The position numbers and the translations under genes were made by a program. The notes under the pieces were generated by a model. The model saw nothing but the letters and a program-made list of their open reading frames with translations. It did not search any database and was not told the DNA's origin. A stretch of DNA of 64,000 nucleotides from IMG/VR virus record IMGVR_UViG_3300045988_076196, positions 1 through 64,000 of that record. The stretch is one strand, 5' to 3'. The first letter of the stretch is position 1; every line of letters starts with the position of its first letter. Of this stretch, positions 1-64,000 are shown piece after piece. The DNA is from a virus.

Positions 1-11
1 GCCCATAACAT
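1..11 (-). CDS. start of a leftward gene that runs off the window (partial)
   Basis: minus strand AAGGAG-6 nt-ATG (ATG 11..9), downstream of promoter 112..140. Confidence 0.3.
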
Positions 12-111
12 ATATTTCTCCTTATCTTAGAAAATATTAAGGTAGGAGAACGAGATAAGCGTTCTCCTTAAAAAAATAGAAGTTGTACACCTTCCATTTA
101 CCCTTATTTAT

Positions 112-140
112 ATTATATCACACATATAGCTATTTGTCAA
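112..140 (-). promoter_or_regulatory. sigma70-type promoter
   Basis: minus strand TTGACA 140..135, 17-nt spacer, TATAAT 117..112. Confidence 0.7.
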
Positions 141-144
141 TATA

Positions 145-2295
145 TTATTTTATTAAAAAATATCGCAAATAAGTATTCCTTTCCTTTTCTTCTTGTACTC
201 TCAATCCCTCTGAAATAGCCGCCTCATCTCCAATCAATATTAGCCGCTCTTGTGCGCGTGATACTGCTGTATAGCACAAGTTACGGCTTAGCATCCTTAC
301 ATGACTTCTATCAATCACTACAATCACAGCCTTTGCTTGGCTACCTTGGCAACTATGAATAGAAATTGCATATGCTAATAGCGTATTCTTAATATGCGCC
401 TTATCTACTATACAATCACCGCAATCATATCGCACAATCATATATGGATCTTTTTCATCAGGCACAATTTCCATCACCGTGCCAATATCGCCATTTGCTA
501 CAAAAGCTGTATCATCATCAACAAGCGGCATAGCATATTCATTCTTTTTGTTGATTACCTTGTCGCCTACTTTGAAATAAATAGGCGTATCATTGACAGT
601 ATGCCCAACCTTGCTTAATTCATTTGGATTGAATTTGGATTGAATCGCCGCATTGATAGCCAATGAGCCAACATCGCCCTTATTGAATGGAGATAAAATC
701 AGCACATCATCCTTACTATATCCATCTGCTAATAACTGCGCATATTCTTGTTCAATTTGCTTGATTACTAATGTATCAGTTTCAATGAACTTATAATCTG
801 TGAAAGTATCTGTCAGATGGTCATTTACTCCGTTTCGTACATCAGTAGCTATGGTAATAATGCCAGACGTGTTGTATCTGAACACCTTAGTCAAGTTGCA
901 TACAGGCACGATGCCGCTATCAAGCATATCCTCAACAATGTTGCCGCAAGCAATAGATGAAAGCTGAGATGGGTCAGCTATGAAGATGATTTTGGTAGTA
1001 TCTGTTACTTTGTCAAATAGCATTGATAGTAAATGAACGCTAACCATGCCCATCTCATCAATTAGAACATAATCGCCTAGATTACCACCACAAGCCAAAA
1101 ACATATGAATGGTATTGGCTTCACGCCCTGTTGCTTCTCTTAGCCTCTTTGCCGCAATTCCAGTTGGGGATAAGAGGGTATAAGTATAATCATTGGCTTC
1201 TAGCATCTCAATGATTGCCTTGGTTGTTTGACTCTTGCCTGTACCAGCCGAGCCAGTCAACATCATCACATCCTGCTTACAAGCCATCTCAAGAATCTGT
1301 GCCTGTTCATCAGTCAACTCTAATCCGTCTACACTTGTAAACTTCTGCCAATCCATAGGGTAATAATGTGGATTGGTTATTTTTTTCTTGACAACATCAG
1401 CAATATGTTCTTCAGCACTATACGTTGCTTGTAGAGCAGTGTTTTGGCTAGGCGCGTCATAATGTACTTGCGCCGATTTCGTCACAACATCGAGGAGGCG
1501 ATGAACGCATTGAGGAGCTTTACACTTAACCATATCAAATAACTGTTTAGCTTGCATCCTTGTATTACCGTCCAGCTCATTATGTTTTAGAGCATATATA
1601 GTAGCCGCTTCACATCGTTCATAGCTATCCAACCAAATTGCTGTTTTATTGATTATTGCTCTATCTGCTCTATCAAATGACCATTCAAGCAAGTTAATCA
1701 TAATGGCGTATGGATTAGCATTTATATCCTTGCTAAATCCATATACATTTTTATATGTCGCGGCGATTTTGTTTATGTCCTCATCATGCTCAATGCCCCA
1801 AGCATATGTTTCGCCCATAAATTCAACACGCTTGTTGATCGTTTTGATTTTATCGATATATCTGGGCAATAGCACCTTGCCTACGCCACGAATTTTTTTG
1901 TAGTCCAGCTTGGCTTCTTCCCCATTCAGCACCATACTGACAAAGTGAGGATATGCGGCATGGCATGATTCAGCTTGCCCATTGGTCATTAAGCTACGTA
2001 GCGTCTGTAATTCTGCTTTTTCAGTCAAGTTGAATTTGCCATCTTTAGCTACAAATCCAGCAAATCCAATGAATTTATAGCTATATTTATACTTGTCATC
2101 CTCACATGGCTCTATAATACAATCAATGGATTGCCCCATTTTCAAGTCGACAATGCCAGCTCCTTTTAAGCTGATTGTACCATATTGAGGGTGACATTCT
2201 ATTGATTCATCCTTAGTACGACATGATATAATTGAGAAATTGGATTCAGGGTTATTGAATATCATGCGCATTGGGGTTAATTTTACTGTTTGCAT
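145..2295 (-). CDS. RecD/Dda-like SF1B DNA helicase
   Basis: Walker A LTGSAGTGKS, Walker B VLIDEMGMV, C-terminal SIHSCQGSQAKAVIVV motif. ATG 2295 overlaps the upstream stop (TGATG); the ORF track extends to TTG 2298. Confidence 0.9.
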   Translation of the reverse strand: MQTVKLTPMRMIFNNPESNFSIISCRTKDESIECHPQYGTISLKGAGIVDLKMGQSIDCIIEPCEDDKYKYSYKFIGFAGFVAKDGKFNLTEKAELQTLRSLMTNGQAESCHAAYPHFVSMVLNGEEAKLDYKKIRGVGKVLLPRYIDKIKTINKRVEFMGETYAWGIEHDEDINKIAATYKNVYGFSKDINANPYAIMINLLEWSFDRADRAIINKTAIWLDSYERCEAATIYALKHNELDGNTRMQAKQLFDMVKCKAPQCVHRLLDVVTKSAQVHYDAPSQNTALQATYSAEEHIADVVKKKITNPHYYPMDWQKFTSVDGLELTDEQAQILEMACKQDVMMLTGSAGTGKSQTTKAIIEMLEANDYTYTLLSPTGIAAKRLREATGREANTIHMFLACGGNLGDYVLIDEMGMVSVHLLSMLFDKVTDTTKIIFIADPSQLSSIACGNIVEDMLDSGIVPVCNLTKVFRYNTSGIITIATDVRNGVNDHLTDTFTDYKFIETDTLVIKQIEQEYAQLLADGYSKDDVLILSPFNKGDVGSLAINAAIQSKFNPNELSKVGHTVNDTPIYFKVGDKVINKKNEYAMPLVDDDTAFVANGDIGTVMEIVPDEKDPYMIVRYDCGDCIVDKAHIKNTLLAYAISIHSCQGSQAKAVIVVIDRSHVRMLSRNLCYTAVSRAQERLILIGDEAAISEGLRVQEEKERNTYLRYFLIK

Positions 2296-2552
2296 CAATC
2301 CTGTTCCTCAACCAACAATTCATCCCATTGTTCAATAATCATCTTCATCAATTCAGTTGCTCCCCAAGCTGGTTCAAATCCAACACTATATGCGCAACGA
2401 ATATGCGATGTGCCAATAAATGTAACCCACCTATATTTGCTTGCTACTACCTTAAATTCATCGCCAACAATGATTACATTTGCTTTTAGCAAACTATTAC
2501 AGATATGACATACAGCATCAAGCCATGCTTCATAAGTTAATACGTCTTGCAT
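2295..2552 (-). CDS. hypothetical protein (85 aa)
   Basis: AAAGGAGGTG RBS upstream of the ATG; stop overlaps the helicase start. Confidence 0.6.
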   Translation of the reverse strand: MQDVLTYEAWLDAVCHICNSLLKANVIIVGDEFKVVASKYRWVTFIGTSHIRCAYSVGFEPAWGATELMKMIIEQWDELLVEEQD

Positions 2553-2567
2553 TGGGTTACACCTCCT

Positions 2568-2753
2568 TTATCTCAAATCAACAATAGCACAAATCTCAAC
2601 AATCACATCATCATATTTATCAAAACCAGCTTGCTTTTTGACAAAATCTCTTGCTTCGTTTTTCCCTGTGAGTTTTGGTGTAATTATAATCCTACATTCG
2701 TCCCTGCGCGTATCTCTAACTTTTACAATATAATTGCACATATTATAAAACAA
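2568..2753 (-). CDS. hypothetical protein (61 aa)
   Basis: ACAGGAGG RBS; first ORF after promoter 2776..2804. Confidence 0.55.
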   Translation of the reverse strand: MFYNMCNYIVKVRDTRRDECRIIITPKLTGKNEARDFVKKQAGFDKYDDVIVEICAIVDLR

Positions 2754-2775
2754 CCTCCTGTTCTTTGATAAATCA

Positions 2776-2804
2776 AGTATACCATAGAATCAGGAGGTTG
2801 TCAA
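2776..2804 (-). promoter_or_regulatory. sigma70-type promoter
   Basis: minus strand TTGACA 2804..2799, 17 nt, TATACT 2781..2776. Confidence 0.65.
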
Positions 2805-2817
2805 TACCCTATTTTAA

Positions 2818-2997
2818 TTATTTTTCAATCATTTTCTTTAATTCTTCAAATAGCTCATTACCACAAATAGGACAAGTAGAATCAATATCAACCACATATT
2901 TTTCGTCTACCATTAAGCCGCAATTTGGGCATTTGATAGGCGCATATTTTAGTGGATTCTCAATTCGTTTGCGACGATTTCTTTCTGCTCTGCTCAA
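2818..2997 (-). CDS. small zinc-ribbon protein (59 aa, below ORF-track cutoff)
   Basis: TTG start inside the AATTGA overlap with the DHH gene stop; CPNC...CPIC pairs; open to TAA at 2818. Confidence 0.45.
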   Translation of the reverse strand: MSRAERNRRKRIENPLKYAPIKCPNCGLMVDEKYVVDIDSTCPICGNELFEELKKMIEK

Positions 2998-4667
2998 TTA
3001 AAATATTCACTCCAATCAATTTCATTTTCATTTGGCTTATCAATAATCTCATATCGCTCAATAATAGCTTGTGGCTTAATCTGTCCATTATATTCGTTCA
3101 ACCCAAGTGATACTACTACCTCTATAGATTTACCTTGAGCAAATTCAAATTGATTTGCTTCTTCATTATTAACAAAGAATTTTATGAACTCAATGCCATC
3201 CTGAACCAGCTTTACAGTAGTTGAGCGATTACGATAGATATAGATTTGAGGTGATGATAGGGTTAGATGGAATAGTGGCTTTGGTGTTCCTGTCCCCCAT
3301 AGGATATTATTTTCTACACACACATTTGCAAGATTGCGTGTGATATTATTAGGTTCGATCTGAGCCGCAACCTTAATATCTGGTTCTACGTCCAAATCAA
3401 GCCCATCTAAGAATCGTGCAAATCTCTTGAGATTGCTTTTCTTTACTGTGATACCAGCTGCGGCATCATGCCCTTGACATTTAGCCAATCCTGATTCATT
3501 GATAATCTCAAGCAAATCAATAGGACTACGCATTGAGCCAGACCATGTTGTGCTGTTTAGCTCTCTTAGCAGGAATGTTGGCTTATTATATTTACCACAG
3601 AATTTATTTGCTACAAGCCCTAAATAGGACTTATTCTCAGGTTCACCAAATCCGATAATGACTTTATGAGACGTATCAAGCCCATCTGACAGTTTATCTA
3701 CGACTTTCTTAACTTGATAATCCTGCTTAGACTTTACGGCTTTCATAGCTTTCACAGCCGCTTCTGGCTCAATCTTACCAATCAGCGCATCAAAGAATAG
3801 CCGCTTAGTAGATTGGTCGTCACTACGAGCAAGTGCATTAGCAAGAGGCGCAATACCAAATGCAACACCCTCTGGATTAACGCCACGATTGCAACAATGC
3901 TCTAGGCAGTATTTGATGAATGGATTAGTTGGATTGGTCAAGCCGTCATATATATATTTGCGGTTCTCAGGTGAACGCAAGCTGCAAATATCAGAGATTA
4001 GGCTAATGGCTACTAAATCTTTGAAAGATTGAGCAGAGCCAAGCGCACAAGCAAATTTTTCTACAACGCCCGTACCGCTAATATCTGTGTTGATATTTGG
4101 TGTATTATCGGCTCGATATGGGTTGATTACTGTAGCATATCTATTTTGCTTCTCAATAATATGATGGTCTAAGATGATAATATCAATTCCCATACACATC
4201 AGTTCTTCACATTGGTATGTATCATTTGACCCGGCATCTGGCACGATTAGTAAATCTATCTCATCAATAGCGATTTGACTTGCTAGGTCTGATAGCCCAT
4301 GCTCTTTACCAGCGTGAGAGTAGATATGAATATCTTCTAACCCGTTCTCAATACATAGCATATAGACGATAGCCGCAGAACAAGCACCGTCCATATCGGA
4401 ATCAATAACAATACCAACAGAGCCTTTAGTGTGATTGAATAAATTTACAGCCACATCCATATTCTTATACATATTAGGCGATTGATATTCAATGCTATCT
4501 GGATTTAGATATGCGTCAACATCAGCTATGCCACAAGCAGATAAATATTCCCTTAAAAATGTGGTTTCATTAAGGGAATCAAGTAGTGGATGAATCTTAA
4601 TCTGAATCACCATCCTTTTCTGGTAAGTTGATATATGCCCACTGGTCATTATATAGTGCGTCGCCAA
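2994..4667 (-). CDS. DHH/DHHA1 phosphoesterase, RecJ-like ssDNA exonuclease
   Basis: motifs DSDMDG, VPDAGS, ILDHH and QGHDAAAG; start uncertain (TTG 4667, ATG 4649 or ATG 4613). Confidence 0.85.
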   Translation of the reverse strand: MATHYIMTSGHISTYQKRMVIQIKIHPLLDSLNETTFLREYLSACGIADVDAYLNPDSIEYQSPNMYKNMDVAVNLFNHTKGSVGIVIDSDMDGACSAAIVYMLCIENGLEDIHIYSHAGKEHGLSDLASQIAIDEIDLLIVPDAGSNDTYQCEELMCMGIDIIILDHHIIEKQNRYATVINPYRADNTPNINTDISGTGVVEKFACALGSAQSFKDLVAISLISDICSLRSPENRKYIYDGLTNPTNPFIKYCLEHCCNRGVNPEGVAFGIAPLANALARSDDQSTKRLFFDALIGKIEPEAAVKAMKAVKSKQDYQVKKVVDKLSDGLDTSHKVIIGFGEPENKSYLGLVANKFCGKYNKPTFLLRELNSTTWSGSMRSPIDLLEIINESGLAKCQGHDAAAGITVKKSNLKRFARFLDGLDLDVEPDIKVAAQIEPNNITRNLANVCVENNILWGTGTPKPLFHLTLSSPQIYIYRNRSTTVKLVQDGIEFIKFFVNNEEANQFEFAQGKSIEVVVSLGLNEYNGQIKPQAIIERYEIIDKPNENEIDWSEYFN

Positions 4668-4827
4668 CAGACCCGTCAGTACCTAACCAAATAAGCCCAT
4701 CTTCCGCATCTTTATCTTCTTCTAGGCATCCAACATATACGTCTGCATAGTCAGATAAAGAATCGCATACTAACACGTCAACTTCATATGGCGGTAGTTT
4801 ATCCACAATTTTATGCCATTCAATCAT
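4597..4827 (-). CDS. hypothetical protein (76 aa)
   Basis: ORF on the operon strand; ATGA-type overlap with the upstream gene. Confidence 0.5.
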   Translation of the reverse strand: MIEWHKIVDKLPPYEVDVLVCDSLSDYADVYVGCLEEDKDAEDGLIWLGTDGSVGDALYNDQWAYINLPEKDGDSD

Positions 4828-5219
4828 TCTTTCTCTCCTCCAATCTTAAATAGTCTACCTTTCTTAGCTCTAAGATAACCAAAACGGTATGCTAAAGCAA
4901 TAGCTTTGACAACTTCATCTGCATTGAACATTGTATGGTCACGATAATAATAGTCATATTTTAGAACGTCGGCATTGTTCAGCTTCGGCTTGAGCATGGT
5001 ATAGATTTCATCATCTGACAACGCATACTCATCGATTTTAACTAGCTTATCTTCATCATAGTTATATCCAGACAGTTGCATTTCATATACTTTCTTTTTA
5101 TTAAATGCAACAAAGACATGACAACCATACTTGTCTTCAACGATACAATTAACCTCGCCAATTTCTTCATCTGGTTTGGTTGTGCGCGCTACCTTATCTC
5201 CTACTTTGAATTTACTCAT
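4824..5219 (-). CDS. hypothetical protein (131 aa)
   Basis: AAGGAGG RBS; first ORF after promoter 5253..5281. Confidence 0.65.
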   Translation of the reverse strand: MSKFKVGDKVARTTKPDEEIGEVNCIVEDKYGCHVFVAFNKKKVYEMQLSGYNYDEDKLVKIDEYALSDDEIYTMLKPKLNNADVLKYDYYYRDHTMFNADEVVKAIALAYRFGYLRAKKGRLFKIGGEKE

Positions 5220-5252
5220 AATAAAATCAACCTCCTTATTGTTGATATGGCA

Positions 5253-5281
5253 ATTATATCATAAAGAGGTTGATTTGTCAA
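5253..5281 (-). promoter_or_regulatory. sigma70-type promoter
   Basis: minus strand TTGACA 5281..5276, 17 nt, TATAAT 5258..5253. Confidence 0.75.
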
Positions 5282-5290
5282 GTATTAAAT

Positions 5291-5602
5291 TTATAGGATT
5301 TTGCCATCCCAAGGCTTATATTCGTAACCGCAATTGGGGCAATAATTAGCCTCAACTAGCTCATAATGCCAACCACATCTAGCACAAACACCATAGTATG
5401 AGCCATCTGTATTACGTCGGTGTTGCCATTTTAGCTTTGTTTCATATAGTTGTTTATATCTATCGCAATATTCTCTACGCCTAGCATCGCATATGCTTGG
5501 TTCTTTCTCGCCCCAGCATTCTGTTACTTTTACTTCTTTCCATTCGCCACATACGCATTCATAGCGGATGCCATCATGTGCATACTTACATTCGCCTCTC
5601 AT
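5291..5602 (-). CDS. Cys-rich small protein (103 aa, 10 Cys)
   Basis: CxC/CxxC pairs; stop/start overlap with the primase gene. Confidence 0.6.
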   Translation of the reverse strand: MRGECKYAHDGIRYECVCGEWKEVKVTECWGEKEPSICDARRREYCDRYKQLYETKLKWQHRRNTDGSYYGVCARCGWHYELVEANYCPNCGYEYKPWDGKIL

Positions 5603-6675
5603 ACTCTTACCCTACTTTCCCATAATTTCATCGCTTGCTCATATGGTATATCCATCATATTGCATTTATACATATCATAACCTTGGTTGTTATATACTAT
5701 CGAGCAGTTAAAAAAAGGATGCAACTTAGCCGCCAGCTTCTTCATCTTAACAACAAAGAACTTAAATTCATCATCACCTACTTGCTTATAGTCACTATCA
5801 AACGCAAGCACCACATCATTCACGCCCAACTCTAGTAATAGCTGAATATGTTGCTTGCTTATATTAGAGCCAAAGACGGCTAGAGCATTATCTATGCCAT
5901 ATTTGGGTGCTTTTAGCACAGATTTTTCACTTTCAAATAGCACTACTTGGCGCGATTTTTCAATAGCGGCTTTATTCTGGTCATAGCCATACAGACAAGC
6001 CGATGATGGGAATTTTAATACTGTCCCATCTAATGTACATATTGGTCTATATTTTCCTTTAGCCACATCCTGTTCTCTTGTATATCGCCCCCTTACGCCT
6101 ACTAGTTGACCATTAAACATGACAGGTATGGAAATACACGCCTGACGTGCATACCAGCCTATACCAAATTTATCAAGTATATCCGCTGAAATGCCATAAT
6201 CCAGCCATTCTTGCGGATATAAATTGTCAAACAGGGATAACATAGACTTGTCATACGTTAAGAGCTTATCTGGCTCTGGTTCAGCATTAGGCAGAAATCT
6301 CCGCAATTCGGCCCAGTTATCAAGTTGCTCATTTTGCTCTATTTGTCCTACTTGTAGATGCAGGACAGAGCATATATATGATACGGCTTGATTGAAGTCA
6401 ATATGCTTGACGTGCTTAACTAGAGATATGGTATCACCTGAAAATCCGCAACTCCAACAGTGGAATGAACCAGATTCTATATAATACCATAATTTTGGCT
6501 TATGCTTATCCCAATTAGCACCCCAATGACAAATTGAGCCGAATATCAGATTATTGCTATCAGCCTTCATCAATGGCGCACCCATAGCATCCATTAGCTC
6601 TATAATGCGGTCATCGGTTAGCTGAGATTTGAGAGATTGAATGTCAATCATAATAGCGCCCGTTTTTCCAACCAT
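5599..6675 (-). CDS. DNA primase (CHC2 zinc finger + TOPRIM)
   Basis: CHWGANW...HCWSCGFSGD zinc finger; TOPRIM LFESEKS and LAFDSD. Confidence 0.85.
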   Translation of the reverse strand: MVGKTGAIMIDIQSLKSQLTDDRIIELMDAMGAPLMKADSNNLIFGSICHWGANWDKHKPKLWYYIESGSFHCWSCGFSGDTISLVKHVKHIDFNQAVSYICSVLHLQVGQIEQNEQLDNWAELRRFLPNAEPEPDKLLTYDKSMLSLFDNLYPQEWLDYGISADILDKFGIGWYARQACISIPVMFNGQLVGVRGRYTREQDVAKGKYRPICTLDGTVLKFPSSACLYGYDQNKAAIEKSRQVVLFESEKSVLKAPKYGIDNALAVFGSNISKQHIQLLLELGVNDVVLAFDSDYKQVGDDEFKFFVVKMKKLAAKLHPFFNCSIVYNNQGYDMYKCNMMDIPYEQAMKLWESRVRV

Positions 6676-6913
6676 ATGGCACTATCCATATATTATCATT
6701 ATCTTTTAACACGGCGGTTTCTTTGATAATATGCACATCTGCATCTAATTTGTTAATCCATTCTTTGTGTTGTTCATAAGTCGAACAAGAGATAAGAAGT
6801 GTTGGCGGTGCAACTGGGTTAGTCGCTTTAACGGCGTTACACATATCTATAAAATGTTCGAGATAAATTTCTTCTTCTGTTTTGTCCCCGTCTATTGTGT
6901 GGATTTGTCGCAT
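6644..6913 (-). CDS. hypothetical protein (89 aa)
   Basis: ORF on the operon strand, overlapping its neighbours. Confidence 0.5.
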   Translation of the reverse strand: MRQIHTIDGDKTEEEIYLEHFIDMCNAVKATNPVAPPTLLISCSTYEQHKEWINKLDADVHIIKETAVLKDNDNIWIVPYGWKNGRYYD

Positions 6914-7119
6914 TAGTTATTCTCCTTATACCACTTAACAATTTCCTCTGGCACATATCTCTGCACTACTTTGACAAATGGCACATCATCATGATATAGT
7001 CCAATCACAATGTCACAGTCTTGAGAATATGGTACATCGGCTAATAGCTCACCTGCATTTGCGGCAATATCTTGAGCACATAGTTGTAGCATATTTACAC
7101 GATTTGCATTGTTTTGCAT
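6913..7119 (-). CDS. hypothetical protein (68 aa)
   Basis: ORF on the operon strand; overlaps 7049..7258 by 71 nt, so one of the two starts or ends is wrong. Confidence 0.4.
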   Translation of the reverse strand: MQNNANRVNMLQLCAQDIAANAGELLADVPYSQDCDIVIGLYHDDVPFVKVVQRYVPEEIVKWYKENN

Positions 7120-7258
7120 TTCTTATCATTCCTTTCAGCAAGATTTTTTGATACCATAATAGCTTGATGTTAAAACATTGTTCAATGAGAATGTCAGGAT
7201 TACGTAGATAAAATTCGCGCCAACTATCAGTATTCTTTTGTTTTAATAATTCATTCAT
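7049..7258 (-). CDS. hypothetical protein; N-terminal 45 aa resemble a terminase large-subunit N-terminus
   Basis: REFYLRNPDILIEQCFNIKLLWYQKILL, compared with the genuine terL FRRNWHIYVDMVLGIKLRPFQ. Confidence 0.4.
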   Translation of the reverse strand: MNELLKQKNTDSWREFYLRNPDILIEQCFNIKLLWYQKILLKGMIRNAKQCKSCKYATTMCSRYCRKCR

Positions 7259-7265
7259 GTGTCAA

Positions 7266-7478
7266 TCATTCTTCAATAATAGGTAATGACATAGCTATTT
7301 TATATTCACAAGTTGGGCACACCTCTGTCTCGTTATATCCCATTGTGTCTACTTTACCGATGATTTTATCGCCACTTTTTCCACCTCTAACAGATACGCG
7401 AAACATTCTGGGTAATTTAATGATATGTCCTGTTACATCAAGTTCTTCTCCACAAATATCACAAAATCGTTTAATCAT
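7266..7478 (-). CDS. zinc-ribbon protein (70 aa)
   Basis: CDIC...CPTC pairs; ATGA overlap with the helicase gene. Confidence 0.6.
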   Translation of the reverse strand: MIKRFCDICGEELDVTGHIIKLPRMFRVSVRGGKSGDKIIGKVDTMGYNETEVCPTCEYKIAMSLPIIEE

Positions 7479-8947
7479 TTAGCATACACCAGCCTTGTCT
7501 TAGTAAGATTATAGGGCTTATCAAATTTAGTCGTTACAAAGCAATCCTTTGTTCGTCCAGTATTCAAATCAAGATAAAAATATATCTTAATACCCTGTTC
7601 AACCTGTGAAAAGCGCATTTTATAGATGTGCAGTACGCGATTCGGCTTTGTTTTATCAGGATATTTCTCCATCATCATATCAGCTATTTCTTGCTCTTTA
7701 CGGCGCAATGGCATAATTACCCCAGCCACATCAGCCTTATTCTGAATCGCTCTTGAGCCAGCTGCAACGCCGCTATCCATAATCTCCTGCGTCATAGCAT
7801 TAGCATTGACCTGAGTGAATGTCAAGACAGCTATATTATATTCAACAGCTAAATCCTTGAGCTTGCTTGCTATACCAGATAACACCTGATCTGAGCGAGT
7901 AGACACGCCATTCTTTTTAGCCAAATCGCTCGATACAGATGATGATTCAACGATATAATCATAGCAGAGATAGCCTACTTGCTTATTTACTACATAATCC
8001 TTTACATAAGATTCAATCAGGTCAACGGTATAATTAGGCATAGTGACGATATATAGCTTAGATTCATGCAGTATTTTAATAGCCTCATCTACACGTTCTT
8101 CTTCGCCTTCTTCATATCGTCCATTTAAGATACTAAAGCATGGAACGCCGCTAATCGTAGCCACAATCTTGGGCGTGATTTCAGTATCACCCGCCATCTC
8201 AAATTGGAGATATAGACCAGCCTTGTGCTGATAACATGGATTATCTACATATTGCCCCTTATCTGTATCATAGATTCTAGGACAGCATACTTGCACTAGA
8301 TTAGCTAAGCCAATAGTTGACTTGCCTACGCCTGAACCAACTGAATAGATGGATAGCTGCCCCGGAATCCAGCCTCTAGCAGCCGTGTTTAGATATTCGC
8401 TAAAGGTCGTTGCGCCAAATAACGGCTCTGTCTTAAATCCCTCTTTGACTGCTTCAAACCCATCCCCGGCTTTTAGCTCATCTATATCTTTATCTTTATA
8501 GAATTGCTTTTTTATAGCTATCTGCTGTGCGTCAAAATATTGTACTATATCCTCTATGGTTGCTTTATCATCTTGCTCAAATTTGTCTACGTTGTAACCA
8601 GCCGTCTTGTAGCTTCTGAGCAATGTGGCTCGGCGCACATTAGCATAATATACGTCAAAATTGCCTACATTAGCAAGCTGTTTGACCGTATCAATGAAAT
8701 CATCTAGTTGATTTAGCTTGAATATGTCCTCTACTTGCTTATTGTTCTTACATAGCATATATAGGTCTAGGTCAGATATGGATTCAGCCCCACGTTTAGC
8801 TAGAGCGACGCACCCTTGCCACAATCTGAGGTGAAAATCGACCGTGAAATCATCACGGCTTAGGGGGTACTTATCAGAAATAGCAAGAGAAGGCTTAATT
8901 AGCAAACAACCTAATAGCAACCTAACAGAATTTTGGTCATAGAGCAA
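7475..8947 (-). CDS. DnaB-like replicative DNA helicase
   Basis: 490 aa; DnaB-type N-terminal domain, Walker A GSGVGKST, RecA-like C-terminal domain. Confidence 0.85.
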   Translation of the reverse strand: MLYDQNSVRLLLGCLLIKPSLAISDKYPLSRDDFTVDFHLRLWQGCVALAKRGAESISDLDLYMLCKNNKQVEDIFKLNQLDDFIDTVKQLANVGNFDVYYANVRRATLLRSYKTAGYNVDKFEQDDKATIEDIVQYFDAQQIAIKKQFYKDKDIDELKAGDGFEAVKEGFKTEPLFGATTFSEYLNTAARGWIPGQLSIYSVGSGVGKSTIGLANLVQVCCPRIYDTDKGQYVDNPCYQHKAGLYLQFEMAGDTEITPKIVATISGVPCFSILNGRYEEGEEERVDEAIKILHESKLYIVTMPNYTVDLIESYVKDYVVNKQVGYLCYDYIVESSSVSSDLAKKNGVSTRSDQVLSGIASKLKDLAVEYNIAVLTFTQVNANAMTQEIMDSGVAAGSRAIQNKADVAGVIMPLRRKEQEIADMMMEKYPDKTKPNRVLHIYKMRFSQVEQGIKIYFYLDLNTGRTKDCFVTTKFDKPYNLTKTRLVYAK

Positions 8948-8950
8948 TGA

Positions 8951-9316
8951 TTATTCCTCCATTATACCCTTAATTTCTTTTACCTTTTCAACATATTCTT
9001 TGAAGCTAAACCACTTATCTTTCATCAGATGACCAATTTTATCAATCGTGTTATGCTCATCTACATGGACACGCACATATTTATTCTTTAGGTCTTCCCA
9101 CTTATCAACCTCAAGCGTTTTCATCAATTCAATGATAGCACCATATCCATCAGATGAGCCATAATGTCCAACTTCACTACACCAATGGTCGAGGCAGTAG
9201 CCACCCATACCACCACCCCAACCAGCGCCTTCAACATAAATATAAGCTGTTAGACAGCCATGATCTTCACCCAATTTAGTCTCTGCAATTTTAGCATTTA
9301 GTGTTTCGTTTCTCAT
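8951..9316 (-). CDS. hypothetical protein (121 aa)
   Basis: ORF on the operon strand. Confidence 0.6.
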   Translation of the reverse strand: MRNETLNAKIAETKLGEDHGCLTAYIYVEGAGWGGGMGGYCLDHWCSEVGHYGSSDGYGAIIELMKTLEVDKWEDLKNKYVRVHVDEHNTIDKIGHLMKDKWFSFKEYVEKVKEIKGIMEE

Positions 9317-9580
9317 TTATACATCCTCCCAATCTAACCGTTGTCCACATTCTTCACAATGCCGGAAATATTTAATAAGCCATTGATAACAATTAGGACA
9401 ATAATAGCTGCTTCCTACACCACAAATAGGAGGTGCTGGTTCTGGCTTAACAGGAATCTGCTTCTTTAATGCCTTAATAATAGTATCCATATACGGCTCA
9501 ATGTCGCTTGTGTCAAGCTGGCCACAAGTTATAGCGTCAAGCGCTTCATCGTATTCATTGACAAATTGTTTCATCATCAA
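9317..9580 (-). CDS. zinc-ribbon protein (87 aa)
   Basis: CPNC...CEEC. Confidence 0.55.
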   Translation of the reverse strand: MMMKQFVNEYDEALDAITCGQLDTSDIEPYMDTIIKALKKQIPVKPEPAPPICGVGSSYYCPNCYQWLIKYFRHCEECGQRLDWEDV

Positions 9581-9818
9581 TCTCCTTTACAACCATATTG
9601 CTCTCATCAGCTCTAAAGCAATGAAAATCAGGACAATAGCCGTAACCTTTAGCAATGTCTTGATGACGCTCATCCTTATATAATCCACATCCTACTAGGC
9701 CACCACAGACAATATTTCCTTCTTTGTTAAAGAAAAAATCGTGATGAACATACATACAGAAATCACAGCAAGCAAACCTAAAGCATTCTTCAGAGCACCC
9801 AATCATTTTATGTTTCAT
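9555..9818 (-). CDS. Cys-rich protein (87 aa)
   Basis: multiple Cys clusters; operon strand. Confidence 0.55.
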   Translation of the reverse strand: MKHKMIGCSEECFRFACCDFCMYVHHDFFFNKEGNIVCGGLVGCGLYKDERHQDIAKGYGYCPDFHCFRADESNMVVKEIDDETICQ

Positions 9819-10321
9819 CCAAACACATCCTCCTCATCATTTCTTTTCACAACCACATTAACCCCATCTTCAGCTTGCCATTGCTGTATATTCTGTCTTA
9901 CCTGATTTAGCCAAGTATAATATTTTTTACATTCATCATATTTATACTTGACCAGTCCAAGTGGCGATTTAGATATATCCAATCCTTGCTCTTTTTGGAT
10001 ATATCTAATAGTATAAGCAATACCACCATATGTCATATCAGGATTATCTTTCATCAACTGGGCAAGTTGGATACCTACAAGCCGCATATTAGCATCAGGG
10101 ACAATTTGACGTATATAATCCAGCAATTTGCGTCTATCATCTTTTGATTCTGTCTTGGTCTTGACGGCATGAGCATTGATATAATCCTGCTTACATTGCT
10201 CACAGCAGAAATAGAATTTAGGCTTATATTCGATTGCATCTTGCTTTGACGTTGATTTACCACATTGACGGCATTTAATTGTAGGTGGCTTGCTCATTTG
10301 CTTACCACCTGTGCGCAACAA
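9815..10321 (-). CDS. hypothetical protein with N-terminal zinc finger (168 aa)
   Basis: CRQCGK...CCEQC. Confidence 0.6.
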   Translation of the reverse strand: MLRTGGKQMSKPPTIKCRQCGKSTSKQDAIEYKPKFYFCCEQCKQDYINAHAVKTKTESKDDRRKLLDYIRQIVPDANMRLVGIQLAQLMKDNPDMTYGGIAYTIRYIQKEQGLDISKSPLGLVKYKYDECKKYYTWLNQVRQNIQQWQAEDGVNVVVKRNDEEDVFG

Positions 10322-10443
10322 TATCTTGGGTCAAATTTACGAGCTTTGCTAATAGCCTCATCATAATTATCTGCTTTGATATTTATGACATTTTCTTTAA
10401 TCCAACCGTCTTGTAAGTAACAATACCAAACTTCCCAAGTCAT
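10294..10443 (-). CDS. hypothetical protein (49 aa)
   Basis: ACAGGAGG RBS precedes ATG 10443; the longer ORF-track version would start inside promoter 10478..10506. Confidence 0.5.
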   Translation of the reverse strand: MTWEVWYCYLQDGWIKENVINIKADNYDEAISKARKFDPRYCCAQVVSK

Positions 10444-10477
10444 AATAAAACAACCTCCTGTTTCATTTGTTGGCTTA

Positions 10478-10506
10478 ATTATAGCATAGAAATAGTAGGT
10501 TGTCAA
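10478..10506 (-). promoter_or_regulatory. sigma70-type promoter
   Basis: minus strand TTGACA 10506..10501, 17 nt, TATAAT 10483..10478. Confidence 0.7.
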
Positions 10507-11132
10507 GAGGAAATTATCCCATATTCTAACATCCACTTATCAATTTCTTCTTGGCTCATAGTTGCATCTGTCCTTTTGCAATCAACCACCCTAAGACCGC
10601 TGGGATACGTTATAACCCGATTTTGCTCTATGCTATATCCTGCATCATATTCAAGCCGCAATCGGCATATACAGCCATCACAGCCGTCAGGACGATTGAT
10701 ATTAAATACCTTAGGTGAATCACCGAATACATTCAAGAATCGCCCAGAATCGATCCATTGCCCATCCATTTCTATATTCATGCTATCAGCCGCATTATCT
10801 TCAACTATGCGGCAATATTGCACATTATAATACAATGATTTTTTCCATTCGTTGATGTTACCTGATACCAATAGCCTAGTAGGTATATCAGATTTTTTTA
10901 TTGTATAATAATGTTTATTTTTAACGTATATATAGCTGTCTATTCGTGGATGGATATGTTGTGCCATAGTCAGCCATGATTTGATTTGCGGCTCATTCCA
11001 TTTGCGGCTTAATGTTTGGCTCATTGTCAGACATTGATTATTGGTGATAACGCTGAATTTAGCTTTCATATGGGTCTGATATAGGTCAATTCGCAGCTCT
11101 TGTAGTTGAGCCACACATAGGAATCTATTCAA
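10503..11132 (-). CDS. hypothetical protein (209 aa)
   Basis: TTG start 7 nt after a GAGGTG RBS. Confidence 0.6.
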   Translation of the reverse strand: MNRFLCVAQLQELRIDLYQTHMKAKFSVITNNQCLTMSQTLSRKWNEPQIKSWLTMAQHIHPRIDSYIYVKNKHYYTIKKSDIPTRLLVSGNINEWKKSLYYNVQYCRIVEDNAADSMNIEMDGQWIDSGRFLNVFGDSPKVFNINRPDGCDGCICRLRLEYDAGYSIEQNRVITYPSGLRVVDCKRTDATMSQEEIDKWMLEYGIISS

Positions 11133-11151
11133 GCATCATCACCTCACAATT

Positions 11152-11181
11152 ATTATATAATATTAAAGGCGGGATTGTCAA
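11152..11181 (-). promoter_or_regulatory. sigma70-type promoter with its -35 in a hairpin loop
   Basis: TTGACA 11181..11176, 18 nt, TATAAT 11157..11152. Confidence 0.55.
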
Positions 11182-11192
11182 GCCCCGCCTTT
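11165..11192 (-). terminator. hairpin after gene 11200..11826
   Basis: AAAGGCGGG / CCCGCCTTT 9-bp stem with a 10-nt loop that contains the -35 hexamer; only a short T/A-rich tail. Confidence 0.45.
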
Positions 11193-11199
11193 AATATTT

Positions 11200-11826
11200 T
11201 TATAGATTAAATGGATTCTCATCTGAATCATCCCAAGGATTTTCTGATTCATCAGGAGTGGGCGTATCAGTCGGAGTAGTATTGAACACATCCCCAAAAT
11301 CAGGCAGTGGGTCATTAGCAGGAGTAGATGTAGTTGTCTTAGTAGTAGTTAGCTCCTTGAGTGCAGGAATTTCATACTCGCCCTTTTCAATGGTTTCAAC
11401 AGAGCGAACGGCTGCAACATAGTTACGGACACGAACCTGCCCCTTCTGATTTTGATACTGCTCATCTGCAATGATTAGGCCAACGATTTTATTAACAAGT
11501 GTCTTTTCGTCAAAATCCCACTTATAGCCCTTATTAGACTTTTCAACCGCATTAGTAAAGCCCTTAAACATAGATGCCGCGCTATCCTTATAGGAACGAA
11601 TGAATGTACCAGCATTAGACCACTTCTTTTCCTTGCGTGTATCACCATCATACTGCTTCTTAAAATATCCCTTGTCATCGCCCTTGAAAATATCAAAATA
11701 AATCTTTAGATATTCTTTCTCAGGATGATCTTCTACCTTCAAAATCTTACAAATATAGCCATTTGGTGTTAGACGCTTAAAGGACGTGCTTTCAACGATA
11801 GAGTCCCAATTTTCAATTCTTTTCAA
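11200..11826 (-). CDS. DUF669-like ssDNA-binding protein candidate
   Basis: 208 aa with a T/P-rich linker and an acidic SSB-like tail ...DDSDENPFNL; belongs to a recombination module with the Sak4-like ATPase. Confidence 0.55.
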   Translation of the reverse strand: MKRIENWDSIVESTSFKRLTPNGYICKILKVEDHPEKEYLKIYFDIFKGDDKGYFKKQYDGDTRKEKKWSNAGTFIRSYKDSAASMFKGFTNAVEKSNKGYKWDFDEKTLVNKIVGLIIADEQYQNQKGQVRVRNYVAAVRSVETIEKGEYEIPALKELTTTKTTTSTPANDPLPDFGDVFNTTPTDTPTPDESENPWDDSDENPFNL

Positions 11827-11836
11827 TTTGATTACC

Positions 11837-12415
11837 TCACTTTAATGTTTTTGTGTTAAATGCTTTTTCTATAGGCCATTTATATGCCTTTATTCTAGCT
11901 CTTAAAGTTGTATATTTTATACCTAATTCAGTTGCCCAATCAGATAATATTTGAGATTTCCCATTGTATTCATATAATTCTTCTTCATTATATGTAATAG
12001 CTTTTGCAACATCCCAACCATATTTATTTATACGTGCCCAAGATGTTGCCGAAGGAACTCCATAAATTTCTTCCCATTCTTTTAATGTTTTTTCTTCACC
12101 ATTATATTTGTATTTTACGTTATTCCGTCTATTTCTACATTGTTCAGTCAATGTTATCCATCTGCAATTAGACGGGTAGTATCCTCCATTCGTATCAATT
12201 CTATCTAATGTTAAATCATCATTATATCCAGCATTGATTGCCCAATTATAAAAATTTTCAAACGAATCCTTCCATTCTTCACACATTGTTATACCACGTT
12301 TGCCATAATATTTATAATTATCATTGCCAACATAATAACATCTTGCCTTAACATCATTCCAAATGCGATATATTCTTGTATTTGACATGTTATGAGTTTT
12401 GTGCATCTTTATCAA
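11837..12415 (-). CDS. free-standing homing-endonuclease-like protein (HNH_3-like, His replaced by Arg)
   Basis: RIYRIWNDVKARC...LTLDRIDTNGGYYPSNCRWIT; paralog of 12554..13198 and 45300..46001. Confidence 0.7.
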   Translation of the reverse strand: MIKMHKTHNMSNTRIYRIWNDVKARCYYVGNDNYKYYGKRGITMCEEWKDSFENFYNWAINAGYNDDLTLDRIDTNGGYYPSNCRWITLTEQCRNRRNNVKYKYNGEEKTLKEWEEIYGVPSATSWARINKYGWDVAKAITYNEEELYEYNGKSQILSDWATELGIKYTTLRARIKAYKWPIEKAFNTKTLK

Positions 12416-12508
12416 TCTCCCTATATAAGATTTATTTAGAGTAGAGGGTTGATATAGGCAACCCTCTTAAACTAAGCTAGTTTGCAACCCAGCTTTGACC
12501 TCTACTAT

Positions 12509-12537
12509 ATTATATCACATTGCCATATATTTGTCAA
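12509..12537 (-). promoter_or_regulatory. sigma70-type promoter of the HEG cassette
   Basis: TTGACA 12537..12532, 17 nt, TATAAT 12514..12509. Confidence 0.7.
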
Positions 12538-12553
12538 GTATTATTTTTATATC

Positions 12554-13198
12554 TTACTCAGCTTTTTTAGCTGTAGTAGTAGATTTAGTTAGGGATTTTC
12601 CCACATCCCATTTATATTCATCCAATCGCATACGGATTGTACTTGACGCTATTCCTGTGATTCTGCTCCATTCTTCTAATGTATGCGATTCACCATTATA
12701 TTCAATAATTCTGTTCGTACTTCTATTATTAGCTTGTTCTCTGTCTGTTGACCATCTACAATTCTCTGGACAATAATTGCCGTTTGAATCAATTCTATCT
12801 ATGGTTAATTCATCAGAATACCCATTATTCATCGACCAATCATAAAAGCTTTCAAAATCATCCCATTCGTCACATACACAAATTCCCTTTGCTCCATACC
12901 AACAAAAACTGTTTCGATTTGGATTATAACATCTTTCTTTCATACCAATCCAAATCTTGTATAGCCTACTCTTTGACTCACCATGTGTTATAGTATGAGA
13001 GATAGATTTGTTGCATCCACAGCTTTTAGTATGCCCACTTTTCAAATATTCTCCTCGGACAACAACCTCATTTTCGCAGTCACACACGCATCTCCATTGG
13101 ATAATTTTGTTTCCGTTCGGTTTGATATAATCATCTGCTCTTGAAACAACCATCAACTTACTGAATCGTTGTCCTGTTAAATCCTTAAATTCACTCAT
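12554..13198 (-). CDS. free-standing homing-endonuclease-like protein
   Basis: CVCDC...SGHTKSCGCNKS zinc module and LTIDRIDSNGNYCPENCRWST. Confidence 0.7.
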   Translation of the reverse strand: MSEFKDLTGQRFSKLMVVSRADDYIKPNGNKIIQWRCVCDCENEVVVRGEYLKSGHTKSCGCNKSISHTITHGESKSRLYKIWIGMKERCYNPNRNSFCWYGAKGICVCDEWDDFESFYDWSMNNGYSDELTIDRIDSNGNYCPENCRWSTDREQANNRSTNRIIEYNGESHTLEEWSRITGIASSTIRMRLDEYKWDVGKSLTKSTTTAKKAE

Positions 13199-13302
13199 AT
13201 CATATTCTCCTTACTCAAGAATTTTATTAAGAGTGAGCAGAATGGAGTAAGCATCCTGCTCCAAGTAAGAAAAGTTTGCAACCTTCTCTTAGCCTCTATC
13301 TA

Positions 13303-13331
13303 ATTATACCACAAAGATATAATTTTGTCAA
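13303..13331 (-). promoter_or_regulatory. sigma70-type promoter of the HEG cassette
   Basis: TTGACA 13331..13326, 17 nt, TATAAT 13308..13303. Confidence 0.7.
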
Positions 13332-13341
13332 GTATTATTTT

Positions 13342-13974
13342 TTAATAATCTTTCAGCGCATCAATGACCAGCATAATGTCGTTAGGAATTTCATCCTTTT
13401 CAAATGCGCCTCTTGGTGTCTTAGCCGTGCTATTCTTAGCTCTTGTTTCAAACACATATTCGCCACTATCATTGATTCGAGATAGTAGCACAGTGGTCAT
13501 CTTGCTTTCAAGACAAATCTTATTGAGCTTGCGCCCATTGGTGAGCATACAAGTAAATCCATCATCACTGGTCTGAGTATGACCAATGAGAATCACCGTC
13601 AGATCGTCACGCATCTTATTGGAAAAATCTACAATACTATATACGCTCTGTGCTAAATCCATCCACTTGTCATACGCCTTTTCTTTGGCTCGGCGCATTT
13701 CGTCAGCTACCATACAACCATTCAGCGTATCAATCACAAGATACTTAATCTGTTTCTGCTTATCATTGATTTGCTGCATCAGACTATAAATGGAATTAGG
13801 GTCATCGCATACAAAATAATTCTTATTTGTCTTATTGTACTGATTACGCCATCCCTTCCAACTTAGTCCCTTACCATCTGCATCAATGTAAAATGTCAGC
13901 TTTGGGTCAAGATGCTCTAGGCTAGTTGTCTTACCAGAACCGCTTGCCCCAATAATCATAATTGCCTTGCTCAT
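13342..13974 (-). CDS. Sak4-like (AAA_24, RecA-core) recombination ATPase
   Basis: Walker A GASGSGKTT near the N-terminus; 210 aa; sits beside the DUF669-like gene. Confidence 0.7.
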   Translation of the reverse strand: MSKAIMIIGASGSGKTTSLEHLDPKLTFYIDADGKGLSWKGWRNQYNKTNKNYFVCDDPNSIYSLMQQINDKQKQIKYLVIDTLNGCMVADEMRRAKEKAYDKWMDLAQSVYSIVDFSNKMRDDLTVILIGHTQTSDDGFTCMLTNGRKLNKICLESKMTTVLLSRINDSGEYVFETRAKNSTAKTPRGAFEKDEIPNDIMLVIDALKDY

Positions 13975-13982
13975 TTACTTAC

Positions 13983-14180
13983 TCAATCCTCCTTTTTAAT
14001 CTTCTTTTCAAGTGCTATGGAATCAACCCCAACTTTGTGGCAAATGTAATTCACAGCATTAGCATTACCAAACCGCCAATACATATCATCCTTGTCGGTT
14101 GCTTTATTGGTATCTGCGCTATCTCTCAATAGAGTTTCAATAGCGCTAATAAATTTCTTATTTGAAATCAATCCAAACAT
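13983..14180 (-). CDS. hypothetical protein (65 aa)
   Basis: AAGGAGGA RBS. Confidence 0.5.
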   Translation of the reverse strand: MFGLISNKKFISAIETLLRDSADTNKATDKDDMYWRFGNANAVNYICHKVGVDSIALEKKIKKED

Positions 14181-14184
14181 TTAC

Positions 14185-14349
14185 TTAATCCTCCTTATTA
14201 TTTTCTTTATTTAATGCTACTACAGCCATAGCAATAGCTTCAGGTAAATTTGGGTTGATATAAGAAAATTCTTTATATTCAATACAAATTTCTCTATAAT
14301 TACCATATTCCTTGACTATCAATGTGGCAGCTTCTTGATTTGTCATCAT
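14185..14349 (-). CDS. hypothetical protein (54 aa, below ORF-track cutoff)
   Basis: ATG 14349, open to TAA at 14185; fills an otherwise empty gap in the operon. Confidence 0.45.
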   Translation of the reverse strand: MMTNQEAATLIVKEYGNYREICIEYKEFSYINPNLPEAIAMAVVALNKENNKED

Positions 14350-14354
14350 TTACC

Positions 14355-14684
14355 TCATTCAATTTCTTTTAGCCAAAAATCACGTTTACATTTTTCACAA
14401 TCCATATTACAATTTTGTGCAGGTTCTCTATATCCTTCAACAAATCTCGAAGGGCAAATACAAATATAATCATCAATCATTTCCGTTTCGGGAAACAGCT
14501 TAAGCAATTCGCTCTGTCTTGTTTTGGCAGGATGTTCTTTTGTCCATTGTTCTACGATGGAAACTAGCTTAAAAACACCGTTAAGAGATGAACACTCTTC
14601 ATAATGACCAGCTGGACAATCATTACAATTTACATAATAATCACACATTCGATTTCGTTGCTTTACATATTCAACAGCATCCAT
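14355..14684 (-). CDS. Cys-rich protein (109 aa)
   Basis: several CxxC motifs; operon strand. Confidence 0.6.
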   Translation of the reverse strand: MDAVEYVKQRNRMCDYYVNCNDCPAGHYEECSSLNGVFKLVSIVEQWTKEHPAKTRQSELLKLFPETEMIDDYICICPSRFVEGYREPAQNCNMDCEKCKRDFWLKEIE

Positions 14685-14687
14685 TAT

Positions 14688-14888
14688 TTACACCTCCTCT
14701 AATTTTACACAATATTTTGATTCTTGAAAAATGCAATCTTCACAATTAAATGTATTGTAACAACATTCTTTGCAATTCTTTGGCACATTATATCCCATAT
14801 CACCATACCAGTCATATTGCCTATCGAGCGCAATCGGGCAATACCCAGTCACACATTCATTTGCACAGAATCCTTTACATTTCTTCAT
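14688..14888 (-). CDS. Cys-rich protein (66 aa)
   Basis: about 12 Cys in 66 aa. Confidence 0.55.
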   Translation of the reverse strand: MKKCKGFCANECVTGYCPIALDRQYDWYGDMGYNVPKNCKECCYNTFNCEDCIFQESKYCVKLEEV

Positions 14889-14902
14889 GCTTCTTCAAAC
14901 CT

Positions 14903-15160
14903 TTAATCCTCTTTTACGCCCATCGCCCTATCACAGCAAATTTTATAATCATTAACAACAGCATCCCTTGCATCCAACCAGAATCTAGTTAAATAATCAA
15001 CTGGCTCGTCTGGGAAATAAAACAGTAGCAACTTTACTACATTATTGTCAGCATTAAGGACACCTTTGATATTATTATATAAGCTATTATATCGCTCATA
15101 AAAATCTACAGGTTCTTCCACACTTTCATCTCCTGATACGTTTCTGATAATGTTACCCAT
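14903..15160 (-). CDS. hypothetical protein (85 aa)
   Basis: ORF on the operon strand; overlaps the polB 3' end. Confidence 0.45.
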   Translation of the reverse strand: MGNIIRNVSGDESVEEPVDFYERYNSLYNNIKGVLNADNNVVKLLLFYFPDEPVDYLTRFWLDARDAVVNDYKICCDRAMGVKED

Positions 15161-17532
15161 TCACCATTTTCATCCTTTTTCATTTTATTTTTTTCTTGCA
15201 ACACAGCTCTAATAACATCACCCTTTGATAATTGATGATTCGTCCAGAATTTTTTATTGGCTCTATATGTGCGTTCTGCGCCATAGCATAAGTTATAAAG
15301 CGTACAATAAACCGTACCATATCCTGTTGTCTTGACATCTAGCACTAGCCAATCATTAGGGTCTGAATTGGGGTCGTTGCCATCCACATAGCCTAATAAC
15401 TCAATCTGCCATTTCAGTTTATCAGTGATTGTGGTCTTAGGCATTTTCATCGAACGCAGGATTGCTAAGATGATGCCGCGATTATCAAGCTGACTAACTG
15501 TTTTCTCTGTTAGCTTACCGGCATATGGCTCAAGCATATCTACATTATAACCCATTTCAACCCATTTGTCAAGTTTAATTGTCTTGCATTTTGAAAAATT
15601 TTTATATACATCAATACCAATTAGCAATGCTTTGGCAGAACCATAACATTCAAGATAACCTAGCTTAATCAATTTGTCGAGTTGCGAATAGCCACATTTT
15701 AGATTAGGCAAATCGTCAAGCAAATCAAGAAATGATGGATATGGTTTTTCTTTTCCAATCAATTCTATCTCATTCTTGATTTCGTTATCTACACCCTTGA
15801 TTTCGTTCTTGACTTTGGATTGGCCTCTGCCTGTTAAGAAATCATTAAGCCTCTTATTGGCTTCATCGATGTAATATTGCTTATCAAGATAATCTGGTAC
15901 TTTTACACCTATGACGTTCTCATTATAGATAAAGCATCTATCAGCAGTACCAGCCATCTTTTCAGGATTGCCGCCATCTTTGACCTTAAATACACCAGCG
16001 TCCGATTCTCTAGTTGATGCAAATACGCGCAATACGCGTTCTCTTAGAACCTTATCGCCGTGCATAGAATGAATATATGAGCCGCCTATCTTGACTATCT
16101 TTTGAAATTCAATTAAATCATTGCAATTATTGATAGTATCCTCAATGGGCGTTCCTGAAATGAAATAAGAGTTGAGGGCTTTGTTAAGAATGGGCAAGTC
16201 GTAATCAACCTTGCTCAATTTCTTCACATACGCACCTTTGCTTTTCGGGCCGTCCTCTTCAACTAAGATATAATTGTTTACATCCTTTTGCCAGATAGCT
16301 GAAGCATAATCAAATTCAAGAGATAGCCGCACTCGCTTTTCCCAATCGTGCATGATTTGCTCAACAATCAGCTCATTCGCCTCATCTTCAAAATAGACAT
16401 ATACACCATCTGTATTAGACTGAATCAATTTGCAATATGGCTCGATTTTCTCAATCAGGTCAAGTAGCAATAGCTGACCTGTCACACAGACGCACCGACA
16501 CATTCTTGGGTCGTATAGTGGATTGTGTTCATCACCAGATGCTCCATACGTTGAATTTAGAACAATCTTGTACGGCTTCTGCATTGGATTCTTTTCTTTC
16601 TTTAGCTTTAGGCGTGTGTCTCTAATCTGTCTATACAACTCAGGGTCTTTGACATTACGACTAAGCAAGCCATATTCAATCATAATGGATGGATATAGGG
16701 ATGCTACATCTGCACACAGAATCTTGCCTTTGTATTGGAAATTATCAATGCACCCATGTATCCCGCCCCATCCAATAACATGTGGAATACCGGCTATGGT
16801 GGTATATAGCGATTTATCTACTCTATGATTTTTTGGGTCTTGAAACCATTCTAGCACATATCTATACTTATCCAGAATCAATGTATCAGGATAAATAATA
16901 TCAAATTCATCATCGTGCTTTTGCTTGACAGCACCTAAAATCTTAGCGACAAGCTGAGCCTTAGTTCTATTGAAATCCTCAAGAGGCAAATTGAATGCCT
17001 CAATCAATGAAGCTTGACTATCAAATTCCTCATGCTTTGCATCGAACACTTCAATGGTCTGTTCAACATCGTGCGTACAGTAATATATCGTCTGCTCAAG
17101 TTCATCTCTAGTCAATGGATGGTCAATAGTAAAGTCAATATCAGACTCTTTAATCTGCTGACCCATAAATCCTTCAAATTGCTTCAGACTATGAAATTTA
17201 TCACTAATATCAAAATTAAGCAAAGGATATTGTTCTTTTTGTTCTTTAGTTAAAATTTGATGTTCTTTCAATCCTTTGTTGATTAGAGCATCGTTTACTT
17301 CATATGCGTTTTTACCACATAGCAAAGATTTAAGCAATGGCGCATCATAATTTCTTGAATTGTAGCCAACCCATATATAGCCCAGCTTATTACATTTTTC
17401 ATACACTTGTCGTAATCGCTCTACATCATTGTGTATGATACATTTGCGCTTTGAGGTGTAGTCAATTAACACAACTAGCCAATCGTATCTAAACACCTCA
17501 AAATCATAAAACATTAGTTTATAGTTCATCAC
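15106..17532 (-). CDS. family-B DNA polymerase with 3'-5' exonuclease
   Basis: Exo I FYDFE, Exo II NSRNYD, Exo III YCTHD; Pol A DVASLYPS, Pol B KIVLNSTYG, Pol C SNTDGV. Confidence 0.9.
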   Translation of the reverse strand: MMNYKLMFYDFEVFRYDWLVVLIDYTSKRKCIIHNDVERLRQVYEKCNKLGYIWVGYNSRNYDAPLLKSLLCGKNAYEVNDALINKGLKEHQILTKEQKEQYPLLNFDISDKFHSLKQFEGFMGQQIKESDIDFTIDHPLTRDELEQTIYYCTHDVEQTIEVFDAKHEEFDSQASLIEAFNLPLEDFNRTKAQLVAKILGAVKQKHDDEFDIIYPDTLILDKYRYVLEWFQDPKNHRVDKSLYTTIAGIPHVIGWGGIHGCIDNFQYKGKILCADVASLYPSIMIEYGLLSRNVKDPELYRQIRDTRLKLKKEKNPMQKPYKIVLNSTYGASGDEHNPLYDPRMCRCVCVTGQLLLLDLIEKIEPYCKLIQSNTDGVYVYFEDEANELIVEQIMHDWEKRVRLSLEFDYASAIWQKDVNNYILVEEDGPKSKGAYVKKLSKVDYDLPILNKALNSYFISGTPIEDTINNCNDLIEFQKIVKIGGSYIHSMHGDKVLRERVLRVFASTRESDAGVFKVKDGGNPEKMAGTADRCFIYNENVIGVKVPDYLDKQYYIDEANKRLNDFLTGRGQSKVKNEIKGVDNEIKNEIELIGKEKPYPSFLDLLDDLPNLKCGYSQLDKLIKLGYLECYGSAKALLIGIDVYKNFSKCKTIKLDKWVEMGYNVDMLEPYAGKLTEKTVSQLDNRGIILAILRSMKMPKTTITDKLKWQIELLGYVDGNDPNSDPNDWLVLDVKTTGYGTVYCTLYNLCYGAERTYRANKKFWTNHQLSKGDVIRAVLQEKNKMKKDENGEWVTLSETYQEMKVWKNL
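15544..15572 (-). promoter_or_regulatory. consensus promoter-like site inside polB
   Basis: TTGACA 15572..15567, 17 nt, TATAAT 15549..15544, within the coding sequence. Confidence 0.35.
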
Positions 17533-17852
17533 TTCATCAACTCAAATACATCTTCTTTTTCTTCGTACTGAACAATTTGTCCAAGATAATATTCCACTGT
17601 TTCATCAATGGTGCTAAGTAAACAAACAATAATTGTGCCATCTTCATTGGACGCTTCACGGCTTGTCATTGTGATTACATAATGATAGTAATCTTTTTGA
17701 TGAACCTCAAGTCGCATGAATCCCTCAAATAACAAGTCTTTATCATTTGTCCCTCGAATAGCATCCATCGTTTCCATCTTCCGCTTTAGTTCAACCTTAA
17801 ATACCCCAGCATCATTTCTCAGATTGATAATATCCCCAATATTATATTCCAT
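17529..17852 (-). CDS. hypothetical protein (107 aa)
   Basis: ATGA overlap with polB. Confidence 0.6.
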   Translation of the reverse strand: MEYNIGDIINLRNDAGVFKVELKRKMETMDAIRGTNDKDLLFEGFMRLEVHQKDYYHYVITMTSREASNEDGTIIVCLLSTIDETVEYYLGQIVQYEEKEDVFELMK

Positions 17853-17856
17853 CTTT

Positions 17857-18111
17857 TTATTCCTCCTTCATATATCCACCACAATATTCACATCTTGCCT
17901 TATTGGGATTATGCGGTGCGCCACAATGAGGACAAATTATTGGATATTTAGGTCGTATTTTAATCACGCCAAGCATCTTATCATAATTTGCATTACATTC
18001 AGACGCGCCAGTATATTGTTCAACCTTTTGTTGTAATGTTTTTACTTTTTCTATAATGTTATAATTACCAGCCAACGGCGATTCAACAAACGCGCTAGTC
18101 CAATCTCTCAT
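17857..18111 (-). CDS. zinc-ribbon protein (84 aa)
   Basis: CPHCG...CEYCG. Confidence 0.6.
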   Translation of the reverse strand: MRDWTSAFVESPLAGNYNIIEKVKTLQQKVEQYTGASECNANYDKMLGVIKIRPKYPIICPHCGAPHNPNKARCEYCGGYMKEE

Positions 18112-18749
18112 TTATGATTCGCCGGTATAACCACACCGTCCCCATTTTCAGCCTTAAAATAAATAGGGCTAATTCTATTTGCCGCATACGCTTTACAATT
18201 AGGCAAACATTCCATGATATTCAAAAGATGCTGTGGATTAACCCACAGATTCAATTCTTCATTCAGCAGATAATCCTCTACTTTCTTGGGATTATTCTTT
18301 TCTTTGATTTTGTGTGTCTTGATATATACCTTGAGTTCGCCAATATCAGGCAACTTGATTTCTTTAGAGCCGTCCATGGGTCTAACAATATGCTCAAGCT
18401 GCATTTCTTGTCCATGATATTTTTCATCAATCTCAGGCAGGAGCGGCTTTTCATTGAATCTAATAGCTACAAATCCATCGCATACACAATATTTTGTTTC
18501 GCCGCATTTATCCTTGTTCTCAAACATACCAGCTAATACATCACGATCATTTGACTTAGCATTCTTGATAATCCTATTCGCCGCAGTCACAATCGAATTT
18601 GTACCAGATTTCTTTGATTGCTCAATGAGCATATCAGCTTCAAGTTGCTTCAGTGTAATATCCATATCCTTGGCAATTAGATACAACCCGGAAGTATCAC
18701 AAGAATCACGCCATACTTTGATAATATCATACAGTCTTTCAGTGGTCAT
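18108..18749 (-). CDS. hypothetical protein; C-terminus resembles a beta-sliding-clamp domain
   Basis: LWVNPQHLLNIMECL...ISPIYFKAENGDGVVIP resembles the DnaN domain III ending (by-eye similarity only). Confidence 0.55.
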   Translation of the reverse strand: MTTERLYDIIKVWRDSCDTSGLYLIAKDMDITLKQLEADMLIEQSKKSGTNSIVTAANRIIKNAKSNDRDVLAGMFENKDKCGETKYCVCDGFVAIRFNEKPLLPEIDEKYHGQEMQLEHIVRPMDGSKEIKLPDIGELKVYIKTHKIKEKNNPKKVEDYLLNEELNLWVNPQHLLNIMECLPNCKAYAANRISPIYFKAENGDGVVIPANHK

Positions 18750-18937
18750 AATTGTTTACTCCTAACTTTTTTATCAGTTCTAAAATCTACTACTCTATTA
18801 TTAGGGTCAAAATCCTTTGATGGTTTAGGCATGATTTCCTCTATCATATCGTTAAACCATTTATAGCTATGCAATCTGTCCCACAAATTCTTAAATTGTT
18901 CTTCTGTAAGAATTGGTAGTTTGAATTTTTCATCCAT
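18746..18937 (-). CDS. hypothetical protein (63 aa)
   Basis: operon strand, overlapping stop/start. Confidence 0.5.
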   Translation of the reverse strand: MDEKFKLPILTEEQFKNLWDRLHSYKWFNDMIEEIMPKPSKDFDPNNRVVDFRTDKKVRSKQL

Positions 18938-18943
18938 AATTAT

Positions 18944-19228
18944 TTATTCCCTATAATCGTCATAAATTTCAAGCACATAATGCTTCTCGTCTCTCCACTT
19001 GCGTGGTGGTGCAATGATAACTTCATGTCCCGTTTCATCGGTCAATTCTTTTAGCCTAGCCATAGACGAAATATCAATATATGTAATATCCCATTCGCTA
19101 TTATTGCTTTTATTCCTTACTCGTGTCATGTACATCTTATACTTTTCATCCCCAAGACAAGGATACTTGTTAATTGCCCCAACATAAGATGGGTAGCCAA
19201 TCGATGTGATGTTCAAACAGAATTTCAT
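18944..19228 (-). CDS. hypothetical protein (94 aa)
   Basis: ATG 19228 follows an AAAGGGG RBS; ORF-track start 19249 would be only about 5 nt from the predicted TSS. Confidence 0.55.
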   Translation of the reverse strand: MKFCLNITSIGYPSYVGAINKYPCLGDEKYKMYMTRVRNKSNNSEWDITYIDISSMARLKELTDETGHEVIIAPPRKWRDEKHYVLEIYDDYRE

Positions 19229-19260
19229 AATAATAACCGCCCCTTTCATTTGATACTTGA

Positions 19261-19289
19261 ATTATATCATAGATTGGAGCGGTTGTCAA
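19261..19289 (-). promoter_or_regulatory. sigma70-type promoter
   Basis: TTGACA 19289..19284, 17 nt, TATAAT 19266..19261. Confidence 0.7.
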
Positions 19290-19298
19290 TAGGGTTAT

Positions 19299-19652
19299 TT
19301 AATTTTTTCTTAGTATTTTAGCGTCAATCAGCTCTTTCTGATTAAGCCATTCCAAATCATTTTCAATATCTATCATTGCACGATTCGTTTGTTCGTCAAT
19401 CAAAAACCTATCCTTCTCATATTCGATAGTAACTCGAATTGCGCCACATTGACCAACTAATCTTGGGTCTGTCCCATAAATATAACGTAATATATTCATG
19501 TCAAATGTAATCAAAGCGTCATGCAGTTTAACATTTGTCACTACATAAGCAATATCAATTTTGTGAGCAACTTGTAATTTGAAATTCTGCGTTATAAATT
19601 CACCAAACGTCATATCACAACCACACCTTCTGATCCTGTTGAGTACATACAA
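19299..19652 (-). CDS. hypothetical protein (117 aa)
   Basis: operon strand. Confidence 0.55.
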   Translation of the reverse strand: MYVLNRIRRCGCDMTFGEFITQNFKLQVAHKIDIAYVVTNVKLHDALITFDMNILRYIYGTDPRLVGQCGAIRVTIEYEKDRFLIDEQTNRAMIDIENDLEWLNQKELIDAKILRKN

Positions 19653-21015
19653 CCCTACTTGATTTACCTTGTTTGATTAACTCATCTTGTAGGGTATTGG
19701 CAAATTCTACTTTATTTGAAAATTCACTATGTACTAAGCACAGTTTATCATAATCTATATTCTGATAATATTGCATAAGTTGGTTATAATTAGCATGAGA
19801 TGAAAACGTATTCAAACAATATATCTGAGCATTGTTCTGAATCATCTCACCATCAAGCATGATTTCTTTTGCGCCATGCTTGATTTCATATGCAAGCGTA
19901 TTAGGACTAGCATAGCCAGAGAATAGCACGGCATTGTTGTTATTGGGAAGAATGTATTTAAGATGTGCCAAAGCCCGCCCAGCATTGAGCATACCGCTAC
20001 TAGCCACTATAATGGCTCGTTCATTTGATTGCTGAATAGTTTGGCTTTCTTCCCATGATTCAATTAGCCGCAAATTGAGTTTATCTTCATAATCTAGTTG
20101 CTCTGACCATGCTCTATAGATACGACAGGCAAGCGGAGAATCAAGATAAACAGGAATCATCTGTCCGTCAATCTTTCGCTCTGTGGCTCGTGTGCGCCAT
20201 AGCACATCAAGAATGTCCTCTACACGCTGTAAGCTAAAAGCTGGCATTAAGATGCGATTATATTGGTATATAGCAGCATTGATAATCTGCTCATCATACC
20301 ATCGGTCTTTCTTCATACTATAGCATCTAGCCGGGTCACTATAAGTACATTCGCCAACCACAACATTACATCTTGGCAATGACTCGATTGGCGGTACAGA
20401 TACGCTCTTAGCCTCTGTATTAAAATCGCCCGTAAAGCCAATTCGCTTTATACTATACCCCTGTTTGATTTCTAACATTGCTTGAGCCGAATGAATGATA
20501 TGTCCGGCATGATAATACGTCAGCTTTGCACCGCCTACAATGGCCGTAGGAACACCAAACGGAACTTCGACAAGCCATTGCATCACCTTGTCAATATCAG
20601 CCTCAGTAGCTAATGGCGGCGCTTTGATACCATGTTTATTCTGCATCTTTAAGCTATCCTGCGCCATGATTTTAATACAATCATCCATCATTATCTTAAG
20701 GATGGGGATTGAGCCTTGAGGGATATAGATATATGCTTGCATGCCCATAGCAACAGCGGCAAGCAACCCAAGACAATGGTCTGCATGTAGATGAGTAATG
20801 ATAACGCCGTGCACCGTCTTTGGCTTTATTTTCCTCATCTGTTCACGGTTAGCGCGATAATCAGCTACTAGGTTATTAGTCTGAATTAGACCCATATCAA
20901 CAGCTAATTTGATATTGTCGAATCGAACAATCGTGCATGAACCGGTTACAGATGCGGCATTACCACCAATGAAATGCAGATATGGCTTAGATGTGCCAGA
21001 TGATTTAGCTGGCAT
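19615..21015 (-). CDS. metallo-beta-lactamase / beta-CASP family nuclease
   Basis: HLHADH motif (ITHLHADHCLG); about 466 aa, consistent with MBL + beta-CASP; ATG 21015 preceded by GAGGAGG. Confidence 0.8.
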   Translation of the reverse strand: MPAKSSGTSKPYLHFIGGNAASVTGSCTIVRFDNIKLAVDMGLIQTNNLVADYRANREQMRKIKPKTVHGVIITHLHADHCLGLLAAVAMGMQAYIYIPQGSIPILKIMMDDCIKIMAQDSLKMQNKHGIKAPPLATEADIDKVMQWLVEVPFGVPTAIVGGAKLTYYHAGHIIHSAQAMLEIKQGYSIKRIGFTGDFNTEAKSVSVPPIESLPRCNVVVGECTYSDPARCYSMKKDRWYDEQIINAAIYQYNRILMPAFSLQRVEDILDVLWRTRATERKIDGQMIPVYLDSPLACRIYRAWSEQLDYEDKLNLRLIESWEESQTIQQSNERAIIVASSGMLNAGRALAHLKYILPNNNNAVLFSGYASPNTLAYEIKHGAKEIMLDGEMIQNNAQIYCLNTFSSHANYNQLMQYYQNIDYDKLCLVHSEFSNKVEFANTLQDELIKQGKSSRVVCTQQDQKVWL

Positions 21016-21325
21016 TAGCCGCCTCCTCATCCTTTTTACCTGTTGGTAAATATGCCCATGCCACAACGTCATCCCAATCACCATAATTATCAAGATAATA
21101 TAAGTTATATCCAGCATATCCATCTAGCATACAAGTATCTTGCGATACATCGCCGCTTTTACCCAACACTAGAATGTCTCTATTCTCATCCGGTAATTCA
21201 CAGTCAAACATATAAAGAGGGTATTCACATTCAGATAAACCCCATTCAGCAAATCCTTCAAGTTCTTCCTCAGTGGGCGGTCTGGTTACAACCTCATGCC
21301 ATACAATTTTTTCAATCCATTCCAT
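21005..21325 (-). CDS. hypothetical acidic protein (106 aa)
   Basis: operon strand. Confidence 0.6.
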   Translation of the reverse strand: MEWIEKIVWHEVVTRPPTEEELEGFAEWGLSECEYPLYMFDCELPDENRDILVLGKSGDVSQDTCMLDGYAGYNLYYLDNYGDWDDVVAWAYLPTGKKDEEAANAS

Positions 21326-21522
21326 TAAGCCGACTTACCCTCCTTCCTCATCTTTAGCACATTTCTCAGCACACAATCCATACAATTCAGATCAGCGTCA
21401 TTCCACATTTTATCTCTTTGTGCCGTCATGCGTGGGTCAATTCTTACATATCGGTCACAATTTGGCTGATAATCACAACGCATACAAGGAATTTCATAAA
21501 CATGCTTAGGTCTACGGCTCAT
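21325..21522 (-). CDS. Cys-containing small protein (65 aa)
   Basis: operon strand. Confidence 0.5.
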   Translation of the reverse strand: MSRRPKHVYEIPCMRCDYQPNCDRYVRIDPRMTAQRDKMWNDADLNCMDCVLRNVLKMRKEGKSA

Positions 21523-21782
21523 TCGTATTCCTCCTCATATTCAGGCTCTGTCGGTAAGCTAAATCCAATAGCTTGAGTAATAGCAGGACTTGGCGCAATC
21601 TTTTCAGCAGCAGCTTCGTGCTCTGCTTTGTCAAGTTCTAGCTCCATCGACATGCGGTTAATCTTGGCATTGATAACTGACTGTACCAAATCCACAATTG
21701 AGCCGCACAGAGGCAACAGTGAGCTTACAAACAGGACTGCGCCTCCTGCAATCCATAGGGGCGTTAGATGGTCTTTATTCAT
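21519..21782 (-). CDS. membrane protein (87 aa)
   Basis: N-terminal hydrophobic helix LWIAGGAVLFVSSLLPLCGSIV. Confidence 0.6.
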   Translation of the reverse strand: MNKDHLTPLWIAGGAVLFVSSLLPLCGSIVDLVQSVINAKINRMSMELELDKAEHEAAAEKIAPSPAITQAIGFSLPTEPEYEEEYE

Positions 21783-21862
21783 AGACGATTATCCTTTGCT
21801 TCATAAAATAATACAAGAATCCATAGAATAAGAAAGATAAACAGAATCAGACCATCATCCAT
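21779..21862 (-). CDS. 27-aa hydrophobic peptide (candidate)
   Basis: MDDGLILFIFLILWILVLFYEAKDNRL; ATGA-type overlaps on both sides. Confidence 0.35.
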   Translation of the reverse strand: MDDGLILFIFLILWILVLFYEAKDNRL

Positions 21863-22109
21863 TATTAGCCTCATTCTCATTGTCTACCGGCGTAGACATT
21901 TCTTTCATTTTCTCCATCCTGTCGTCAGCCTCACCAACCTTGGCTTTGATTAGGTCTTTAATCACCTTAGCCGAGGTTAGCGGCACAATCTGCTTGCTGA
22001 TTTCATAAATGCAAGCGTCCCATCCCGTCATTAGGCCGCGATTAAAATGCTCTTTCAGCTTTTCTTCAATGCTCTCAGCAATAATTTCTTTCAGCTTATC
22101 GTCAGACAT
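21855..22109 (-). CDS. hypothetical protein (84 aa)
   Basis: operon strand. Confidence 0.6.
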   Translation of the reverse strand: MSDDKLKEIIAESIEEKLKEHFNRGLMTGWDACIYEISKQIVPLTSAKVIKDLIKAKVGEADDRMEKMKEMSTPVDNENEANNG

Positions 22110-22413
22110 AATTCCCTCCTACTCTAATGTCGCACCTTGGACAATACACTTCTGTCACTGGCTCATAACGCGGCGGCTCATCTACTTCACTATGATAAAC
22201 CAGATGTGTATATGACTCTAGCTTAGAGCCACATTCAGGACATCTATTCATCGCCTCTAGTTCTCTAGTTGCCGCATATACTAGGCGCATATCCTTGAGT
22301 GATGCCAGATATAATAGGCAATCTACTGCAATATCTTGATTGCTATCATAGTAACCTAGAACAGCCTTTACAACTTCGTCGTACATATCAATCATTCTAC
22401 TAGCTCCAGCCAT
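22102..22413 (-). CDS. zinc-ribbon protein (103 aa)
   Basis: CPECG...CPRC. Confidence 0.6.
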   Translation of the reverse strand: MAGASRMIDMYDEVVKAVLGYYDSNQDIAVDCLLYLASLKDMRLVYAATRELEAMNRCPECGSKLESYTHLVYHSEVDEPPRYEPVTEVYCPRCDIRVGGNYV

Positions 22414-22955
22414 TCTGTATCAACAATGAATCCATACTGATTATCCATGTCTACAATATAAGCAAGCGTCTGATTCTTATGTTCACCACGAACAAACACA
22501 TCAAAATCATGATCTTCAAGCATCCTGTCTCGTGGGTTAAATTGTTCGTTTGTTTTATAAGCCCACATTACAAAGCAAGACATAATTTCATTATACTCAC
22601 ACCAATCACACACATCATGAGGAAGATACCAATCGACACAATTATGCTTAAATTTGACAACATCCCCAACCTTAATTTCTCTTGGCTTCTTTACATCATT
22701 CATTTTTTCTTTGAGTTCATCAAGCCCGACCTGTAGCCGCCAATCATCATCTAGATGACAACGAGCCTCAACCTTCTTACCGTCCTTACTCGTCATCGTC
22801 ATGCGATTGCCCTCAATATGCAGGTCATAATCGCCCTCTAGCCACTTTGGCGCTAGATTCTTTTCGTAGAATTTGTATTCTAGCTTCATATCTTTCTTTT
22901 TCCTCTCTTTCATAATTTCATCATATAGACTATTAAATACATCTTCCCACATCAT
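22392..22955 (-). CDS. hypothetical protein (187 aa)
   Basis: operon strand. Confidence 0.6.
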   Translation of the reverse strand: MMWEDVFNSLYDEIMKERKKKDMKLEYKFYEKNLAPKWLEGDYDLHIEGNRMTMTSKDGKKVEARCHLDDDWRLQVGLDELKEKMNDVKKPREIKVGDVVKFKHNCVDWYLPHDVCDWCEYNEIMSCFVMWAYKTNEQFNPRDRMLEDHDFDVFVRGEHKNQTLAYIVDMDNQYGFIVDTEWLELVE

Positions 22956-22973
22956 TGTTTATATCCTCCTCAA

Positions 22974-23813
22974 TTAAAAATTCACCACGCTCATAGCGTT
23001 GATTGCACGTTTCTCTGTGCGCTTGATATATCTGTTCGCCGTAATAGCAATTGAGCTATGGCCCATTGCCTTACTAATTACCTCAATCGGCACATCAGCC
23101 TCAGACATCATAGTAGCAAATGTACGGCGCATCGTATGATTGCTAATATGCAATTCTTCCCAATTTTCAATACCAGCTTTTCTGGCACATACTTTGAGCA
23201 TAGCACTAGTATTCTTGCCATCCATTTTATTGCCACGATTGCCAACAAACAGATATTCACAGCCATTTTTGCGCTCATTGGAAATATAATTATCAATCAG
23301 CTTAACCGTCTCATCAGACAAACCAATCAATCTATCCTTATCGCCTTTACCACGGATAACAAGTACATTACTGCTGCGAGATTCATACTGTTCAAGCGTG
23401 ATATTAAGCAATTCATAAATACGCAATCCAGTCTGTGCAAGCATCATAATAATTGCTTTATTGCGCAGATTGGTTGCAGCATTGACCATCGCTCTAACCT
23501 GTTCACCAGTCAGTGCGGATTGCTCACGATTCTTGATAGCAGGAGCTTCAAGAAATTCAGCAGGATTGCGCTGAATGAACTCGTTGCGATACAGGAATTT
23601 GAAATACTCACGAACCGCAGATGTTCTCTGAGCCACAGATGCAGAACTGAGATTGCTCATGCTGGACTGCCACAGCTCGAGGTCGATGGTCTTGATTTCA
23701 GCTTCAGGCTTATTGACATATGCCATACAATTCTCAATCGCCTTAGTATATTCCCTAATTGTGCCCTCGCTACGGTGCTTTGCCTTGAGGCTCATGATAA
23801 ACAGCTCGTTCAT
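22974..23813 (-). CDS. tyrosine recombinase (XerC/D / phage integrase family)
   Basis: GLRIYELLNI (Arg I), HTMRRTF (H-x-x-R) and GHSSIAITANRYI (catalytic Tyr). Confidence 0.85.
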   Translation of the reverse strand: MNELFIMSLKAKHRSEGTIREYTKAIENCMAYVNKPEAEIKTIDLELWQSSMSNLSSASVAQRTSAVREYFKFLYRNEFIQRNPAEFLEAPAIKNREQSALTGEQVRAMVNAATNLRNKAIIMMLAQTGLRIYELLNITLEQYESRSSNVLVIRGKGDKDRLIGLSDETVKLIDNYISNERKNGCEYLFVGNRGNKMDGKNTSAMLKVCARKAGIENWEELHISNHTMRRTFATMMSEADVPIEVISKAMGHSSIAITANRYIKRTEKRAINAMSVVNF

Positions 23814-23842
23814 TTCTTATTCCTCCTTTATTTGATGATTTA

Positions 23843-23871
23843 AGTATAGCACCATAGCGGCGATTTGTCAA
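23843..23871 (-). promoter_or_regulatory. sigma70-type promoter
   Basis: TTGACA 23871..23866, 17 nt, TATACT 23848..23843. Confidence 0.65.
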
Positions 23872-23874
23872 GTG

Positions 23875-24114
23875 TTATTTTTCTATTTTGGGAAATGCCT
23901 CACACACTCTTACACCATCGGCACATAGATACCACTTGCCGCTCTCTGTGTCTTGCTTGAAATCGTAATGAGTAGTAATTCTCATTGCTATATCAATGTC
24001 GTGCTGAGTAATTGTCCTTGGCTTAATTTCATAACTAAAGTAATTATGTAATTCAGCAATTAACTTGTCGCCATTATAAAGTTTGACATTGCCTGTTTCT
24101 GCTACATATTTCAT
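23875..24114 (-). CDS. hypothetical protein (79 aa)
   Basis: GAGGTG RBS. Confidence 0.6.
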   Translation of the reverse strand: MKYVAETGNVKLYNGDKLIAELHNYFSYEIKPRTITQHDIDIAMRITTHYDFKQDTESGKWYLCADGVRVCEAFPKIEK

Positions 24115-24132
24115 CTCATCACCTCTTTCTTT

Positions 24133-24170
24133 TAGAAAAATCCCTACAATCTTTCGACCATAGGGATTTT
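24133..24170 (-). terminator. rho-independent terminator after the HU gene
   Basis: minus strand AAATCCCTA...TAGGGATTT stem followed by TTTCT. Confidence 0.7.
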
Positions 24171-24184
24171 AACAGGAGGATTAT

Positions 24185-24460
24185 TTACTCATTGATTTCT
24201 GCCTTCAGTGTGCTTGTTGGCTTAAACGTCAGAGCATACTTGGCAGGAACTTCAATGGTTTCACCAGTCTGCGGATTACGAGCAGTACGAGCATCGCGTA
24301 GCTTAGTTGTGAACTTGCCAAAACCATGAATCACTACATCTTCATGCTGGACTAGGCTATGTCTAATATAGTCAATAAACGTGTCTACGATTTCAGTTGT
24401 GTCCTTGACTGTATTCTCTGTGCTATCTGCTACAAACTTGATTAGTTCCTTCTTTGTCAT
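24185..24460 (-). CDS. HU/IHF-family (DNABII) DNA-binding protein
   Basis: 91 aa; GFGKF...R.ARNPQTGE.I.VPA...F motif pattern. Confidence 0.9.
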   Translation of the reverse strand: MTKKELIKFVADSTENTVKDTTEIVDTFIDYIRHSLVQHEDVVIHGFGKFTTKLRDARTARNPQTGETIEVPAKYALTFKPTSTLKAEINE

Positions 24461-24607
24461 AAATTCCTTTTAATTTCCTTTCGATTTCTAATAAAATTTT
24501 ATTAAAACAAGTCGCAATGTTCATGCGCATATTGACTTGATATATGGGGTTATTGTTCCACTATCAACTACTTACAGGGTCCTCTTACCTAAGCCCTATA
24601 TTATTTT

Positions 24608-24668
24608 GCGCCAAATTGGTTTCGTCACGACGCTATGAGACTTTAACCATTTTACTCTCTCTTTGTCT
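24608..24668 (-). ncRNA. structured RNA motif, copy A of a tandem pair
   Basis: minus sense CAGACAAAGAG, stem GAGA/TCTC, AUAG, then hairpin GCGUCG/UGGCGC with loop UGACGAAACCAAUU. Confidence 0.55.
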
Positions 24669-24730
24669 GGCACTCGTCTACCAGCTCGACACGTCATTTA
24701 TCCTTGGACTTAATGCCGATTTAGACTACT

Positions 24731-24790
24731 GTGCGGAATTGGTTTCGTCACCGCACTATGAGCCTTTGACCAAGCCTGCTCTTTGTCTGT
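24731..24790 (-). ncRNA. structured RNA motif, copy B of a tandem pair
   Basis: same architecture with compensated stems GAGC/GCUC and GUGCGG/CCGCAC and an identical 14-nt loop. Confidence 0.55.
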
Positions 24791-24859
24791 TTCCCGAATT
24801 ATTGAACAGCAGTCAACGTTGTGTGTTACGCGCGATATTCACCAACGATTTTTAGAATT

Positions 24860-24932
24860 GCCACACTCCTTACAAACCACTGTTAGCGTGAAGTTTACAG
24901 TTGCGCAACCATCTTAAAATCAAGAGTGTGGC
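24860..24932 (-). ncRNA. helix-closed RNA domain in an ORF-free transcript
   Basis: 9-bp long-range helix GCCACACUC/GAGUGUGGC enclosing about 55 nt. Confidence 0.4.
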
Positions 24933-25119
24933 GGCGTTACCTCATAGCATCAGGTGGTCAACCATCAGCTATTCAGCAACTAGCATTTTAACCTATAAAC
25001 TAGACTATCCGCAGTGACCAAATCTTGAGGATTGTCTTACAAAGCTAGGATTTTCAGCTTTTCCTCCAGACGGCTATCAAGTGTGCTTACAACGCTAGTA
25101 GAGGCATGATAGACGTTTT

Positions 25120-25192
25120 TGACCGTGGTAGGATTCGAACCTACATCTCAACCGCTATGAACGGAGAGTATTACCAATTAGGAGACGCGGCC
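25120..25192 (-). tRNA. tRNA-like element, anticodon CAU, degenerate D and anticodon stems
   Basis: acceptor 6/7 pairs, perfect T arm GUAGG-UUCGAAU-CCUAC, U8/A14/G18G19 present, CAU at positions 34-36. D stem (UCCU/AUAC) does not pair, anticodon stem has only 3 bp, and no CCA is encoded. Confidence 0.45.
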
Positions 25193-25243
25193 ATATGGAA
25201 ATGGGCTTTAAGCATCAACCCATTAGAAGCATTGTAAAGTTAT

Positions 25244-25801
25244 TTAATCAATATATTCCCATCTACATCCATGATAACTTTTTTTGCCATTCTTTTGCAT
25301 AGTTACTAACGATATGAGATTTTGGACATGCCTTGCTCTGTTATCGTTATTTGGCGAAAAATATCTAGCAGCATCTGCAAGAGAGTCAAATTCATAGATT
25401 TTTTCGTTTGTTTTCTTGTCATATCCGACAACTCTCTTGGCTTTTGTATTATATTTCCCAGTGTTACAGTATCCTAAAACGTTTCTTGCGTGGTCTGTGT
25501 TTTCTTTAGGAGTGACCCATTCAAGATTTTCTGCTCGATTGTCTGTTTTTACCCCATTGATATGGTTTACTTGATTTTTGTTTGTCGGGTCTGGATTTGA
25601 AACAAAAGTTTTTGCTATTACACTGTGAACCGACATATATTTTGGAATGCCATTCATACATAGTCCGATTATGCAATACCCACGATGATTTATAGAAAAT
25701 TTTAATGGTTTACCAGTTTTACTATAAACAACTCCGTCCGTATCACATTCATAACATTCGTACCCTTTGATTGCTATTGGTTTTCTTTGATAACTCATCA
25801 T
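25244..25801 (-). CDS. HNH homing endonuclease (NUMOD4 + HNH_3 type)
   Basis: YECDTDGVVYS N-terminal module; VNHINGVKTDNRAENLEWVTPKEN. Confidence 0.8.
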   Translation of the reverse strand: MMSYQRKPIAIKGYECYECDTDGVVYSKTGKPLKFSINHRGYCIIGLCMNGIPKYMSVHSVIAKTFVSNPDPTNKNQVNHINGVKTDNRAENLEWVTPKENTDHARNVLGYCNTGKYNTKAKRVVGYDKKTNEKIYEFDSLADAARYFSPNNDNRARHVQNLISLVTMQKNGKKSYHGCRWEYID

Positions 25802-25895
25802 ACACTTCTCCTTAAATGTTATTATAAATATGGCTCAATGAAGGAGCATTGTTATCTCGCTAGTTAATTACTCTAACGCTACCCATATTTATTTA

Positions 25896-25980
25896 TGGTC
25901 TGCGTGGTCGGACTCCAACCGACAAGGCTTACGCCGCCGCATTTTGAGTGCGGTATGTTTAGCAATTTCATCACACGCAG
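25896..25980 (-). tRNA. tRNA-Leu(CAA), class II, with a swapped C19:G56 elbow pair
   Basis: perfect acceptor CUGCGUG/CACGCAG, A73, encoded CCA; anticodon arm CCGCA-CUCAAAA-UGCGG; long variable arm GGC-GUAA-GCC; T loop UUGGAGU. Confidence 0.75.
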
Positions 25981-26047
25981 ATATCTATTTCAAGCCGACT
26001 TCCTGCCTCATAGCTATTTCTAGCATCGGCTCGTGAATGATGTTTAC

Positions 26048-26221
26048 ATAATATCCTTATATCACCTTTGCCGTTATGTTTTTGCATGGATACTAACGTG
26101 ACACGATTGGGCGCGACCCCAATTCTCTAGTCTGTATCTGCCGCTTCTCAAACTCTGCGCAGACCCCAGTGCAGGCGTGATATAGATTTGACGGTTATCT
26201 TCAAATCCGGTCGGATATTAT
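26048..26221 (-). ncRNA. structured RNA domain, copy 1 (174 nt)
   Basis: P1 AUAAUAUCC/GGAUAUUAU, P2 GAUUUGA-AGAUAACCG-UCAAAUC, P3 UAUAUCAC/GUGAUAUA (minus sense). Confidence 0.6.
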
Positions 26222-26365
26222 ATTGTTTGTCAATCCCAATCCCTTTCATTATGCCGAACAGATTGACCGGTGCGCCCTACTTGGCACTACGGTCTTTCGC
26301 ACGACTGCGACCCGCTTTTATGCTTATCTCATTTGTCTCACGCACGTTCCCAATGATCTTAGTAA

Positions 26366-26495
26366 ATAATATCCTTATACCAACTTCAATCTGCTAGTAG
26401 CATCTCATTATCCGTTCTTCTCCAACTCCAGGTGGGCATATGAGTAAGCGTGGTATAGGTCTAACGGTGATCTTTAGACCGCGGTCGGATATTAT
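26366..26495 (-). ncRNA. structured RNA domain, copy 2 (130 nt)
   Basis: same P1; P2 GGUCUAA-AGAUCACCG-UUAGACC; P3 UAUACC/GGUAUA; compensatory changes relative to copy 1. Confidence 0.6.
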
Positions 26496-26604
26496 GATGG
26501 CTGTTCATCTCACTCCATTTACTACTGCTCCTGTAATCCCGGCTTTATTGCTTCGCGATTGCAACGTACCTGAGCTTCGTAGCACCACCATCTTTACATT
26601 CTCA

Positions 26605-26633
26605 ATTATACCATACTTGATTTTATTTGTCAA
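26605..26633 (-). promoter_or_regulatory. sigma70-type promoter driving the ncRNA/tRNA-Leu transcript
   Basis: TTGACA 26633..26628, 17 nt, TATAAT 26610..26605. Confidence 0.7.
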
Positions 26634-26770
26634 GCATTATTTTTACAATCAGCATCCCAACAGCAACGCCAGCCACAAATAAACCTAAACAAGCAAATAA
26701 AATAATCATACACTAATAATCAATAAATTCCTCTTAACTCTTTACCCTACAACTTATACTACTTAATTGA

Positions 26771-27010
26771 CTAATCCTGTTTTTCTTCATTATTAGTCAA
26801 TGATTTCTTTGCTAGACGCGCTGATTTGAGCCGTTCTGCCGCAGCTTGTTTCTGTTCGTCAGTCATTTCTCTTTTTCTGAACGGGTTGTTACCCATGCGG
26901 AACGGATATAGCTCACAGTCATGGATGACGCAATTTTTTACTTCATAAGCTGAGCCACAGCAACAATCCAAACAGTGCTGGCGGATGGCCTTTAGTGGAG
27001 ATTTTTCCAT
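26771..27010 (-). CDS. small zinc-finger protein (79 aa)
   Basis: AAGAGG RBS before ATG 27010; CLDCCCGS...C..HDC motif. Confidence 0.6.
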   Translation of the reverse strand: MEKSPLKAIRQHCLDCCCGSAYEVKNCVIHDCELYPFRMGNNPFRKREMTDEQKQAAAERLKSARLAKKSLTNNEEKQD

Positions 27011-27011
27011 A

Positions 27012-27350
27012 TTACTTAAACCTCTTGGCAATCGCCTTATCAACCATTTCTTCAAAATACTTGACCACTTGAGCATCTGCATTCTTCAGCTCTGAAAAAG
27101 ACGGCGCGAGTGACTTGATTTCTTGCTTCTTGAGAATTGCGTCGCTCACCTTCTGTACTACCTTATCAATAATCTCAGCTTTGTTTTCTTTAACAATCTG
27201 ACGTGCTTCTTCTTCTGTTAAGCTGTATTTGCCTTCTGTTAATAGATTATCTGTAATTGATTTCACTATTCCATCTCTTATATCTTGCTTAAAATCATAA
27301 GAGCCATACTCTTCGTACCAGCTGTCATCAATATCAAAATATAGTCGCAT
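27012..27350 (-). CDS. hypothetical protein (112 aa)
   Basis: GAGGTG RBS; immediately downstream of the tRNA at 27382..27474. Confidence 0.6.
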   Translation of the reverse strand: MRLYFDIDDSWYEEYGSYDFKQDIRDGIVKSITDNLLTEGKYSLTEEEARQIVKENKAEIIDKVVQKVSDAILKKQEIKSLAPSFSELKNADAQVVKYFEEMVDKAIAKRFK

Positions 27351-27381
27351 ATTATCACCTCATTAGATTTGGATTTTATCA

Positions 27382-27474
27382 TGGTACTGGCGCTCGGACT
27401 CGAACCGAGATTTTGCGGCAATCGACCACTAAACTGTGTATAGGACAGCTGGCTTACCATTAACCGACACCAGC
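27382..27474 (-). tRNA. class II tRNA with the non-canonical anticodon loop CCUAUAC
   Basis: acceptor GCUGGUG/CGCCAGU (2 G.U pairs), A73, encoded CCA; D arm GGUU-AAUGGUA-AGCC; T arm CUCGG-UUCGAGU-CCGAG; about 23-nt variable arm; C at position 33. Confidence 0.6.
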
Positions 27475-27573
27475 ATATTTGAGCCTTTTACCGTCATGCT
27501 CAGGACTATATTTTCAGGAGGTTCACAATGAAGAACTGTAATTGAGATTGCCCAATCTCTCAACCACATCTGT

Positions 27574-27602
27574 ATTATACCATAAGGAATACTGTTTGTC
27601 AA
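27574..27602 (-). promoter_or_regulatory. sigma70-type promoter (about 100-nt leader, then tRNA)
   Basis: TTGACA 27602..27597, 17 nt, TATAAT 27579..27574. Confidence 0.7.
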
Positions 27603-27793
27603 GCTAATTTTTCAAATTTTTCTCGCCATTCGTTGCGCCAGATGTTGATTGCATCTAAATCCCCAGATCGCTCATATTCATAGCAACAAGCTCCTAAACT
27701 TTGATGCATATAATACTTTGCGTCAGTTTTGTCGTTACATAGTGATGCCGTCTCATATGTACTTTCTATGAACTTGACCAATTTCTTATCCAT
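27599..27793 (-). CDS. hypothetical protein (64 aa)
   Basis: GAAAGGA RBS before ATG 27793. Confidence 0.5.
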   Translation of the reverse strand: MDKKLVKFIESTYETASLCNDKTDAKYYMHQSLGACCYEYERSGDLDAINIWRNEWREKFEKLA

Positions 27794-27824
27794 AATATCT
27801 ACCATCCTTTCATTTGGTAATTAT

Positions 27825-27853
27825 ATTATACCACATAATTAGTCGTTTGTCAA
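27825..27853 (-). promoter_or_regulatory. sigma70-type promoter
   Basis: TTGACA 27853..27848, 17 nt, TATAAT 27830..27825. Confidence 0.7.
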
Positions 27854-28005
27854 GAACAAATTTTATTCATTTCAATAAATTTTTCACAAGCCCAGCCGTT
27901 GAGAACTGGTACTTCATCACAGCTATATCCCCATAGTCCAGTTTCTCGGTCATAGCAATCTACATGGCAAAGATAATCTCCAATTTTGAAATAAGTATTT
28001 AACAT
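27850..28005 (-). CDS. hypothetical Cys-containing protein (51 aa, below ORF-track cutoff)
   Basis: GGAGATAATGATT-ATG at 28005; the stop overlaps the next -35 hexamer. Confidence 0.5.
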   Translation of the reverse strand: MLNTYFKIGDYLCHVDCYDRETGLWGYSCDEVPVLNGWACEKFIEMNKICS

Positions 28006-28035
28006 AATCATTATCTCCATTCATTTGATAATTGG

Positions 28036-28064
28036 ATTATATCATATAGAATTTGATTTGTCAA
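28036..28064 (-). promoter_or_regulatory. sigma70-type promoter
   Basis: TTGACA 28064..28059, 17 nt, TATAAT 28041..28036. Confidence 0.7.
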
Positions 28065-28084
28065 GCATTATTTAGCAAAATGGT

Positions 28085-28125
28085 AAAAAAAACAAAGCAA
28101 TCCCAATTCAATGATTAGAATTGCA
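28085..28125 (-). terminator. candidate terminator after gene 28145..28720
   Basis: CAATTC/GAATTG hairpin followed by a T8 run on the minus strand. Confidence 0.45.
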
Positions 28126-28144
28126 CCTAGAATATCTCCAACAC

Positions 28145-28720
28145 TCATTTGAACAATTCCTCCATTTTTCTAACATGATATTTCCTATCTTTCAAATCAT
28201 CGACCCTACTTCTAACTAATTCCCAATTTGAATTAGCAAAGCCGCTTTTCATAATACTAGCTATAATCTGATTATCTTTATATTTGCGCCGTTCAAGCCG
28301 TAAATCATGTAGCAGCTTATATATTTTATATCCATCTCGCGCATTATAGGAATTGAACTCAATAGCATGAAGCACGTCTTGGATTTTATTCTCTACCTCT
28401 TGCAACTTATATTCAACCCATGTTGCCCTTGCTACAAGCTGGTCATGCAGGTCGCAGAATGCACTAATTTGCTCCAATGTCGAATCATAATTTACCAAAT
28501 CTGAATTATTAAACCGTTCGATTTCGACGGATTTAGATGGTGCATCAATCTGTTGCACAAAATAGCCAAGATTGCGCATTTGCTTTGGTAGATTAGCAAG
28601 CGCATTATCAGCTTTGGTTTTATCGTTGAATTGAAATGATTCATTTAATTCTGGTGTTGGAATCCATTGTCCTATAGCATTGTGCATCAGATAATATTTA
28701 TTGTTGTAGAGTGCATACAT
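28145..28720 (-). CDS. hypothetical protein (191 aa)
   Basis: ATG 28720 lies just after the upstream stop at 28723; the longer ORF-track form overlaps 28723..28953. Confidence 0.55.
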   Translation of the reverse strand: MYALYNNKYYLMHNAIGQWIPTPELNESFQFNDKTKADNALANLPKQMRNLGYFVQQIDAPSKSVEIERFNNSDLVNYDSTLEQISAFCDLHDQLVARATWVEYKLQEVENKIQDVLHAIEFNSYNARDGYKIYKLLHDLRLERRKYKDNQIIASIMKSGFANSNWELVRSRVDDLKDRKYHVRKMEELFK

Positions 28721-28722
28721 AA

Positions 28723-28953
28723 CTATCGTTTCTTTCTTTTCAATTTGCGGCGTTCGGCTCGATTTGGTGGATATGAAACGCCATTCGGACACAGATAATC
28801 CTTCAACGCTAAAGTGAAATCATAAAAGGATGTATCATATGATAAATTTAATTTGTCACACCATTTGTTCCACCATTCATCGAATCCTATAGTCCATGTA
28901 GCTATTTCGTCATTGCCGAACGATTCCAAATATTCAAAAATTCTATCATTCAT
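28723..28953 (-). CDS. hypothetical protein (76 aa)
   Basis: operon strand. Confidence 0.55.
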   Translation of the reverse strand: MNDRIFEYLESFGNDEIATWTIGFDEWWNKWCDKLNLSYDTSFYDFTLALKDYLCPNGVSYPPNRAERRKLKRKKR

Positions 28954-29122
28954 TTAGCGCCTCATCCAATCCAATAAAATATGGACAATCTTTTGTATCT
29001 TTACAAACGTGCTTATCTTCACCGACTTGGCATACCCAACTATGAAATTCTATATCCCCTTCAAGCCCACAGTTGCGACATTCATGAGAATATTCGGGCA
29101 TTTTATCTACTATAATTTTCAT
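28946..29122 (-). CDS. Cys-rich protein (58 aa, below ORF-track cutoff)
   Basis: ATGA overlap with the stop of 29119..29436; CRNCG...C..G...HVC...C. Confidence 0.5.
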   Translation of the reverse strand: MKIIVDKMPEYSHECRNCGLEGDIEFHSWVCQVGEDKHVCKDTKDCPYFIGLDEALNE

Positions 29123-29436
29123 CTGTATTTCTTTCCTTCTTCAATCAGTTTGGAAATTTCATCCGCACATCTTAACACACGTTGTTTCCACATAAACTCA
29201 TCCATATCCTGCTTTCTAAAAAAGTCGTATTTGCCAATAGAATCGAACAATAACATAATATCCTGTTCGTCAATATCCAAACATATTGATCTATTAAATC
29301 CGTCAAATTCAATTCCGATTCGATATGTCTTATCAATCATCGCATCAGTTGGATACATACAATATGTAATTCTTCCAGTTCGATTGTTTAACTTAACATA
29401 ATCTCCAGCATTAAATTGATATTTATTTGTATTCAT
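29119..29436 (-). CDS. hypothetical protein (105 aa)
   Basis: GGAAAGGA RBS. Confidence 0.6.
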   Translation of the reverse strand: MNTNKYQFNAGDYVKLNNRTGRITYCMYPTDAMIDKTYRIGIEFDGFNRSICLDIDEQDIMLLFDSIGKYDFFRKQDMDEFMWKQRVLRCADEISKLIEEGKKYR

Positions 29437-29478
29437 CTTTAATCCTTTCCAATATACACAACATCATATTCAATATTG

Positions 29479-29751
29479 TCAATCGTGTGATTCAATCCTA
29501 TATATTCCTTTCTCACATTTAGAATACCAGAATGTCAATTCGCCAATTTTTGAGCCTTCTTTAAGAAATCCAAATCCACCAATCACCCAATTAAAATTAA
29601 CTGCGCTAACCACATCCATTACAATTTTGATTTTGTTTGTGAAGCATTCTAGCATATCTGGTTCTGGATTACAATCTTCGAGATAATCAGCAGATGTCCA
29701 TGTATCAATATTACTATGAGTATGCAAAAAGAAATATTGAGGTACATTCAT
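29479..29751 (-). CDS. hypothetical protein (90 aa; start doubtful)
   Basis: no RBS before ATG 29751; the frame stays open about 50 codons upstream. Confidence 0.45.
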   Translation of the reverse strand: MNVPQYFFLHTHSNIDTWTSADYLEDCNPEPDMLECFTNKIKIVMDVVSAVNFNWVIGGFGFLKEGSKIGELTFWYSKCEKGIYRIESHD

Positions 29752-29864
29752 TCTAGGCGTAGAATCAACTAAGAATCTACCAATCTCAATGTCATATTCA
29801 TCATATACATATCCTACGCCAGAAATAGCAATAGGAACACCAGATGAAACAGAATTTTCAATAC

Positions 29865-30269
29865 TTATAGACCGACACCTTCTTTCAGATTCCTCAAAAG
29901 AATGCCCACCATTGTTTCTTTATCCTTATTAGAACAAGTGTTAAACTGAATTACCATACTCCACAATATAGGTTTCTTTGTTCTCCAACTATTCTTTTTA
30001 GAATAAATAATAATAAACCAATGAGGAATACAATTATCCTTTTTAATAGTAAATCCGTGCCAATTTGTTTCTTTAATATTATATGCCATATCAAATAATA
30101 GTTGCCCCAATATCTCACTACAATACACAATCGGTTTTACCGCATCACAGTACGCCTGAATGAACTGCAATTCGTCGTAAATATGTTCTGAATCAACAAA
30201 CGGTTTAGCTCCCCACACCTCATAACGATTAACTATTTCATTTATTCTCATCATCAGCACCCTCATCAA
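29865..30269 (-). CDS. hypothetical protein (134 aa)
   Basis: operon strand. Confidence 0.5.
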   Translation of the reverse strand: MMRVLMMRINEIVNRYEVWGAKPFVDSEHIYDELQFIQAYCDAVKPIVYCSEILGQLLFDMAYNIKETNWHGFTIKKDNCIPHWFIIIYSKKNSWRTKKPILWSMVIQFNTCSNKDKETMVGILLRNLKEGVGL

Positions 30270-30681
30270 TCAAGTAATCACACAAATAACATTCAGATTT
30301 TCTACTTGTGAAATATACAATCTCTGCCATTTTGCTTTCTGTATCTCCGACATCGAATATAGTAAATTTCCCATGCTTATTTGTAAACACATCTGCAATT
30401 TTATAATCTTCACCAGAAAATCTATACCACACAATATAATTCCCATCCAACTCTGCGACAGGCTCTGATGTTTCACAAATACCAGATGGTGAAATTTTTA
30501 CAATTTCTTTATTCTTCGTTACACTAACATTATTTTCAATAACACATCCAAGTGACTGTACGAGATAATCTAAATTGATTAGAGGATGTTTAATCCGTAC
30601 TACTTCTGCTTTGCCATCATAGATGTGTATAACATCTTTTTCGTTGTCATAAACCATATATGGTTCTTTTAGTTTAATCAT
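30238..30681 (-). CDS. hypothetical protein (147 aa)
   Basis: AAGGAGAA RBS; downstream of promoter 30715..30743. Confidence 0.6.
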   Translation of the reverse strand: MIKLKEPYMVYDNEKDVIHIYDGKAEVVRIKHPLINLDYLVQSLGCVIENNVSVTKNKEIVKISPSGICETSEPVAELDGNYIVWYRFSGEDYKIADVFTNKHGKFTIFDVGDTESKMAEIVYFTSRKSECYLCDYLIDEGADDENK

Positions 30682-30704
30682 AATCTATATTCTCCTTTTC
30701 GATT

Positions 30705-31385
30705 TCACGGTTCAATTATACCATACTCATTTACCTTTGTCAAGAGAATATTTGTCCATTCTGCATTTTCATCTTTTGCAAGATAAAAGAAGCGATGACC
30801 TCCAATTTCCATTTCAAATTCCTGAGCTTCATGCCATTCACTTGTACACCATCTTGGCGCATAGAAAAACAGAATTGGCTTTTCAGTCACAAATTGTCCC
30901 ATATCAAAAATATCATGCACAGCGTCCATGATCTCAATATACATTTTTCTATCCTGCTTATCCAAATCCGGATTCCAACCAGCGTACTGGTAGACCTCTT
31001 TTACTTCACGAGCCGTCAAGCCATCCTTTACCATTGCATCAAAATAGCACTGAGCAACAGCCAGTTTACCTTCATATGGCTCATAAGCACATTCACCGCC
31101 TACTACAGATTCAATAAACCAACGATCATCCTCTGTCAGTTTGACAGGTGATTCATAATATTCAATTTCAGATTCTTGCTCTACAATCTGCGGCTCGACG
31201 TAGATATATTGTGGCTCAACAGATTCAAATTTTGATTTCTCAATCGGCTCGGTCTTAATTGTATATTGTACAGATTGCACGTTATTGCTCGATTCGAATG
31301 GACTCAAGATAATCCCCACACATCCAGCCAATCCAAATAAGGCAAGTCCAATTCCTGCAATGGCATATCTAGTTGTGCGCTTCAT
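30705..31385 (-). CDS. SleB/CwlJ-like cell-wall hydrolase with an N-terminal membrane anchor
   Basis: TM AIAGIGLALFGLAGCVGIIL; GGECAYEPYEGKLAVAQC hydrolase_2-type motif. Confidence 0.65.
   Translation of the reverse strand: MKRTTRYAIAGIGLALFGLAGCVGIILSPFESSNNVQSVQYTIKTEPIEKSKFESVEPQYIYVEPQIVEQESEIEYYESPVKLTEDDRWFIESVVGGECAYEPYEGKLAVAQCYFDAMVKDGLTAREVKEVYQYAGWNPDLDKQDRKMYIEIMDAVHDIFDMGQFVTEKPILFFYAPRWCTSEWHEAQEFEMEIGGHRFFYLAKDENAEWTNILLTKVNEYGIIEP
30715..30743 (-). promoter_or_regulatory. sigma70-type promoter (in the 3' end of the upstream gene)
   Basis: TTGACA 30743..30738, 17 nt, TATAAT 30720..30715. Confidence 0.6.
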
Positions 31386-31403
31386 TTTAATTTACCTCCT
31401 TTT

Positions 31404-31973
31404 CTAATTTTGATTTTTATATGTAAATTCACCAAAATATTTTTCTTCAGCTTCTTTTCTAGCTTTTATGGCGTCTTCTTTTGCTTTATATACCCCAAGA
31501 TATATCAACTTCTCATTACAATATATGTCCGCTTTCCAATTTCCACAAGGAGTTTCACGCACTCCAGTATATCCACTTTTATTTCTTTTGTCTAATTTTC
31601 TATTCTTCATATTGTCGGCATGTTTGACAATTCTTAAATTGCATTTTCTATTGTCCCACTTATCTCCATTAATATGATCCACTTCTAATTTTGAATCCTC
31701 AACGCCCATGATTATTCTATAAGCATTATACATTTTCGATTTTCCATTTTCTTTTCTTGTGCATCCAGCATATCCTTCGTGTCTTCTACACCATGTATAT
31801 TCCTTTATCTTGTCATAATCCTCTAAATCAAAAATGAATTTTCCACCATTATTAAAATAGCAAATTCCATATTCTCCAGTTAAATCATAAATGTTTGTTT
31901 TTAATTGTAAAGCTCGATTATGTTCATCTCTATAGCATCCGCAAGATGTTGTTTTTCCAGACCTTTCTCCTTT
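31404..31973 (-). pseudogene. HNH + AP2-type homing endonuclease, 5'-truncated (no start for the conserved N-terminal part)
   Basis: frame open from TGA 31976..31974; reads ...SGKTTSCGCY..., EVDHINGDKWDNRKCNL, SGYTGVRE...GVYKAKEDA; first ATG only at 31733. Confidence 0.55.
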
Positions 31974-31996
31974 TCAATTTTATACTTTATACTTTA

Positions 31997-32025
31997 ATTA
32001 TATCATACATTTATATAATTGTCAA
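31997..32025 (-). promoter_or_regulatory. sigma70-type promoter
   Basis: TTGACA 32025..32020, 17 nt, TATAAT 32002..31997, followed by an AAGGAGAAAGG RBS. Confidence 0.65.
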
Positions 32026-32289
32026 CATCAAATTTGAATTTTGGATAAGAATTTTTGAAATATATTTTAATTCTTAAAAAATGAGTTTTGATTTTTCAAA
32101 TGATATTTACAATCTCACAAATCAATTTTCATTTTCCAACTCATGCATATATAGATATTTATATACATACACATATACAATAATAATAATCATTATCATT
32201 TTCATATCCATTTGTACATACATATATCAGTCAATCAATGCATTAACACATCCATCTGCATATACATTTACATATTCATATGCAGATAT

Positions 32290-32322
32290 ATCTACATCAT
32301 CATGCACATAAATGATGTAGAT
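32290..32322. repeat. 11-bp inverted repeat (hairpin) in the AT-rich ORF-free region
   Basis: ATCTACATCAT (32290..32300) / ATGATGTAGAT (32312..32322). Confidence 0.7.
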
Positions 32323-32346
32323 GCCAGTACACATGATATAGATAGA

Positions 32347-32387
32347 TATATTTATAGATAATACGCGCCTTTATGTCTATAAATATA
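32347..32387. repeat. 12-bp inverted repeat
   Basis: TATATTTATAGA (32347..32358) / TCTATAAATATA (32376..32387). Confidence 0.7.
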
Positions 32388-33121
32388 AACATTGCTTTCA
32401 TGCACATATCACGATTTATATTAGCATCAAAGCCAACATCATTCACATTTTTCATATGAATATTCGCTCACATATCACATTTTTCGTGGGAGATTCGTGT
32501 ACATTCACACATTTTTCCATCGTAAAATAATGTGTGATTGTTAGTTGGCGGCTTGGCTATATGATATAAGGCGCGCAATCTGTGAGCGCAGATTTCACCA
32601 TAGCCATATCACGCCACCTGTGCCGATTTGAGCCAAGTTTATATCCACCTTAAGCAAGATATGCCAACAGCCGATTCAAACCGCCACGAGCCAGCAAAGC
32701 CGCCATATCCGTTTGTGCCGCGCGACCCTATTATATATATGCACATATTTGCCCGGGAAAATGATGATACTGTAATCCGCACACGCACACATGAGAAAAT
32801 CAAGCTCGATTTTTTTCGCGCCAAGTCAGTATATGTACTGTATATTGCTGGGAAAAATATAAAAATTGTAAGGTGCGATTGTGCTTATGCCCGCTCGACA
32901 CATCGATTTTTCACTTCATTTGAGCAAAGCATGGTGGGAAAATGTGGTAGTTAAAGCTGTCTAACCGTATCTGTAAAAAATGGAAATGGCCTGAAAAGTT
33001 AGAATTTGTGCAGATTGCACAATGTAAGCCCGTTTCGGTTGTGCATATTATATAATGTCAGTCTAGCAGCCCTGACGGCTTTATGCGGCGCAAACTATAC
33101 CGGGGATATAGGAACATAGGA

Positions 33122-33157
33122 AAGTAAAAAGCCCGTAGCGGTCAAACTACAGGCTTT
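33122..33157 (-). terminator. rho-independent terminator ending the GC-rich island operon
   Basis: minus strand AAAGCC-GUAG...CUAC-GGCUUU followed by UUUUAC. Confidence 0.65.
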
Positions 33158-33173
33158 AGGGTTGCTATTCGGT

Positions 33174-33485
33174 TCATGGCAGCAAATCATATCTATCATA
33201 TCGAGCCGACACAATCACATCATCATGCACGTCCTGAGTTCCCATATCGCAGAAAATACAAGTGATATCGTCCCCGGTCTCATAGTCTCCCGCGTCTGTA
33301 TCAAACGCATAGACCATACCACCCGAAGTCTGAATGGAAACGCGCTCCGTGTCTTGGTCTACTGTTTCAATCGCAATACAACGGCTTGCGTCTGCATAGA
33401 TTCCATATTTTAGGATATTAACATTCTTTTCTTTAGTGGAAAACAGTGCAGAAATTAACATTGCAATAGTGATAATGGCTTTCAT
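33174..33485 (-). CDS. secreted/membrane small protein (103 aa)
   Basis: signal-like MKAIITIAMLISALFS; GGAAGGAG RBS; GC-rich codons. Confidence 0.6.
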   Translation of the reverse strand: MKAIITIAMLISALFSTKEKNVNILKYGIYADASRCIAIETVDQDTERVSIQTSGGMVYAFDTDAGDYETGDDITCIFCDMGTQDVHDDVIVSARYDRYDLLP

Positions 33486-33592
33486 TTTATGTTACTCCTT
33501 CCATTTCTCAGCTGCTCAGCGCCTTTCTACGGGCTTTTCAGCGCGTCCGGCTATGTTTACTTGTCTTTTTTGTTTGCGGCGTGGCGGGCTTG

Positions 33593-33907
33593 CTATGCCG
33601 TCTCACCCGGCCAGAGTTCGCCTTTTACGTCATGCCATGAAATAAACACGTCGTTTATATCTTCCGTCCTAAAATAACGCGCGGGCGTTGTCTCCGTGCC
33701 GTCCGGCATGATAACAGATTTATTGCTATACTTCCCCCAGCTATCCGCCATTGCTTCGCGTTCCGTTTTATATACACGGTTCACAATAATAGATTTGTGA
33801 TATATATATGTCAAATTGTCCGACATCACGCGCGGCGTTCCGTGTTTTTCTTCGTCATATGCGCAAATATAGCGCCGCCCGTTCTCATACTTTCCATAAA
33901 ATAACAT
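33593..33907 (-). CDS. hypothetical protein (104 aa), GC-rich island
   Basis: AAGGAGG RBS. Confidence 0.6.
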   Translation of the reverse strand: MLFYGKYENGRRYICAYDEEKHGTPRVMSDNLTYIYHKSIIVNRVYKTEREAMADSWGKYSNKSVIMPDGTETTPARYFRTEDINDVFISWHDVKGELWPGETA

Positions 33908-33922
33908 TGTAAAATCCTCCTT

Positions 33923-34153
33923 TTATTTATAATTTTTTACAATAAAATCCATTGCTTCTTCTTCTTCTTCAGCGTCAAATGTCTTTACCTTATTTTTCCA
34001 GTTTTTACAAGTGTATGGATTTCCCGCCCATGCGACATAATAAGTTTGTTTAACACCTCTGCAATGCTTTTCCAAGATCCCGATATAACCGCCTTTTGCA
34101 TGAATATAATACGTATCAAAATAAGAGTTTCCTTGTCTATAAATCTTTTCCAT
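33923..34153 (-). CDS. hypothetical protein (76 aa), GC-rich island
   Basis: AGGGAGG RBS. Confidence 0.6.
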   Translation of the reverse strand: MEKIYRQGNSYFDTYYIHAKGGYIGILEKHCRGVKQTYYVAWAGNPYTCKNWKNKVKTFDAEEEEEAMDFIVKNYK

Positions 34154-34169
34154 GGTAAAATCCTCCCTT

Positions 34170-34379
34170 TCAAATTTTACAATTTTTAACAGATTGAACC
34201 CGGCTTGCCACCTTGTAAAAAAGTGGTAGAATCTCGACGGGTGCAGGCTTGTTTTTTGACGCTGGCAATAATTTACAAATTTTCAGATAGTCGCTATCAC
34301 TGTCAATATGGTAGTTTATGGAATCTGCCACTTTCTGAAGTTGGTAAAGTTTGGAATCCCAATATTTTACAGTGTGCAT
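34170..34379 (-). CDS. hypothetical protein (69 aa), GC-rich island
   Basis: GGGAGGG RBS before ATG 34379. Confidence 0.5.
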   Translation of the reverse strand: MHTVKYWDSKLYQLQKVADSINYHIDSDSDYLKICKLLPASKNKPAPVEILPLFYKVASRVQSVKNCKI

Positions 34380-34409
34380 TCCATGCCCTCCCACGTCAAT
34401 TTACTATCA

Positions 34410-34601
34410 TTATTTTCCACCCATGCGAAAGCCACGGGGAGCGCTCCGTTTGTAAATTTCTGGAGCATGCCAGCCCTGCCAGTTGTCCCAATATTCCATA
34501 TTTTTCCGAGCAAGGCGTTTTGCTCCGGTCAGTGTCGGAGTAAATCCATAACAATATGACGCATACTGGCCGCCAATAATTGCAAAATTATTCTTTTTCA
34601 T
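34410..34601 (-). CDS. hypothetical protein (63 aa), GC-rich island
   Basis: GGGAGG RBS. Confidence 0.55.
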   Translation of the reverse strand: MKKNNFAIIGGQYASYCYGFTPTLTGAKRLARKNMEYWDNWQGWHAPEIYKRSAPRGFRMGGK

Positions 34602-34617
34602 AATTTTTACCTCCCAT

Positions 34618-34737
34618 TCAATTTACAATTTTTTCTATCAGATACGGAATCCAAAACAAGCTAGAAATTGCTACCAGACCGCCTAAAAACTGGAACGCCC
34701 AATATATAGGATTCAAACGGCGATTTTTCTTTTTCAT
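34618..34737 (-). CDS. 39-aa membrane peptide (below ORF-track cutoff)
   Basis: MKKKNRRLNPIYWAFQFLGGLVAISSLFWIPYLIEKIVN; AAAGGGG RBS. Confidence 0.45.
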   Translation of the reverse strand: MKKKNRRLNPIYWAFQFLGGLVAISSLFWIPYLIEKIVN

Positions 34738-34752
34738 AGTTTGCGCCCCTTT

Positions 34753-34932
34753 TCAATATGCAATTTCATTCGCTGAAATGATACGAACATACGCTTTTCC
34801 AGCGCTTGCATCTGCAAATATTTTAGCAAGTTGGCAGGCCGTTTCATAGTCGCAATCTAGCCACTGTTCGCCCATATCCCCGCGCCCCGTTTCTTTTTCG
34901 TTTACCCACGTCAACAAATAAGTAACTTTCAT
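34753..34932 (-). CDS. hypothetical protein (59 aa, below ORF-track cutoff)
   Basis: AAGAGG RBS; ATG 34932, open to TGA at 34753. Confidence 0.5.
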   Translation of the reverse strand: MKVTYLLTWVNEKETGRGDMGEQWLDCDYETACQLAKIFADASAGKAYVRIISANEIAY

Positions 34933-35016
34933 AATTGTAAACCTCTTTTCATGTTTTTTTTGTTCATGGAATAGGGCTTTTTTAGCGGAAACCCTTTGGA
35001 AACCGCGCGGAAATGT

Positions 35017-35355
35017 TCAGCGTTCCATTTCCATATATTCTGCAATAATACTTTCAAGTTCGTCGCAGGCGTCCCAGTCAAGCGGATATTCTTCCCGGTC
35101 TCCGCCCCATGCGCAAACTACCGCGTGAAGTTCCGTATCAACATAGCAAGTCGGGCCGCCAAGCGTGACATATAGCCGAATGGCTTTAATCGTTTTTGTA
35201 CTGGTTAAAACAACCTCAAAATCAAGCGCGTCTGCTACATAGTCGTATAGACTCATTTTTTCTCTATCATCATTTTCTTCTTCCGTCGTGCCGTTGTAAA
35301 TGGCTTCAATCTCTTCTGCTACGCACTGCGCGTATTCTCTGCATTCTTTTTTCAT
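35017..35355 (-). CDS. acidic hypothetical protein (112 aa)
   Basis: TAGGAGGA RBS; own promoter at 35398..35426. Confidence 0.6.
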   Translation of the reverse strand: MKKECREYAQCVAEEIEAIYNGTTEEENDDREKMSLYDYVADALDFEVVLTSTKTIKAIRLYVTLGGPTCYVDTELHAVVCAWGGDREEYPLDWDACDELESIIAEYMEMER

Positions 35356-35397
35356 TTTTTATTCCTCCTAAAAAATGTTTTTTTTGTTTGTGTCTTA

Positions 35398-35426
35398 AGT
35401 ATAACCGATATTTTTTATAATGTCAA
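35398..35426 (-). promoter_or_regulatory. sigma70-type promoter
   Basis: TTGACA 35426..35421, 17 nt, TATACT 35403..35398. Confidence 0.6.
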
Positions 35427-35662
35427 TCGGCATATTACACAAATTTTAATTTGTTGTTTTGTTTATTTTTTTATAGCTCGGCGGGATTGCTCCCGCCTTG
35501 CTAGTTACTGTCTATCAATCCATTCTCTCGCGGCTTTCTCCGTTTCCGCCTTGATCACGATTTTGCCGCTTGCGTCCCGGATATAATAGACGTTTTCGGA
35601 TTCTTGGATCAAAAATCCTTTGTACTGTTCTTCCGTGGTGTTCACCTCCCTTGCATGGTTAT

Positions 35663-35691
35663 ATGATAACGCAGAGTCCCGGAAAAGTCAA
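35663..35691 (-). promoter_or_regulatory. weaker promoter candidate at the island's right edge
   Basis: TTGACT 35691..35686, 17 nt, TATCAT 35668..35663. Confidence 0.35.
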
Positions 35692-36379
35692 CCCGTCTAG
35701 TATAAAAATATTGCACAAATAAACGCGGCTGATTTTATACAAATTGACGAAACGGATATTATATATATTATAGTATATAATAGCTGGACAACGGCAAAAA
35801 GTCTATAATGCCACTGTGAGGCCGTACAAGCCATGTAGCGCCGTTTTTATGTCAAGACGTGCAATCATACGGCAAATAAAAGTATTCCGTTATACTCTTT
35901 TTATACAGTTTCAATATTCACTGTTTTAATAGTAAATAGCTATGATATACGCTTGAAAAGTTAGAATATACGATATTCTATTGATTATTGTATAGTTATT
36001 CTATGTATATACTGTATAAATATTCTTACTGTATATTGTTAGGAATGATTCCTATTATTATATGTTTTTATCGATAGATTGTATCGGTATAATTAGCTAT
36101 ATAGTGTACTGATTAGAATAGTTACAATATTATTATAAGTAGTTACATAGTAGTAACAGTATTTGAATATCGATAGAATTGTATTGAATGAGAGAATATG
36201 GAAGATTGTAAAGATATGGGAAATGGTAGTAAATGCGGTTTATTGGTATGGTAAATAGTGTTTACCAAAATGCGCATAATATGTAACGCGCGTTATATAA
36301 CAGTCGTTATATATCAATTGATTTTATCGTAGTAGTTACTTCGATTTTTTGAAGCATGGCCCGAAAACGGGCTATAAAT

Positions 36380-36401
36380 GTTACAAAATTGTTACAAAAT
36401 T
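36380..36401. repeat. tandem direct repeat, 2 x 11 bp
   Basis: GTTACAAAATT GTTACAAAATT. Confidence 0.8.
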
Positions 36402-36787
36402 CAAATATCGGTGGAAAAGTGCTATTTTCAGGTGTTTTTGCTACTGACAGCATTTTCCATACCGGGGGCTAGGATATGGATGAAAATGGTAGAAATGGAA
36501 GAAACTGGCATTTAGCACAACAAATCACAGACCTTGTAATGCCTTATACATTTCAACAATATATACACCTCATAATATCTCACATATATAATTAGCAGCA
36601 AACCACATAATTATCAATCCATTTTAACTCAAAGCCAGTATATTAACTTTCTCAAAGTTAAATAACAAAATCAAAGTTATAATAATTTACAATTTGTTAA
36701 CAAATAGCAAATCAGAATGTAGTATAATTAGATAATGAGAATATGGCGATGTTGAAAATTGTCATATTTTATATAGGCAAAAGAGAC

Positions 36788-36827
36788 TTGTACTTTCCGT
36801 GAATGTAATATAATACGTTAGTATTAT
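36788..36827 (+). promoter_or_regulatory. candidate promoter plus palindrome for gene 36914
   Basis: TATAAT 36809..36814 with a weak -35 (TTGTAC, 15-nt spacer); palindrome ATAATAC-GTTA-GTATTAT 36810..36827 overlaps the -10. Confidence 0.45.
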
Positions 36828-36839
36828 CTAAGTGTCACG

Positions 36840-36873
36840 CAAAGTACAACTGAACGACCCTCAAAGTACAACT
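36840..36873 (+). repeat. direct repeat CAAAGTACAACT x2 in the 5' UTR (22-nt period)
   Basis: copies at 36840..36851 and 36862..36873; an inverted 9/10 copy overlaps the -35 region (36787..36797). Confidence 0.7.
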
Positions 36874-36913
36874 CTGTAACCATTTTGCAACTATTTAGAA
36901 AAGGAGAAAAAAC

Positions 36914-37954
36914 ATGCCAAATAAACCAAAATATATGCCGTCCAATGAAGATGGCAAACTAATCAAAGCGCTGATTAGTATAGAAGGACGCGAATTGAAA
37001 TATCCAGAAATATGCAAAGCGCTCGATATCCCAACCAAAAGCGGCAACACCAAAATATCTCAGCTAGACAAAATTCGCAACTACTGTCAATTAGATACAG
37101 TAGATAATGTCTACCCAACTCGCTATATCGTTCAAGAGGTCTATCCTGAAGCAGACGCACTTATCAACGAGCTAGACAAAGATTCATATCAAGCCGCATT
37201 TGAGGCCGCCCTTTATCAAATATTCTTAAAGACAAATTGCGCCACCATATATGCGTCAACTAGCAACTTACTCAGAATGTTCCAAGAGGTCAATGATAAT
37301 TTCAGCTATACATATAGTCAAGCTGTAGAAAATTCAGAGCATTATGGATATATGAGCTTAGTCAACGGAATTGTATATAACATCCTAGCTCAATGGACAA
37401 GGCGCAAATTGCTTATCATGAAGAACCGCTACGTCATTGATCTAAATAGGGGTTATCGGCTCTATAAGCAACGGTTTAATCCAGAAGGAAAAGAAACATG
37501 GCTCGAAGCTTATGATGTGCCAGAAGATAGCGCAGATCATCAGACCTGCCTATCTATCTATTCTAAAGCCATCAACGAGATAATGCCGCCAAATTGGGGC
37601 AAGGTTATAGATAATAGAGTCTATAAGCCATATGTATCAACAGAGACATATAAAGCATTTGAAGCGCGACTTGCCCAATTAACCCAAGAGGCATTTGGCG
37701 GCGAATATGTTAAAGTCAAAGAGGTCTATATCATTAAGCCAGCCACAAAAGAATGGATTGCTAATCGGCTCTTAGATGTCTATGAGCATTATCCCAGCTT
37801 TGAGAAAATCAATAAAGAGGCTTGCACCAAGATTATTCAGACCAGCCAGCTTAGTTGTATTACAGGCAAACAGCGGCGCGAATTTGTTGACATCAATATG
37901 AGCAACAAGCAGAGCGACAGGCTCAAGGATTTGGTTACTAGTGAAAAGCAATAA
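36914..37954 (+). CDS. orphan rightward gene, possible HTH regulator (346 aa)
   Basis: AAAGGAGAAAAAAC-ATG; N-terminal HTH-like YPEICKALDIPTKSGNTKISQL; no family recognised. Confidence 0.7.
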   Translation: MPNKPKYMPSNEDGKLIKALISIEGRELKYPEICKALDIPTKSGNTKISQLDKIRNYCQLDTVDNVYPTRYIVQEVYPEADALINELDKDSYQAAFEAALYQIFLKTNCATIYASTSNLLRMFQEVNDNFSYTYSQAVENSEHYGYMSLVNGIVYNILAQWTRRKLLIMKNRYVIDLNRGYRLYKQRFNPEGKETWLEAYDVPEDSADHQTCLSIYSKAINEIMPPNWGKVIDNRVYKPYVSTETYKAFEARLAQLTQEAFGGEYVKVKEVYIIKPATKEWIANRLLDVYEHYPSFEKINKEACTKIIQTSQLSCITGKQRREFVDINMSNKQSDRLKDLVTSEKQ

Positions 37955-38010
37955 AAAATCTGCCCCAATTTATTCCCTAAATATATAGGGTATTGGGGCA
38001 GATTTCTATT
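37953..38010. terminator. bidirectional terminator between convergent genes
   Basis: 14-bp stem AAATCTGCCCCAAT/ATTGGGGCAGATTT with inner CCCTA/TAGGG; A-run upstream and T-rich downstream. Confidence 0.8.
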
Positions 38011-38330
38011 TATTCTATTGCATTCCAAGTTGAATTTTCATTATTATAAATGGCTGGTGGGTCGCCTGTGGTCACATATGTTAATCCATCATACTCATAT
38101 TTTTGACCAGTACAAAATTCGGTGCTTCTCCAGTTTGTTGCATACTGCTTATATTTACAACTCATCTCAATATCTAAGTATTGAGTCCATGCGCCTTTAT
38201 AAAATTCTGCTAATTGTTTTTCTCTATCCTGCGCTTCTTCTTTGTATTTGCAGATATCACAATTCGAGCAACTATCACATACTGATACAACAACTTTATC
38301 ATTTAGTGACATATAATGTACCATCCTCAT
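38010..38330 (-). CDS. Cys-rich protein (106 aa)
   Basis: operon strand. Confidence 0.6.
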   Translation of the reverse strand: MRMVHYMSLNDKVVVSVCDSCSNCDICKYKEEAQDREKQLAEFYKGAWTQYLDIEMSCKYKQYATNWRSTEFCTGQKYEYDGLTYVTTGDPPAIYNNENSTWNAIE

Positions 38331-38562
38331 TTAATCTTGGCGTGATAGCAGCGCCTCTAGGACGAGCATATGCTTCACCACCCACGACAATATAATTAAC
38401 ACCTGTTTCTTCATCTACTACTGTCAGCACATCATATAAGCCATTGGTGTTCTCAGCCCAAATCTTGACTGGACGATTCTGTTCTGCACCAACCATCGTA
38501 ATGCTGCAAGCACCAAGAACGATACATAAAACCATACAAGCGATAATTGCAATTCGTTTCAT
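38299..38562 (-). CDS. lipoprotein (87 aa)
   Basis: signal peptide plus lipobox VLGAC. Confidence 0.65.
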   Translation of the reverse strand: MKRIAIIACMVLCIVLGACSITMVGAEQNRPVKIWAENTNGLYDVLTVVDEETGVNYIVVGGEAYARPRGAAITPRLNEDGTLYVTK

Positions 38563-38829
38563 CTATTCTTTCTCCTTTCGCTTCTCAATCACTTTCTTTA
38601 CTTTATCCTTACATTCATCAGGCACTCTATATTCATCTGCAAAGCCGCCCATTTCCATTAGATTATCTGGCTCGTCTCTGAACATCCTGAGAAAAGCCAT
38701 ATAATCCTTTCCGGTTGTTAGCTTATATGCTTTCATTTGTTGTTCACGACGCTCCAACCAATCCACTATATCACGCAACGCTTTACGATATGCTTTGATG
38801 TATTGCAGTGGGATTTCATCAGTATTCAT
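38563..38829 (-). CDS. hypothetical protein (88 aa)
   Basis: operon strand. Confidence 0.6.
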   Translation of the reverse strand: MNTDEIPLQYIKAYRKALRDIVDWLERREQQMKAYKLTTGKDYMAFLRMFRDEPDNLMEMGGFADEYRVPDECKDKVKKVIEKRKEKE

Positions 38830-39170
38830 ACTGGTTTCATCAACATCAATGTTCCGCGCAAAATTCCATTATCCTCATATTCATATTTGATACAATTTCT
38901 ATCTTTGATACCTTCCATCAAGTCGTTGAAAATATGTGCTTTAGCCAGTTCTATGCTAACTTGTAGGTCGATATGCCCAATAGAATCAACACAATATTGT
39001 GATCTAATCATTTCAACAGGTCTTGTTATTTTAATAAGAGTTCGCTTATATTCATTACATTTGATACATGGCGCGACATAACCGCCCAGTTTTCTAATCA
39101 TCCAACGTTTGAATTTAGTCCACATTTTTCTATACTCTATAGTTACAAAATCCACTTGGTTTAGGGTCAT
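38826..39170 (-). CDS. hypothetical protein (114 aa)
   Basis: operon strand. Confidence 0.6.
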   Translation of the reverse strand: MTLNQVDFVTIEYRKMWTKFKRWMIRKLGGYVAPCIKCNEYKRTLIKITRPVEMIRSQYCVDSIGHIDLQVSIELAKAHIFNDLMEGIKDRNCIKYEYEDNGILRGTLMLMKPV

Positions 39171-39369
39171 CTAGTCCAAATCTATTAGAACAATACGGTA
39201 CGTTTTCATCGTTCATCCCAAAATATTCACAATCCTTACACCTAACAACTGGAACAGCGTCAACGGTCGAGCAATTTCACAGAAAGTTGAGGATGCTGTG
39301 TCGTTCTTTTGCATCAAGAATGTGTTCGGACACCCACTTGGCTTCTTCGTCAGCATCAATCAGCCGCAT
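39130..39369 (-). CDS. small Cys protein interrupted by an in-frame TGA (30 aa + TGA + 48 aa)
   Basis: MRLIDADEEAKWVSEH...NFL-TGA(39279..39277)-NCSTVDAVPVVRCKDCEYF...FCNYRV, all in one frame. Confidence 0.5.
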
Positions 39370-39563
39370 TTATCAACTCCCCTATTCCATGCTTCGACCG
39401 CTTCAAGATATGCGTTCACGTTCCATGCCGTTTTCAGCGAAACGGATGTCCCGCATTTTCTACATTTTACTTTAAGTAGCATAATTTTCTTGCCGAAATT
39501 ACATGAACCTCCTATTTCGTCTACCTCCCCACCGCAAAACGGGCATGGTTTTAATTTAGCCAT
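39360..39563 (-). CDS. Lar-family restriction-alleviation-like protein
   Basis: KPCPFCGGE ... C.KCG ... AVEAWNRG pattern. Confidence 0.6.
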   Translation of the reverse strand: MAKLKPCPFCGGEVDEIGGSCNFGKKIMLLKVKCRKCGTSVSLKTAWNVNAYLEAVEAWNRGVDKCG

Positions 39564-39579
39564 TCGTCAATCAATCCTT

Positions 39580-40257
39580 TCAGCAATCAAACTCAAATAC
39601 GATGCGCACATCATCTTCTGTGCCGCCATCTGGAATAAGCTGTCTCAGCCCTTCCATCGTTTCATCATAGAACCAAGACGCGCATTCTCTATATGTAATT
39701 GGCGCAAAATAGCAAGCGGTATAATATTCCTTTGATTCGTCTCTTGGGTATTCACCATTGATTAAATCAACCATTTCTGGCTCGGTTAATTTGACAATGT
39801 TGCGTCCCCATATATCACCACTATAAGAATTTGGTTGCTTTCCTTTCATAATATAATCACGGTATGTGGCTTCGTCAACATAACCGTATTTTCTGTGCAA
39901 CTGCTCCCAATCATATTCGTGCAACTCTCTCAGTGTAAGCCAAGAGCCATAACCATATTCATCGCTAAACAACACGTCATTTTTAGACATATCATCAGGA
40001 TAACCCTTTAACTTCGAGATCGGCTTGAACCGTTCACCGGTTCTACATCCAGCAAATCCTTCTCCATTTCTAACTCCTGCCAAAATAGCAAACAAGTTAT
40101 AATTTCTACTATCATCAGGTTTACTCATATATTCTTCTGTTGCCCATTTCTTATCTGAAGCTGGGTTATAATATGGATTCTTAAAGACTTTGAAAGTTGA
40201 TAGCTCCCATGCACCATTACGCCGCACCTCGGCAATCATATTAATATCTGTTCCCAT
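39580..40257 (-). CDS. hypothetical protein (225 aa)
   Basis: operon strand. Confidence 0.65.
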   Translation of the reverse strand: MGTDINMIAEVRRNGAWELSTFKVFKNPYYNPASDKKWATEEYMSKPDDSRNYNLFAILAGVRNGEGFAGCRTGERFKPISKLKGYPDDMSKNDVLFSDEYGYGSWLTLRELHEYDWEQLHRKYGYVDEATYRDYIMKGKQPNSYSGDIWGRNIVKLTEPEMVDLINGEYPRDESKEYYTACYFAPITYRECASWFYDETMEGLRQLIPDGGTEDDVRIVFEFDC

Positions 40258-40674
40258 TTAATCAATCCTTTCTTCAGCAATTCCATCAGCCGTACTATAA
40301 CAAATATGCTTAATTCCCAATTCTTTTATATATTTCATACAAGCAGGACATGGACGCGCCATTGCTTTATTACCATTTGCATATTCACGATATACATATA
40401 GCGTCGATTTGCTAAAATCAATATCCAGATATTTTACTTTGTTCAATGCCCTGATTTCAGCATGAAGCGAATTTACCACGCCACTTTGATTTGGATCAAA
40501 TTCACGCTCTGCATTAAGCCGCTTCTGCAACGGGCTTGTTTTGGTACTATTGCATCCAGTAGCAAGCAATATGCCCTTATAATACAGAGCTGCGCCAAGG
40601 TGGTATCTTGGAAATTCAGATTCTTTGCTTGCTCTACAAGCTGATTCAATGCCGCGCTTAGTTCTCTGGTTCAT
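40258..40674 (-). CDS. dCMP/cytidine deaminase-family zinc enzyme
   Basis: HAEIRAL and PCPACMKYI (H-A-E ... P-C-x-x-C). Confidence 0.8.
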   Translation of the reverse strand: MNQRTKRGIESACRASKESEFPRYHLGAALYYKGILLATGCNSTKTSPLQKRLNAEREFDPNQSGVVNSLHAEIRALNKVKYLDIDFSKSTLYVYREYANGNKAMARPCPACMKYIKELGIKHICYSTADGIAEERID

Positions 40675-41135
40675 TCCTTTTCTTCCAATTCTCTAATCAA
40701 TCTATCAATATACCATCTTGCCTTTTTTACATCTTCAATCCCATTCTTTTCTTCATAGCGCCAAAGATATTTAATGACATTGGCTGTGCATACTGCCTCA
40801 ATCCCCGTCTTACTTACGGTTGCGGCTTTGAGTGCGTCAATACATTCAATACCGCCCTGAGTGTAGTGAGACGGATGGTTGACCATATCAGCATTTAGCT
40901 CTTTGCCACAGTATTTAGCTTCAGCGTTTTCATAAGCTGTCAATTTAAGCTCTTTATACCAGTTATAGCATTTGTTAAGCATATTGTCGCTCATTTCATC
41001 AAAGACACAAGCATATGTATCTGTATATTCATCAGTTTCTTTATCGTATTTCTTTGACAATGGACACTCCGTGCAATTAAATGTTTTATCGTCGCAATAA
41101 TTGTAAAGAACAGTTTCTTTTTCTTTTCTTGTCAT
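40671..41135 (-). CDS. DUF3310-domain protein (T7 gp1.7-like family)
   Basis: NHPSHYTQGGIECIDAL...KYLWRY...KARWYIDRL. Confidence 0.65.
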   Translation of the reverse strand: MTRKEKETVLYNYCDDKTFNCTECPLSKKYDKETDEYTDTYACVFDEMSDNMLNKCYNWYKELKLTAYENAEAKYCGKELNADMVNHPSHYTQGGIECIDALKAATVSKTGIEAVCTANVIKYLWRYEEKNGIEDVKKARWYIDRLIRELEEKE

Positions 41136-41151
41136 ATTTATTTATCCTCCA

Positions 41152-41367
41152 TCAATCATTCAGCATTATATTTTCAATATTCTCATACATTGTCCAATCT
41201 TCATCAAGTTTGGCTTTAACTGGTTTGAATGGGCGATATTCAACGCCGTCTTTTTCTTCATACTGCCAGTCACAATTTAGACAAGCCCATACATCAATAG
41301 GTGGAAGTGTGCAAATACAAGTATGGTAAATATCGCCACCACATTTAGGACAAGTATAGATAATCAT
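41152..41367 (-). CDS. zinc-ribbon protein (71 aa)
   Basis: CPKCGG...CLNC. Confidence 0.6.
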   Translation of the reverse strand: MIIYTCPKCGGDIYHTCICTLPPIDVWACLNCDWQYEEKDGVEYRPFKPVKAKLDEDWTMYENIENIMLND

Positions 41368-41369
41368 AT

Positions 41370-42551
41370 TTATTCATCCTCCTCATTTTCATCACAATCT
41401 GCATTTACGAAATGGACATCTACGTTAAAAATTTCTTTCAATACATCAATAGCCTCTTTTGGCTCGATGCGGAAAAATTCTCTATCGGGGTTGACCCGCT
41501 CTTTGTCAAAATATTTGTGGATATTATTTTCTAGCTCAAAGCAATCATCGCTAAATACGAAGCAATGAGCATGATATGGCTCTGGCAAGCTGCTAGAGCT
41601 GAGTTCGCGAACCCTCAATGCAGGATTCAATCTTCTGGTGCAACCTAGCTTTACCAATCCGGGCAAACTTGGTGATGTGATTACATATAGCCAACCAGCT
41701 TTACTATGTGACTCACGATAAGCAATAGAATCAAGTCGCTTATCAATACTAGCTAATTGAGATTTAATCCTATTACGCTCATCATCTGTTAGTGCTTTAT
41801 CAAAGGCAATATTCATTGCTTTCTTTTCTTCCAACAATTTCGCGCGTTCTCTAGCAATATCAGCAAGCAACTGCTCCTGTTCTCTTAATCTGCGCTTTTC
41901 TTCACGGATTCGCGTCTTTTCTTCTTTTTGCTTAACTTTAATAGCCAAGTTAATATCAAGCATATCAAGCCGCGCTTTTACATACTCAGCATTAAGCGCC
42001 AATCCGACTTTATTTGCTTTAGACTGATAAGAATTAAATTTATTCTTAATCAATTCTTTACTTTTAGCAATATTGCCTGTTGTTACAGATTTTTCTTTAC
42101 TGTCAATATATCCGGACATTGCGTAGCACAAGCCTCTACCGTACACGTCCTGCATTTCTTTGCCACGTCTATTTGAACCATTTAGAGTGTATCCTTGCTC
42201 TATACGATATAGTCCAGTACTTACGGCAGATTCGATTTTGTCTTGTAACTGATAACGCCGATGTTCGAGTTCATCCAATGAATCTTGGTAATATGGAATA
42301 TTATAATCCTGCATTTCTTCAATGGTATGAATTTTGCCATTTAGAGCATCAAGGACAGATTGAGCTGCTTTTGCAGATCGCATGGTGTTTTCATATTGAT
42401 ACGCCGCAATTTGCCGATGTTCGTCATAGTTATCAATCTCTGCTTGTATACTAGAAATATCTGCTTTAAGTTGAGCAATCTGTGCTTCAAGCTCTTTCTT
42501 TTTCTTGTTCATTTTGAAAATCTCGAACACGTCTAGCTGTCTCCTTGTCAA
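41370..42551 (-). CDS. coiled-coil (DUF4041-like) + T5orf172/MUG113 (GIY-YIG-like) domain protein
   Basis: long N-terminal coiled coil; C-terminal GWLYVITSPSLPGLVKLGCT...REFF. Confidence 0.7.
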   Translation of the reverse strand: MTRRQLDVFEIFKMNKKKKELEAQIAQLKADISSIQAEIDNYDEHRQIAAYQYENTMRSAKAAQSVLDALNGKIHTIEEMQDYNIPYYQDSLDELEHRRYQLQDKIESAVSTGLYRIEQGYTLNGSNRRGKEMQDVYGRGLCYAMSGYIDSKEKSVTTGNIAKSKELIKNKFNSYQSKANKVGLALNAEYVKARLDMLDINLAIKVKQKEEKTRIREEKRRLREQEQLLADIARERAKLLEEKKAMNIAFDKALTDDERNRIKSQLASIDKRLDSIAYRESHSKAGWLYVITSPSLPGLVKLGCTRRLNPALRVRELSSSSLPEPYHAHCFVFSDDCFELENNIHKYFDKERVNPDREFFRIEPKEAIDVLKEIFNVDVHFVNADCDENEEDE

Positions 42552-42717
42552 AAATCTTGTCTATATTCTTATCAAAATCTAATGGATTGCTGCTCTTTGC
42601 TAAAATCTGCTTGGTGCTGATATTATATAGCTCGAATTGCCCATTGCCGCAATCATTGATAATCCAGCCAGTATCGTCATATTGGACTACGGCGTTAATT
42701 TTCTTTGTTCTTGGCAT
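42487..42717 (-). CDS. hypothetical protein (76 aa)
   Basis: GAGGTG RBS; first gene after promoter 42738..42766. Confidence 0.6.
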   Translation of the reverse strand: MPRTKKINAVVQYDDTGWIINDCGNGQFELYNISTKQILAKSSNPLDFDKNIDKIFDKETARRVRDFQNEQEKERA

Positions 42718-42737
42718 TTATTTCACCTCATGCTATG

Positions 42738-42766
42738 ATTATATCACATCAATTTGCACTTGTCAA
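42738..42766 (-). promoter_or_regulatory. sigma70-type promoter (leftward)
   Basis: TTGACA 42766..42761, 17 nt, TATAAT 42743..42738. Confidence 0.7.
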
Positions 42767-42797
42767 GCATAATTTTTGAAAAATTGATTTTTCACAT

Positions 42798-42847
42798 CAA
42801 TTTAACTATTATCTACGAATGTATATGAGTAGATAATAGTTAAATTG
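42798..42847. repeat. 19-bp perfect inverted repeat with a 12-nt spacer
   Basis: CAATTTAACTATTATCTAC (42798..42816) / GTAGATAATAGTTAAATTG (42829..42847). Confidence 0.9.
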
Positions 42848-42870
42848 TAATTATATATTATATACTAGAT

Positions 42871-42899
42871 ATTATATCATAGAAAGTATGTAATGTCAA
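42871..42899 (-). promoter_or_regulatory. second leftward sigma70-type promoter
   Basis: TTGACA 42899..42894, 17 nt, TATAAT 42876..42871. Confidence 0.65.
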
Positions 42900-42923
42900 T
42901 AGAAAAATTTTTTATTTTACCAC

Positions 42924-42952
42924 TTGACAAAGTGATGAATATATGGTATAAT
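42924..42952 (+). promoter_or_regulatory. rightward sigma70-type promoter
   Basis: TTGACA 42924..42929, 17 nt, TATAAT 42947..42952. Confidence 0.7.
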
Positions 42953-42962
42953 AATATAGTAA

Positions 42963-42990
42963 ATAAGTAAATACGTTAGTATTTACTTAT
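42963..42990. promoter_or_regulatory. 12-bp-arm palindrome (operator or 5' hairpin candidate)
   Basis: ATAAGTAAATAC-GTTA-GTATTTACTTAT; shares the core ATAC-GTTA-GTAT with 36810..36827. Confidence 0.55.
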
Positions 42991-43049
42991 ACATTGTTTC
43001 TTTCTTTTGCTTCTTTTCTTTCTTAGAGAGTTATATATGAAAATAATAC

Positions 43050-43078
43050 TTGACATATCTATCATAATATGATATAAT
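43050..43078 (+). promoter_or_regulatory. rightward sigma70-type promoter upstream of the RNAP operon
   Basis: TTGACA 43050..43055, 17 nt, TATAAT 43073..43078. Confidence 0.7.
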
Positions 43079-43107
43079 AGCATTAAGCTCAAGGAGGTGG
43101 TAAGAAA

Positions 43108-43251
43108 TTGTGGAGCGAAATGAGCTATAACTGGTATGTATCGGAAGATACAGAACCAGAAGTATGGGATGATGAATATGAGCCAACTGAGCGCGATTGG
43201 TCGCTTTGGATATATGGTAGTTCAGAGAATGATTTAGAGGTGATTTTTTGA
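43108..43251 (+). CDS. 47-aa acidic Trp-rich protein, translationally coupled to the RNAP gene
   Basis: AAGGAGG then TTG 43108 (or ATG 43120); stop overlaps the RNAP TTG start (TTTTGA). Confidence 0.45.
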   Translation: MWSEMSYNWYVSEDTEPEVWDDEYEPTERDWSLWIYGSSENDLEVIF

Positions 43252-45131
43252 GCCTACAGACGCAAGTTTATTTGCATTCAGTAGATACGTCATGCTTTTA
43301 TGATGACAACGAAATGACGCTACATAGACGGCTTGTTCGGTTATATTCTTTGCGTAAGCGATGGAAGGATAGTGATAAACCAGATTGGCGTATCAAGTCT
43401 GTAAATCGTTTGCTTAAAAAAGAAAAGGTGCGACTATCTGAATTGCTCGATGATGCAGTGAGACGAAATGAAACTAGAAAATTGCGTCAAGATGCTGTGA
43501 CCGATAAAACGGTTGTTAATCTATTTGAATCTGACTTAACACGCAGCTTAGGACTTGACCCGTTCAAGTTGACAGATGAGCTGTTCATCATTAACGTATT
43601 TTTCTTTCAGGTATTTAATAATCTAGTTCATCAAGGATTTATTTACAATGGTGAAAAATATGTGTTCCTTACAGCATCAGCTGGACAGATAAGAACGAAA
43701 AGAGCCGTATTCGTTAAAGAATCGTCGTTTAAGCGCATTGAGCAAAAATTGATGTGCGGCTTGACCATAGACGAAATCAATGAGCGCGGAGGCATGAATC
43801 AGAATAAATTCCTTGCATATTTGGCGCTTATGAACTCTGCCACAGATGTTTGGGAAGATTTTGATATTGACAAATCAATCGTAGTAGATGATTGGGAAAC
43901 GGCTGTTCCGGGATTGGTTGATCATATTGATGGCGTATCGTATGAGATTCGGCGCGAAATGACAGAGACGATTATTCCTCATATGGACGGATGCGGTATT
44001 ATGCTCAATGAAACAACAAGAATGGTGCGTATGCCATGGGTAAAGGGATTACTTGTTACATTTCCGTTTGATAAGTTTATCAAAGAAAAATGCGGTGGCG
44101 AGGCAACAGTAACGGATATTTATGGCAATGAGCATAAAATTATAGAGGAAGATATACGGTATATATTCACAAAAAGCCAATTCAAGCTATGGAAATTTTA
44201 TGATTCGTGGAATTGTTATAAGGCGCGATTCAAAAATTTTGGATGCAATGCTTGTTATTGCAACATAGAAGAACCGTATATTCCAAAGAGCCGCATCAAT
44301 TATCAGATGCTTCAAACCTTGAGTGATATGACTGATAATGAGATTGATCGCATTATTTCTAAGACTGCGCAAGAGATTGACGATGTTGGTAAAGATTATC
44401 AAGTTACTATGCGGTTACTTGGCGCAACAGAGAACAATCGTTATAAATCAGCTATGCAAGAGGCGTTGCTGATTTATCCTGAATTATTCAAAGATTCATA
44501 TAATCGAGAAATTCTGAAGCAGACTAAAAAGAGCCTAGTTAAACAAGCCAAAGGTGGGCGGCTTAGAGTAAATGGGAAATATTTATTCTTAGCGCCTGAC
44601 TTGTATGCGTTTTGTGAATGGCTGTTCCTAGGTGAGCAGAATCCACAGGGACTGCTTGCAGATGGTGATGTATATACTAATCAATATCGTGATGGTGATG
44701 AATTAGCTTGTTTGCGTTCTCCGCATTTGTATAGGGAATGGGCAATTCGGACAAATAGGCGTAGCTTAGAGCTTGATTATTGGTTTGGTGGAACTAAGTG
44801 TATATATACTAGTTGTCATGATTTAATAACAAGGATAGTTATGGCGGACTGCGACGGTGATAAATTATTGGTTGTAAAAGACCGAACATTGACAAATTGT
44901 GCGAAAAGGAATATGTCTGATATTTGTACTTTGGCATATGATCTCAAAAAGGCGAAGGGAGGTTTGGTAAATTCAGATAGCTTATACGAAGGAATGATTA
45001 GAGCATATACCGGTGGCAACATTGGTATTTGGAGTAATCAAATAACTAAAATTTGGAATAGCGGGAATATTACTAAGGAAGAATTGGACGTTGTAAAATG
45101 GTTGTGTTTTGAGAATAATGCAGTAATTGAT
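43248..45131 (+). CDS. YonO/RdRP-like single-subunit RNA polymerase, exon 1
   Basis: ASAGQIRTKRAVFV and the metal-binding loop MADCDGDKLLVV (DCDGD = nt 44847..44861). Confidence 0.8.
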
Positions 45132-46162
45132 TAAATGATAGTCCACTCATGCGGCAACGCATGATGTGAATGATGGTGAACTCGTAAATGCGAGGTGTGC
45201 GGAGAAATCCGTGCTAACGGTAAAACCCTAAACGTATGAACGCATGGCAATACCGTGGCAAGATTGTGTGATAAATATTAAGATGAAAGGAGGGACAATA
45301 TGAGAAAGATTAGTTTGATTGGCAAGAAATTTGGGAGATTGACGGTTTTATCTGATGCTGGAACAAAAGGTGGTAGAACATATTCTAACTGTCTATGCGA
45401 TTGTGGTAAAATGGTGGTAGTTAGTAACAAACATCTAAAAAGTGGGCATACAAAATCTTGTGGATGTTATAAAAACGAAATTATTGGCGAAATTGGTAAA
45501 ATAACCGGCAAGACAAATATCAAGTATGCGCAAAAGCAAGCACATGAAAATAATAGAAAACATGATATGTCTGGAACAAGATTGTATAGAATTTGGTTAC
45601 AGATGAAACAGAGATGTCACAACGAGAAGAACGACAGGTATCAATATTATGGCGGTAAGGGCGTTTGCGTTTGTGATGAATGGAGAGAAGATTTTCAAGA
45701 ATTTGAACAATGGTCGAATAACAATGGATATAGAGATGACTTGACCATTGATAGAATAAATTCTAATAAAAATTATGAACCGTCTAATTGTCGTTGGATA
45801 TCTCAAAGTGAAAATAGCGCAAGAATACATCGTGATGTGAGATACTGGTGTATTGATGTACAAGGCGGAAGATATGCAGAATTTGACAATATTAGAGAAT
45901 TTTGCAGAAATAATCCTGAGATCGCAAATGAGAATCATGTGAGATACGCTGTTAGCGGAAAATGTGAAAATCAAGGCGATATTATATTTGGCAAGTTTTA
46001 ATATTTTATCACACAATAAGCTGTAACGACTAGCCCATTAGGGCGTAGCTTGTAGGTGAAATTCCTACTCGCAAAGTGCCATCCATCTCTATGAGATGAA
46101 GAGATAGTCTACTCCGACTGTTTGAGCAGTGTTAAAGTATCTCGAAAGAGACGGTATGAAGG
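45132..46162 (+). mobile_element. group I-like intron carrying a homing endonuclease ORF
   Basis: exon 1 ends in U and the intron ends in G. GNRA-capped hairpins at 45148..45163, 45200..45211 and 46140..46151. A 12-bp helix (45264..45275 / 46005..46016) closes the ORF-bearing loop. Confidence 0.7.
45300..46001 (+). CDS. intron-encoded homing-endonuclease-like protein
   Basis: AAAGGAGGG RBS; CLCDCG...SGHTKSCGCYKNE; LTIDRINSNKNYEPSNCRWIS; paralog of 11837 and 12554. Confidence 0.75.
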   Translation: MRKISLIGKKFGRLTVLSDAGTKGGRTYSNCLCDCGKMVVVSNKHLKSGHTKSCGCYKNEIIGEIGKITGKTNIKYAQKQAHENNRKHDMSGTRLYRIWLQMKQRCHNEKNDRYQYYGGKGVCVCDEWREDFQEFEQWSNNNGYRDDLTIDRINSNKNYEPSNCRWISQSENSARIHRDVRYWCIDVQGGRYAEFDNIREFCRNNPEIANENHVRYAVSGKCENQGDIIFGKF

Positions 46163-46852
46163 TATGCTAAGACGCAATGGTTGCCAGAACGACCAAAACA
46201 AATCAATAATACAATTAAACAATATACAAAAGCCCGTGTTCCAAATTTCTTTCAATATGCAAAAGACAAAGACCCAGATACCCAAGTTGAGCCAGCCAAC
46301 AATTCAACCATGAATCGTATCTCAGCTAAAATCCCTACTTCCAGAATCCGCTATAACAATAAGATTGGGAAATTTGACTGGACTATGCTGATAAATAAAT
46401 CGGTCGATTATACTACTAGAGAAAATTCTTCAATCATTGAGCGGTATAATTGGTGGATATGGAATCAGCGCCGATTTGATTATGGCGATGACCCGCATAT
46501 CAATGAGGATGATTTATATAAATATCGCTGCATTGCACAAGATATAGTAGAATATAGCAACGAGCCACTAGATATTGTGGTGAATAGCCTAGTTGCTTAT
46601 CTATACACAGTTAAAAAATCAAGTAATAAGAAAATGCTATGGGCTTGTTTTGGTTGGACGATTGTAGAAAATTTGAGAATCAATACAGCGCAACTTAATC
46701 CAATCTGTTCCATTTGTGGCAAGCGGTTTAAGCCGAGAGATGTATGCCAGCATTATTGCTCAGAGGAATGTTACAAGAAAGCAGATAATCAGCGGCGCAT
46801 TGAGTCGCGTGAAGCCCCACCTGTCCGCACGGGGGACATGTTAAAACAATAG
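46163..46852 (+). CDS. YonO/RdRP-like RNA polymerase, exon 2
   Basis: frame open from 46160; joining to exon 1 gives ...ENNAVID|YAKTQWLPERPK... Confidence 0.7.
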   Translation, partial: YAKTQWLPERPKQINNTIKQYTKARVPNFFQYAKDKDPDTQVEPANNSTMNRISAKIPTSRIRYNNKIGKFDWTMLINKSVDYTTRENSSIIERYNWWIWNQRRFDYGDDPHINEDDLYKYRCIAQDIVEYSNEPLDIVVNSLVAYLYTVKKSSNKKMLWACFGWTIVENLRINTAQLNPICSICGKRFKPRDVCQHYCSEECYKKADNQRRIESREAPPVRTGDMLKQ

Positions 46853-46921
46853 GAAATATATGGATAAAATGAACACACCACAATATATTGTGGTAGACTA
46901 ATAGGGAAAGGAAAGATATAA

Positions 46922-47341
46922 TTGCATAAAAATAAATATCCTCGGCTTGGTAAAGCTGACATGAGTAAAGAGTTGCGGCGGCGCACAGGTGTTGATTCTA
47001 AGATTATTGAGCTAGTGTTAAGAAACTATCATGACATTATTCGTGAGACACTACAACATGGCGTGGAATATTCTTTGCCCGATATTGGTGTTATTACATT
47101 TCGCGACCACCCACCAAAGCCAGCTGGCGAATATTGGAACGGATTCCAAAAGCGGCGTATGTACTATCCTGACAGAATGGGATATTATCGACTAGAGTTT
47201 AAGGCTGAGAAACATATGGCAAGTGCTGTTAAAGGTGGCACATTGTATGGGAAAGGCGCAACTAAAGAGGAATATGATGCTTGGGTATTGGAGAATTATC
47301 CTGATAATCCCAAGTTTATGAAGGAAGAAGAAGATGGCTGA
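46922..47341 (+). CDS. DNABII (HU/IHF)-like protein, divergent
   Basis: GGAAAGGAAAG RBS then TTG; HU-like pattern KELRRRTGVDSKIIELVL...LPDIGVITF. Confidence 0.55.
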   Translation: MHKNKYPRLGKADMSKELRRRTGVDSKIIELVLRNYHDIIRETLQHGVEYSLPDIGVITFRDHPPKPAGEYWNGFQKRRMYYPDRMGYYRLEFKAEKHMASAVKGGTLYGKGATKEEYDAWVLENYPDNPKFMKEEEDG

Positions 47342-47897
47342 ACATAATAAGCTGAATCAGGAATTTTATGTTTATGCTGGTGGATTGCTCAATGTATCGC
47401 CCCAGACCGCCAAGAAATACTGGATGGGGTTTGTTGATACTATTATTCATATTCTTCATTTTGATGGCAAGTGTCAAATGCCAAGCATAGGCACATTTAC
47501 GTTAGAAGAATTGCCTGAGCGCAGAGTGATGGCTAAGAATGAGCAGGGTGAACTTGTTGAGCAAATCAACCCTGCTTGGTTTAAGATATTATACAAATAC
47601 AATGAGGATTTTCTTAACAATGTCAATGGGCGTGGCGTTACAAAGAAATATCGTAGGCGCGTCCGTGAACGTAAATTAACACCAAACGATCTCAAGCTAA
47701 TTACTCAAGCAGAAGCAGAACGAACAGCAAAGCGCACGTTGAAACAGATGCAAGATGACCGCATTGAGCAAGCAAGGCAACAGAGCTATGATGATTTTAT
47801 CAATGTGATCAACAAGAAAAAAGAAGACTATGAACGGAAAAAGAAGGAAAAGGAACAGAAATTGAATGAATCTACAGAAGATACGACAAGCGACTGA
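47334..47897 (+). CDS. DNABII-like protein with a charged C-terminal extension
   Basis: HU-like core ...MPSIGTFTLEELPERR...; K/E/R-rich tail. Confidence 0.5.
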   Translation: MAEHNKLNQEFYVYAGGLLNVSPQTAKKYWMGFVDTIIHILHFDGKCQMPSIGTFTLEELPERRVMAKNEQGELVEQINPAWFKILYKYNEDFLNNVNGRGVTKKYRRRVRERKLTPNDLKLITQAEAERTAKRTLKQMQDDRIEQARQQSYDDFINVINKKKEDYERKKKEKEQKLNESTEDTTSD

Positions 47898-49065
47898 GCT
47901 GCTAGATAGCAAGTTGATTGACTTGCAAGAATGGACGGCTCGTTGTCTTGGTGAAGATTATAGGGGTGTCTGGTCAGAGGAATATTTACGTCGATGTGCT
48001 GTGTTTGTAAGAAATATGCTCAATAGTGCAGACGATTGTGAATCAGACGAAAAAGACACCAATATTCTATCACAACTCAGAGAGGCTAAGCAGGAACTAG
48101 AGAAATCACGTCTTAAACTGCGCACAGAAAATCTTGAATATGCGGCAAATATGCGCGAGGTGGCACGACATGATATGCTTAATGAAGAAATTGTCGCAGC
48201 TATCAATCGGCTTGAACCAATCAAGTTTAGTCGTAAATTCGAGCCAGACCCAATTAAAGAGCAAATTGGTGTGTTGTGTATTGGCGACGAACATTATGGC
48301 ACAATGATTGATATGGATTCATTATTTGGTGAAAAGGTTAATGTGTATAATCCTGACGTATTCAAGGCGCGAATGGAAAAGCTGATGAATAATATCGAGG
48401 ATGACGCATATTCCGTATCAGCATTCAGCCGTTTGGTTGTGTTTGATATGGGGGATTCCATTCAGGGCGCACTTAGATTATCAGACCTTATGAAGCTCAA
48501 AGCTGGTATTGTAGATAGTGCTATGCAGTATGCCGAATATATCAGTCAATGGCTAGTTGAATTGAGTGAACGTCTACAAGTGCCGATTGAATATATCGCA
48601 GTTGGTGGTAATCATAGCGAATTGAGACTACTCAATGGCAAGAAGGGCGATTTCCAAGAAGATAACATTGCTAAGATCATTACACAGATTGTGCAGTTGC
48701 GACTTAAGGACAATCCAAACATTGAGGTTGCACCATATGCTGAATGTGGGTTTAAGTCAATTCAAGGTGTGAATATCCTAGCATATCATGGTGACGATAC
48801 CAAAGATGTAACTAGAGAAATCGCGTTCTTTGAGGATTATCATCAGATTGATATTGACATTCTACTACTTGGACATTTCCATCATCTTGAGCAACAGTCA
48901 GTTGGTATTGGTTTGAATACTGAAAAAGAGGTCATTAAATGTCCGTCCATTGTTGGTATTGATGATTATAGCAAGAAATGCCGCAAGTTGTCAAGAGCTG
49001 GTGCATTGCTCATGCTGTTTGAAGATGGGCAAAAGACGTGGACTAAGAAATATATTTTGAATTGA
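47866..49065 (+). CDS. calcineurin-like metallophosphoesterase
   Basis: GDEHYG, GDSIQG, GGNHSE and GHFHH motifs. Confidence 0.75.
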   Translation: MNLQKIRQATELLDSKLIDLQEWTARCLGEDYRGVWSEEYLRRCAVFVRNMLNSADDCESDEKDTNILSQLREAKQELEKSRLKLRTENLEYAANMREVARHDMLNEEIVAAINRLEPIKFSRKFEPDPIKEQIGVLCIGDEHYGTMIDMDSLFGEKVNVYNPDVFKARMEKLMNNIEDDAYSVSAFSRLVVFDMGDSIQGALRLSDLMKLKAGIVDSAMQYAEYISQWLVELSERLQVPIEYIAVGGNHSELRLLNGKKGDFQEDNIAKIITQIVQLRLKDNPNIEVAPYAECGFKSIQGVNILAYHGDDTKDVTREIAFFEDYHQIDIDILLLGHFHHLEQQSVGIGLNTEKEVIKCPSIVGIDDYSKKCRKLSRAGALLMLFEDGQKTWTKKYILN

Positions 49066-49562
49066 TTCATTCTCTGCTAGGTGATAGCTAGTTTAGCTGT
49101 GTTAATCATGCTTGTGGGGCGATTGACCTATCTAGTAGAGTTGAATATATCTCATGTACCATGCGTACAAGGAGTTTTCAGAGCCGTGTATGGCGGCCCT
49201 TGTAAGACAAAAAAACATAACAGAGGGTGGCGCTAGATGCCCGATGGCGCTTGATAAATGGGGTTTTAATAGTTGTATCTAGGTATATACTGTAACTGCC
49301 TGTCGCTATGCCCATTGGCGGCTATGAATATCCGAAAGGAGGTCACTATTCTCTTGAATTATCCACTGGTTTATCCGAAGCATAATTAAAGAAAGGATGG
49401 TGGTCAGAGCCAATCGGCTCATATCTACAATAAGCCCAACTCAATGGGAACTGTTGTTTAACTGAATATTGAACCTTGACAAATACGAAGCAGCTGAGAG
49501 CAATCTTGGCTGCTTTGTCATATTTATAGGAAAATAAACGGAAAGGAAGGAAGTAGCAAAAT
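49066..49562 (+). other. 497-nt ORF-free, GC-richer structured spacer upstream of the terminase genes (cos/pac or ncRNA candidate)
   Basis: no ORF with an RBS; repeated ATGCCC-NN-TGGCG; hairpin AAGCAGC/GCTGCTT near its 3' end. Confidence 0.4.
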
Positions 49563-50387
49563 ATGTTTTGCCCATATTGCGGCAAGGAAAAGCAAGATAG
49601 CCAATTCTATAAAAGCCCAATTAAAACGGGCGAATATATTAAACCATGCAAGTCATGTGTAACTGAGCTATACAAACAAGCACTTGAAGCCACTAAAGAC
49701 CAAGGCGCGGCATTATGGTCAACTTGTATGCAGACTGGTATTCCTATGCGACGGGCTGAATATACCGCTTGTCTTGATACACTAGAAAAGGCGGCTAAAG
49801 GCAAAAAGCCTAGTCTATTTATGTTGTATCATACATACTTATCAACATCACCGGATAAATTGACTGGTGTATGGGATAGCGATATGGAGCTGTCTAATTT
49901 CAAGGATTTGGGCGATGTGGCTAAGAGCGAAACGGATGAAGTTGCATTAAAGGCAAGATGGAATCGTCAGTGGGGCGTTGATTATGAAGAATGGGAATAT
50001 CAGTGGCTTGATGACATATTTGATAGATATACGGAAGAAATTCTTGATATGGACACAGCTAAAGAGATGACATATAGGAATCTGTGTCAAGCCAATCTGC
50101 GTAAATTCAAAGACCCAACAGATAAAGACGCTGGGGATGAAATTCTTAAATTGATGAAGGTACTAAAACTAGACCAGTTTAAGGAAAATAAGCAGAGCGA
50201 TACAGAAAAATTCATTGAGCGCATGGCTTGGAATATTGAAAATACAAAACCGTGTGAATGTGAGGATTTGAATAAATATAAGGATTTTAGTGGATTTGAG
50301 CTGACTTGGAATCATATTATGAGAAGTTTGAAAAATCTATGCGCCGGATCAAAAGACTATCCAGACATCCCTGTTGATGAGCGATGA
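49563..50387 (+). CDS. putative terminase small subunit (by position)
   Basis: 274 aa with an N-terminal CPYC...C.SC zinc ribbon; immediately upstream of terL. Confidence 0.4.
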   Translation: MFCPYCGKEKQDSQFYKSPIKTGEYIKPCKSCVTELYKQALEATKDQGAALWSTCMQTGIPMRRAEYTACLDTLEKAAKGKKPSLFMLYHTYLSTSPDKLTGVWDSDMELSNFKDLGDVAKSETDEVALKARWNRQWGVDYEEWEYQWLDDIFDRYTEEILDMDTAKEMTYRNLCQANLRKFKDPTDKDAGDEILKLMKVLKLDQFKENKQSDTEKFIERMAWNIENTKPCECEDLNKYKDFSGFELTWNHIMRSLKNLCAGSKDYPDIPVDER

Positions 50388-50403
50388 TTGGTGGTGATAT
50401 GAA

Positions 50404-52248
50404 ATGAAGAGTCAAATGGGAGGACTTCGTAGGAAGTTTATGTCCAACCACTTAATCACGACCGAGGCATGGTCTGGTAAAAGCAAATCGGAAGAGAAAG
50501 AGCAAAACGCAATAGAGTGGCTGACTCTTTTTTAGTTCCGTAGGAATTGGCACATATATGTAGATATGGTGCTTGGTATTAAGCTAAGGCCATTCCAGAT
50601 GGTTATGATATATTTAATGGGTATATCTCCATTCTTTTATGCAATCTGTTCTAGAGGTTTGTCAAAATCATTTATGGCTGGACTTGGAGCAATATGTAAG
50701 ATGAATCTATATCCGTATAGCGAGATTGTTATTACATCGTCTACTGTTCAACAGGCTAATAAATTAGCTGATAAAAAGATACGCGATGAAATAATTAAGA
50801 AGCTCTCAAGTTATTTGTTATACATGTACGAGCATGAGTATATAGTTATAACAAAGCCGGATGATGGTACAAAGATAGAAAATAAGTTAAATGGCTCAAC
50901 TATTGTTGTATTGCCGTGTACTGAGGCAAGCCGTGGTGAACGTGCAACACTGCTTATTTATGAAGAGGTGCGTTTGCTTAAAAAGACAATTCTTGATGCG
51001 GTCTTTGAAAAGATGCCACACCCAAGACAGGCCAAATATATGGATAATCCTGTTTATGGGAATAATAAACGATGGATTGAAGAATGCCAGCGTATCTACA
51101 TTACGTCCGCAAGATATAAATATGAATGGTTTTGGCGTTCTTTTAAGAATGTGTTCACTCAGCATTTTATAGACAAGCGCGTCAATCATAATGTTTTTGC
51201 TGGTGATATATTTATGGCAATAGATAATCGCTTAAAGACGTGGGCTGATTATCGCAAAGACAAGGCGGAGTCTGAGATGGATTGGAAAATGGAAGACCTC
51301 AACCAGATGATAGGCGAGGCTGAGGATGCGTTTTTCACATACGAGCAATTTAAGACAGCGCAAATTTTACAGCATTGTTTTAGACCTCTTACATACCTTG
51401 ATTTCTTCTCTGGTGAACAGGTTGATTTTCCAGAGAAAAAGGAAGATGAAGTGCGACTCGTTGTGGTTGACTACGCATTTTCCAACACTACTGGTTGTAC
51501 AAAGAACGACAATACCATTATTACGCTCATGTCGGCGCATTGGGATAAAAAGAAAAATCGGTTTGAACGTCATATTGATTATATAGAGGGACATGATGCT
51601 TCTGACACAATAGGCGCATCTGATAGAGCGAGATACTTATGGTGGGTATATGATGCGGATTATCTATGTCCCGATGGACGCTCTGGTGGTGAAGTTCTAT
51701 TCAATCATATGACAGAGCCATTGTCTTGGCCGGAATTAGGACTTAGGTGGAATAAGCACGGATTAGGTCTTGCAGATAAATACCAGATGGTTCCACAAGC
51801 AAAATTGGATGATTATAGAAGTCGTGTCGTTGACAAAGATGCAGTTCCAGCTATTATACCCGTGATAGGCACACCAGAGTTGAACTCTACTGGTTGGTTG
51901 TCACTGCGTAAACAGCTTGAAACTAACAATATGAAATTCCTTATTTCTATGCAAGATTATCAGAATGAGCTAACAGATAGTGGTGAATATTATAAATATA
52001 CTGCTGAAGAATTAGTTAATCAGCTTGAGCCATACGGACAGACAGATATGACAATCATAGAGGCAGTTAATCTAAAGACGGTTATTAAGCAAGATAAAAT
52101 CAAACTAGAAGAACCGCGCACAGGAACTAAGGATAGAATTGTAACCATTATGTATGGAAATTATATTATTGACTTGATTGAGAACGCATGGCAACAACAG
52201 TTACAAGAAGATGAGTTTGATGTTGATTCGATTCAATTAGTATATTAG
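50404..52248 (+). CDS. terL: terminase large subunit with an in-frame TAG at 50533..50535
   Basis: LGIKLRPFQ, Walker A-like CSRGLSKS, Walker B LLIYEE. The uninterrupted ORF is 50566..52248; the RBS (GGTGGTG) precedes ATG 50404. Confidence 0.8.
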
Positions 52249-52398
52249 TATTTGCCTATGAAGCGGTAGCTATGTTGGTGTGTTGCCGTGGAGGCACTAT
52301 TAGGGTTGTGTGGAATCCAAGTTCCAACTGAGGCTTAATCAAAAAAAGTTGAAAATAAAAACACTCAAAAAATATAAAACAAGGAAAGGAGGTTGAAG

Positions 52399-53976
52399 AT
52401 GCCAAAAAATAATGAAGATGTGAAGCTGTCTAAAAATGACCTTCAGGATATTATTGATTTTAGTGCAGGTCTGATGGCGGTTGATAATTTTTACTCACCA
52501 TTTCTGAGCAACCAGCTATTGACCAATCTAAACAATAATCCTCGTCTACCTAATGCAGAGGCGGTAAAAAAGGCGCTCAATGATTATAAGAATAGCGGCG
52601 CCGATTTACAGGGTTTTGTAGAATTTGCATCAGCGTTTGATATGATTTTCAAGCGCACTTTATATTCTTATGCAAATGCGCTATCTTTCGACCTTCAGAT
52701 AACGTGCAAAAATGCATATACAAAGGGCGACTATGAATCAGAGGAATATAAGAAAGACCGGCAGACAGTAGATAATTTCTTGACCAATTTTGATTACAAG
52801 AAAGAATTTTATAATGTTCTGCTAAATGTCTTAAAGCGCGACTCATATTTTACTTGGTTTAGAAAGACTAAGAGCGGTAATCGCGGCAAGATGAAGTATG
52901 CTCTACAAATTATGCCACAAGATTATTGTATGCTTACGGGGTACTTTGAAAAAGGGTTGCTGTGGTCTTTTAATGTACTGTATTTTATGCAACCGGGCGT
53001 AGATATTGAGGGATTTGACCCAAGTCTCAAAAAGACATATCTTGATGCGATTGAAAATGCTGAGTTAAATTACAAGCCGTCTGCGCCACTCGATAAACGT
53101 AATGGTAGTTATGCTCTATGGGCAGATGTATCACCACTTAATGGTGCTTATGCTTGGAAATTTTCTACAGATAACTTTGCTAACAATCCATTCTTATCGC
53201 CATATGTAGCAAATGTTTTACGTAGTGATGAGGTTGGAGAATTACAGTATAACAAAGATCTTATCTCTGCGGCTGGTATTCTAGCTGGTGAGATTAGATT
53301 ATTTGATTCAGCCAAGTCAGGCACGAAGGCGAATCAGTTCGCCATTGATCCGAAAACGCTTGGTGCATTTATGCAAAAGGCGGCTAATGGACTAAAGAAT
53401 GCTGCCAAACTAGCAGCTATACCACTTGAGAATATTAAATATTTCCAATTTGAGGATAAGAACCCAAATAGCTATACAAATGAGCTAACTACAACAGCTG
53501 GTATTGGTACTGGCATTAGCCGTGTTATCTATTCATCCGATAAGATGAGTAATGCTGAACTAGAGGCGGCGCTTAATGAGGTCTATCAGACCATGAAGCC
53601 AATGTATGCTCAGTTCAATAATTTCCTTGATTTCTATGTGAATCAAATGACAAGCAAATATAAGTTTAAGTTTGAGTTTGTTGGTTCTAACTATCAATTT
53701 GAGCGCGATGCTAGATTTGATAAGATGATGAAAATGGCTGATAAGGGGCTTGTACTCAATTCATCTGCATGGGCTAGTGCTGTTGGTATGAACCCTGTCA
53801 CATTTGATAGGATGCTTGCTGAGAGTAAATATACTGGATGGATTGATAAGTATTCGACCATGATGCTTAACGCTAATACATCGTCTTACAAAGATAATAA
53901 GGGCGGGCGTGAACGCAAGAACGCTAGAGATTTGACCGATTCAGGCGAAGCAAGCCGAGAAACATTAGAGGAATGA
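52399..53976 (+). CDS. portal protein (by position and size)
   Basis: 525 aa directly after terL; AAGGAAAGGAGG RBS 6 nt before ATG 52399. Confidence 0.6.
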   Translation: MPKNNEDVKLSKNDLQDIIDFSAGLMAVDNFYSPFLSNQLLTNLNNNPRLPNAEAVKKALNDYKNSGADLQGFVEFASAFDMIFKRTLYSYANALSFDLQITCKNAYTKGDYESEEYKKDRQTVDNFLTNFDYKKEFYNVLLNVLKRDSYFTWFRKTKSGNRGKMKYALQIMPQDYCMLTGYFEKGLLWSFNVLYFMQPGVDIEGFDPSLKKTYLDAIENAELNYKPSAPLDKRNGSYALWADVSPLNGAYAWKFSTDNFANNPFLSPYVANVLRSDEVGELQYNKDLISAAGILAGEIRLFDSAKSGTKANQFAIDPKTLGAFMQKAANGLKNAAKLAAIPLENIKYFQFEDKNPNSYTNELTTTAGIGTGISRVIYSSDKMSNAELEAALNEVYQTMKPMYAQFNNFLDFYVNQMTSKYKFKFEFVGSNYQFERDARFDKMMKMADKGLVLNSSAWASAVGMNPVTFDRMLAESKYTGWIDKYSTMMLNANTSSYKDNKGGRERKNARDLTDSGEASRETLEE

Positions 53977-53980
53977 TATT

Positions 53981-54493
53981 ATGATGTTATCAGAAAGAAC
54001 AAGTGAAGCCCTAGATATTCTAGTTGGGCAGTATTTCCAGTTGAATCGCACGTTTGATCGTTGCGTATCGTGGATGGAAGTAAAATTTGCTATGCCAAAT
54101 GCGGCAAATATTATCCATCACAAATTAGCGCATCTCTGGCCGCTTATGGCTGATACTGTAAGTGACTTTAAGCATCAGTGGAACATTACTACATACTATC
54201 CTGAGACGCGCGGCGATAAGCGTGAATATGACAATCTTGAGCAAATGATGGATACTATGCTTAGAGAAACGCTTGATCTATATCAAGTCATCAAGCAGAC
54301 GTATTATATTGCAAAAGAAGAAAAAGATTTTAACGCAAACGCTATGCTACAAGATTTGATGGAAGATATGAATAAAGTTGTAGCACAGATTATTCTATTG
54401 GATGATAAAGCCAAACAGATGCCAACAGCATATGATGAATATGATCGGCACATTAATAGTTGGGGCATTGTTGGCTTGGAGGATTATCAATGA
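53981..54493 (+). CDS. hypothetical protein (170 aa)
   Basis: late operon. Confidence 0.6.
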   Translation: MMLSERTSEALDILVGQYFQLNRTFDRCVSWMEVKFAMPNAANIIHHKLAHLWPLMADTVSDFKHQWNITTYYPETRGDKREYDNLEQMMDTMLRETLDLYQVIKQTYYIAKEEKDFNANAMLQDLMEDMNKVVAQIILLDDKAKQMPTAYDEYDRHINSWGIVGLEDYQ

Positions 54494-54666
54494 TTATCCT
54501 TGGAATCCCCAAGAATCCAGAAGATTATTTTATTGCTGATGATGCGCTTGCTTGGGAATTAGATAAGGCTGGCTTTTCAGCTAAATACCTAGACGAGGAT
54601 GCGCATTATTATAAGCGCAACGCAAAATTACTAAGATGGCTTGATAAGAATGGAATAGAAGGATAA
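54490..54666 (+). CDS. hypothetical protein (58 aa)
   Basis: GGAGGATTATCA-ATG at 54490. Confidence 0.5.
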   Translation: MIILGIPKNPEDYFIADDALAWELDKAGFSAKYLDEDAHYYKRNAKLLRWLDKNGIEG

Positions 54667-54691
54667 TACGCTAGAAAGGAGGAATCTATGA

Positions 54692-55111
54692 TTGGAAACA
54701 GTCAAGAATATTGCCGCAATTTTAGGAGCAATCCTTTCTTTGTCAGCGGTTATTACCTTATGTTGCAAACCTATTAAACTATATATTGCAAATGCTCTAA
54801 AAAAATATCAGAGCGAACAAGATGATAAAGTAAAACAAAATACCCTTAAAGCGACGCTCAAGCGAATTGAGAGTAAGCTAGATGCAACTATAGCATATAC
54901 AACTGAGGCGTGTCGTGGTGAAATCAAAAATATGTTCTATAAATATATAGATAATAAGACATTGCCATATTATGAAAAGATGCACATGATACAGATTGAG
55001 GATATTTATGTAAATAAGTTGCAAAAGAATCATTATACTAAGGGGCTTATTGAAGAAATGAAAACGTGGTCTGTTGACTATAGTGGTGTTGATTCACAAA
55101 ATGTCAATTAA
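54692..55111 (+). CDS. membrane-anchored protein (139 aa)
   Basis: TTG start after AAAGGAGG; TM IAAILGAILSLSAVITLCC. Confidence 0.5.
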   Translation: METVKNIAAILGAILSLSAVITLCCKPIKLYIANALKKYQSEQDDKVKQNTLKATLKRIESKLDATIAYTTEACRGEIKNMFYKYIDNKTLPYYEKMHMIQIEDIYVNKLQKNHYTKGLIEEMKTWSVDYSGVDSQNVN

Positions 55112-55202
55112 CCATAAATTGGCGGCTTGGGCATAGCGCTCTTTGGGTCACCGTAGACGGGATGAATATCTCGTTATATCCTTGCAGAAAGGAGGAAGAT
55201 AA

Positions 55203-56876
55203 TTGGAAAAAATTGTATCATTGGCTGTTGATGATGTCCAAAAAATTGACTTTGATAGCTATTCTGATGATGAATTTGCTATAGCCAAAATGGGCTTTCT
55301 ATCAACTAGACCGAACGCGCACAATTTAATCATTGATGAAGATGTCTTACGTGAATCTGCGTCATCTGCTTTGAATAAATGGGTCGTTGCAGATATGTTT
55401 ATGGGAGAACCCACCACTCATACAAAGAATGAGCATATAGTTGGTAGAATCCCAAGAAGCCAAAGCGTTGAATTTGTCTATGATGATGATGGATACCTTA
55501 GAGCATATGTAGATACTGTTATCTCTAAAATTTACGCCAAGGATTTTTGCAAGGCGTTTGAGCAAGACAAGAATCGCGCTGTTTCTGTAGAAATGAAAAT
55601 TTTTACAGATGGGGAAGATGATAATATTGTTCAACGTTTTAACATTATGGGCGTAACAGTTTTGGGTAAAAGCATAAAACCGAGTTGTCCCGAATCTGAT
55701 ATAGAATTTGTCAGATTTTCAGAGGAGGATGCAGATAAGTTCTTCGAGAAACAGTCTGACTCTTTATCACAACTCAAGAATTTTGTTGAGGAGCGTAAAC
55801 AATCAATGGCTGAAAAATATGTAAACCATCCTATCAATACATCTAAGGATGCTGTATATACAGGTGAATGGGATGGTGATGAAGCAAAGAAAAATTTAGT
55901 CAAAGAGAAAAACTATAAGACTCTAGCGCCCAAGGTATGCCTCAGACTTGAGGAAGGTTGGGAAGATAGAGAGGTAACCAAACTGGGCTACCCCGTCATG
56001 GGACTATATGACGGTGAATGGCGTTATTCAACTAAAGCTCTATCATCTGCACTAGCCTATGCAAAGCAGAATGATGAGACTGAGGTTGTAAATAAAATTG
56101 AGGCTATCTATAAAAAGTTAGACCTTGATGACGATTCTGAAAGAAAGGAGGACAAGAAAATGGCTGAAATTGAATTTAGCGCGGTTGATATTGGCGATAT
56201 GTGGGGTAGACTATATAGCGCCATGCGCGAAGCTCGTAATTGGGAATATGGTATTCAGGGTATTTATGAGGAGGACAATAAGAAGTTTGCAATCCTTATT
56301 GATGATGCTAAGAAGCTATATCGGCTCGATTTTAGTCTGACTGAGGACGGTCTTACTCTTGCAGATGAGGTTGTTGAGGTAAAGCAGGAATTTACTGAGA
56401 CAGACAACATGAAGAAATTTGCCGAACCAGAGAATGTTGCTGAATATCGTCTAGCTGAATGTGACCATGATGATGACGAAGAAGATCATGAGATGTCTGC
56501 TGACGAAATGAAAGCTAAGATGGCTGAACTCGAAAAGGATATTGAATCCCGTGATAATATCATCATGGAAAAAGATGCAGAACTAGAAGAACTGCGCAAA
56601 TTTAAGGCAGAAGTTGAGGAACAGCGCAAAGCTGCAACCGTTGAATCTATTATGGCTGAATGCAAGGAATATATGTCTGATGAGCAGTATAAGGAAATGC
56701 GTGAAGAAGGCATGGCTTGCAAGATGGCTGAGATTGATGGTTGGACAAATAAGGTCAAGGCTGTATCTTTCTCTGCTGTAAAGAAGAATGTAAAGAAAAA
56801 TAATGATGGGCTGTTCCGCTTTGCGGCTCCTATCGACAATAACAAGAAATCAAACTCTGTTTGGGATAGAATTTAA
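55203..56876 (+). CDS. putative prohead protease/scaffold fusion
   Basis: 557 aa between portal and capsid genes; acidic coiled-coil C-terminal half. Confidence 0.4.
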   Translation: MEKIVSLAVDDVQKIDFDSYSDDEFAIAKMGFLSTRPNAHNLIIDEDVLRESASSALNKWVVADMFMGEPTTHTKNEHIVGRIPRSQSVEFVYDDDGYLRAYVDTVISKIYAKDFCKAFEQDKNRAVSVEMKIFTDGEDDNIVQRFNIMGVTVLGKSIKPSCPESDIEFVRFSEEDADKFFEKQSDSLSQLKNFVEERKQSMAEKYVNHPINTSKDAVYTGEWDGDEAKKNLVKEKNYKTLAPKVCLRLEEGWEDREVTKLGYPVMGLYDGEWRYSTKALSSALAYAKQNDETEVVNKIEAIYKKLDLDDDSERKEDKKMAEIEFSAVDIGDMWGRLYSAMREARNWEYGIQGIYEEDNKKFAILIDDAKKLYRLDFSLTEDGLTLADEVVEVKQEFTETDNMKKFAEPENVAEYRLAECDHDDDEEDHEMSADEMKAKMAELEKDIESRDNIIMEKDAELEELRKFKAEVEEQRKAATVESIMAECKEYMSDEQYKEMREEGMACKMAEIDGWTNKVKAVSFSAVKKNVKKNNDGLFRFAAPIDNNKKSNSVWDRI

Positions 56877-56883
56877 CTAAATT

Positions 56884-56916
56884 TATAATTAAAGGAGACT
56901 ATTTAATTATGGCAAA
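56884..56916 (+). repeat. 33-nt translation-initiation cassette, copy 1
   Basis: TATAATTAAAGGAGACTATTTAATTATGGCAAA, identical to 57423..57455. Confidence 0.9.
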
Positions 56917-57394
56917 GAATCATGCTATTTTCAATGGCACACACTGCGCTTTCTGGGATGTGGATGCTTACAATCTAGTTGGTATCGCTGCTACTGATAT
57001 CGACAACGCTACTTTCCTAACCCTAGGCGATATTAAGCTCAAGACAGATGGCGGCTATGAGTTTGCTGTTACTGCTGATGCTACTGATGGCGAGTACATT
57101 GCTGGCACTCCTACAGTTGGTTATGGTGTCGAGGCTCAAATTTTTGAAGACCCTCGCTATTTTACTAATGAAGCTGGTAAACCTATCTCTGTAAAGCATC
57201 TAGTTAAGGGCGATTGCATTGAGGTTGATATTAAGGCGTTTAGTGCAGACCCCACCACTTCTACTTATGCCAAGGTTGCCGCTGGCAAGCTGACTGGCTC
57301 TACTACTGCTTCTGACCCATTCAAGATTCTTGGCACTCACACTATTGATATTGGTGGCGAACTCGTTAAGACTTGGATTCTCATGAAGCAGTAA
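56909..57394 (+). CDS. putative head decoration/auxiliary capsid protein
   Basis: 161 aa immediately upstream of the capsid gene; same initiation cassette. Confidence 0.4.
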   Translation: MAKNHAIFNGTHCAFWDVDAYNLVGIAATDIDNATFLTLGDIKLKTDGGYEFAVTADATDGEYIAGTPTVGYGVEAQIFEDPRYFTNEAGKPISVKHLVKGDCIEVDIKAFSADPTTSTYAKVAAGKLTGSTTASDPFKILGTHTIDIGGELVKTWILMKQ

Positions 57395-57422
57395 TATCCA
57401 AACAATTACTATATAAATAAAA

Positions 57423-57455
57423 TATAATTAAAGGAGACTATTTAATTATGGCAAA
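57423..57455 (+). repeat. 33-nt translation-initiation cassette, copy 2
   Basis: identical to 56884..56916. Confidence 0.9.
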
Positions 57456-58548
57456 TATTATCACCCCAGAACTAGTTCAGTTTGCCAAGGGCAATGCTGA
57501 TTTTTATACCGCTTTCGCTGATTATCACAACCATAAGGCCGCTACTGAGTGGGGCAAGTCTATGGGAGCATATGACCAGTCTGTTTCTCTAACTGAGAAG
57601 GCTGAAAAGGTTCGCAATGCCTACTTTGCAGAGATCGAAAAGGTTTCCAACTGTCCTCTAACTGCTGAGAATCGTGATGCTTGGATGGCTAATCCTGTTG
57701 TCCAGTGGGCTAATTTTGCTGTCATCAACGCGACTGTTAATGTCGTTCTACCCGGTTATGTTACTTCCACCTTTGCGCCTTTCGTTGATTTCCGCACTGT
57801 CGGCTATGCTGATATCGTTAATCTGGCTATTCCTCCCAAGACTCTATATACCGTGTCTAAGGGCGCTAAGGGTGAGCGTACCAGCTTCCGTCAGAAGAAG
57901 TATAGGGGCAATGTCATTCTAACCCCAATCGAGCACATCATCACCACCTACGTTGATATGGCTCGCGTATTTGCTGGTAAGGACGATCTAGCTGAGGCTG
58001 TTCGTGCTATCGTTGTTTCTATTGAGCTCGATATGAACAAGGAAATTGTCTCTGCTCTATCCACTGGTCTTGGCGATGTCAATTATCCCTCTCAGTTTGT
58101 TGAGAATGGTGCATTTGATGCCAAGAAGCTCGTTCAGCTTGCACAGCGCGTTCAGGCTTATAACCAGATGGCTAAGCCCATCATCCTTGGAACTGCAGCT
58201 GCTCTAATGAATGTTCTACCTGATAGCGCCCTTGGCTATCGTATGAACATTGATGGCAAGGAAGGTGTTGTCTCTTATGTCAAGAACTTCTACGGTTTTG
58301 ATCTGTATGAACTACCTCAAGCTCCTACTGGCGGCGCTGACTTTGGTATGGCTCTAAATGATAATGTTCTATATGTTATCAGCCCAGCAGTCAACAAGGC
58401 TATTGCTGGTGTTATGAGCACTTCTATGACCAACTCCAACCAGTTCTATGAGAATGCAGATATTAGCCAGAACTTCACGATGCGGAAAGCATACGACTTC
58501 CAGTTCATCACGGCAGCATACGCCGGTATGTACACCATCACTGACTAA
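57448..58548 (+). CDS. major capsid protein (by position)
   Basis: 366 aa; strong initiation region; triple stop TAA TAG TAA and a strong terminator downstream. Confidence 0.6.
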   Translation: MANIITPELVQFAKGNADFYTAFADYHNHKAATEWGKSMGAYDQSVSLTEKAEKVRNAYFAEIEKVSNCPLTAENRDAWMANPVVQWANFAVINATVNVVLPGYVTSTFAPFVDFRTVGYADIVNLAIPPKTLYTVSKGAKGERTSFRQKKYRGNVILTPIEHIITTYVDMARVFAGKDDLAEAVRAIVVSIELDMNKEIVSALSTGLGDVNYPSQFVENGAFDAKKLVQLAQRVQAYNQMAKPIILGTAAALMNVLPDSALGYRMNIDGKEGVVSYVKNFYGFDLYELPQAPTGGADFGMALNDNVLYVISPAVNKAIAGVMSTSMTNSNQFYENADISQNFTMRKAYDFQFITAAYAGMYTITD

Positions 58549-58562
58549 TAGTAAATATCTAT

Positions 58563-58596
58563 GAGAGGGGTTAGAAATAACCCCTCTCTATTTATA
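58563..58596 (+). terminator. rho-independent terminator after the capsid gene
   Basis: GAGAGGGGTT-agaaat-AACCCCTCTC followed by TATTTAT. Confidence 0.8.
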
Positions 58597-58624
58597 ACGG
58601 AAACAAGAAAGGAAAATAAAAGGA

Positions 58625-59278
58625 ATGGCAAACACTACTAATAAATCTACTATGACTACATCCAAGACAACTACTAAGAAAGAAGCTGCGCCAACTACAC
58701 CAGTTGTAGATACAGAGAAGGAACAGCTAAAAGCACAACTTGCGGAACAGCAGAAGCGTATGGAAGAAATGATGGCGCAGATGCAAGTTCTTATGCAAGC
58801 ACAGAGCAATTCTACAACGTCAATCAAATCTGTTAATTCTAACAAACAGATTGTATTTATCAATATGACTTCTGGTGGCTTGAATCTCAAGGGGACTCGT
58901 ATGTATCACATTGACAATCAGTTTGGTACTAAGAGCGTACAGGAATCTGAGGCTCGTGTCATTGTGGCGAATATGCCCAACACTATTGCTGATGGATATG
59001 TATATATTCCAGATAATGAGTTCCTAGAATCTTGTAACATGGGCGGCGTATACGACGGTATGCTCAATGACGAGCAGATGAAAACGCTACTTAATCAGGA
59101 CGCGAATTATGTCTGTGATGTATTTGAAAATGCAACAGATTCTCAAAAGCGCATCATTATTGATATGGTGTCTGATAGACAACTTAATGGTAAGCCTGTT
59201 GATGCCAATATTCTAGTTCGTCTTGGCAAGCTGACAGGAGTAGATTTCTTAAATATTGAACCCCTCGAAGAGGAGTGA
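58625..59278 (+). CDS. hypothetical structural-module protein (217 aa)
   Basis: T/K-rich N-terminus and coiled coil. Confidence 0.6.
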   Translation: MANTTNKSTMTTSKTTTKKEAAPTTPVVDTEKEQLKAQLAEQQKRMEEMMAQMQVLMQAQSNSTTSIKSVNSNKQIVFINMTSGGLNLKGTRMYHIDNQFGTKSVQESEARVIVANMPNTIADGYVYIPDNEFLESCNMGGVYDGMLNDEQMKTLLNQDANYVCDVFENATDSQKRIIIDMVSDRQLNGKPVDANILVRLGKLTGVDFLNIEPLEEE

Positions 59279-59284
59279 TAAATT

Positions 59285-59725
59285 ATGGCAACATCATTTG
59301 ATGTTATTGGACAAAGAGCATTAAACGTAATTGATGACTATAAACTGCGCAAACTATATGACGCAAACATTGAGCTGTTTCACGACAAGATTGATGGGTG
59401 GATTATTAGTTCAGCCGCAAAGTTTATAGAATGTGAACAACCTCTAACATATGATTCAGAGCTTAGACAATTTGACGCAGATTTAACAGATTTAGAGATT
59501 CAGATTCTTGCCGAATATTGGGTTATATACTGGTGGCGCGGCGAGACGGACGTAGCAACACAGATTGCACAAAAACTTAAAGTTCCATCCTCTTTTCAGA
59601 TGGATGGCGTATCCTCACAGAATTTCAAGGAAAAGCAGAACGTCATTGATAAGCTAGAAGAAGATGTAGATAGGCTCATCCACGACAAATACCAGCTCTT
59701 ATATCTATCCTCCTATAATTATTAA
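59285..59725 (+). CDS. putative head-tail connector protein
   Basis: position only. Confidence 0.4.
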   Translation: MATSFDVIGQRALNVIDDYKLRKLYDANIELFHDKIDGWIISSAAKFIECEQPLTYDSELRQFDADLTDLEIQILAEYWVIYWWRGETDVATQIAQKLKVPSSFQMDGVSSQNFKEKQNVIDKLEEDVDRLIHDKYQLLYLSSYNY

Positions 59726-59739
59726 AGAGGGGTGGATAT

Positions 59740-60006
59740 ATGAGTAGAACAGATAAGCAAGATAAAATTCATGCTTTATATAAAGTCCTATTGCTGTTTG
59801 AAGATTTGACCAGTCTTGAGCCGACCATCGAAGAAGCCGACTATACAGCATATTGTGAGCGGCTATCTGTGCGATTTAGGGCGGTTGATGGTGAAATCGC
59901 TGATACATTGGCAGGATTAAGCAAAATGGGGCTTGAGCTTACTCATCCTATTATTCGTTCATGTGTATTGCGCATGACGAACAGAATTGAAAGGATGGGT
60001 GATTGA
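59740..60006 (+). CDS. hypothetical protein (88 aa)
   Basis: GAGGGGTGG RBS. Confidence 0.55.
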   Translation: MSRTDKQDKIHALYKVLLLFEDLTSLEPTIEEADYTAYCERLSVRFRAVDGEIADTLAGLSKMGLELTHPIIRSCVLRMTNRIERMGD

Positions 60007-60007
60007 T

Positions 60008-60760
60008 ATGGCGTATGAAATGTTCCAATATCAACCAAGTCCCAATGATTATTACCGCGATTTGACGCAGGAATATATTTGTGCGCAATGGGATAACACG
60101 TCTGCTAAAACGCCGGAGAATGGCGGCGAATTGCTAGAACAAAATGGAATAGGGTCTAATGAATATAGTTGTGTTCAAGCGTGGGTTGCGCCTACTGTTG
60201 CAACCACATCGACTGGACAAAAGGATACTATAGATTTTCTACAGCTAATATTCAAGAATATTGACCATTTTGTTGTGCGCGGACTGTATTATAAATTTGA
60301 TAGCAATGTGTGGATTGTTCACGATTCGGGTAAATTTGATGGCTTGCCCCGTGCTGTTGGGGTGCGTCGTTGTAACAATGTTATGCGGATTAAAGATGAG
60401 ATCAATGACACAATCTTTAGCGCACCATGCGTTGTCGACTATGATATGCAATCACCATCAGCACAAGTCAGTACGCCTATTATTACGCCAAACAACCATG
60501 CTGTTGTTATGGTTCAGGGCAATGAGGACGTATATAGGCTATTCAAATATAACACACGTTATATGTTAGGCGGCAGACCATTTAAGCTGTTATCTTATCA
60601 GAATGCTATTAATGCTTATGGCATGAGTAAGCCAACATTGTTCACGCTTGAACTATATCTTGATGAGGCTCACGCTGGCGATGATATTGAGAATCAACTT
60701 GCGGATAATAGCTCCGTTGATTATCCAATGGACGAAAATGCGCCATTTCCAATGGGCTAA
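60008..60760 (+). CDS. hypothetical structural protein (250 aa)
   Basis: ATG 60008 after AAAGGATGGGTG. Confidence 0.55.
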   Translation: MAYEMFQYQPSPNDYYRDLTQEYICAQWDNTSAKTPENGGELLEQNGIGSNEYSCVQAWVAPTVATTSTGQKDTIDFLQLIFKNIDHFVVRGLYYKFDSNVWIVHDSGKFDGLPRAVGVRRCNNVMRIKDEINDTIFSAPCVVDYDMQSPSAQVSTPIITPNNHAVVMVQGNEDVYRLFKYNTRYMLGGRPFKLLSYQNAINAYGMSKPTLFTLELYLDEAHAGDDIENQLADNSSVDYPMDENAPFPMG

Positions 60761-60777
60761 AGGAGGGCGGTTAGATT

Positions 60778-61356
60778 ATGTATAATTCTTTAAGTCGCTT
60801 GCCGACAATACCATACAATATTATGGTATATCTAGCAAAATCGACCGACCCTATTGCCGATGTCTTTTGGAAAATGTTGGCATATAAAGACTACAAGGCG
60901 TTGAGCCATGAACCACTTACATTTCAACAGAAAATGAAATTAGTGTGGTCATATGGCAAGCAGGATACATATAATGTATTTTTAACTAATCTGATTGAAG
61001 ATGTCATGGCTGAATCAAAGCAGATTATTAAGATATATCAATACTATATTCATGCTTCTGAGCTATATACTAGTACAGTAGTATATGCGTTTGATTGTCT
61101 ATATGGCGGTCAGATGAGCCTAGTTGAATATAACGGCATTCCTGTTAATCGCGGTGATTTATTCATTCATTGTATATTATATTTACTTAATGGTGCAGAA
61201 GTAGGCGGTGTTGGTAAACTCATGTTCTTAGATGATATGAGCCGATACAGCGCGGCACGTTCGACCATTGGCAATAATAAGACATTCACAGGTGTTCAGC
61301 TATATATGGCGGTCAACGTTGGAGATTCTGGCAAGGTGATTGATTGTGGCGATTGA
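60778..61356 (+). CDS. hypothetical structural protein (192 aa)
   Basis: AAGGAGGG RBS. Confidence 0.6.
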   Translation: MYNSLSRLPTIPYNIMVYLAKSTDPIADVFWKMLAYKDYKALSHEPLTFQQKMKLVWSYGKQDTYNVFLTNLIEDVMAESKQIIKIYQYYIHASELYTSTVVYAFDCLYGGQMSLVEYNGIPVNRGDLFIHCILYLLNGAEVGGVGKLMFLDDMSRYSAARSTIGNNKTFTGVQLYMAVNVGDSGKVIDCGD

Positions 61357-62170
61357 TATTGAGGTCCTAGAAAAAGGATATTTTTATTTCGATAAGCCAG
61401 TTCCTTACAAATTGTCGGACACGACCCATGTTGATATAACGCCTATATCAGTATATGACAGTGAGGTCTTTTTGTCAAGTTGTGATATTCTCCAAATAGA
61501 TAAAAACGCGCTTAATTCTGTTGAGATAATTCAGATGAGTTATCTTGATTTTTTGCTGAAAGTCATGTTGCCTACAGATAAATCTGGTCTATTGCTAGAT
61601 AAACTGAGCAATATTTTTAGATTGTGTCTGGGTATGAAGACTTGGAAATTAAAAGTAAAAGAGAAACAGAAATTAAGTATAGTTGCCCCAGATGATTCTT
61701 TTGAAATCACAGGTAAGCAATTTGATGATATTAAGCGCATTATATTGTATCAGAATGTGCCGCATTACGATGATACATATATCGACCCAGATTTGAAAAA
61801 GATGATGGGCGAAGTGGATAGGCTTAAAAGTCAAGGTATTAGTACACCTAACCTAGAGCGACGCATGGCCATCATTACGGCTCATTGTGGCATTAATAAA
61901 CAAACATTGATGCAGTATACAATGCGGTCATTACAGTTGCTATTTGAAGAATGCGCAGGTGAGGTTGAGTTTACAACTTTGCGTCCTATTATGTTATATG
62001 CTGGAAAAGCTAAAGAGCTTGAGCATTGGATATACAAGAAAAAGAAAGATAGGCTTGATGGGTATGTTACATCTGTTGAGTCGTACAATAAATCTATGGG
62101 TGGAGATGGCGTAGTTAAACAAGCCAACTCCGATATGATAAAACAAATAAATAATATTGTAAATCAATAA
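61340..62170 (+). CDS. hypothetical structural protein (276 aa)
   Basis: late operon. Confidence 0.6.
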   Translation: MIVAIDIEVLEKGYFYFDKPVPYKLSDTTHVDITPISVYDSEVFLSSCDILQIDKNALNSVEIIQMSYLDFLLKVMLPTDKSGLLLDKLSNIFRLCLGMKTWKLKVKEKQKLSIVAPDDSFEITGKQFDDIKRIILYQNVPHYDDTYIDPDLKKMMGEVDRLKSQGISTPNLERRMAIITAHCGINKQTLMQYTMRSLQLLFEECAGEVEFTTLRPIMLYAGKAKELEHWIYKKKKDRLDGYVTSVESYNKSMGGDGVVKQANSDMIKQINNIVNQ

Positions 62171-62184
62171 GGAGGAAATCTTAT

Positions 62185-62319
62185 ATGAGAAAGTTCCTAG
62201 CTGGCGTTGGCGATGCTATTCTCCTTAAGGGTCAGACTATCATCGGCTTTGCCAAAACTCTAACAGAATCAACCTTTGGCTTTACTATTTCTAGTGAAGA
62301 AATCCGTGGCGGCAAGGGT
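62185..62319 (+). CDS. tail-module structural protein (tube/sheath candidate), exon 1
   Basis: AAGGAGGAAATCTTAT-ATG; MRKFLAGVGDAILLKGQ...EEIRGGKG, then the frame runs into TAA at 62338. Confidence 0.6.
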
Positions 62320-62526
62320 AAAAATTGCCCTCTGCGTTAAGTAATTAGCGTATGACTTCGGGTTAAATGCTTTGAATCCCTAAAGCCCACATACCTAAAC
62401 AGTAGTTGGAAACGACAAGCTGAATGGTTACGAAAGTAGAAAAAAGTTGTGGGATGGCTATACGGTTAAATCCTAAGTAGCTTATACCGATAAAATGGGT
62501 GTTTAGCAGAGAAGTCCCTAAATATA

Positions 62527-62555
62527 TTGACATATTTATAACAATGTGATATAAT
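62527..62555 (+). promoter_or_regulatory. sigma70-type promoter inside the intron
   Basis: TTGACA 62527..62532, 17 nt, TATAAT 62550..62555. Confidence 0.6.
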
Positions 62556-62767
62556 ATACATGGGAAACTTTCAACGAATATCTCCTTGTGGGAGAAGTAG
62601 AACCTCAAGCATATGGAGGAAGAAAAATCCGACCCCTATAAAATAGGGTGAACATATATTCTACTCTCATGTGAAAGCATGAGCAGACTGCTAGTAATAG
62701 TAAGTCGATATTGGCGTTGCGAACCAATATGAATACAAAATATTTTATACTAAAAGGAATGTTATGT

Positions 62768-63841
62768 ATGTTGTTATCAAAAGTTGTTAAGTTGAAATGG
62801 AACACAAAGAATAGAAAACATTACGAAAGTATTGGATATATATTTACTAAATATGGTGATGAATTTGATGTAAAAGTCGAAGATTTGACACCTTCTAGTA
62901 AAGTTGTTGTTGAGGTTGAATGTGACTTTTGTCATAGCGTTGTTGTGAAAAAGAAATATCAAACATATAATATACAGCATCACGAAAAATATGGGGATTG
63001 TTGTGCATCATGCCAATCTAAAAAGAATAAGTTGATATGTATGGATAAATATGGCGTTGACAATGGTTCTAAGACAGAATATGCCATTGAAAAAATAAAA
63101 CAAGTTAGTATGGAGAGATATGGTGTAGATAACCCATCTAAGATAAGCGATGTAAGACGCAAGTTAAGCGAAATAGCTAAGGCTAATTCAGAAGATGTTA
63201 TCACTAAGAGAAATCAGACCATGCTAGAAAAATATGGCACGACATCACCAATGGACTTAGATATTGTCAAAGAGAAACAACGTGATACTCTATTGAAGAA
63301 TTATGGCGTTGAGCATCCAAAGCAAAGTGAAGAAATAAAAATGAGAGAACGTCAACGGAATATTGAGAAATATGGTGTTGATAATCCTATGAAACTTAAA
63401 TCCGTAAGAGATAAGATAAAGGCAACGTGTCTTGAAAAATATGGCGTTGAATGCTCATTAAGCTCACCAGATGTTAGAGCTAAAATTAACAAAACATTAC
63501 TTGAAAATGGTAATGTAAAAACATCTAAACAACAACTTCAACTACAACAACTATTAAAAGAAATATATGGAGATTGTGACTTAAACAAGCCGTGTGGTTC
63601 ATGCTTTCTTGATTGTGTAATTGAATATAATGGTGTCAATATAGATATTGAATATGATGGTGAATATTGGCATCAAGATACACAACAAGATAGGCGTAGA
63701 GACGAATTTGTCAAATCACAAGGATATAAAATTCTGCGCATTCGTGGAAGATATGACATTCCAAATAAAGAACAACTTGTGAAACATATTGAAGAATTGG
63801 TAAATTCACAACATACATTCGATATAATTAAAATGGTATAA
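62768..63841 (+). CDS. intron-encoded endonuclease: repeat array + Vsr/DUF559-like PD-(D/E)XK module
   Basis: six roughly 30-aa repeats (KYGVDNPSK-type); C-terminal IEYDGEYWHQD...DRRRDEF...GYKILRIRG; AAAGGA RBS 9 nt before ATG 62768. Confidence 0.7.
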   Translation: MLLSKVVKLKWNTKNRKHYESIGYIFTKYGDEFDVKVEDLTPSSKVVVEVECDFCHSVVVKKKYQTYNIQHHEKYGDCCASCQSKKNKLICMDKYGVDNGSKTEYAIEKIKQVSMERYGVDNPSKISDVRRKLSEIAKANSEDVITKRNQTMLEKYGTTSPMDLDIVKEKQRDTLLKNYGVEHPKQSEEIKMRERQRNIEKYGVDNPMKLKSVRDKIKATCLEKYGVECSLSSPDVRAKINKTLLENGNVKTSKQQLQLQQLLKEIYGDCDLNKPCGSCFLDCVIEYNGVNIDIEYDGEYWHQDTQQDRRRDEFVKSQGYKILRIRGRYDIPNKEQLVKHIEELVNSQHTFDIIKMV

Positions 63842-63854
63842 AATATAATTAGGT

Positions 63855-64000
63855 AATGCACTAATCGGTAAATATTATCATGATTCTGGTCTAACTGTTC
63901 AGATTACTGACTCTTGCTTCAAGCTAGAGTATATTGCGGCCAATCTTGGTGTTGATCTACAGAAGGGCGGTCTTGGTGTTTATCAGGGCGAACTGGTTGT
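63855..64000 (+). CDS. tail-module structural protein, exon 2 (partial, runs off the window)
   Basis: frame open from 63849; NALIGKYYHDSGLTVQITDSCFKLEYIAANLGVDLQKGGLGVYQGELV. Confidence 0.55.

What the first reader, a model, noticed from the sequence alone, without database searches (positions are those of the whole stretch)
24480..25119. Tandem pseudoknot-like RNA motif and a 640-nt ORF-free structured transcript between a tRNA-like gene and the HU gene
Two copies 123 nt apart (24608..24668 and 24731..24790) share a common architecture. In minus-strand sense this is CAGACAAAGAG, stem 1, AUAG, then stem 2 with an identical 14-nt loop UGACGAAACCAAUU.

Both stems are compensated between the copies. 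Stem 1 is GAGA/UCUC versus GAGC/GCUC. Stem 2 is GCGUCG/UGGCGC versus GUGCGG/CCGCAC. The G.U pairs exist only in the minus-strand RNA, which fixes the functional strand.

The stem-1 loops (..UGGUU.. / ..UUGGU..) are complementary to AACCA/ACCAA in the conserved loop, so a pseudoknot is possible. The same ACCAAUU is also complementary to the AAUUGGU D-loop of the adjacent tRNA-like element.

Upstream, a 9-bp long-range helix (24860..24868 / 24924..24932) closes another domain. The motifs sit in the leader of the HU gene. Tandem riboswitch-like control and a stand-alone ncRNA are both conceivable.
Basis: seen in the sequence. Interest (0 to 1): 0.75.

Follow-up and report, generated by a model that had tools for sequence, protein, structure and literature searches.

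The report
New modular phage noncoding RNA
The two repeats are real tandem copies of a roughly 120-base, four-hairpin RNA module that forms part of a large, previously uncatalogued noncoding RNA locus in the tRNA region of human-gut phages, and a TnpB transposon also uses one of its loops as a landing site.

Summary
The two 60-nt motifs are the 3' halves of two tandem ~120-nt modules on the minus strand: A at 24853..24727 and B at 24724..24604. Each module has four hairpins (H0, Ha, H1, H2) plus a loop1-loop2 contact.

- **Homologs.** I recovered more than 60 from human-gut phage contigs.
- **Covariation.** In 26 distinct variants, 91.6% of pair cells are paired, against 73% in shuffles and 33-42% with slid partners. 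Twenty of 26 pairs show compensatory changes.
- **Strand.** G.U pairs occur almost only on the tRNA/HU-sense strand.
- **Pseudoknot.** Its 3-bp core covaries: GGC/GCC, GAC/GUC, GUG/CAC, UGGU/ACCA.
- **Known families.** No Rfam 15 family matches, GOLLD and ROOL included.

The 640-nt region is a mosaic: a 5' domain, an optional hairpin domain, one or two modules, a small unit or an aberrant tRNA, and a terminal hairpin. A compact homolog (L112) places all of this, plus the counterpart of window 26600..25981, in one ~620-nt ORF-free unit behind a consensus promoter.

Riboswitch-like control of HU is not supported. A stand-alone, co-transcribed structured RNA of the GOLLD/ROOL kind, though unrelated to them, is the best reading. 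Its function is unknown. In related phages a TnpB element sits exactly inside loop 2.

The parts
24727..24853 (-). Module A, ~127 nt. Layout: AAAUC lead; H0 24847..24817 (loop carries CGCGCG); Ha 24809..24787; single-stranded ACAAAGAG 24786..24779 (its last three nucleotides, GAG 24781..24779, open H1); H1 24781..24760 (GAGC/GCUC, loop with UUGGU); AUA; H2 24756..24731 (GUGCGG/CCGCAC, loop UGACGAAACCAAUU 24750..24737).
   Evidence: CM hit of 122.6 bits, E 4e-29. Coordinates. Covariation. About 98% identical in GC-rich and AT-rich phages whose flanks are unrelated.
24604..24724 (-). Module B, ~121 nt, with the same architecture. H0 24718..24692; Ha 24684..24667; ACAAAGAG 24666..24659; H1 24661..24637 (GAGA/UCUC, loop with UGGUU); H2 24633..24608 (GCGUCG/UGGCGC with two G.U pairs; loop 24627..24614).
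   Evidence: CM hit of 94.5 bits, E 8e-22. Homologous B copies have H2 as GCGUCG/CGACGC (L004) and GCGCCG/CGGCGC (L058). B is absent or truncated in L008, L061, L093 and L098.
24935..25119 (-). 5' domain of the finding region ('dom5', ~185 nt). It has conserved single-stranded motifs (GCAUUGYAAG, AAAAUCC, UUUGUAAG, UUGGUCAC, GUAAUGCNAGUUGC) and compensated helices, including a 3' helix GUUGCU-GA-AUAGC / GCUAU-GA-GGUAAC at 24980..24968 / 24948..24936.
   Evidence: nhmmer homologs. Diverse versions in L093, L098, L116, L125 and others. RNAalifold gives 29 pairs, 8 of them with compensatory changes. Helices with unrelated sequence but kept pairing are seen by eye.
24852..24934 (-). It contains the palindrome GUUGCGCAAC at 24909..24900.
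   Evidence: Present in the window, L004, L008, L061, L098, L114, L120, L132 and L134. Cleanly absent in L085, L093, L058, L087 and L095. Folded. L133 has the compensated outer helix CCACGCUCA/UGAGCGUGG and the palindrome GACUGCGCAGUC.
24546..24596 (-). 51-nt unit (GGGCUUAGG...AAUAACCCC) that follows the last module. The same slot holds an aberrant 91-nt tRNA in L058, L061, L087 and L095. The unit is duplicated in L008.
   Evidence: Alignment, nhmmer, Rfam tRNA hit of 37.8 bits at L058 4286-4376, fold.
24489..24539 (-). Terminal hairpin CAAGUCAAU[AUGCGCAUGAAC]AUUGCGACUUG at 24539..24508, followed by UUUU and an A/U palindrome at 24504..24489. This looks like a terminator. A weak promoter-like site lies at 24523..24496.
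   Evidence: (z = -1.9). Conserved in all AT-type homologs. Its role as a terminator is inferred; the tool's own terminator scan did not list it.
24731..24750 (-). Vacant target site of an IS605-family TnpB element: TAM-like UGAC followed by GAAACCAAUUCCGCAC.
   Evidence: In L033, L041, L043 and L073 a 1306-nt element lies exactly between ...GUGCGGUGAC and GAAACCAAUUCCGC.... The element carries a 367-aa protein with OrfB_IS605, Cas12f1-like TNB and HTH_OrfB_IS605 domains.
25120..25192 (-). Degenerate tRNA-Met(CAU)-like gene immediately upstream of dom5.
   Evidence: Rfam tRNA 23.6 bits, below the gathering score. Not called by ARAGORN in the window. The L008 homolog is called tRNA-Met.
25981..26633 (-). 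Upstream part of the same locus: a consensus promoter (TTGACA-17-TATAAT with TG, 26633..26605) and a ~620-nt ORF-poor region. In the compact homolog L112 the counterpart of this region is joined directly to dom5.
   Evidence: Promoter, sequence, nhmmer, L112. No Rfam hit.
25244..25980 (-). Insertions in the linker: tRNA-Leu(CAA) at 25980..25896 and an HNH_3+NUMOD1 homing-endonuclease gene at 25801..25244. The endonuclease gene is present in only some relatives.
   Evidence: The HNH gene is present in L085 and L095 and absent in L008, L061, L098, L058 and L087.
24185..24460 (-). HU (Bac_DNA_binding) gene downstream. It is a conserved neighbour of the RNA island in both phage groups.
   Evidence: Pfam E 1.7e-30. 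Synteny in L041 and L125. Not seen near L113.

Best explanation
The finding is the 3' part of a large, modular, structured noncoding RNA locus in the tRNA island of human-gut phages, probably phages of Bacillota.

**Shown**
- The locus is built from autonomous folding units. These are a ~185-nt 5' domain, an optional ~80-nt hairpin domain, one or two copies of a ~120-nt four-hairpin module, and a small 3' unit that is interchangeable with an aberrant tRNA.
- Each module folds as H0-Ha-H1-H2 on the strand that also encodes the tRNAs and HU.
- Loops 1 and 2 are tied together by a short covarying helix.
- No known RNA family matches.

**Inferred**
- The units are transcribed together with the tRNAs from a strong promoter and act as stable RNA, not as a leader of HU.
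- By analogy with GOLLD and ROOL, they serve as a self-associating scaffold or RNP during infection. This rests on position, size and modularity, on tRNAs embedded in linkers, and on self-complementary sequences at hairpin tips.
- The co-located phage HU, or tRNA-handling factors, are candidate partners.

**Separately shown**
- Loop 2 of module A is the insertion and guide-target site of an IS605-type TnpB element.
- Together with a free-standing HNH endonuclease, this explains much of the mosaicism of the locus. It may also explain why module A is ~98% identical in otherwise dissimilar phages.
For: **Module structure**
- In 26 distinct variants, 91.6% of pair cells are paired. Shuffles give 73.0 +/- 0.9% and slid partners give 33-42%.
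- 20 of 26 pairs have changes on both sides.
- Paired fractions per helix: H0 98.4%, Ha 94.6%, H1 98.1%, H2 98.7% (earlier versions).

**Pseudoknot**
- The 3-bp core is 97.4% paired, against 82.5 +/- 1.8% in shuffles and 19-50% when slid.
- L130 and L131 carry a clean GGC/GCC to GAC/GUC switch relative to close relatives.

**Strand**
- Stems contain 29 G.U cells against 5 A.C cells. G.U appears in 14 of 20 stem pair columns and A.C in 2.

**Other domains**
- dom5 has compensated helices.
- The optional hairpin domain is compensated in L133.

**Non-coding**
- No ORF is conserved on either strand.

**Not a known family**
- Rfam 15 gives no hit at gathering score, or at E<=10 in the 3.4-kb window stretch, or in the compact homolog.

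**One unit**
- L112 has a consensus promoter followed by ~620 nt with no tRNA and no ORF. This stretch contains the counterparts of window 26600..~26230, dom5, one module, the 51-nt unit and the terminal hairpin.

**Context and distribution**
- The locus always sits among tRNA or tRNA-like genes.
- It occurs in IMG/VR contigs of 24-120 kb and in human-gut assemblies.
- No bacterial genome copy was found among 185,579 species representatives.

**TnpB**
-.

**Hairpin-tip self-complementarity**
- H0 tips carry CGCGCG, UGCGCA, ACUAGU, UCCGGA or CCCGGG in different lineages: 7 of 12 loops against 2.4 expected, P about 0.004.
Against: - There are no expression or processing data.
- Single-sequence folding energies are no better than shuffles. 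In module A, the minimum-energy fold replaces H1 with an alternative pairing.
- The module alignment was made by hand to fit the structure, which favours it. Effective diversity is perhaps 8-10 lineages, mostly from one IMG/VR metagenome (3300045988) plus ENA gut assemblies.
- Module A is nearly invariant, so its own conservation could reflect recent recombination or homing rather than selection.
- A TnpB insertion that splits loop 2 is tolerated, and module copy number varies, so a single module is dispensable.
- The order of units differs in the GC-rich phages, where module A lies upstream of the counterpart of the 5' domain. This argues for an operon of separate RNAs rather than one obligate large RNA.
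- The palindromic hairpin tips are mostly coaxial with their stems. They can be read simply as long hairpins with self-complementary tetraloops. Region-wide palindromes are not enriched.
- Self-association and HU binding are analogies, not results.
Confidence: 0.62

Rival explanations
1. A cis-regulatory leader of the HU gene, acting as tandem riboswitch-like aptamers. Each module would bind a ligand or factor, and the terminal hairpin would act as the expression platform controlling read-through into HU.
For: - In the window and its closest relatives the modules lie upstream of HU on the same strand.
- A hairpin plus T-run sits just before the HU ribosome-binding site.
- Tandem arrangement of aptamers is known from other riboswitches (general knowledge).
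Against: - The distance and the intervening content vary widely. A tRNA lies between module and HU in L058, L061, L087 and L095. In the GC-rich phages 1-3 kb with several tRNAs lie between them. There is no HU near L113.
- The number of modules varies, and modules are split by TnpB without loss of the phage.
- The conserved unit in L112 starts at its own promoter about 620 nt upstream and has far more conserved structure than an aptamer plus platform would need.
- No alternative pairing between a module and the terminal hairpin was seen.
Confidence: 0.06
2. A DNA-level element rather than an RNA. The inverted repeats would be recombination, homing or protein-binding sites that mark cassette boundaries in a hyper-recombinogenic tRNA island. 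Their conservation would then reflect selfish elements (TnpB, HNH).
For: - The locus is a mosaic of interchangeable cassettes.
- TnpB inserts in loop 2 and at four other sites of the island and is associated with deletions.
- An HNH homing endonuclease is polymorphic nearby.
- Module A is ~98% identical in phages whose flanks and HU proteins are very different.
- Several hairpins are near-perfect palindromes with self-complementary centres.
Against: - Compensatory changes keep pairing in four hairpins and in a loop-loop helix, which has no meaning in duplex DNA.
- Mismatches are strongly biased towards G.U on the transcribed strand: 29 against 5 cells, and 14 against 2 columns.
- Conserved single-stranded motifs (ACAAAGAG, CAUAG, UGA...AUU) are strand-specific.
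- The element is co-oriented with the tRNAs and lies behind a consensus promoter.
- Single-stranded DNA of the same strand cannot be excluded on sequence grounds alone.
Confidence: 0.1
3. A tRNA-related accessory RNA. The module would mimic or bind the tRNA elbow, acting either as a decoy for host tRNA-targeting defences or as a processing or chaperone element for the aberrant tRNA-like genes that follow it.
For: - A module is followed within 10-40 nt by a tRNA or tRNA-like gene in L094, L058, L087, L095, L061 and the GC-rich phages.
- H1 resembles a D-arm: a 4-bp stem with loop ..UUGGU.. or ..UCGGCA... The downstream L058 tRNA has the D-loop AGUCGGCA.
- Loop 2 is complementary to such D-loops, including the neighbour's AAUUGGU (I6).
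- The island holds several irregular tRNAs.
Against: - Neither ARAGORN nor the Rfam tRNA model recognises the modules.
- There is no acceptor stem or CCA end.
- Loop 2 covaries with loop 1 of its own module. Covariation with neighbouring tRNA D-loops was not assessed.
- In the window and in L112 the unit after the module is not a tRNA.
- The D-arm resemblance comes from memory and inspection, not from a test.
Confidence: 0.12
4. Chance similarity, or a recent neutral duplication with no function.
For: Folding energies are not better than shuffles. Copies come and go between close relatives.
Against: More than 60 homologous loci exist, with many diverged variants that keep all four helices through compensatory change.
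Confidence: 0.02

Closest known systems
GOLLD and ROOL RNAs (large ornate RNAs of phages and prophages)
   Same: - They are encoded by phages, 'often near tRNA islands'.
- GOLLD env-38 lies downstream of a tRNA-Met, and tRNAs sometimes sit in the GOLLD linker.
- They are hundreds of nucleotides long, with many hairpins and pseudoknots, no known protein partner and no known function.
- They assemble into homo-oligomers (PMC12286853, read).
- The RNA here also follows a tRNA-Met-like gene, has tRNAs and a homing-endonuclease gene inserted in a linker, is ~620 nt in its compact form, and has self-complementary hairpin tips.
   Different: - There is no match to either Rfam model, even at E<=10 on short inputs.
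- Five conserved strings from this RNA were absent from the sequences in that paper's supplement.
- This locus is built from repeated, copy-number-variable ~120-nt modules and swappable cassettes.
- Oligomerisation is only inferred here.
Bacteriophage T4 stable RNAs C and D (species 1 and 2) in the tRNA cluster
   Same: These are small stable RNAs of unknown function, co-transcribed and processed with phage tRNAs, next to free-standing homing endonucleases (own knowledge, not checked here).
   Different: No sequence relation was tested. The T4 RNAs are single ~120-140-nt species, not a modular array with a large 5' domain.
phi29 pRNA and the HIV-1 dimerisation initiation site
   Same: - Both use loop-loop base pairing to build assemblies.
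- pRNA pairs AACC with GGUU between molecules. The HIV-1 site uses a 6-nt GC-rich palindrome at a hairpin tip that differs between lineages while staying self-complementary (own knowledge).
- Here loop 2 AACCA(A) pairs with loop 1 (U)UGGUU, and H0 tips carry CGCGCG, UGCGCA, ACUAGU, UCCGGA or CCCGGG.
   Different: - No pRNA match was reported in the Rfam 15 scans.
- The host phage is a 60-120-kb phage with its own portal and no link to packaging.
- Whether the loop pairings here are within or between molecules is unknown.
Tandem riboswitches and type III antitoxin RNA repeats (ToxI-like pseudoknot repeats)
   Same: They consist of tandem structured units, with a pseudoknot in each unit.
   Different: - There is no fixed downstream gene or expression platform (see the riboswitch rival).
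- There is no adjacent toxin endoribonuclease gene.
- The repeats are 120 nt long, diverged from each other and separated by other elements. They are not short, identical, head-to-tail units.
IS200/IS605 TnpB guide-RNA homing
   Same: - The element has an imperfect palindrome at each end, and its right end terminates in ...GUCAA.
- It inserts without duplication immediately 3' of a short motif (UGAC).
- The sequence after its right end (GAAACCAAUUCCGC...) is what its guide RNA would carry. The vacant site in the window is therefore a predicted TnpB target (mechanism from PMC10055086 as listed).
   Different: - This concerns what happens to the RNA gene, not what the RNA is.
- No TnpA was seen.
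- Cleavage and homing were not tested.

Membership tests
GOLLD RNA (Rfam) | Match to the family covariance model at or above its gathering score | tested here: not met
   No GOLLD hit at gathering score on the whole window. None at E<=10 on window 24100..27500, on related loci or on the compact homolog L112 60..780.
GOLLD RNA (Rfam) | Phage or prophage location next to tRNA genes, with tRNAs sometimes inside a linker | tested here: met
   tRNA-Leu and a tRNA-Met-like gene lie between the 5' region and dom5 in the window. No tRNA interrupts the unit in L112. This is a resemblance in habit only.
ROOL RNA (Rfam) | Match to the family covariance model | tested here: not met
   Same searches as for GOLLD.
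ROOL/GOLLD kind (self-assembling RNA cages) | Homo-oligomer formation by the RNA alone | not testable with these tools
   Only indirect hints are available: lineage-specific self-complementary hairpin tips.
Riboswitch or cis-regulatory leader of HU | Constant position upstream of the regulated gene, with an expression platform that competes with the aptamer | tested here: not met
   Spacing and intervening genes vary widely. No competing pairing was found.
Riboswitch or cis-regulatory leader of HU | Ligand binding | not testable with these tools
   No experimental data are available.
tRNA / tRNA-like structure | Cloverleaf with acceptor stem, recognised by ARAGORN or the Rfam tRNA model | tested here: not met
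   The modules are not called. Only the flanking element at 25192..25120 scores as a weak tRNA.
Type III toxin-antitoxin antitoxin RNA | Short identical tandem repeats followed by a toxin endoribonuclease gene | tested here: not met
   The repeats are 120 nt long and only ~60-80% alike. The downstream genes are HU and a tyrosine recombinase.
phi29-type pRNA | Match to the Rfam pRNA model | tested here: not met
   No pRNA match was reported in the Rfam 15 scans. That the release contains a pRNA model is from memory.
New family proposed here (four-hairpin module) | H0-Ha-(A)CAAAGAG-H1-AUA-H2, with loop 2 reading UGA...(C/U)C(A/U)AUU and a loop1-loop2 core helix | tested here: met
   Both window copies fit.
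IS200/IS605 TnpB target site | Short motif followed by the sequence that flanks the element's right end in occupied alleles | tested here: met
   Window 24750..24731 reads UGAC+GAAACCAAUUCCGCAC. The L041 flank after the right end is GAAACCAATTCCGCACAATA. Module B shares only UGAC plus 10 nt.

The most novel reading that the evidence does not exclude
This is a new class of large, modular, phage-encoded RNA, unrelated in sequence to GOLLD or ROOL. Its ~120-nt modules would be tertiary-folded bricks held by a loop1-loop2 kissing contact. They would join into higher-order assemblies through lineage-specific self-complementary hairpin tips, possibly together with the co-located phage HU protein. 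The assembly would act on tRNAs or the translation apparatus during infection. In addition, its loop 2 would have been adopted as a safe-harbour and homing site by an RNA-guided TnpB nuclease that shuttles the module between unrelated gut phages.
Probability: 0.25. Interest if true: 0.85.

Novelty: new variant of a known kind. Interest (0 to 1): 0.68.

Why it matters
Large structured RNAs of phages (GOLLD, ROOL) have recently been shown to form RNA-only cages, yet their function is unknown and very few classes exist.

- **A third class.** An independent class from abundant human-gut phages, with a compact 620-nt form and clear building blocks, would give a new and more tractable system for asking what such RNAs do.
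- **Built-in genetics.** The module offers natural variants with one or two copies, swapped loops, compensatory pseudoknot mutants and TnpB-disrupted alleles.
- **Selfish elements.** The locus is also a clean natural example of an RNA-guided TnpB element and a homing endonuclease remodelling a noncoding-RNA and tRNA island in phages.

Tried and rejected
**Searches that found nothing**
- Rfam at the gathering score and at lenient E-values, on the window, the related loci and the compact homolog.
- blastn of the region against 50,697 phage records.
- One scan of 185,579 bacterial and archaeal species genomes with the motif pattern. All nine hits look like chance, so this is not a host-derived attachment site.
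- Exact-loop pattern scans. L002, L006, L007 and L009-L031 are chance matches without the stems.

**Readings considered and rejected**
- *Hammerhead, twister, pistol or hatchet ribozyme cores, T-box, tmRNA, Y-RNA-like RNA, group I intron or IStron, CRISPR or tracr-like RNA.* I saw no defining motif on inspecting the sequence, and there was no Rfam hit.
- *A mini-ORF in loop 1.* UUG/AUG-GUN-AAA-GNC-UCA-UAG is present in A and B but not kept in other variants.
- *A protein gene on the opposite strand.* The 103-aa frame is not conserved.
- *General enrichment of palindromes in the region.* Not significant.
- *Thermodynamic stability as evidence.* Not significant.

**Literature**
- Full-text searches for a described RNA of this kind found nothing specific.
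- The supplements of PMC8040213 (first 200 of 408 files) and PMC12286853 do not contain the conserved strings.
- PMC10690425 has no supplement held.
Full report
**1. The observation**

Read on the minus strand, the window runs as follows:
- an HNH_3+NUMOD1 endonuclease gene (25801..25244);
- a tRNA-Met(CAU)-like element (25192..25120; Rfam tRNA 23.6 bits, below threshold);
- about 660 nt without a conserved ORF;
- an HU gene (24460..24185).

The long-range helix at 24932..24924 / 24868..24860 is also there.

**2. The repeat unit is larger than the motif**

Alignment with relatives shows that each 60-nt motif is the 3' half of a module of about 120 nt. The layout is:
- an AAAUC lead;
- hairpin H0;
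- a 6-8-nt joiner;
- hairpin Ha;
- (A)CAAAGAG, whose last three nucleotides open H1;
- hairpin H1 (4 bp);
- AUA;
- hairpin H2 (6 bp), with loop UGA...CC(A/U)AUU.

A covariance model built from 14 variants finds exactly two copies in the 64-kb window:
- A at 24853..24727, 122.6 bits;
- B at 24724..24604, 94.5 bits.

**3. Relatives**

- Pattern scans of IMG/VR recovered more than 60 loci with the module. These are contigs of 24-120 kb, mostly from metagenome 3300045988.
- A scan of metagenome assemblies added loci that include records labelled human gut.
- One scan of 185,579 bacterial and archaeal species genomes gave only chance-like hits.
- The window carries phage replication genes and a portal.
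- Its DNA polymerase is closest, at about 50% amino-acid identity, to phages of Paenibacillus, Staphylococcus, Bacillus and Enterococcus. A Bacillota host is therefore likely. This is an inference.

**4. Evidence for RNA structure**

*Counts on a hand alignment.*
- It holds 26 distinct module variants, and MAFFT kept it column for column.
- 91.6% of pair cells form standard pairs. Shuffles give 73.0 +/- 0.9%, and sliding the 3' partner by 1-3 columns gives 33-42%.
- 20 of 26 pairs show changes on both sides.
- Paired fractions per helix: H0 98.4%, Ha 94.6%, H1 98.1%, H2 98.7%.

*Examples of compensated stems.*
- H1: GAGC/GCUC, GAGA/UCUC, GAGU/ACUC, GAAC/GUUC, GGGG/CCCC.
- H2: GUGCGG/CCGCAC, GCGUCG/CGACGC, GCGCCG/CGGCGC, GUCAGG/CCUGAC.

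- Its 3-bp core is 97.4% paired, against 82.5 +/- 1.8% in shuffles and 19-50% when slid.
- The core reads UGGU/ACCA in A and B, GGC/GCC in most other variants, GAC/GUC in L130 and L131, GUG/CAC in L132, GGCGU/ACGCC in L121 and GGCUA/UAGCC in L133.
- The L130 case is a clean double change relative to close relatives.
- Pairs flanking the core are kept only in part of the family.

*Strand and coding.*
- Mismatches in stems are strongly biased towards G.U on this strand: 29 cells against 5 A.C cells, and 14 against 2 of 20 columns. This fixes the strand and argues against a duplex-DNA feature.
- No ORF is conserved on either strand.

*Caveats.*
- The alignment was fitted by hand.
- The number of independent lineages is modest.
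- Folding energies of single sequences are no better than shuffles.

**5. The whole region is a mosaic of structured units**

Among AT-rich relatives the region between the tRNA and HU consists of five parts:
- a ~185-nt 5' domain (25119..24935) with conserved single-stranded motifs and helices that keep pairing with unrelated sequence in L093, L098, L116 and L125;
- an optional ~80-nt hairpin domain (24934..24852), cleanly absent in five relatives and compensated in L133;
- one or two modules;
- a 51-nt unit (24596..24546), whose slot holds an aberrant 91-nt tRNA in four relatives;
- a terminal hairpin with a T-run (24539..24489).

Homolog L112 is compact. A consensus promoter is followed by about 620 nt with no tRNA and no ORF. 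That stretch contains the counterpart of part of window 26600..25981, joined directly to the 5' domain, then one module, the 51-nt unit and the terminal hairpin.

The window has the same consensus promoter at 26633..26605. Window 26633..24489 is therefore best read as one expanded locus. Its linker has received a tRNA-Leu, a homing-endonuclease gene (present in only some relatives) and a tRNA-Met-like gene.

In the GC-rich phages the units occur in a different order among more tRNAs. The units may thus be separate RNAs of one operon rather than one obligate molecule.

**6. Comparison with known families**

- No Rfam 15 family matches the region, the related loci or the compact homolog, even at E<=10.
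- The closest known things in habit are GOLLD and ROOL. These are large ornate phage RNAs near tRNA islands, sometimes with tRNAs in a linker, of unknown function, and they form homo-oligomeric cages (PMC12286853).
- The present RNA shares the habit but fails the only membership test available, the covariance models.

**7. Hints about mechanism (inferred)**

*Hairpin tips.*
- The tip of H0 carries a 6-nt self-complementary sequence that differs between lineages: CGCGCG, UGCGCA, ACUAGU, UCCGGA or CCCGGG. That is 7 of 12 loops against 2.4 expected, P about 0.004.
- The optional domain carries GUUGCGCAAC, or GACUGCGCAGUC in L133.
- The terminal hairpin loop carries AUGCGCAU.
- Such tips could mediate kissing-loop self-association, as in other assembling RNAs. 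They can equally be read as long hairpins with self-complementary tetraloops.
- Palindromes are not enriched over the region as a whole.

*Neighbours and resemblances.*
- HU follows the island in both phage groups but not near the most divergent member, L113. HU as a partner is speculation.
- H1 resembles a tRNA D-arm, and modules often precede tRNA-like genes. A tRNA-related role is therefore a live alternative.

**8. Why riboswitch-like control of HU is unlikely**

- The distance to HU and the genes in between vary widely.
- Module number varies.
- A hairpin with a T-run and a promoter-like site intervenes before HU.
- Phages tolerate a 1.3-kb insertion inside loop 2.

**9. The TnpB connection**

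- In L033, L041, L043 and L073 a 1306-nt element lies exactly between ...GUGCGGUGAC and GAAACCAAUUCCGC..., that is, inside loop 2 of module A.
- The element encodes a 367-aa TnpB with OrfB_IS605, Cas12f1-like TNB and HTH domains.
- It has imperfect palindromes at both ends, and its right end terminates in GUCAA.
- The flank after the right end is what the element's guide RNA would carry. Window 24750..24731 is therefore a predicted vacant target. Module B shares only UGAC plus 10 nt.
- The same element sits at four other sites of the island and is associated with deletions.
- Module A is about 98% identical between AT-rich and GC-rich phages, although their flanks are unalignable and their HU proteins differ markedly on inspection of the two sequences (about 45% identical by my estimate).
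- Recombination linked to TnpB or homing-endonuclease activity is a plausible cause. This was not tested.

**10. Verdict**

It is a new family of structured phage RNA modules within a large modular noncoding locus, of the same general kind as GOLLD and ROOL but not a member of either. The structural claims are well supported by comparison. The function, and any self-assembly, remain inference.

Noticed in passing
window 26633..25981 (minus strand): A perfect sigma-70-type promoter (TTGACA-17-TGnTATAAT) is followed by ~620 nt of ORF-poor sequence. That sequence is conserved in relatives and partly in GC-rich phages (L041 5032-5172). It contains an internal ~45-nt repeat at about 26490-26445 and 26217-26170. 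No Rfam hit. In L112 its counterpart is fused to the finding's 5' domain.
   Followed up: partly
L041 2314..3619; also L033, L043, L073; other copies in L035, L040, L045, L046, L047, L057, L096: A 1306-nt IS605-type element carrying only TnpB (367 aa) is inserted in loop 2 of module A and at four other sites of the tRNA and ncRNA island. In L047 and L057 the left end is at module A but the right-end flank comes from further downstream, which implies deletions between copies.
   Followed up: partly
window 25801..25244 (minus strand): A free-standing HNH_3+NUMOD1 homing-endonuclease gene lies between tRNA-Leu and the tRNA-Met-like gene. It is present in L085 and L095 but absent at the same place in L008, L061, L098, L058 and L087.
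   Followed up: partly
window 52253..52369 (plus strand): Match to the Rfam drum RNA family (49.7 bits, gathering score 43), between a 560-aa ORF and the portal gene.
   Followed up: no
window 27474..27382 and 25192..25120; L058 4286..4376; L001 5441..5359; L041 about 4085..4245: The island holds several irregular tRNAs:
- a 93-nt tRNA-Ile(UAU) with a 20-nt insert in the variable region;
- a tRNA-Met-like gene below threshold;
- a 91-nt tRNA with an oversized anticodon/variable region;
- a tRNA-Sec-like element (42.7 bits, below threshold);
- a tRNA-like gene with an ~80-nt insert.
   Followed up: no
L008 2527..2631; L111 12713..12875; L114 4871..5036: Module B shows recurrent internal deletions that join its joiner (GUCGAG) to the 3' strand of H2 (CGRCGCAAAA). 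In L111 and L114 a different small hairpin unit is inserted after the remnant.
   Followed up: no
window 24544..24855 (plus strand): A 103-aa antisense open frame spans both modules and has an internal repeat that mirrors the tandem modules. The frame is broken or shifted in L098, L112, L115, L120 and others, so it is probably not coding.
   Followed up: yes
window 23813..22974 (minus strand): A 279-aa tyrosine recombinase (Phage_integrase plus SAM-like N-terminal domain) lies about 370 nt downstream of HU, separated from it by a 79-aa ORF (24114..23875). No attachment site was looked for.
   Followed up: no

Follow-up and report, generated by a model that had tools for sequence, protein, structure and literature searches.

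A previously uncatalogued family of predicted structured RNAs is an exchangeable cassette in the leader of gut-phage tRNA operons

Structured RNAs that are tied to phage tRNAs, such as GOLLD, ROOL and the stable RNAs of phage T4, have remained orphans, and a functional explanation for them has been elusive for decades. A locus from a clade of uncultured human-gut phages (~90 kb; closest relatives in culture, phages of Enterocloster bolteae) raises the question anew: what is the duplicated segment that lies between a consensus promoter and a tRNA-Leu gene, and what might it do for the phage? The locus lies within a stretch of 64,000 nt (positions 1 to 64,000 of IMG/VR record IMGVR_UViG_3300045988_076196), referred to here as the window, for which the original prediction was a duplicated three-helix RNA domain co-transcribed with the tRNA. 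Judged by sequence and covariation, the two copies, A and B, are paralogous members of one previously uncatalogued structured-RNA family in the untranslated leader of a tRNA operon. On the minus strand of the window, from which its members are read, the array runs in the order promoter, M1, A, M3, B, M5, tRNA-Leu, inserted HNH gene and further modules, as follows (R1 is the family model described below).

26605..26633, minus strand: perfect sigma-70/sigma-A promoter, TTGACA-17-TATAAT plus a TG extension (12 of 12 consensus matches), conserved upstream of relatives' arrays
26494..26595, minus strand: module M1, closing helix GAUGRUGG/CCAUCAU, with a conserved core and an interchangeable inner hairpin
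26366..26495, minus strand: copy A, 130 nt, minimal version without helices Pc and Pd (R1 91.8 bits, E = 1.6e-25)
26227..26351, minus strand: module M3, helices GUGCG/CGCAC and GUCAAUC/GAUUGAC, a variable inner hairpin and the repeated sequence GGGAUUGGGAUUGAC
26048..26221, minus strand: copy B, 174 nt, full version (R1 216 bits)
25988..26039, minus strand: module M5, conserved hairpin (30 distinct homologues, 2 compensatory pairs)
25896..25980, minus strand: tRNA-Leu(CAA), called by ARAGORN (Rfam tRNA model 48.1 bits)
25244..25801, minus strand: HNH_3/NUMOD1 homing-endonuclease ORF inserted in the array, absent from the same place in most relatives
25120..25192, minus strand: degenerate tRNA(CAU)-like element (Rfam tRNA model only 23.6 bits; relatives' counterparts are called tRNA-Met(cat))
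24504..25119, minus strand: remaining non-coding array with further conserved modules (same blocks in L090, L094, L095 and L285)

Transcription probably starts near 26598. No terminator-like site was found between the promoter (26633-26605) and tRNA-Leu (25980-25896), and co-transcription with the tRNA is plausible, the order promoter-modules-M5-tRNA being kept in ~70 arrays. The duplicated domain lies where it had been placed, but the feature as a whole had been drawn too short: the non-coding array runs on to about 24500, with no substantial ORF in 24504..25119, and ends in a terminator-like hairpin (24539-24508) and U-run just before the HU gene (24460-24185). The companion modules are themselves conserved. 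M1 has 25 distinct homologues, is present in some phages and absent from others, and can have its inner hairpin swapped for unrelated hairpins of other lengths; M3 has 31, with compensatory changes in 4 pairs and an inner stem of variable length; and M5 sits ~25 nt upstream of the array's first tRNA, whatever its identity, in all B-, C- and D-type arrays that reach far enough. A tyrosine recombinase and the homing endonuclease lie near the cassette, a second tRNA is called at 27382-27474, and the phage encodes a beta-CASP/RMMBL nuclease of its own at 19615-21123.

The sequences and coordinates of both copies are as first described, and their elements are as follows.

26495-26487 / 26374-26366, minus strand: A, helix P1
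26480-26474 / 26464-26458, minus strand: A, helix P2
26473-26465, minus strand: A, loop L2, AGAUCACCG
26457-26451 / 26382-26376, minus strand: A, helix P3
26444-26440 / 26408-26404, minus strand: A, helix P4
26428-26419, minus strand: A, loop Lb, GAGUUGGAGA
26221-26213 / 26056-26048, minus strand: B, helix P1
26212-26208, minus strand: B, junction GACCG
26207-26201 / 26191-26185, minus strand: B, helix P2
26200-26192, minus strand: B, loop L2, AGAUAACCG
26184-26177 / 26065-26058, minus strand: B, helix P3
26169-26167 / 26134-26132, minus strand: B, helix P4
26164-26157 / 26144-26136, minus strand: B, helix Pb, with a bulged G
26156-26145, minus strand: B, loop AGAGUUUGAGAA
26122-26107, minus strand: B, hairpin Pc
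26098-26072, minus strand: B, hairpin Pd

A repeat search returned the 9-bp closing helices, ATAATATCC/GGATATTAT, as perfect inverted repeats (I3, 26048-26056/26213-26221; I4, 26366-26374/26487-26495), and the 5' and 3' ends common to A and B as direct repeats D1 and D2. The motif TCCGACCG-N7-9-AGATNACCG occurs exactly twice in the window, the expectation from 100 shuffles being 0, and the likeness continues within P3, where GAGUUKGAGAAG, AUA, ACUAG and AUUG are common to both copies. RNAfold found P1, P2 and P3 independently in A and in B. Between the two copies there are indeed compensatory pairs, but the change is partial rather than "full" as had been claimed: the P2 stems, said to differ entirely, change on both sides in 3 of 7 pairs and are identical in the other 4, and the reported covariation of P3 comes down to one compensatory pair (C-G to U-A), with a difference in length otherwise. 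Folding energies are unremarkable (z = -1.9, -1.4 and -1.3); the case for the fold therefore rests on covariation in homologues, thermodynamic stability alone being unexceptional.

Those homologues amount to ~50 distinct sequences (51 in the model-fitted alignment) of 130 to 205 nt, from ~75 related gut-phage contigs, and fall into six sequence types (A, B1, B2, C, D and E). The architecture that they support is a three-way junction (P1/P2/P3) enclosing a second junction with P4, Pb, Pc and Pd; the three helices first recognized are thus real and preserved among homologues, but they are three of seven. The proportion of paired cells is 94.9% in a MAFFT alignment, where both partners change in 29 of 46 pairs; in the model-fitted alignment of 51 distinct sequences the figures are 96.4% and 30 of 46, and, as the independent sequence types are few, these many covarying cells represent a handful of evolutionary events. 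For both alignments none of 500 shuffles reached the observed values, and slid controls gave 29 to 43% paired cells and 3 to 10 covarying pairs, which bears out the earlier proposal of selection on RNA structure. P2 exists in three different sequence versions, each 100% paired, and P4, Pb and Pd in three to five versions each. When one representative per type was folded with RNAfold, P1 and P2 formed in all six and P3 in five, L285 adopting an alternative pairing instead. The loops CCGAC, AGAUNACCG and GAGUUKGAGA are nearly invariant. R1, a covariance model (effective sequence number only 1.46), is defined by the P1-P2-P3 junction with CCGAC, by L2 AGAUNACCG, and by a Pb stem capped by GAGUUKGAGA; both window copies show these features, and fifty other matches were obtained at E <= 1e-25. 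Two candidate additions to the fold were dropped, namely a pseudoknot between junction GACCG and Pc loop GGUCG, which types C to E and L094 do not preserve, and a GCC/GGC extension of P3, which is broken in L007, L053 and L095.

Might the conserved unit be something other than RNA? A short coding region, or an element that works as DNA (a recombination site, a homing site or a small mobile element), is already disfavored, and we regard it as very improbable. The perfect 9-bp terminal inverted repeats, the presence or absence of the cassette as a unit, and the adjoining homing endonuclease and tyrosine recombinase would all suit such an element, but the internal helices covary, and they contain more than 100 strand-specific G-U cells, among them an invariant pair at the foot of Pb, which on the opposite strand would give A-C mismatches. 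Promoter and tRNAs share the domain's strand. As to coding, no reading frame is open across types, whose lengths (136, 172, 177 to 182 and 204 nt) differ by non-multiples of three, and the sole ATG-started ORF in B (26249-26148) has lost its ATG in relatives; conservation is not explained by a translated small ORF, and that candidate was dropped. A MITE-like DNA element was likewise dropped, given that neither A nor B has a target-site duplication and that the covariation is at the RNA level.

Is the fold a known one? At E <= 10, Rfam 15 matched only the two tRNAs in 25600-27600, which argues that the domain is something new rather than GOLLD or ROOL, in line with the fold not having been recognized at first. 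Over the whole window at gathering score there was no ROOL, GOLLD, hammerhead or twister, drum being matched elsewhere in the window; in 16 related loci, ROOL/GOLLD, hammerhead and twister were again absent, and across these loci and the syntenic region of Enterocloster phage PMBT24, RAGATH-33 and a sub-threshold abiF were the only matches besides tRNAs. Neither the abiF motif nor RAGATH-33 was matched in the window (the latter including E <= 10 over 25600-27600). Y RNA and YrlA-like models gave no match at E <= 10 over 25600-27600, and no Pfam match to TROVE (Ro protein) was found among the eight neighboring ORFs scanned. There is no Rfam match to a T-box, the leader has no terminator, and the downstream gene is a tRNA; a T-box-like "UUG specifier" in loop Lb was considered and dropped, the UUG being constant whichever tRNA follows. 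ARAGORN and Rfam call only 25896-25980 and 27382-27474 as tRNAs, not the domain, and type III antitoxin tandem repeats are absent from 24400-26700 except for an 11-nt AT-rich pair at 24460-24488. Mimicry of CRISPR repeats, whether by Pc or by M3, was dropped as well, what we take to be the sole resemblance being a 7- to 9-nt similarity.

Searches for further copies led back to the same clade. With blastn against GenBank phages, the tRNA alone was matched. An exact loop-motif pattern scan of 185,579 bacterial species genomes gave 60 matches, none confirmed by nhmmer, and hence no host or prophage copy, and the pattern GACCG...AGATNACCG...TATA in IMG/VR returned nothing outside the known clade, nine extra matches having no hairpin. 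Enterocloster phage PMBT24 has neither tRNA nor array in its syntenic region upstream of the recombinase; no copy of the domain was found in cultured phages, and there is thus no cultured model phage. R1 gave nothing above noise on PMBT24 or on arrays without the domain (L090, L093, L163 and L164).

An uncatalogued fold with invariant loops might also be a new ribozyme (self-cleaving, or catalytic in some other way) that divides the polycistronic array into modules, although we consider this quite improbable. Catalytic RNAs typically combine covarying helices with invariant nucleotides in junctions and loops, as seen here; related arrays carry RAGATH-33, a motif class defined by its association with genes that accompany twister and hammerhead ribozymes; and M1, A and M3, which lack flanking tRNAs, would need processing of some other kind. 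Against this, no Rfam 15 ribozyme family was matched at E <= 10, Rfam models recognized no catalytic core of the known self-cleaving classes (hammerhead, twister, twister-sister, pistol, hatchet and HDV-like), neither hammerhead nor twister was found in the window or in the 16 related loci scanned, no position can be proposed as a candidate cleavage site, and the cutting could be done by host RNases or by the phage's beta-CASP/RMMBL nuclease (19615-21123). RAGATH-33 (RF03102) resembles the domain in occupying the same arrays and in being an orphan structured motif, but its fold and sequence are unlike it.

The closest precedents in genomic habit are ROOL (RF03087) and GOLLD (RF01998), structured RNAs often found near tRNAs in Firmicutes phages and prophages, and possibly co-transcribed with them (PMC5737381); these ornate RNAs are known to form homo-oligomers (PMC12286853). 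The domain likewise lies beside tRNAs in a phage and has conserved loops and many helices, and one could imagine that its loops mediate intra- or intermolecular RNA-RNA contacts in a multimeric particle. L2 position 5 (A in types B to E, C in copy A) covaries with Lb position 6 (U and G, respectively), which would fit a 3-bp loop-loop contact (UAA/UUG versus UCA/UGG), but this covariation is a single event. In addition, the 5' strand of A P1 and the 3' strand of B P1 form a 10-bp complement (I1). We nevertheless find a self-assembling RNA of this sort unlikely, and markedly so: no covariance model of ROOL or GOLLD matches, the domain measures 130 to 205 nt as opposed to ~580 nt for ROOL and ~800 nt for GOLLD, and the independent gain and loss of modules is hard to square with one fixed large architecture such as theirs.

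The domain is one exchangeable cassette in a hypervariable non-coding array that follows a perfect early-type promoter and is punctuated by tRNAs. Array length runs from zero (L164, with a gap of 250 nt) to ~1.7 kb, leaders carrying the domain span ~230 to 620 nt, and the promoter-to-B distance varies from 46 to ~470 nt, modules being gained or lost as units. Apart from the window, copy A was found in a single contig, IMGVR_UViG_3300045988_080153 (loci L059 and L075), and duplication is therefore rare. Other occupants come and go: RAGATH-33 lies upstream of copy B in L007 and L033 (139.9 bits), and the L095 array has an abiF-like hairpin as a further module, which at 26.8 bits is below the Rfam gathering score of 37. 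AcrIC5-like and Apyc1-like genes are found near relatives' arrays. The locus offers, besides a well-supported new fold, a natural "deletion series", with Pc and Pd missing from A, Pc enlarged in type E and the domain wanting altogether in some arrays, and it shows that tRNA-linked RNAs can be arranged as exchangeable cassettes in what is probably one early transcript.

The same comparison bears on whether the domain works in cis. As a leader element of the tRNA operon, domain and M5 would shape pre-tRNA folding, processing or stability, for example by blocking 5'-exonucleolytic decay or by presenting the tRNA to RNase P. Domain and tRNAs invariably share a strand; in five of six types the domain precedes the first tRNA, in a fixed order ending in M5-tRNA, and no terminator lies between promoter and tRNA. 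Several observations make this an unlikely alternative. L090 has M1, M3, M5 and tRNA-Leu(CAA) and yet no domain; the first tRNA differs among arrays (Leu CAA, UAG, UAA or CAG; Ile, Val, Phe, Met or Gly) while the domain loops stay invariant throughout; a 290-nt insert can part B from M5; and the type-E domain is downstream of three tRNAs, beginning directly after the encoded CCA of tRNA-Leu.

The reading that we prefer, at about an even chance of being right, is that the leader is an abundant early RNA that is freed by tRNA processing and acts in trans, perhaps against host defense. Host RNA polymerase would transcribe the array strongly and early; RNase P, by cutting at the 5' end of the first tRNA, would free the whole leader as a discrete RNA of ~230 to 620 nt, and release in the type-E relative would come about by cutting at a tRNA 3' end. 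The ends of this RNA may be guarded by M1 (5') and M5 (3'), and within it the domain would serve as a pre-folded ligand for a protein through its invariant loops, CCGAC, AGAUNACCG and GAGUUKGAGA. Release by tRNA processing is consistent with the placement of M5 ~25 nt before the first tRNA and of the type-E domain directly after CCA, and L090, in keeping tRNA-Leu(CAA) without the domain, suggests that the latter is dispensable for the tRNA. Because the cassette is accessory and shares its array with an abiF-like hairpin, host takeover or counter-defense, rather than tRNA production, seems the most likely purpose; the hairpin in L095 and the AcrIC5-like and Apyc1-like genes near relatives' arrays are the context for this. 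On the other side, a role in cis would account equally well for the fixed order M1-(A)-M3-B-M5-tRNA, and homologues in hosts would be expected of a decoy that imitates a host RNA, so that the count of 0 in 185,579 genomes, from a scan that needs exact loop matches, speaks against mimicry of that kind.

There are precedents for several parts of this trans-acting leader RNA. Phage T4 encodes small stable non-tRNA RNAs, "species 1 and 2" (rnaC and rnaD), among its tRNA genes, and these are made from tRNA precursor transcripts by tRNA-processing enzymes; compared by description, T4 differs in that phage and host are unrelated to ours, and the present locus has many more, and exchangeable, module types. 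3'ETS-leuZ of E. coli is a spacer-derived regulatory RNA that arises as a by-product of tRNA maturation. Release from a tRNA operon transcript, as proposed here, would be a shared property, but RNAs of that type are short, weakly structured sponges that act by base-pairing, whereas the domain is large and has a rigidly conserved fold. For action in trans by a phage-borne structured RNA, the models are pseudo-ToxI-type phage decoys and RCd22, the abiF-motif antitoxin RNA of C. difficile, which neutralizes the defense toxin AbiF by direct binding (PMC12373285). The domain differs from both in having neither the abiF motif nor tandem short repeats, and no host-genome counterpart in the exact-motif scan. 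If counter-defense is indeed its purpose, the RNA-based anti-defense repertoire would widen beyond CRISPR-repeat mimics and pseudo-antitoxins.

A broader and more speculative possibility, which we think unlikely, is that the array is an "RNA cassette island", a hypervariable site at which independently folding RNA modules are collected and exchanged, punctuated and released by tRNAs, each module being a ligand or inhibitor of a host defense or RNA-metabolism protein. In that case the island would be an RNA counterpart of the protein anti-defense islands of phages, with the A/B domain as a novel class of RNA effector or, alternatively, a new ribozyme. The modules seen so far are the A/B domain, M1, M3, M5, RAGATH-33, the abiF-like hairpin and several more. 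Phages of this clade are frequent in human-gut metagenomes, the clusters of the neighboring protein holding from hundreds to more than 1,200 member sequences, so that the RNA is probably abundant in an ecosystem of medical relevance.

Both copies of the domain lie on the minus strand, exactly where the original prediction had placed them, within ca. 620 nt that separate a perfect promoter from tRNA-Leu(CAA) and contain no credible ORF. As had also been claimed, the closing helices shared by A and B proved in a repeat search to be perfect 9-bp inverted repeats, and the common ends are direct repeats. The motif TCCGACCG-N7-9-AGATNACCG occurs twice in the window, where none would be expected. The features of the locus are as follows.

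26633-26605 (-), perfect promoter TTGACA-17-TGnTATAAT (sequence match)
26495-26366 (-), copy A
26221-26048 (-), copy B
25980-25896 (-), tRNA-Leu(CAA) (tRNA prediction and Rfam tRNA model)
25801-25244 (-), HNH_3/NUMOD1 homing endonuclease ORF, inserted in the array right after tRNA-Leu
25192-25120 (-), degenerate tRNA(CAU)-like element (Rfam tRNA model score just 23.6 bits; missed by ARAGORN)
24504-25119 (-), further conserved noncoding modules, ~600 nt
24539-24508 (-), terminator-like hairpin and U-run, ending the array just before the HU gene
19615-21123 (-), metallo-beta-lactamase/beta-CASP/RMMBL nuclease (RNase J/CPSF-like), ~3.4 kb downstream of the array

In IMG/VR, a motif scan yielded 17 true loci, the remainder being chance matches. 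The small protein gene upstream (26771-27082) marks 12 syntenic loci in IMG/VR, and in ENA, Logan and JGI assemblies the same protein falls into 125 clusters (membership of several runs from the hundreds up to 1,243), through which further, more distant contigs were retrieved. A loop-based pattern added at least 43 copies in metagenome contigs and five in IMG/VR; among 185,579 bacterial and archaeal species genomes it found no domain copy, all 60 of its 60 matches failing nhmmer. The domain is now represented by ca. 50 distinct sequences from ca. 75 contig fragments, which, judging from contig names, come from the human gut. The sequences fall into six types.

Type A: the window plus a single further contig (loci L059 and L075)
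Types B1 and B2: most contigs
Type C: L174, L072, L305, L236 and L347
Type D: L285
Type E: L284 and L355

Comparison of these types revealed seven helices. The three originally proposed (P1, P2 and P3) are real and make up an outer three-way junction, but P3 encloses four more: the short P4; Pb, a stem in which a bulged G is conserved and whose 12-nt loop contains GAGUUKGAGA; and the hairpins Pc and Pd. The last two are missing from copy A, and Pc is enlarged in type E. Pairwise alignment of A and B tempered two earlier claims: the P2 stems, said to differ entirely, keep four of seven pairs and have changed on both sides in the other three, and the reported covariation of P3 is a genuine compensatory change, albeit in one pair only. 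The likeness between the copies reaches inside P3, where GAGUUKGAGAAG, AUA, ACUAG and AUUG are common to both.

RNAfold predicted P1, P2 and P3 in A and B separately. Folding energies were just 1.4 to 1.9 standard deviations better than shuffles for the copies and 1.3 for the whole leader, so that energy alone proves nothing. With one representative per type, P1 and P2 were predicted in 6 of 6 and P3 in 5 of 6, L285 showing an alternative pairing instead of P3. In a plain MAFFT alignment (A2), 94.9% of cells were paired and 29 of 46 pairs had changed on both sides (slid controls, 31-42% and 3-8 pairs); an alignment fitted to the covariance model R1 (A3), which is biased toward structure by construction, gave 96.4% and 30 of 46 (slid controls, 29-43% and 3-10 pairs). 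Neither result was reached by any of 500 shuffles. Within A3, P2 occurs in three different sequence versions, 100% paired, and all three pairs of P4 covary. Since the sequence types are few, the covariation amounts to a handful of independent events (effective sequence number, 1.46). Over 100 cells in the alignments are G-U, among them a pair at the base of Pb that never varies, and the functional strand is therefore the minus strand. A rival reading would make the stretch a DNA-level element or an ORF; it has to be set against this strand preference and the want of a credible ORF. We regard the existence of the fold as highly probable, and these results show the domain to be a real, strand-specific, conserved, noncoding RNA fold.

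Unpaired and nearly invariant are CCGAC(CG), AGAUNACCG, GAGUUKGAGA, AUA, UAGAG, GUGUUCC, AAAAACA and AAAGG. The two main loops, L2 (capping P2) and Lb (capping Pb), vary only together: A at L2 position 5 goes with U at Lb position 6 in all sequences but copy A, which has C and G there. These positions could form a tertiary pair, a suggestion drawn from a single event in the sequences. A 10-nt perfect complement also exists between the 5′ strand of A's P1 (26487-26496) and the 3′ strand of B's P1 (26047-26056), so that a super-helix around A-M3-B is a possible alternative to two separate P1 helices.

Whether the domain belongs to a known class had been left open. Rfam 15 gave no match at the A/B locus except tRNAs when the whole window was scanned at gathering score, and tRNAs alone at an E value of ≤10 over 25600-27600; no known family matches the domain. 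Rfam models place it outside ROOL, GOLLD, Y RNA, T-box, tRNA, the known ribozymes, RAGATH-33 and abiF, and it thus constitutes a new RNA family. Together with the covariation in homologues and the tRNA neighborhood, this bears out the initial reading of a new, tRNA-linked structured RNA. A new ribozyme is a rival reading, to be weighed with the negative result for known ribozymes. Closest in kind are ROOL and GOLLD; the stable RNAs of the T4 tRNA cluster stand close as well. With ROOL and GOLLD the domain shares the habit of adjoining tRNAs in Firmicutes phages (PMC5737381); these RNAs form RNA-only multimers (PMC12286853), and a ROOL-like self-assembling RNA is a further rival, with the shared habit on one side and the Rfam result on the other. 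Elsewhere in the window, a drum RNA (RF02958; 49.7 bits versus a gathering score of 43) lies at 52253-52369 (+), between a 560-aa ORF of unknown function and the portal gene (52393-53976), directly 5′ of the latter. The portal shares 45% identity with those of Enterocloster bolteae phages (~100 kb). Among GenBank phages, the tRNA alone matched the locus; the syntenic region of Enterocloster phage PMBT24 has no tRNA, Rfam match or R1 match, and no cultured phage was found with the domain.

The relatives, compared by sequence, show the leader to be a string of independent cassettes, in the order promoter, M1, (A), M3, B, sometimes a 290-nt insert, M5 and tRNA. The noncoding modules M1, M3 and M5 have conserved cores, each with swapped inner hairpins or compensatory pairs, and the ends of P1 are cassette borders. 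In L010, B directly follows the promoter; promoter-to-B spacing ranges from 46 to ~470 nt. L090 has M1, M3, M5 and tRNA-Leu and lacks the A/B domain, and in type E the domain lies 3′ of three tRNAs, beginning immediately after the encoded CCA of tRNA-Leu. Leu(CAA) is the commonest first tRNA, with Leu(UAG, UAA or CAG), Ile, Val, Phe, Met or Gly in other arrays; whichever follows, neither M5 nor the B loops change. The upstream protein gene and the HU gene are as little as 250 nt apart in L164, which has no array, and up to ~1.7 kb apart elsewhere. Two related phages (L007 2373-2485 [-]; L033 9484-9596 [-]) have RAGATH-33 (139.9 bits) in the array, upstream of both M3 and B. The domain is thereby shown to behave as an accessory cassette behind a consensus promoter, adjoining tRNAs. 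New phage RNA motifs as such are not rare; what is unusual is a strongly supported seven-helix fold within an exchangeable multimodule RNA array of a common gut phage, an arrangement open to experimental test. A more distant relative (L093 4217-5920) has at the same locus a 1.7-kb array of entirely different noncoding sequence with three tRNAs (Leu, Gln and Met), in which Rfam found tRNAs only.

Past tRNA-Leu, the window array continues with the HNH ORF, the tRNA(CAU)-like element and ~600 nt of noncoding sequence up to the HU gene. Most relatives lack the HNH ORF at this site; gene calling in L174 also gave an HNH_3 product of 185 residues. Relatives' counterparts of the degenerate element were called as tRNA-Met(cat). 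The modules at 24504-25119 had no Rfam match. Beyond the array lie the HU gene, a tyrosine recombinase and the beta-CASP/RMMBL nuclease, a candidate processing enzyme for the array that is found also in relatives without the domain (L093 and L164).

Our best guess, in which belief and doubt are about equal, is that the leader is released and acts in trans. Array transcription would be early and strong; RNase P, in processing the tRNA 5′ end, would free a discrete leader RNA (in type E this would fall to tRNA 3′ processing), M1 and M5 would guard its ends, and the domain would serve in trans, via its invariant loops, as a protein ligand. We prefer such a role to one in tRNA production because the tRNA occurs without the domain, because the tRNA varies while the domain is constant, and because the domain can sit on either side of tRNAs. 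A cis-acting leader is the remaining rival; the usual position between promoter and tRNA is to be weighed here against that in type E.

A trans-acting RNA might function in counterdefense, a role suggested through guilt by association: the locus is hypervariable, related arrays have AcrIC5-like and Apyc1-like genes nearby, and an abiF-like hairpin occurs in the same array of a related phage (L095 5436-5479 [+]; 26.8 bits versus a cutoff of 37; E = 0.016 in a 681-nt search). The abiF-motif RNA neutralizes the AbiF toxin in C. difficile (PMC12373285). The L095 hairpin, which shares the conserved CAAGCCU...GCUCAAA features of that motif, may be a pseudo-antitoxin; its window counterpart, near 25115-25070, has diverged further. 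That the domain simply mimics a host RNA is disfavored by the lack of copies in the species genomes scanned.

Four perfect TG-extended TTGACA-17-TATAAT promoters fall within 1.5 kb (28064-28036, 27853-27825, 27602-27574 and 26633-26605, all [-]), a stretch that, from its sequence, looks like an early or host-takeover region. The third has its own ~95-nt leader and serves the following gene.

27382-27474 (-), tRNA-Ile(UAU), 93 nt, with an extra arm of ~20 nt

Such an arm is unusual for an Ile tRNA; in relatives the tRNA measures either 90-93 nt, the long form again, or 75 nt.

What the first reader, a model, noticed from the sequence alone, without database searches (positions are those of the whole stretch)
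27382..27474. Class II tRNA with anticodon loop CCUAUAC (C33, UAU at 34-36, CUA offset by one)
The cloverleaf is otherwise good. It has a 7-bp acceptor stem with two G.U pairs, A73, an encoded CCA, a D arm with G18G19, a canonical T arm and a long variable arm of about 23 nt. Together these are Leu/Tyr-like class II features.

The 7-nt anticodon loop, closed by GCUGU/ACAGU, reads C-C-U-A-U-A-C. The universal U33 is therefore a C, and the nominal anticodon is UAU, which is not an anticodon normally carried by a class II tRNA. The loop contains CUA, the amber-reading triplet, shifted one position 5' of the canonical register.

The phage also has an in-frame TAG in terL (50533). A link between the two is pure speculation, but it is testable. 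The gene has its own consensus promoter and a structured leader of about 100 nt.
Basis: partly seen in the sequence, partly recalled or inferred. Interest (0 to 1): 0.65.

Follow-up and report, generated by a model that had tools for sequence, protein, structure and literature searches.

The report
Phage AUA tRNA with extra arm
This is a genuine phage transfer RNA that most likely reads the rare isoleucine codon AUA, not a stop-codon suppressor, and it belongs to a widespread viral family, which I could not find described, whose extra arm imitates the anticodon arm of the ordinary isoleucine tRNA.

Summary
The 93-nt tRNA on the minus strand (27474..27382) is real and exactly as described. ARAGORN and Rfam both call it. 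Across 11 distinct homologues 99% of the predicted pairs form, and 16 of 26 pairs show compensatory changes.

The amber-suppressor idea fails. UAU at positions 34-36 is invariant, whereas CUA is not: relatives carry the canonical loop CUUAUAA. The in-frame terL TAG is real and conserved, but it is present whatever tRNA the phage carries. Matched codons flank it (UUY-UAG-UUC; UAU-UAG-N-UAU with a frame change), which points to ribosome hopping.

AUA codons in this phage evolve like Ile codons, not Leu codons.

Pattern scans of IMG/VR place the gene in a family of at least 157 distinct viral tRNAs with these features:
- a UAU anticodon;
- A73 in 94%;
- a long variable arm whose 7-nt loop centres G-A-U, sometimes exactly CUGAUAA, the tRNA-Ile(GAU) anticodon loop.

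That loop is almost exclusive to UAU tRNAs (91 of 95). It is nearly absent from Leu/Ser/Tyr variable arms (3 of 280). In phage tRNA arrays the long UAU tRNA fills the AUA slot.

C33 recurs in several lineages of the family, and A38 is often lost.

Best reading: an AUA-decoding tRNA-Ile whose extra arm may supply IleRS identity. That last step is inferred.

The parts
27574..27602 (-). Sigma-70-type promoter: TTGACA, 17 nt with a TG extension, TATAAT
   Evidence: 12 of 12 consensus match. Conserved in all gut-phage copies, and also ahead of a different tRNA (L001) and ahead of no tRNA (L004).
27475..27567 (-). Conserved non-coding leader of about 93 nt, with a 10-bp hairpin and a CCUCC tract
   Evidence: Nearly identical in all copies despite mosaic flanks. 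A 1-nt indel excludes coding. No Rfam match at E <= 5.
27382..27474 (-). 93-nt tRNA(UAU) with a long variable arm, A73 and an encoded CCA
   Evidence: ARAGORN, Rfam at 45.6 bits, covariation in all arms that vary.
27438..27444 (-). Anticodon loop C32-C33-U34-A35-U36-A37-C38; the anticodon UAU is at 27442..27440
   Evidence: Read. C32, U34, A35, U36 and A37 are invariant in 11 homologues; positions 33 (C/U) and 38 (C/A) vary.
27410..27432 (-). Variable region UUA-GUGG-UCGAUUG-CCGC-AAAAU. The hairpin is at 27429..27415, with G-A-U at 27423..27421 in the centre of its loop.
   Evidence: Stem covaries. GAU and the 3' AAAU are invariant. The same Y-N-G-A-U-N-N loop occurs in 70 of 75 and 157 pooled viral relatives.

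Best explanation
The gene encodes a functional phage tRNA that decodes AUA as isoleucine.

**Expression (inferred from the layout).**
- It is transcribed from a strong early promoter as leader-tRNA-mRNA.
- RNase P and a 3' nuclease would cut it out.

**Role.** It gives the phage an AUA decoder that does not depend on the host's lysidine-modified tRNA-Ile2.

**Family (shown).** It belongs to a widespread viral family in which the UAU-anticodon tRNA always carries an extra (variable) arm. The 7-nt loop of that arm presents G-A-U, the anticodon of the major tRNA-Ile, in the anticodon position.

**Proposed function of the arm (inferred, not shown).**
- The arm is a recognition or identity element, most simply for isoleucyl-tRNA synthetase.
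- That enzyme reads G34/L34-A35-U36 and handles U34 poorly.
- With identity supplied elsewhere, the real anticodon loop is freer to change. Hence the recurrent loss of A38 (the t6A determinant) across the family.
- The same freedom would explain C33 in this clade and in several others.
- These changes may limit U.G misreading of AUG, or protect against host enzymes that target the anticodon loop.

**Status of each step.**
- Shown: the structure, the invariance of UAU and GAU, the family, and AUA = Ile.
- Inferred: charging by IleRS, the role of the arm, and the benefit of C33/C38.
For: **Structure and covariation.**

**Invariant UAU, variable 33/38.** Canonical CUUAUAA occurs in relatives L012, L034 and L037.

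**AUA behaves as an Ile codon.**
- Window ATA sites are replaced in relatives by I 0.33, V 0.21, L 0.14. This matches ATT and ATC sites.
- Leu codons give L 0.53-0.74.

**Same slot, different tRNA.** The same promoter and leader carry a class I tRNA(UAU) in L001.

**IleRS nearby in a distant relative.** A distant homologue on a 436-kb viral contig lies 4.5 kb from an IleRS gene (TIGR00392, 722.9 bits).

**The wider family.**
- A scan that did not constrain the variable arm gave 75 distinct long UAU tRNAs. 70 have a Y-N-G-A-U-N-N loop, on 30 different stems.
- A scan anchored on CAGAUUA gave 95 tRNAs, 91 with anticodon UAU.
- The control of 280 Leu/Ser/Tyr tRNAs had GAU in the V-loop in 3.
- A73 occurs in 148 of 157.
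- In 53 phage tRNA arrays the long UAU tRNA occurs alone and never alongside a short UAU tRNA; 35 arrays also hold tRNA-Ile(GAU).
- A cultured jumbo phage, Phosso, has one annotated tRNA-Ile(tat).

**C33 recurs.** CCUAUAC or CCUAUAA occurs in at least 5 other lineages.

**Literature.**
- E. coli IleRS is poor on UAU, t6A37 aids IleRS, and UAU misreads AUG (PMC3575796).
- A38 is required for t6A (PMC13276492).
Against: - No aminoacylation or expression data exist.
- A variable arm cannot sit where the anticodon arm sits on IleRS without an unusual binding mode or an alternative fold, so the mimic idea has a geometric problem.
- The window clade lacks U33 and A38. Both normally help decoding, and in E. 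coli A38 and t6A37 help Ile charging.
- Only one of the E. coli minor Ile determinants is present: U12.G23 is there, but C4-G69 and C29-G41 are not (sequence compared with PMC9976931).
- The IleRS next to the distant homologue has Trp at the E. coli W905 site. This is not the Arg that adapts M. mobile IleRS to UAU. That fits the mimic idea but does not show that UAU is recognised.
- The codon test shows what AUA means in these phages. It does not show which tRNA reads it.
- Known V-arm tRNAs with UAU anticodons are charged with Leu (nev-tRNA). The allo-tRNA-UAU variants that were tested, after conversion to a CUA anticodon, gave no Ser/Ala suppression, and their authors suggest they are not used in translation.
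Confidence: 0.62

Rival explanations
1. The tRNA-shaped RNA is not used in translation. It could be a decoy or sponge for a host enzyme that recognises tRNA-Ile anticodon loops, such as a nuclease or a toxin. It could also be a processing signal that separates the conserved leader from the downstream mRNA.
For: - C33 and C38 remove two near-universal features of ANN decoders (PMC13276492).
- The phage group carries several irregular tRNA-like genes.
- The leader module also occurs without a tRNA.
- Six allo-tRNA-UAU variants converted to CUA did not suppress a Ser146TAG reporter, and Mukai et al. suggest most such tRNAs are not used for translation (PMC5389517).
- Phage tRNAs are proposed to counter anticodon nucleases (PMC10264068).
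Against: - All tertiary-fold nucleotides, A73 and CCA are kept.
- The anticodon UAU is invariant across at least 157 members.
- In arrays the long UAU tRNA sits in the AUA slot, one per array, and excludes a short UAU tRNA.
- A pure processing signal would not need a fixed anticodon.
Confidence: 0.17
2. Like the nematode nev-tRNA-Ile(UAU), the tRNA is charged by LeuRS. LeuRS ignores the anticodon and needs A73 and the core fold. The tRNA would then insert Leu at AUA.
For: A73, A14, an A15-U48 type pair and a long arm are present. The precedent is PMC3333845.
Against: - AUA sites exchange mainly with AUU and AUC. Their replacement profile is that of Ile codons, not Leu codons.
- The D arm is of the class I type.
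- The conserved GAU loop has no role in this model.
Confidence: 0.06
3. It is an amber suppressor that uses C33-U34-A35 in a shifted register and reads the in-frame TAG of terL.
For: CUA is present in the window's loop. terL has a conserved in-frame TAG.
Against: - CUA is absent from relatives with CUUAUAA loops, while UAU is invariant.
- The TAG persists with a canonical-loop tRNA, with a different tRNA and with no tRNA.
- The 7-nt variants UAU-UAG-N-UAU change frame.
- TAG is an ordinary stop for 6 genes.
Confidence: 0.01
4. It is a decaying tRNA pseudogene whose loop mutations are neutral damage.
For: Loss of U33 and A38.
Against: - Compensatory changes maintain every stem between clades that share the CCUAUAC loop.
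- The variant dominates the population, with about 40 of 46 copies.
- It recurs in unrelated lineages.
Confidence: 0.03

Closest known systems
allo-tRNA-UAU group (Mukai et al. 2017, PMC5389517)
   Same: Long variable arm combined with a UAU anticodon, found in metagenomes. One large sub-lineage of the viral family found here has the allo-like D arm (4-bp stem with the tetraloop UGGU) and a long anticodon stem. The two sets may overlap.
   Different: - allo-tRNAs are defined by an 8/4 or 9/3 acceptor/T branch and G73 or U73, with presumed Ser or Ala identity.
- The window tRNA is 7/5 (pair 49-65 covaries), has A73 and has a class I type D arm.
- The GAU loop, the link to phage tRNA arrays and an Ile reading are not described in the main text, which is all that was held.
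- I could not compare sequences because the supplement is not held.
Nematode nev-tRNA-Ile(UAU) (PMC3333845, PMC4300185)
   Same: A V-arm-bearing tRNA with a UAU anticodon and A73.
   Different: nev-tRNAs are eukaryotic nuclear genes, charged with Leu in vitro. Here AUA evolves as Ile, and the arm carries a conserved GAU loop.
Bacterial tRNA-Ile2(UAU), as in Mycoplasma mobile and a B. subtilis tilS-deletion suppressor (PMC3575796, PMC3919564)
   Same: An unmodified-type UAU anticodon that reads AUA without lysidine.
   Different: Those are class I tRNAs with U33 and 36-UAA-38 (t6A37), and they rely on an adapted IleRS or ribosome. The phage tRNA has an extra arm and, in this clade, C33 and C38.
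Phage tRNAs with anticodon-loop changes proposed to escape host anticodon nucleases (PMC10264068)
   Same: A phage-encoded tRNA whose anticodon loop departs from the host-type consensus at positions that flank the anticodon.
   Different: No nuclease that targets tRNA-Ile is known for this host. That work does not describe C33 or an extra arm.

Membership tests
Elongator tRNA (Rfam RF00005) | 7/5 cloverleaf supported by covariation | tested here: met
   45.6 bits against a gathering score of 29. 99.3% of cells pair and 16 of 26 pairs are compensatory.
Elongator tRNA (Rfam RF00005) | Core tertiary nucleotides (U8, A14, G18G19, U54-U55-C56, A58), a discriminator and CCA | tested here: met
   Read from the sequence. 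Invariant in homologues.
Elongator tRNA (Rfam RF00005) | U33 before the anticodon | tested here: not met
   C33 in the window and most gut-phage copies. U33 in L012, L034 and L037.
Amber suppressor tRNA | CUA at positions 34-36 | tested here: not met
   Positions 34-36 are UAU in a 7-nt loop fixed by a covarying 5-bp stem. CUA is not conserved.
Amber suppressor tRNA | Co-occurrence with in-frame TAG codons that need reading | tested here: not met
   The only in-frame TAG backed by homology is the one in terL, and it occurs regardless of tRNA type.
Class II tRNA (Leu/Ser/Tyr) | Base-paired variable arm longer than 10 nt | tested here: met
   23-nt region with a covarying stem.
Class II tRNA (Leu/Ser/Tyr) | Anticodon and codon meaning of Leu, Ser or Tyr | tested here: not met
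   The anticodon is UAU. AUA sites evolve like Ile codons.
allo-tRNA (Mukai 2017) | 8/4 or 9/3 acceptor/T-stem branch | tested here: not met
   7/5. Pair 49-65 is C-G in 10 sequences and G-C in 1. U8 cannot pair in L037.
allo-tRNA (Mukai 2017) | G73 or U73, and a tRNA-Sec-like D arm (long stem, tetraloop) | tested here: not met
   A73, with a 4-bp D stem and a 7-nt loop. Other sub-lineages of the viral family do have the tetraloop D arm.
nev-tRNA-Ile(UAU) | Charged with leucine | not testable with these tools
   Indirect only: the AUA replacement profile is Ile-like, not Leu-like.
Bacterial tRNA-Ile2(UAU) | Class I body with 36-UAA-38 (t6A37) | tested here: not met
   Long arm, and U36-A37-C38 in the window. 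Relatives of types C and E have UAA.
Viral long-arm tRNA(UAU) with a GAU loop (family delimited here) | UAU anticodon plus a variable-arm hairpin with the 7-nt loop Y-N-G-A-U-N-N | tested here: met
   Window loop UCGAUUG on stem GUGG/CCGC. The closest architecture is L103.
Viral long-arm tRNA(UAU) with a GAU loop (family delimited here) | A73, and sole UAU tRNA of the phage | tested here: met
   A73 (148 of 157 in the family). ARAGORN finds no other UAU tRNA in the 64-kb window.

The most novel reading that the evidence does not exclude
The variable arm is a natural anticodon-arm mimic. Isoleucyl-tRNA synthetase, or another Ile-specific factor, reads the G-A-U of the extra arm, while the ribosome reads the UAU of the real anticodon arm. 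Aminoacylation identity and decoding would then sit on two separate arms of one tRNA. This would explain three observations:
- the arm is tied to the UAU anticodon;
- half of the family has lost the A38/t6A determinant;
- U33 itself could be replaced several times independently.
Probability: 0.28. Interest if true: 0.88.

Novelty: new variant of a known kind. Interest (0 to 1): 0.7.

Why it matters
- **AUA decoding.** Reading AUA without misreading AUG is a classic problem. It is usually solved by lysidine or agmatidine, or by an adapted IleRS and ribosome. A large viral tRNA family that pairs a UAU anticodon with a conserved GAU-bearing extra arm would be a further, portable solution.
- **Identity rules.** If the arm supplies Ile identity, this would be a natural case of tRNA identity placed outside the anticodon for an anticodon-reading synthetase. 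That would be useful for engineering orthogonal tRNAs.
- **U33.** A tRNA family under clear structural selection has replaced U33 repeatedly. This gives a natural system for asking what U33 is really needed for.
- **Annotation.** Automatic pipelines already label these genes tRNA-Ile(tat) without comment, as in phage Phosso. I found no description of the architecture in the literature I could search.

Tried and rejected
- **BLAST of the window tRNA region against cultured phages.** No match, in near and distant modes. Two other family queries also gave none.
- **Exact anticodon-arm pattern in IMG/VR.** No hit.
- **Strict V-arm pattern.** It returned only known members.
- **8/4 allo-type fold.** Rejected. 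U8.G65 is possible in the gut clade but not in L037, and pair 49-65 covaries.
- **Register shifted 3', giving anticodon AUA (Tyr-like, which would suit A73 and the long arm).** Rejected. The covarying 5-bp stem fixes the 7-nt loop. A class I tRNA(UAU) replaces this gene in L001, and the family sits in the AUA slot of arrays.
- **attP or integration-site remnant.** Rejected. The gene is full length with its own promoter. The integrase at 22974..23813 is 3.6 kb away. No copy was found in 185,579 representative genomes.
- **Leader as a small ORF (57 codons running into the tRNA).** Rejected because of a 1-nt indel among homologues.
- **Genome-wide TAG recoding.** Rejected.
- **Arg at the E. coli W905 site of the jumbo-phage IleRS.** Not found; the residue is Trp.
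- **MFE folding of the tRNA and leader.** Not significant against shuffles (z = -1.6 and -0.7). The case for structure rests on covariation, not on energy.
- **Supplement of Mukai 2017.** Not held, so allo-tRNA-UAU sequences could not be compared.

Full report
**1. Observation.**
- The feature lies on the minus strand. ARAGORN calls a 93-nt tRNA at 27382-27474 with anticodon tat. Rfam's tRNA model gives 45.6 bits against a gathering score of 29.
- Read 5'->3', the RNA is GCUGGUG-UC-GGUU-AAUGGUA-AGCC-A-GCUGU-CCUAUAC-ACAGU-[UUA GUGG UCGAUUG CCGC AAAAU]-CUCGG-UUCGAGU-CCGAG-CGCCAGU-A-CCA.
- A perfect TTGACA-17(TG)-TATAAT promoter lies at 27602..27574. It is one of five such promoters on this strand between 24 and 31.5 kb. 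A leader of about 93 nt follows it.
- There is no terminator after the tRNA. The next ORF (27350..27012) starts 31 nt downstream.

**2. The phage.**
- The window is from an SPbeta-like phage of about 90-97 kb, with G+C about 38%.
- The nearest cultured relatives by TerL are Enterocloster phages (47% amino-acid identity). SPbeta is more distant.
- It encodes a YonO-like RNA polymerase, replication proteins, a beta-CASP RNase and a tyrosine recombinase.
- Related contigs come from IMG/VR and ENA metagenome assemblies; one record title (L040) names a human gut metagenome.

**3. Close homologues.**
- I collected about 46 copies using a neighbouring protein and an 18-nt D-arm pattern. They reduce to 11 distinct sequences.
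- One of these is a distant 90-nt homologue on a 436-kb viral contig (L037 = L068).
- On that alignment the cloverleaf, including the variable stem, pairs in 99.3% of cells. 16 of 26 pairs show changes on both sides. No shuffle reaches this, and slid controls give 34-47%.
- Pair 49-65 covaries, so the branch is 7/5, not 8/4.
- In the anticodon loop C32, U34, A35, U36 and A37 are invariant. Only positions 33 (C or U) and 38 (C or A) vary.
- The loops seen are CCUAUAC (window type and the majority type, on different covarying stems), CCUAUAA (L052) and the canonical CUUAUAA (L012/L017, L034, L037).
- The conserved triplet is therefore UAU, not CUA. C33 is not a sequencing error.

**4. The terL TAG.**
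The terL frame is open from ATG 50404, and PMBT24 TerL aligns across TAG 50533. The window is two codons longer at that point.
- The TAG is conserved in at least 16 related contigs, with synonymous changes around it.
- The variants are UUU/UUC-UAG-UUC (window, L070, L071), UUC-UAG-UUA (the majority), and UAU-UAG-C/G-UAU with a +1 frame change (L082, L083).
- More distant relatives lack the 6 nt.
- Matched codons on both sides of a stop, plus a 7-nt version that changes frame, point to peptidyl-tRNA re-pairing (a short hop), not suppression.
- Short bypass blocks in a phage terminase gene have a proposed precedent in Streptomyces phage Hau3 (PMC10732093).
- The TAG is present in three informative contigs: the one whose tRNA has the canonical loop (L070 with L012), one with a different class I tRNA(UAU) (L074 with L001), and one with no tRNA behind the leader (L077 with L004).
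- TAG also terminates 6 of 64 genes. Treating it as sense yields no other homology-supported fusion. The link to the tRNA is refuted.

**5. What AUA means.**
- AUA makes up 14.9 per 1000 codons and 21% of Ile codons. Usage is the same in early and late genes.
- I aligned window genes codon by codon with related loci.
- ATA sites are replaced mainly by ATT and ATC. The replacement profile is I 0.33, V 0.21, L 0.14, like that of ATT and ATC sites.
- Leu codons give L 0.53-0.74. There is no sign of Leu, Ser or Tyr recoding.

**6. The wider family. This was the unexpected result.**
It gave 75 distinct tRNA(UAU) of 87-96 nt with very different acceptor, D and T arms.
  - 70 of these have a variable-arm hairpin with a 7-nt loop Y-N-G-A-U-N-N.
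  - The loops include CAGAUUA (36), CAGAUAA, UAGAUAA, UAGAUUG and CUGAUAA, the last being the exact tRNA-Ile(GAU) anticodon loop.
  - They sit on 30 different 3-5-bp stems.
  - Read this way, the window's arm is UUA-GUGG-UCGAUUG-CCGC-AAAAU.
- *Reverse test.* Anchoring on CAGAUUA before a T loop, with no constraint on the anticodon, gave 95 distinct tRNAs. 91 have anticodon UAU.
  - In that sample A38 is absent in about half (CUUAUAC 28, CUUAUAU 7, UUUAUAC 6, UUUAUAU 5).
- *C33 scan.* C33 loops turned up in at least five further unrelated lineages.
- *Pooled.* There are 157 distinct members. A73 occurs in 148 and CCA is encoded in 105.
- *Control.* Among 280 distinct Leu/Ser/Tyr tRNAs from the same loci, only 3 have GAU in the variable-arm loop.
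- *Arrays.* In 53 loci with at least 10 tRNAs the long UAU tRNA occurs alone and never alongside a short UAU tRNA. 35 of these loci also hold a class I tRNA-Ile(GAU). It fills the AUA slot.
- *Cultured example.* The jumbo Sinorhizobium phage Phosso carries a member annotated simply tRNA-Ile(tat).

**7. Mechanism.**
- Shown: a structurally constrained tRNA with an invariant UAU, an invariant GAU in an anticodon-like extra loop, A73, and an Ile meaning for AUA.
- Established knowledge:
  - Bacterial IleRS relies on the anticodon, A73 and t6A37 (PMC9976931).
  - E. coli IleRS is poor on UAU, and UAU misreads AUG on E. coli ribosomes (PMC3575796).
  - t6A needs 36-UAA-38, and U33 supports the U-turn (PMC13276492).
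- Inference: the phage needs an AUA decoder that works without TilS. The extra arm offers the Ile-specific G-A-U (with C32 and A38 equivalents, but without U33 or A37, so it is not itself a decoding loop or a t6A substrate).
  - With identity provided there, positions 33 and 38 of the real loop can change.
  - Such changes could limit U.G wobble or evade host enzymes that target the loop (PMC10264068).
- The IleRS beside the distant homologue has Trp at the E. coli W905 site, the type that prefers G34/L34. This is compatible with the idea but is not evidence for it.
- The geometric difficulty is real: a variable arm does not sit where the anticodon arm sits. I therefore give the mimic step about 0.3.

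**8. Comparison with known systems.**
- The gene works like a tRNA-Ile2(UAU), but it is not class I and lacks the t6A motif.
- It resembles nev-tRNA-Ile(UAU) and allo-tRNA-UAU in combining a long arm with UAU. It fails their defining features: Leu charging is not supported, and it is 7/5 rather than 8/4 or 9/3, with A73 rather than G73 or U73.
- One sub-lineage of the family has the allo-like D arm. Mukai's abundant allo-tRNA-UAU, whose CUA-converted variants did not suppress a Ser146TAG reporter, may therefore be part of the same family. I could not check this.
- I found no paper describing the GAU loop or the family.

**9. The leader.**
- The promoter and leader form a conserved module in mosaic flanks. 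The module precedes this tRNA, a different tRNA(UAU) (L001) or no tRNA (L004).
- It is non-coding (it carries an indel) and matches no Rfam family. Its function is open.

**10. Verdict.**
- The gene is a member of a widespread viral tRNA-Ile(UAU) family with an anticodon-mimicking extra arm, which I could not find described.
- C33 is a recurrent derived state in that family.

Noticed in passing
window 50404-52248 (+); TAG at 50533-50535: terL is interrupted by a conserved in-frame TAG flanked by matched codons: UUU-UAG-UUC here, UUC-UAG-UUA in the majority, and UAU-UAG-N-UAU with a +1 frame change in L082 and L083. Uninterrupted relatives are 6 nt shorter. This looks like a programmed short ribosome hop, comparable to the bypass blocks proposed for Streptomyces phage Hau3 terminase.
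   Followed up: yes
window 27475-27602 (-); L001:4483-4620; L004:3114-3260: The promoter plus a leader of about 93 nt form a highly conserved, non-coding module. It occurs in mosaic contexts, ahead of this tRNA, ahead of a different class I tRNA(UAU), or directly ahead of an mRNA. It contains a 10-bp hairpin and an anti-Shine-Dalgarno-like CCUCC tract. It matches no Rfam family.
   Followed up: partly
window 25120-25192 (-): A sub-threshold tRNA-like gene (23.6 bits) with loop UUCAUAG (CAU anticodon, G38) and a degenerate D arm. ARAGORN calls tRNA-Met(cat) with the same UUCAUAG loop (G38) at a similar position in L005 and L010, and a third (loop not examined) in L007. This is another ANN-type loop without A38.
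   Followed up: partly
window 24460-25244 and 25981-26770 (-): Two ORF-free stretches of about 0.8 kb lie downstream of strong promoters. They contain internal direct repeats, for example AUCCGACCG...CACGC twice and CAGACAAAGAG...GUGACGAAACCAAUU twice. They are probably structured non-coding RNAs. In relative L003 the corresponding place holds a RAGATH-33 RNA (139.9 bits).
   Followed up: no
window 25896-25980 (-): tRNA-Leu(CAA) has no G18G19. Its D loop reads AAAUUGCUAAA and its T loop UUGGAGU. This suggests that the elbow pair G19-C56 has been swapped to C19-G56. An HNH endonuclease gene (25244..25801) follows it.
   Followed up: no
window 52253-52369 (+): A drum RNA (Rfam RF02958, 49.7 bits) lies immediately after the terL stop codon.
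   Followed up: no
window 43248-45134 (+), 19615-21123 (-), 22974-23813 (-): Three genes of note: a YonO-like single-subunit RNA polymerase (RdRP fold) at the start of the late, plus-strand block; a beta-CASP/RMMBL ribonuclease (RNase J-like) that could process the phage's many small RNAs; and a tyrosine recombinase.
   Followed up: no
L041, L053, L028, L066 (unrelated metagenome contigs with dense tRNA arrays): C32-C33 loops also occur in otherwise good tRNAs of other specificities: Pro-UGG, Val-UAC, Val-CAC, Ala-UGC and Arg-GCG. Replacement of U33 may therefore be a wider habit of array or mobile-element tRNAs.
   Followed up: partly
L037:4063-4159 and L037:8275-11061: The 436-kb viral contig carrying the distant homologue also has a 97-nt tRNA-like gene, for which ARAGORN reports a 4-nt anticodon (uaac) and a long arm. 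It also carries its own IleRS (TIGR00392).
   Followed up: partly
L009:5942-6015, L011:6514-6587, L052:7826-7899, L008:6179-6252: Related gut phages carry 74-nt tRNA-like genes with 8-bp acceptor stems, mismatched anticodon stems and loops UUUAUUC or UUUGUUC, which have a pyrimidine at position 37. These are unlikely to be normal decoders.
   Followed up: no
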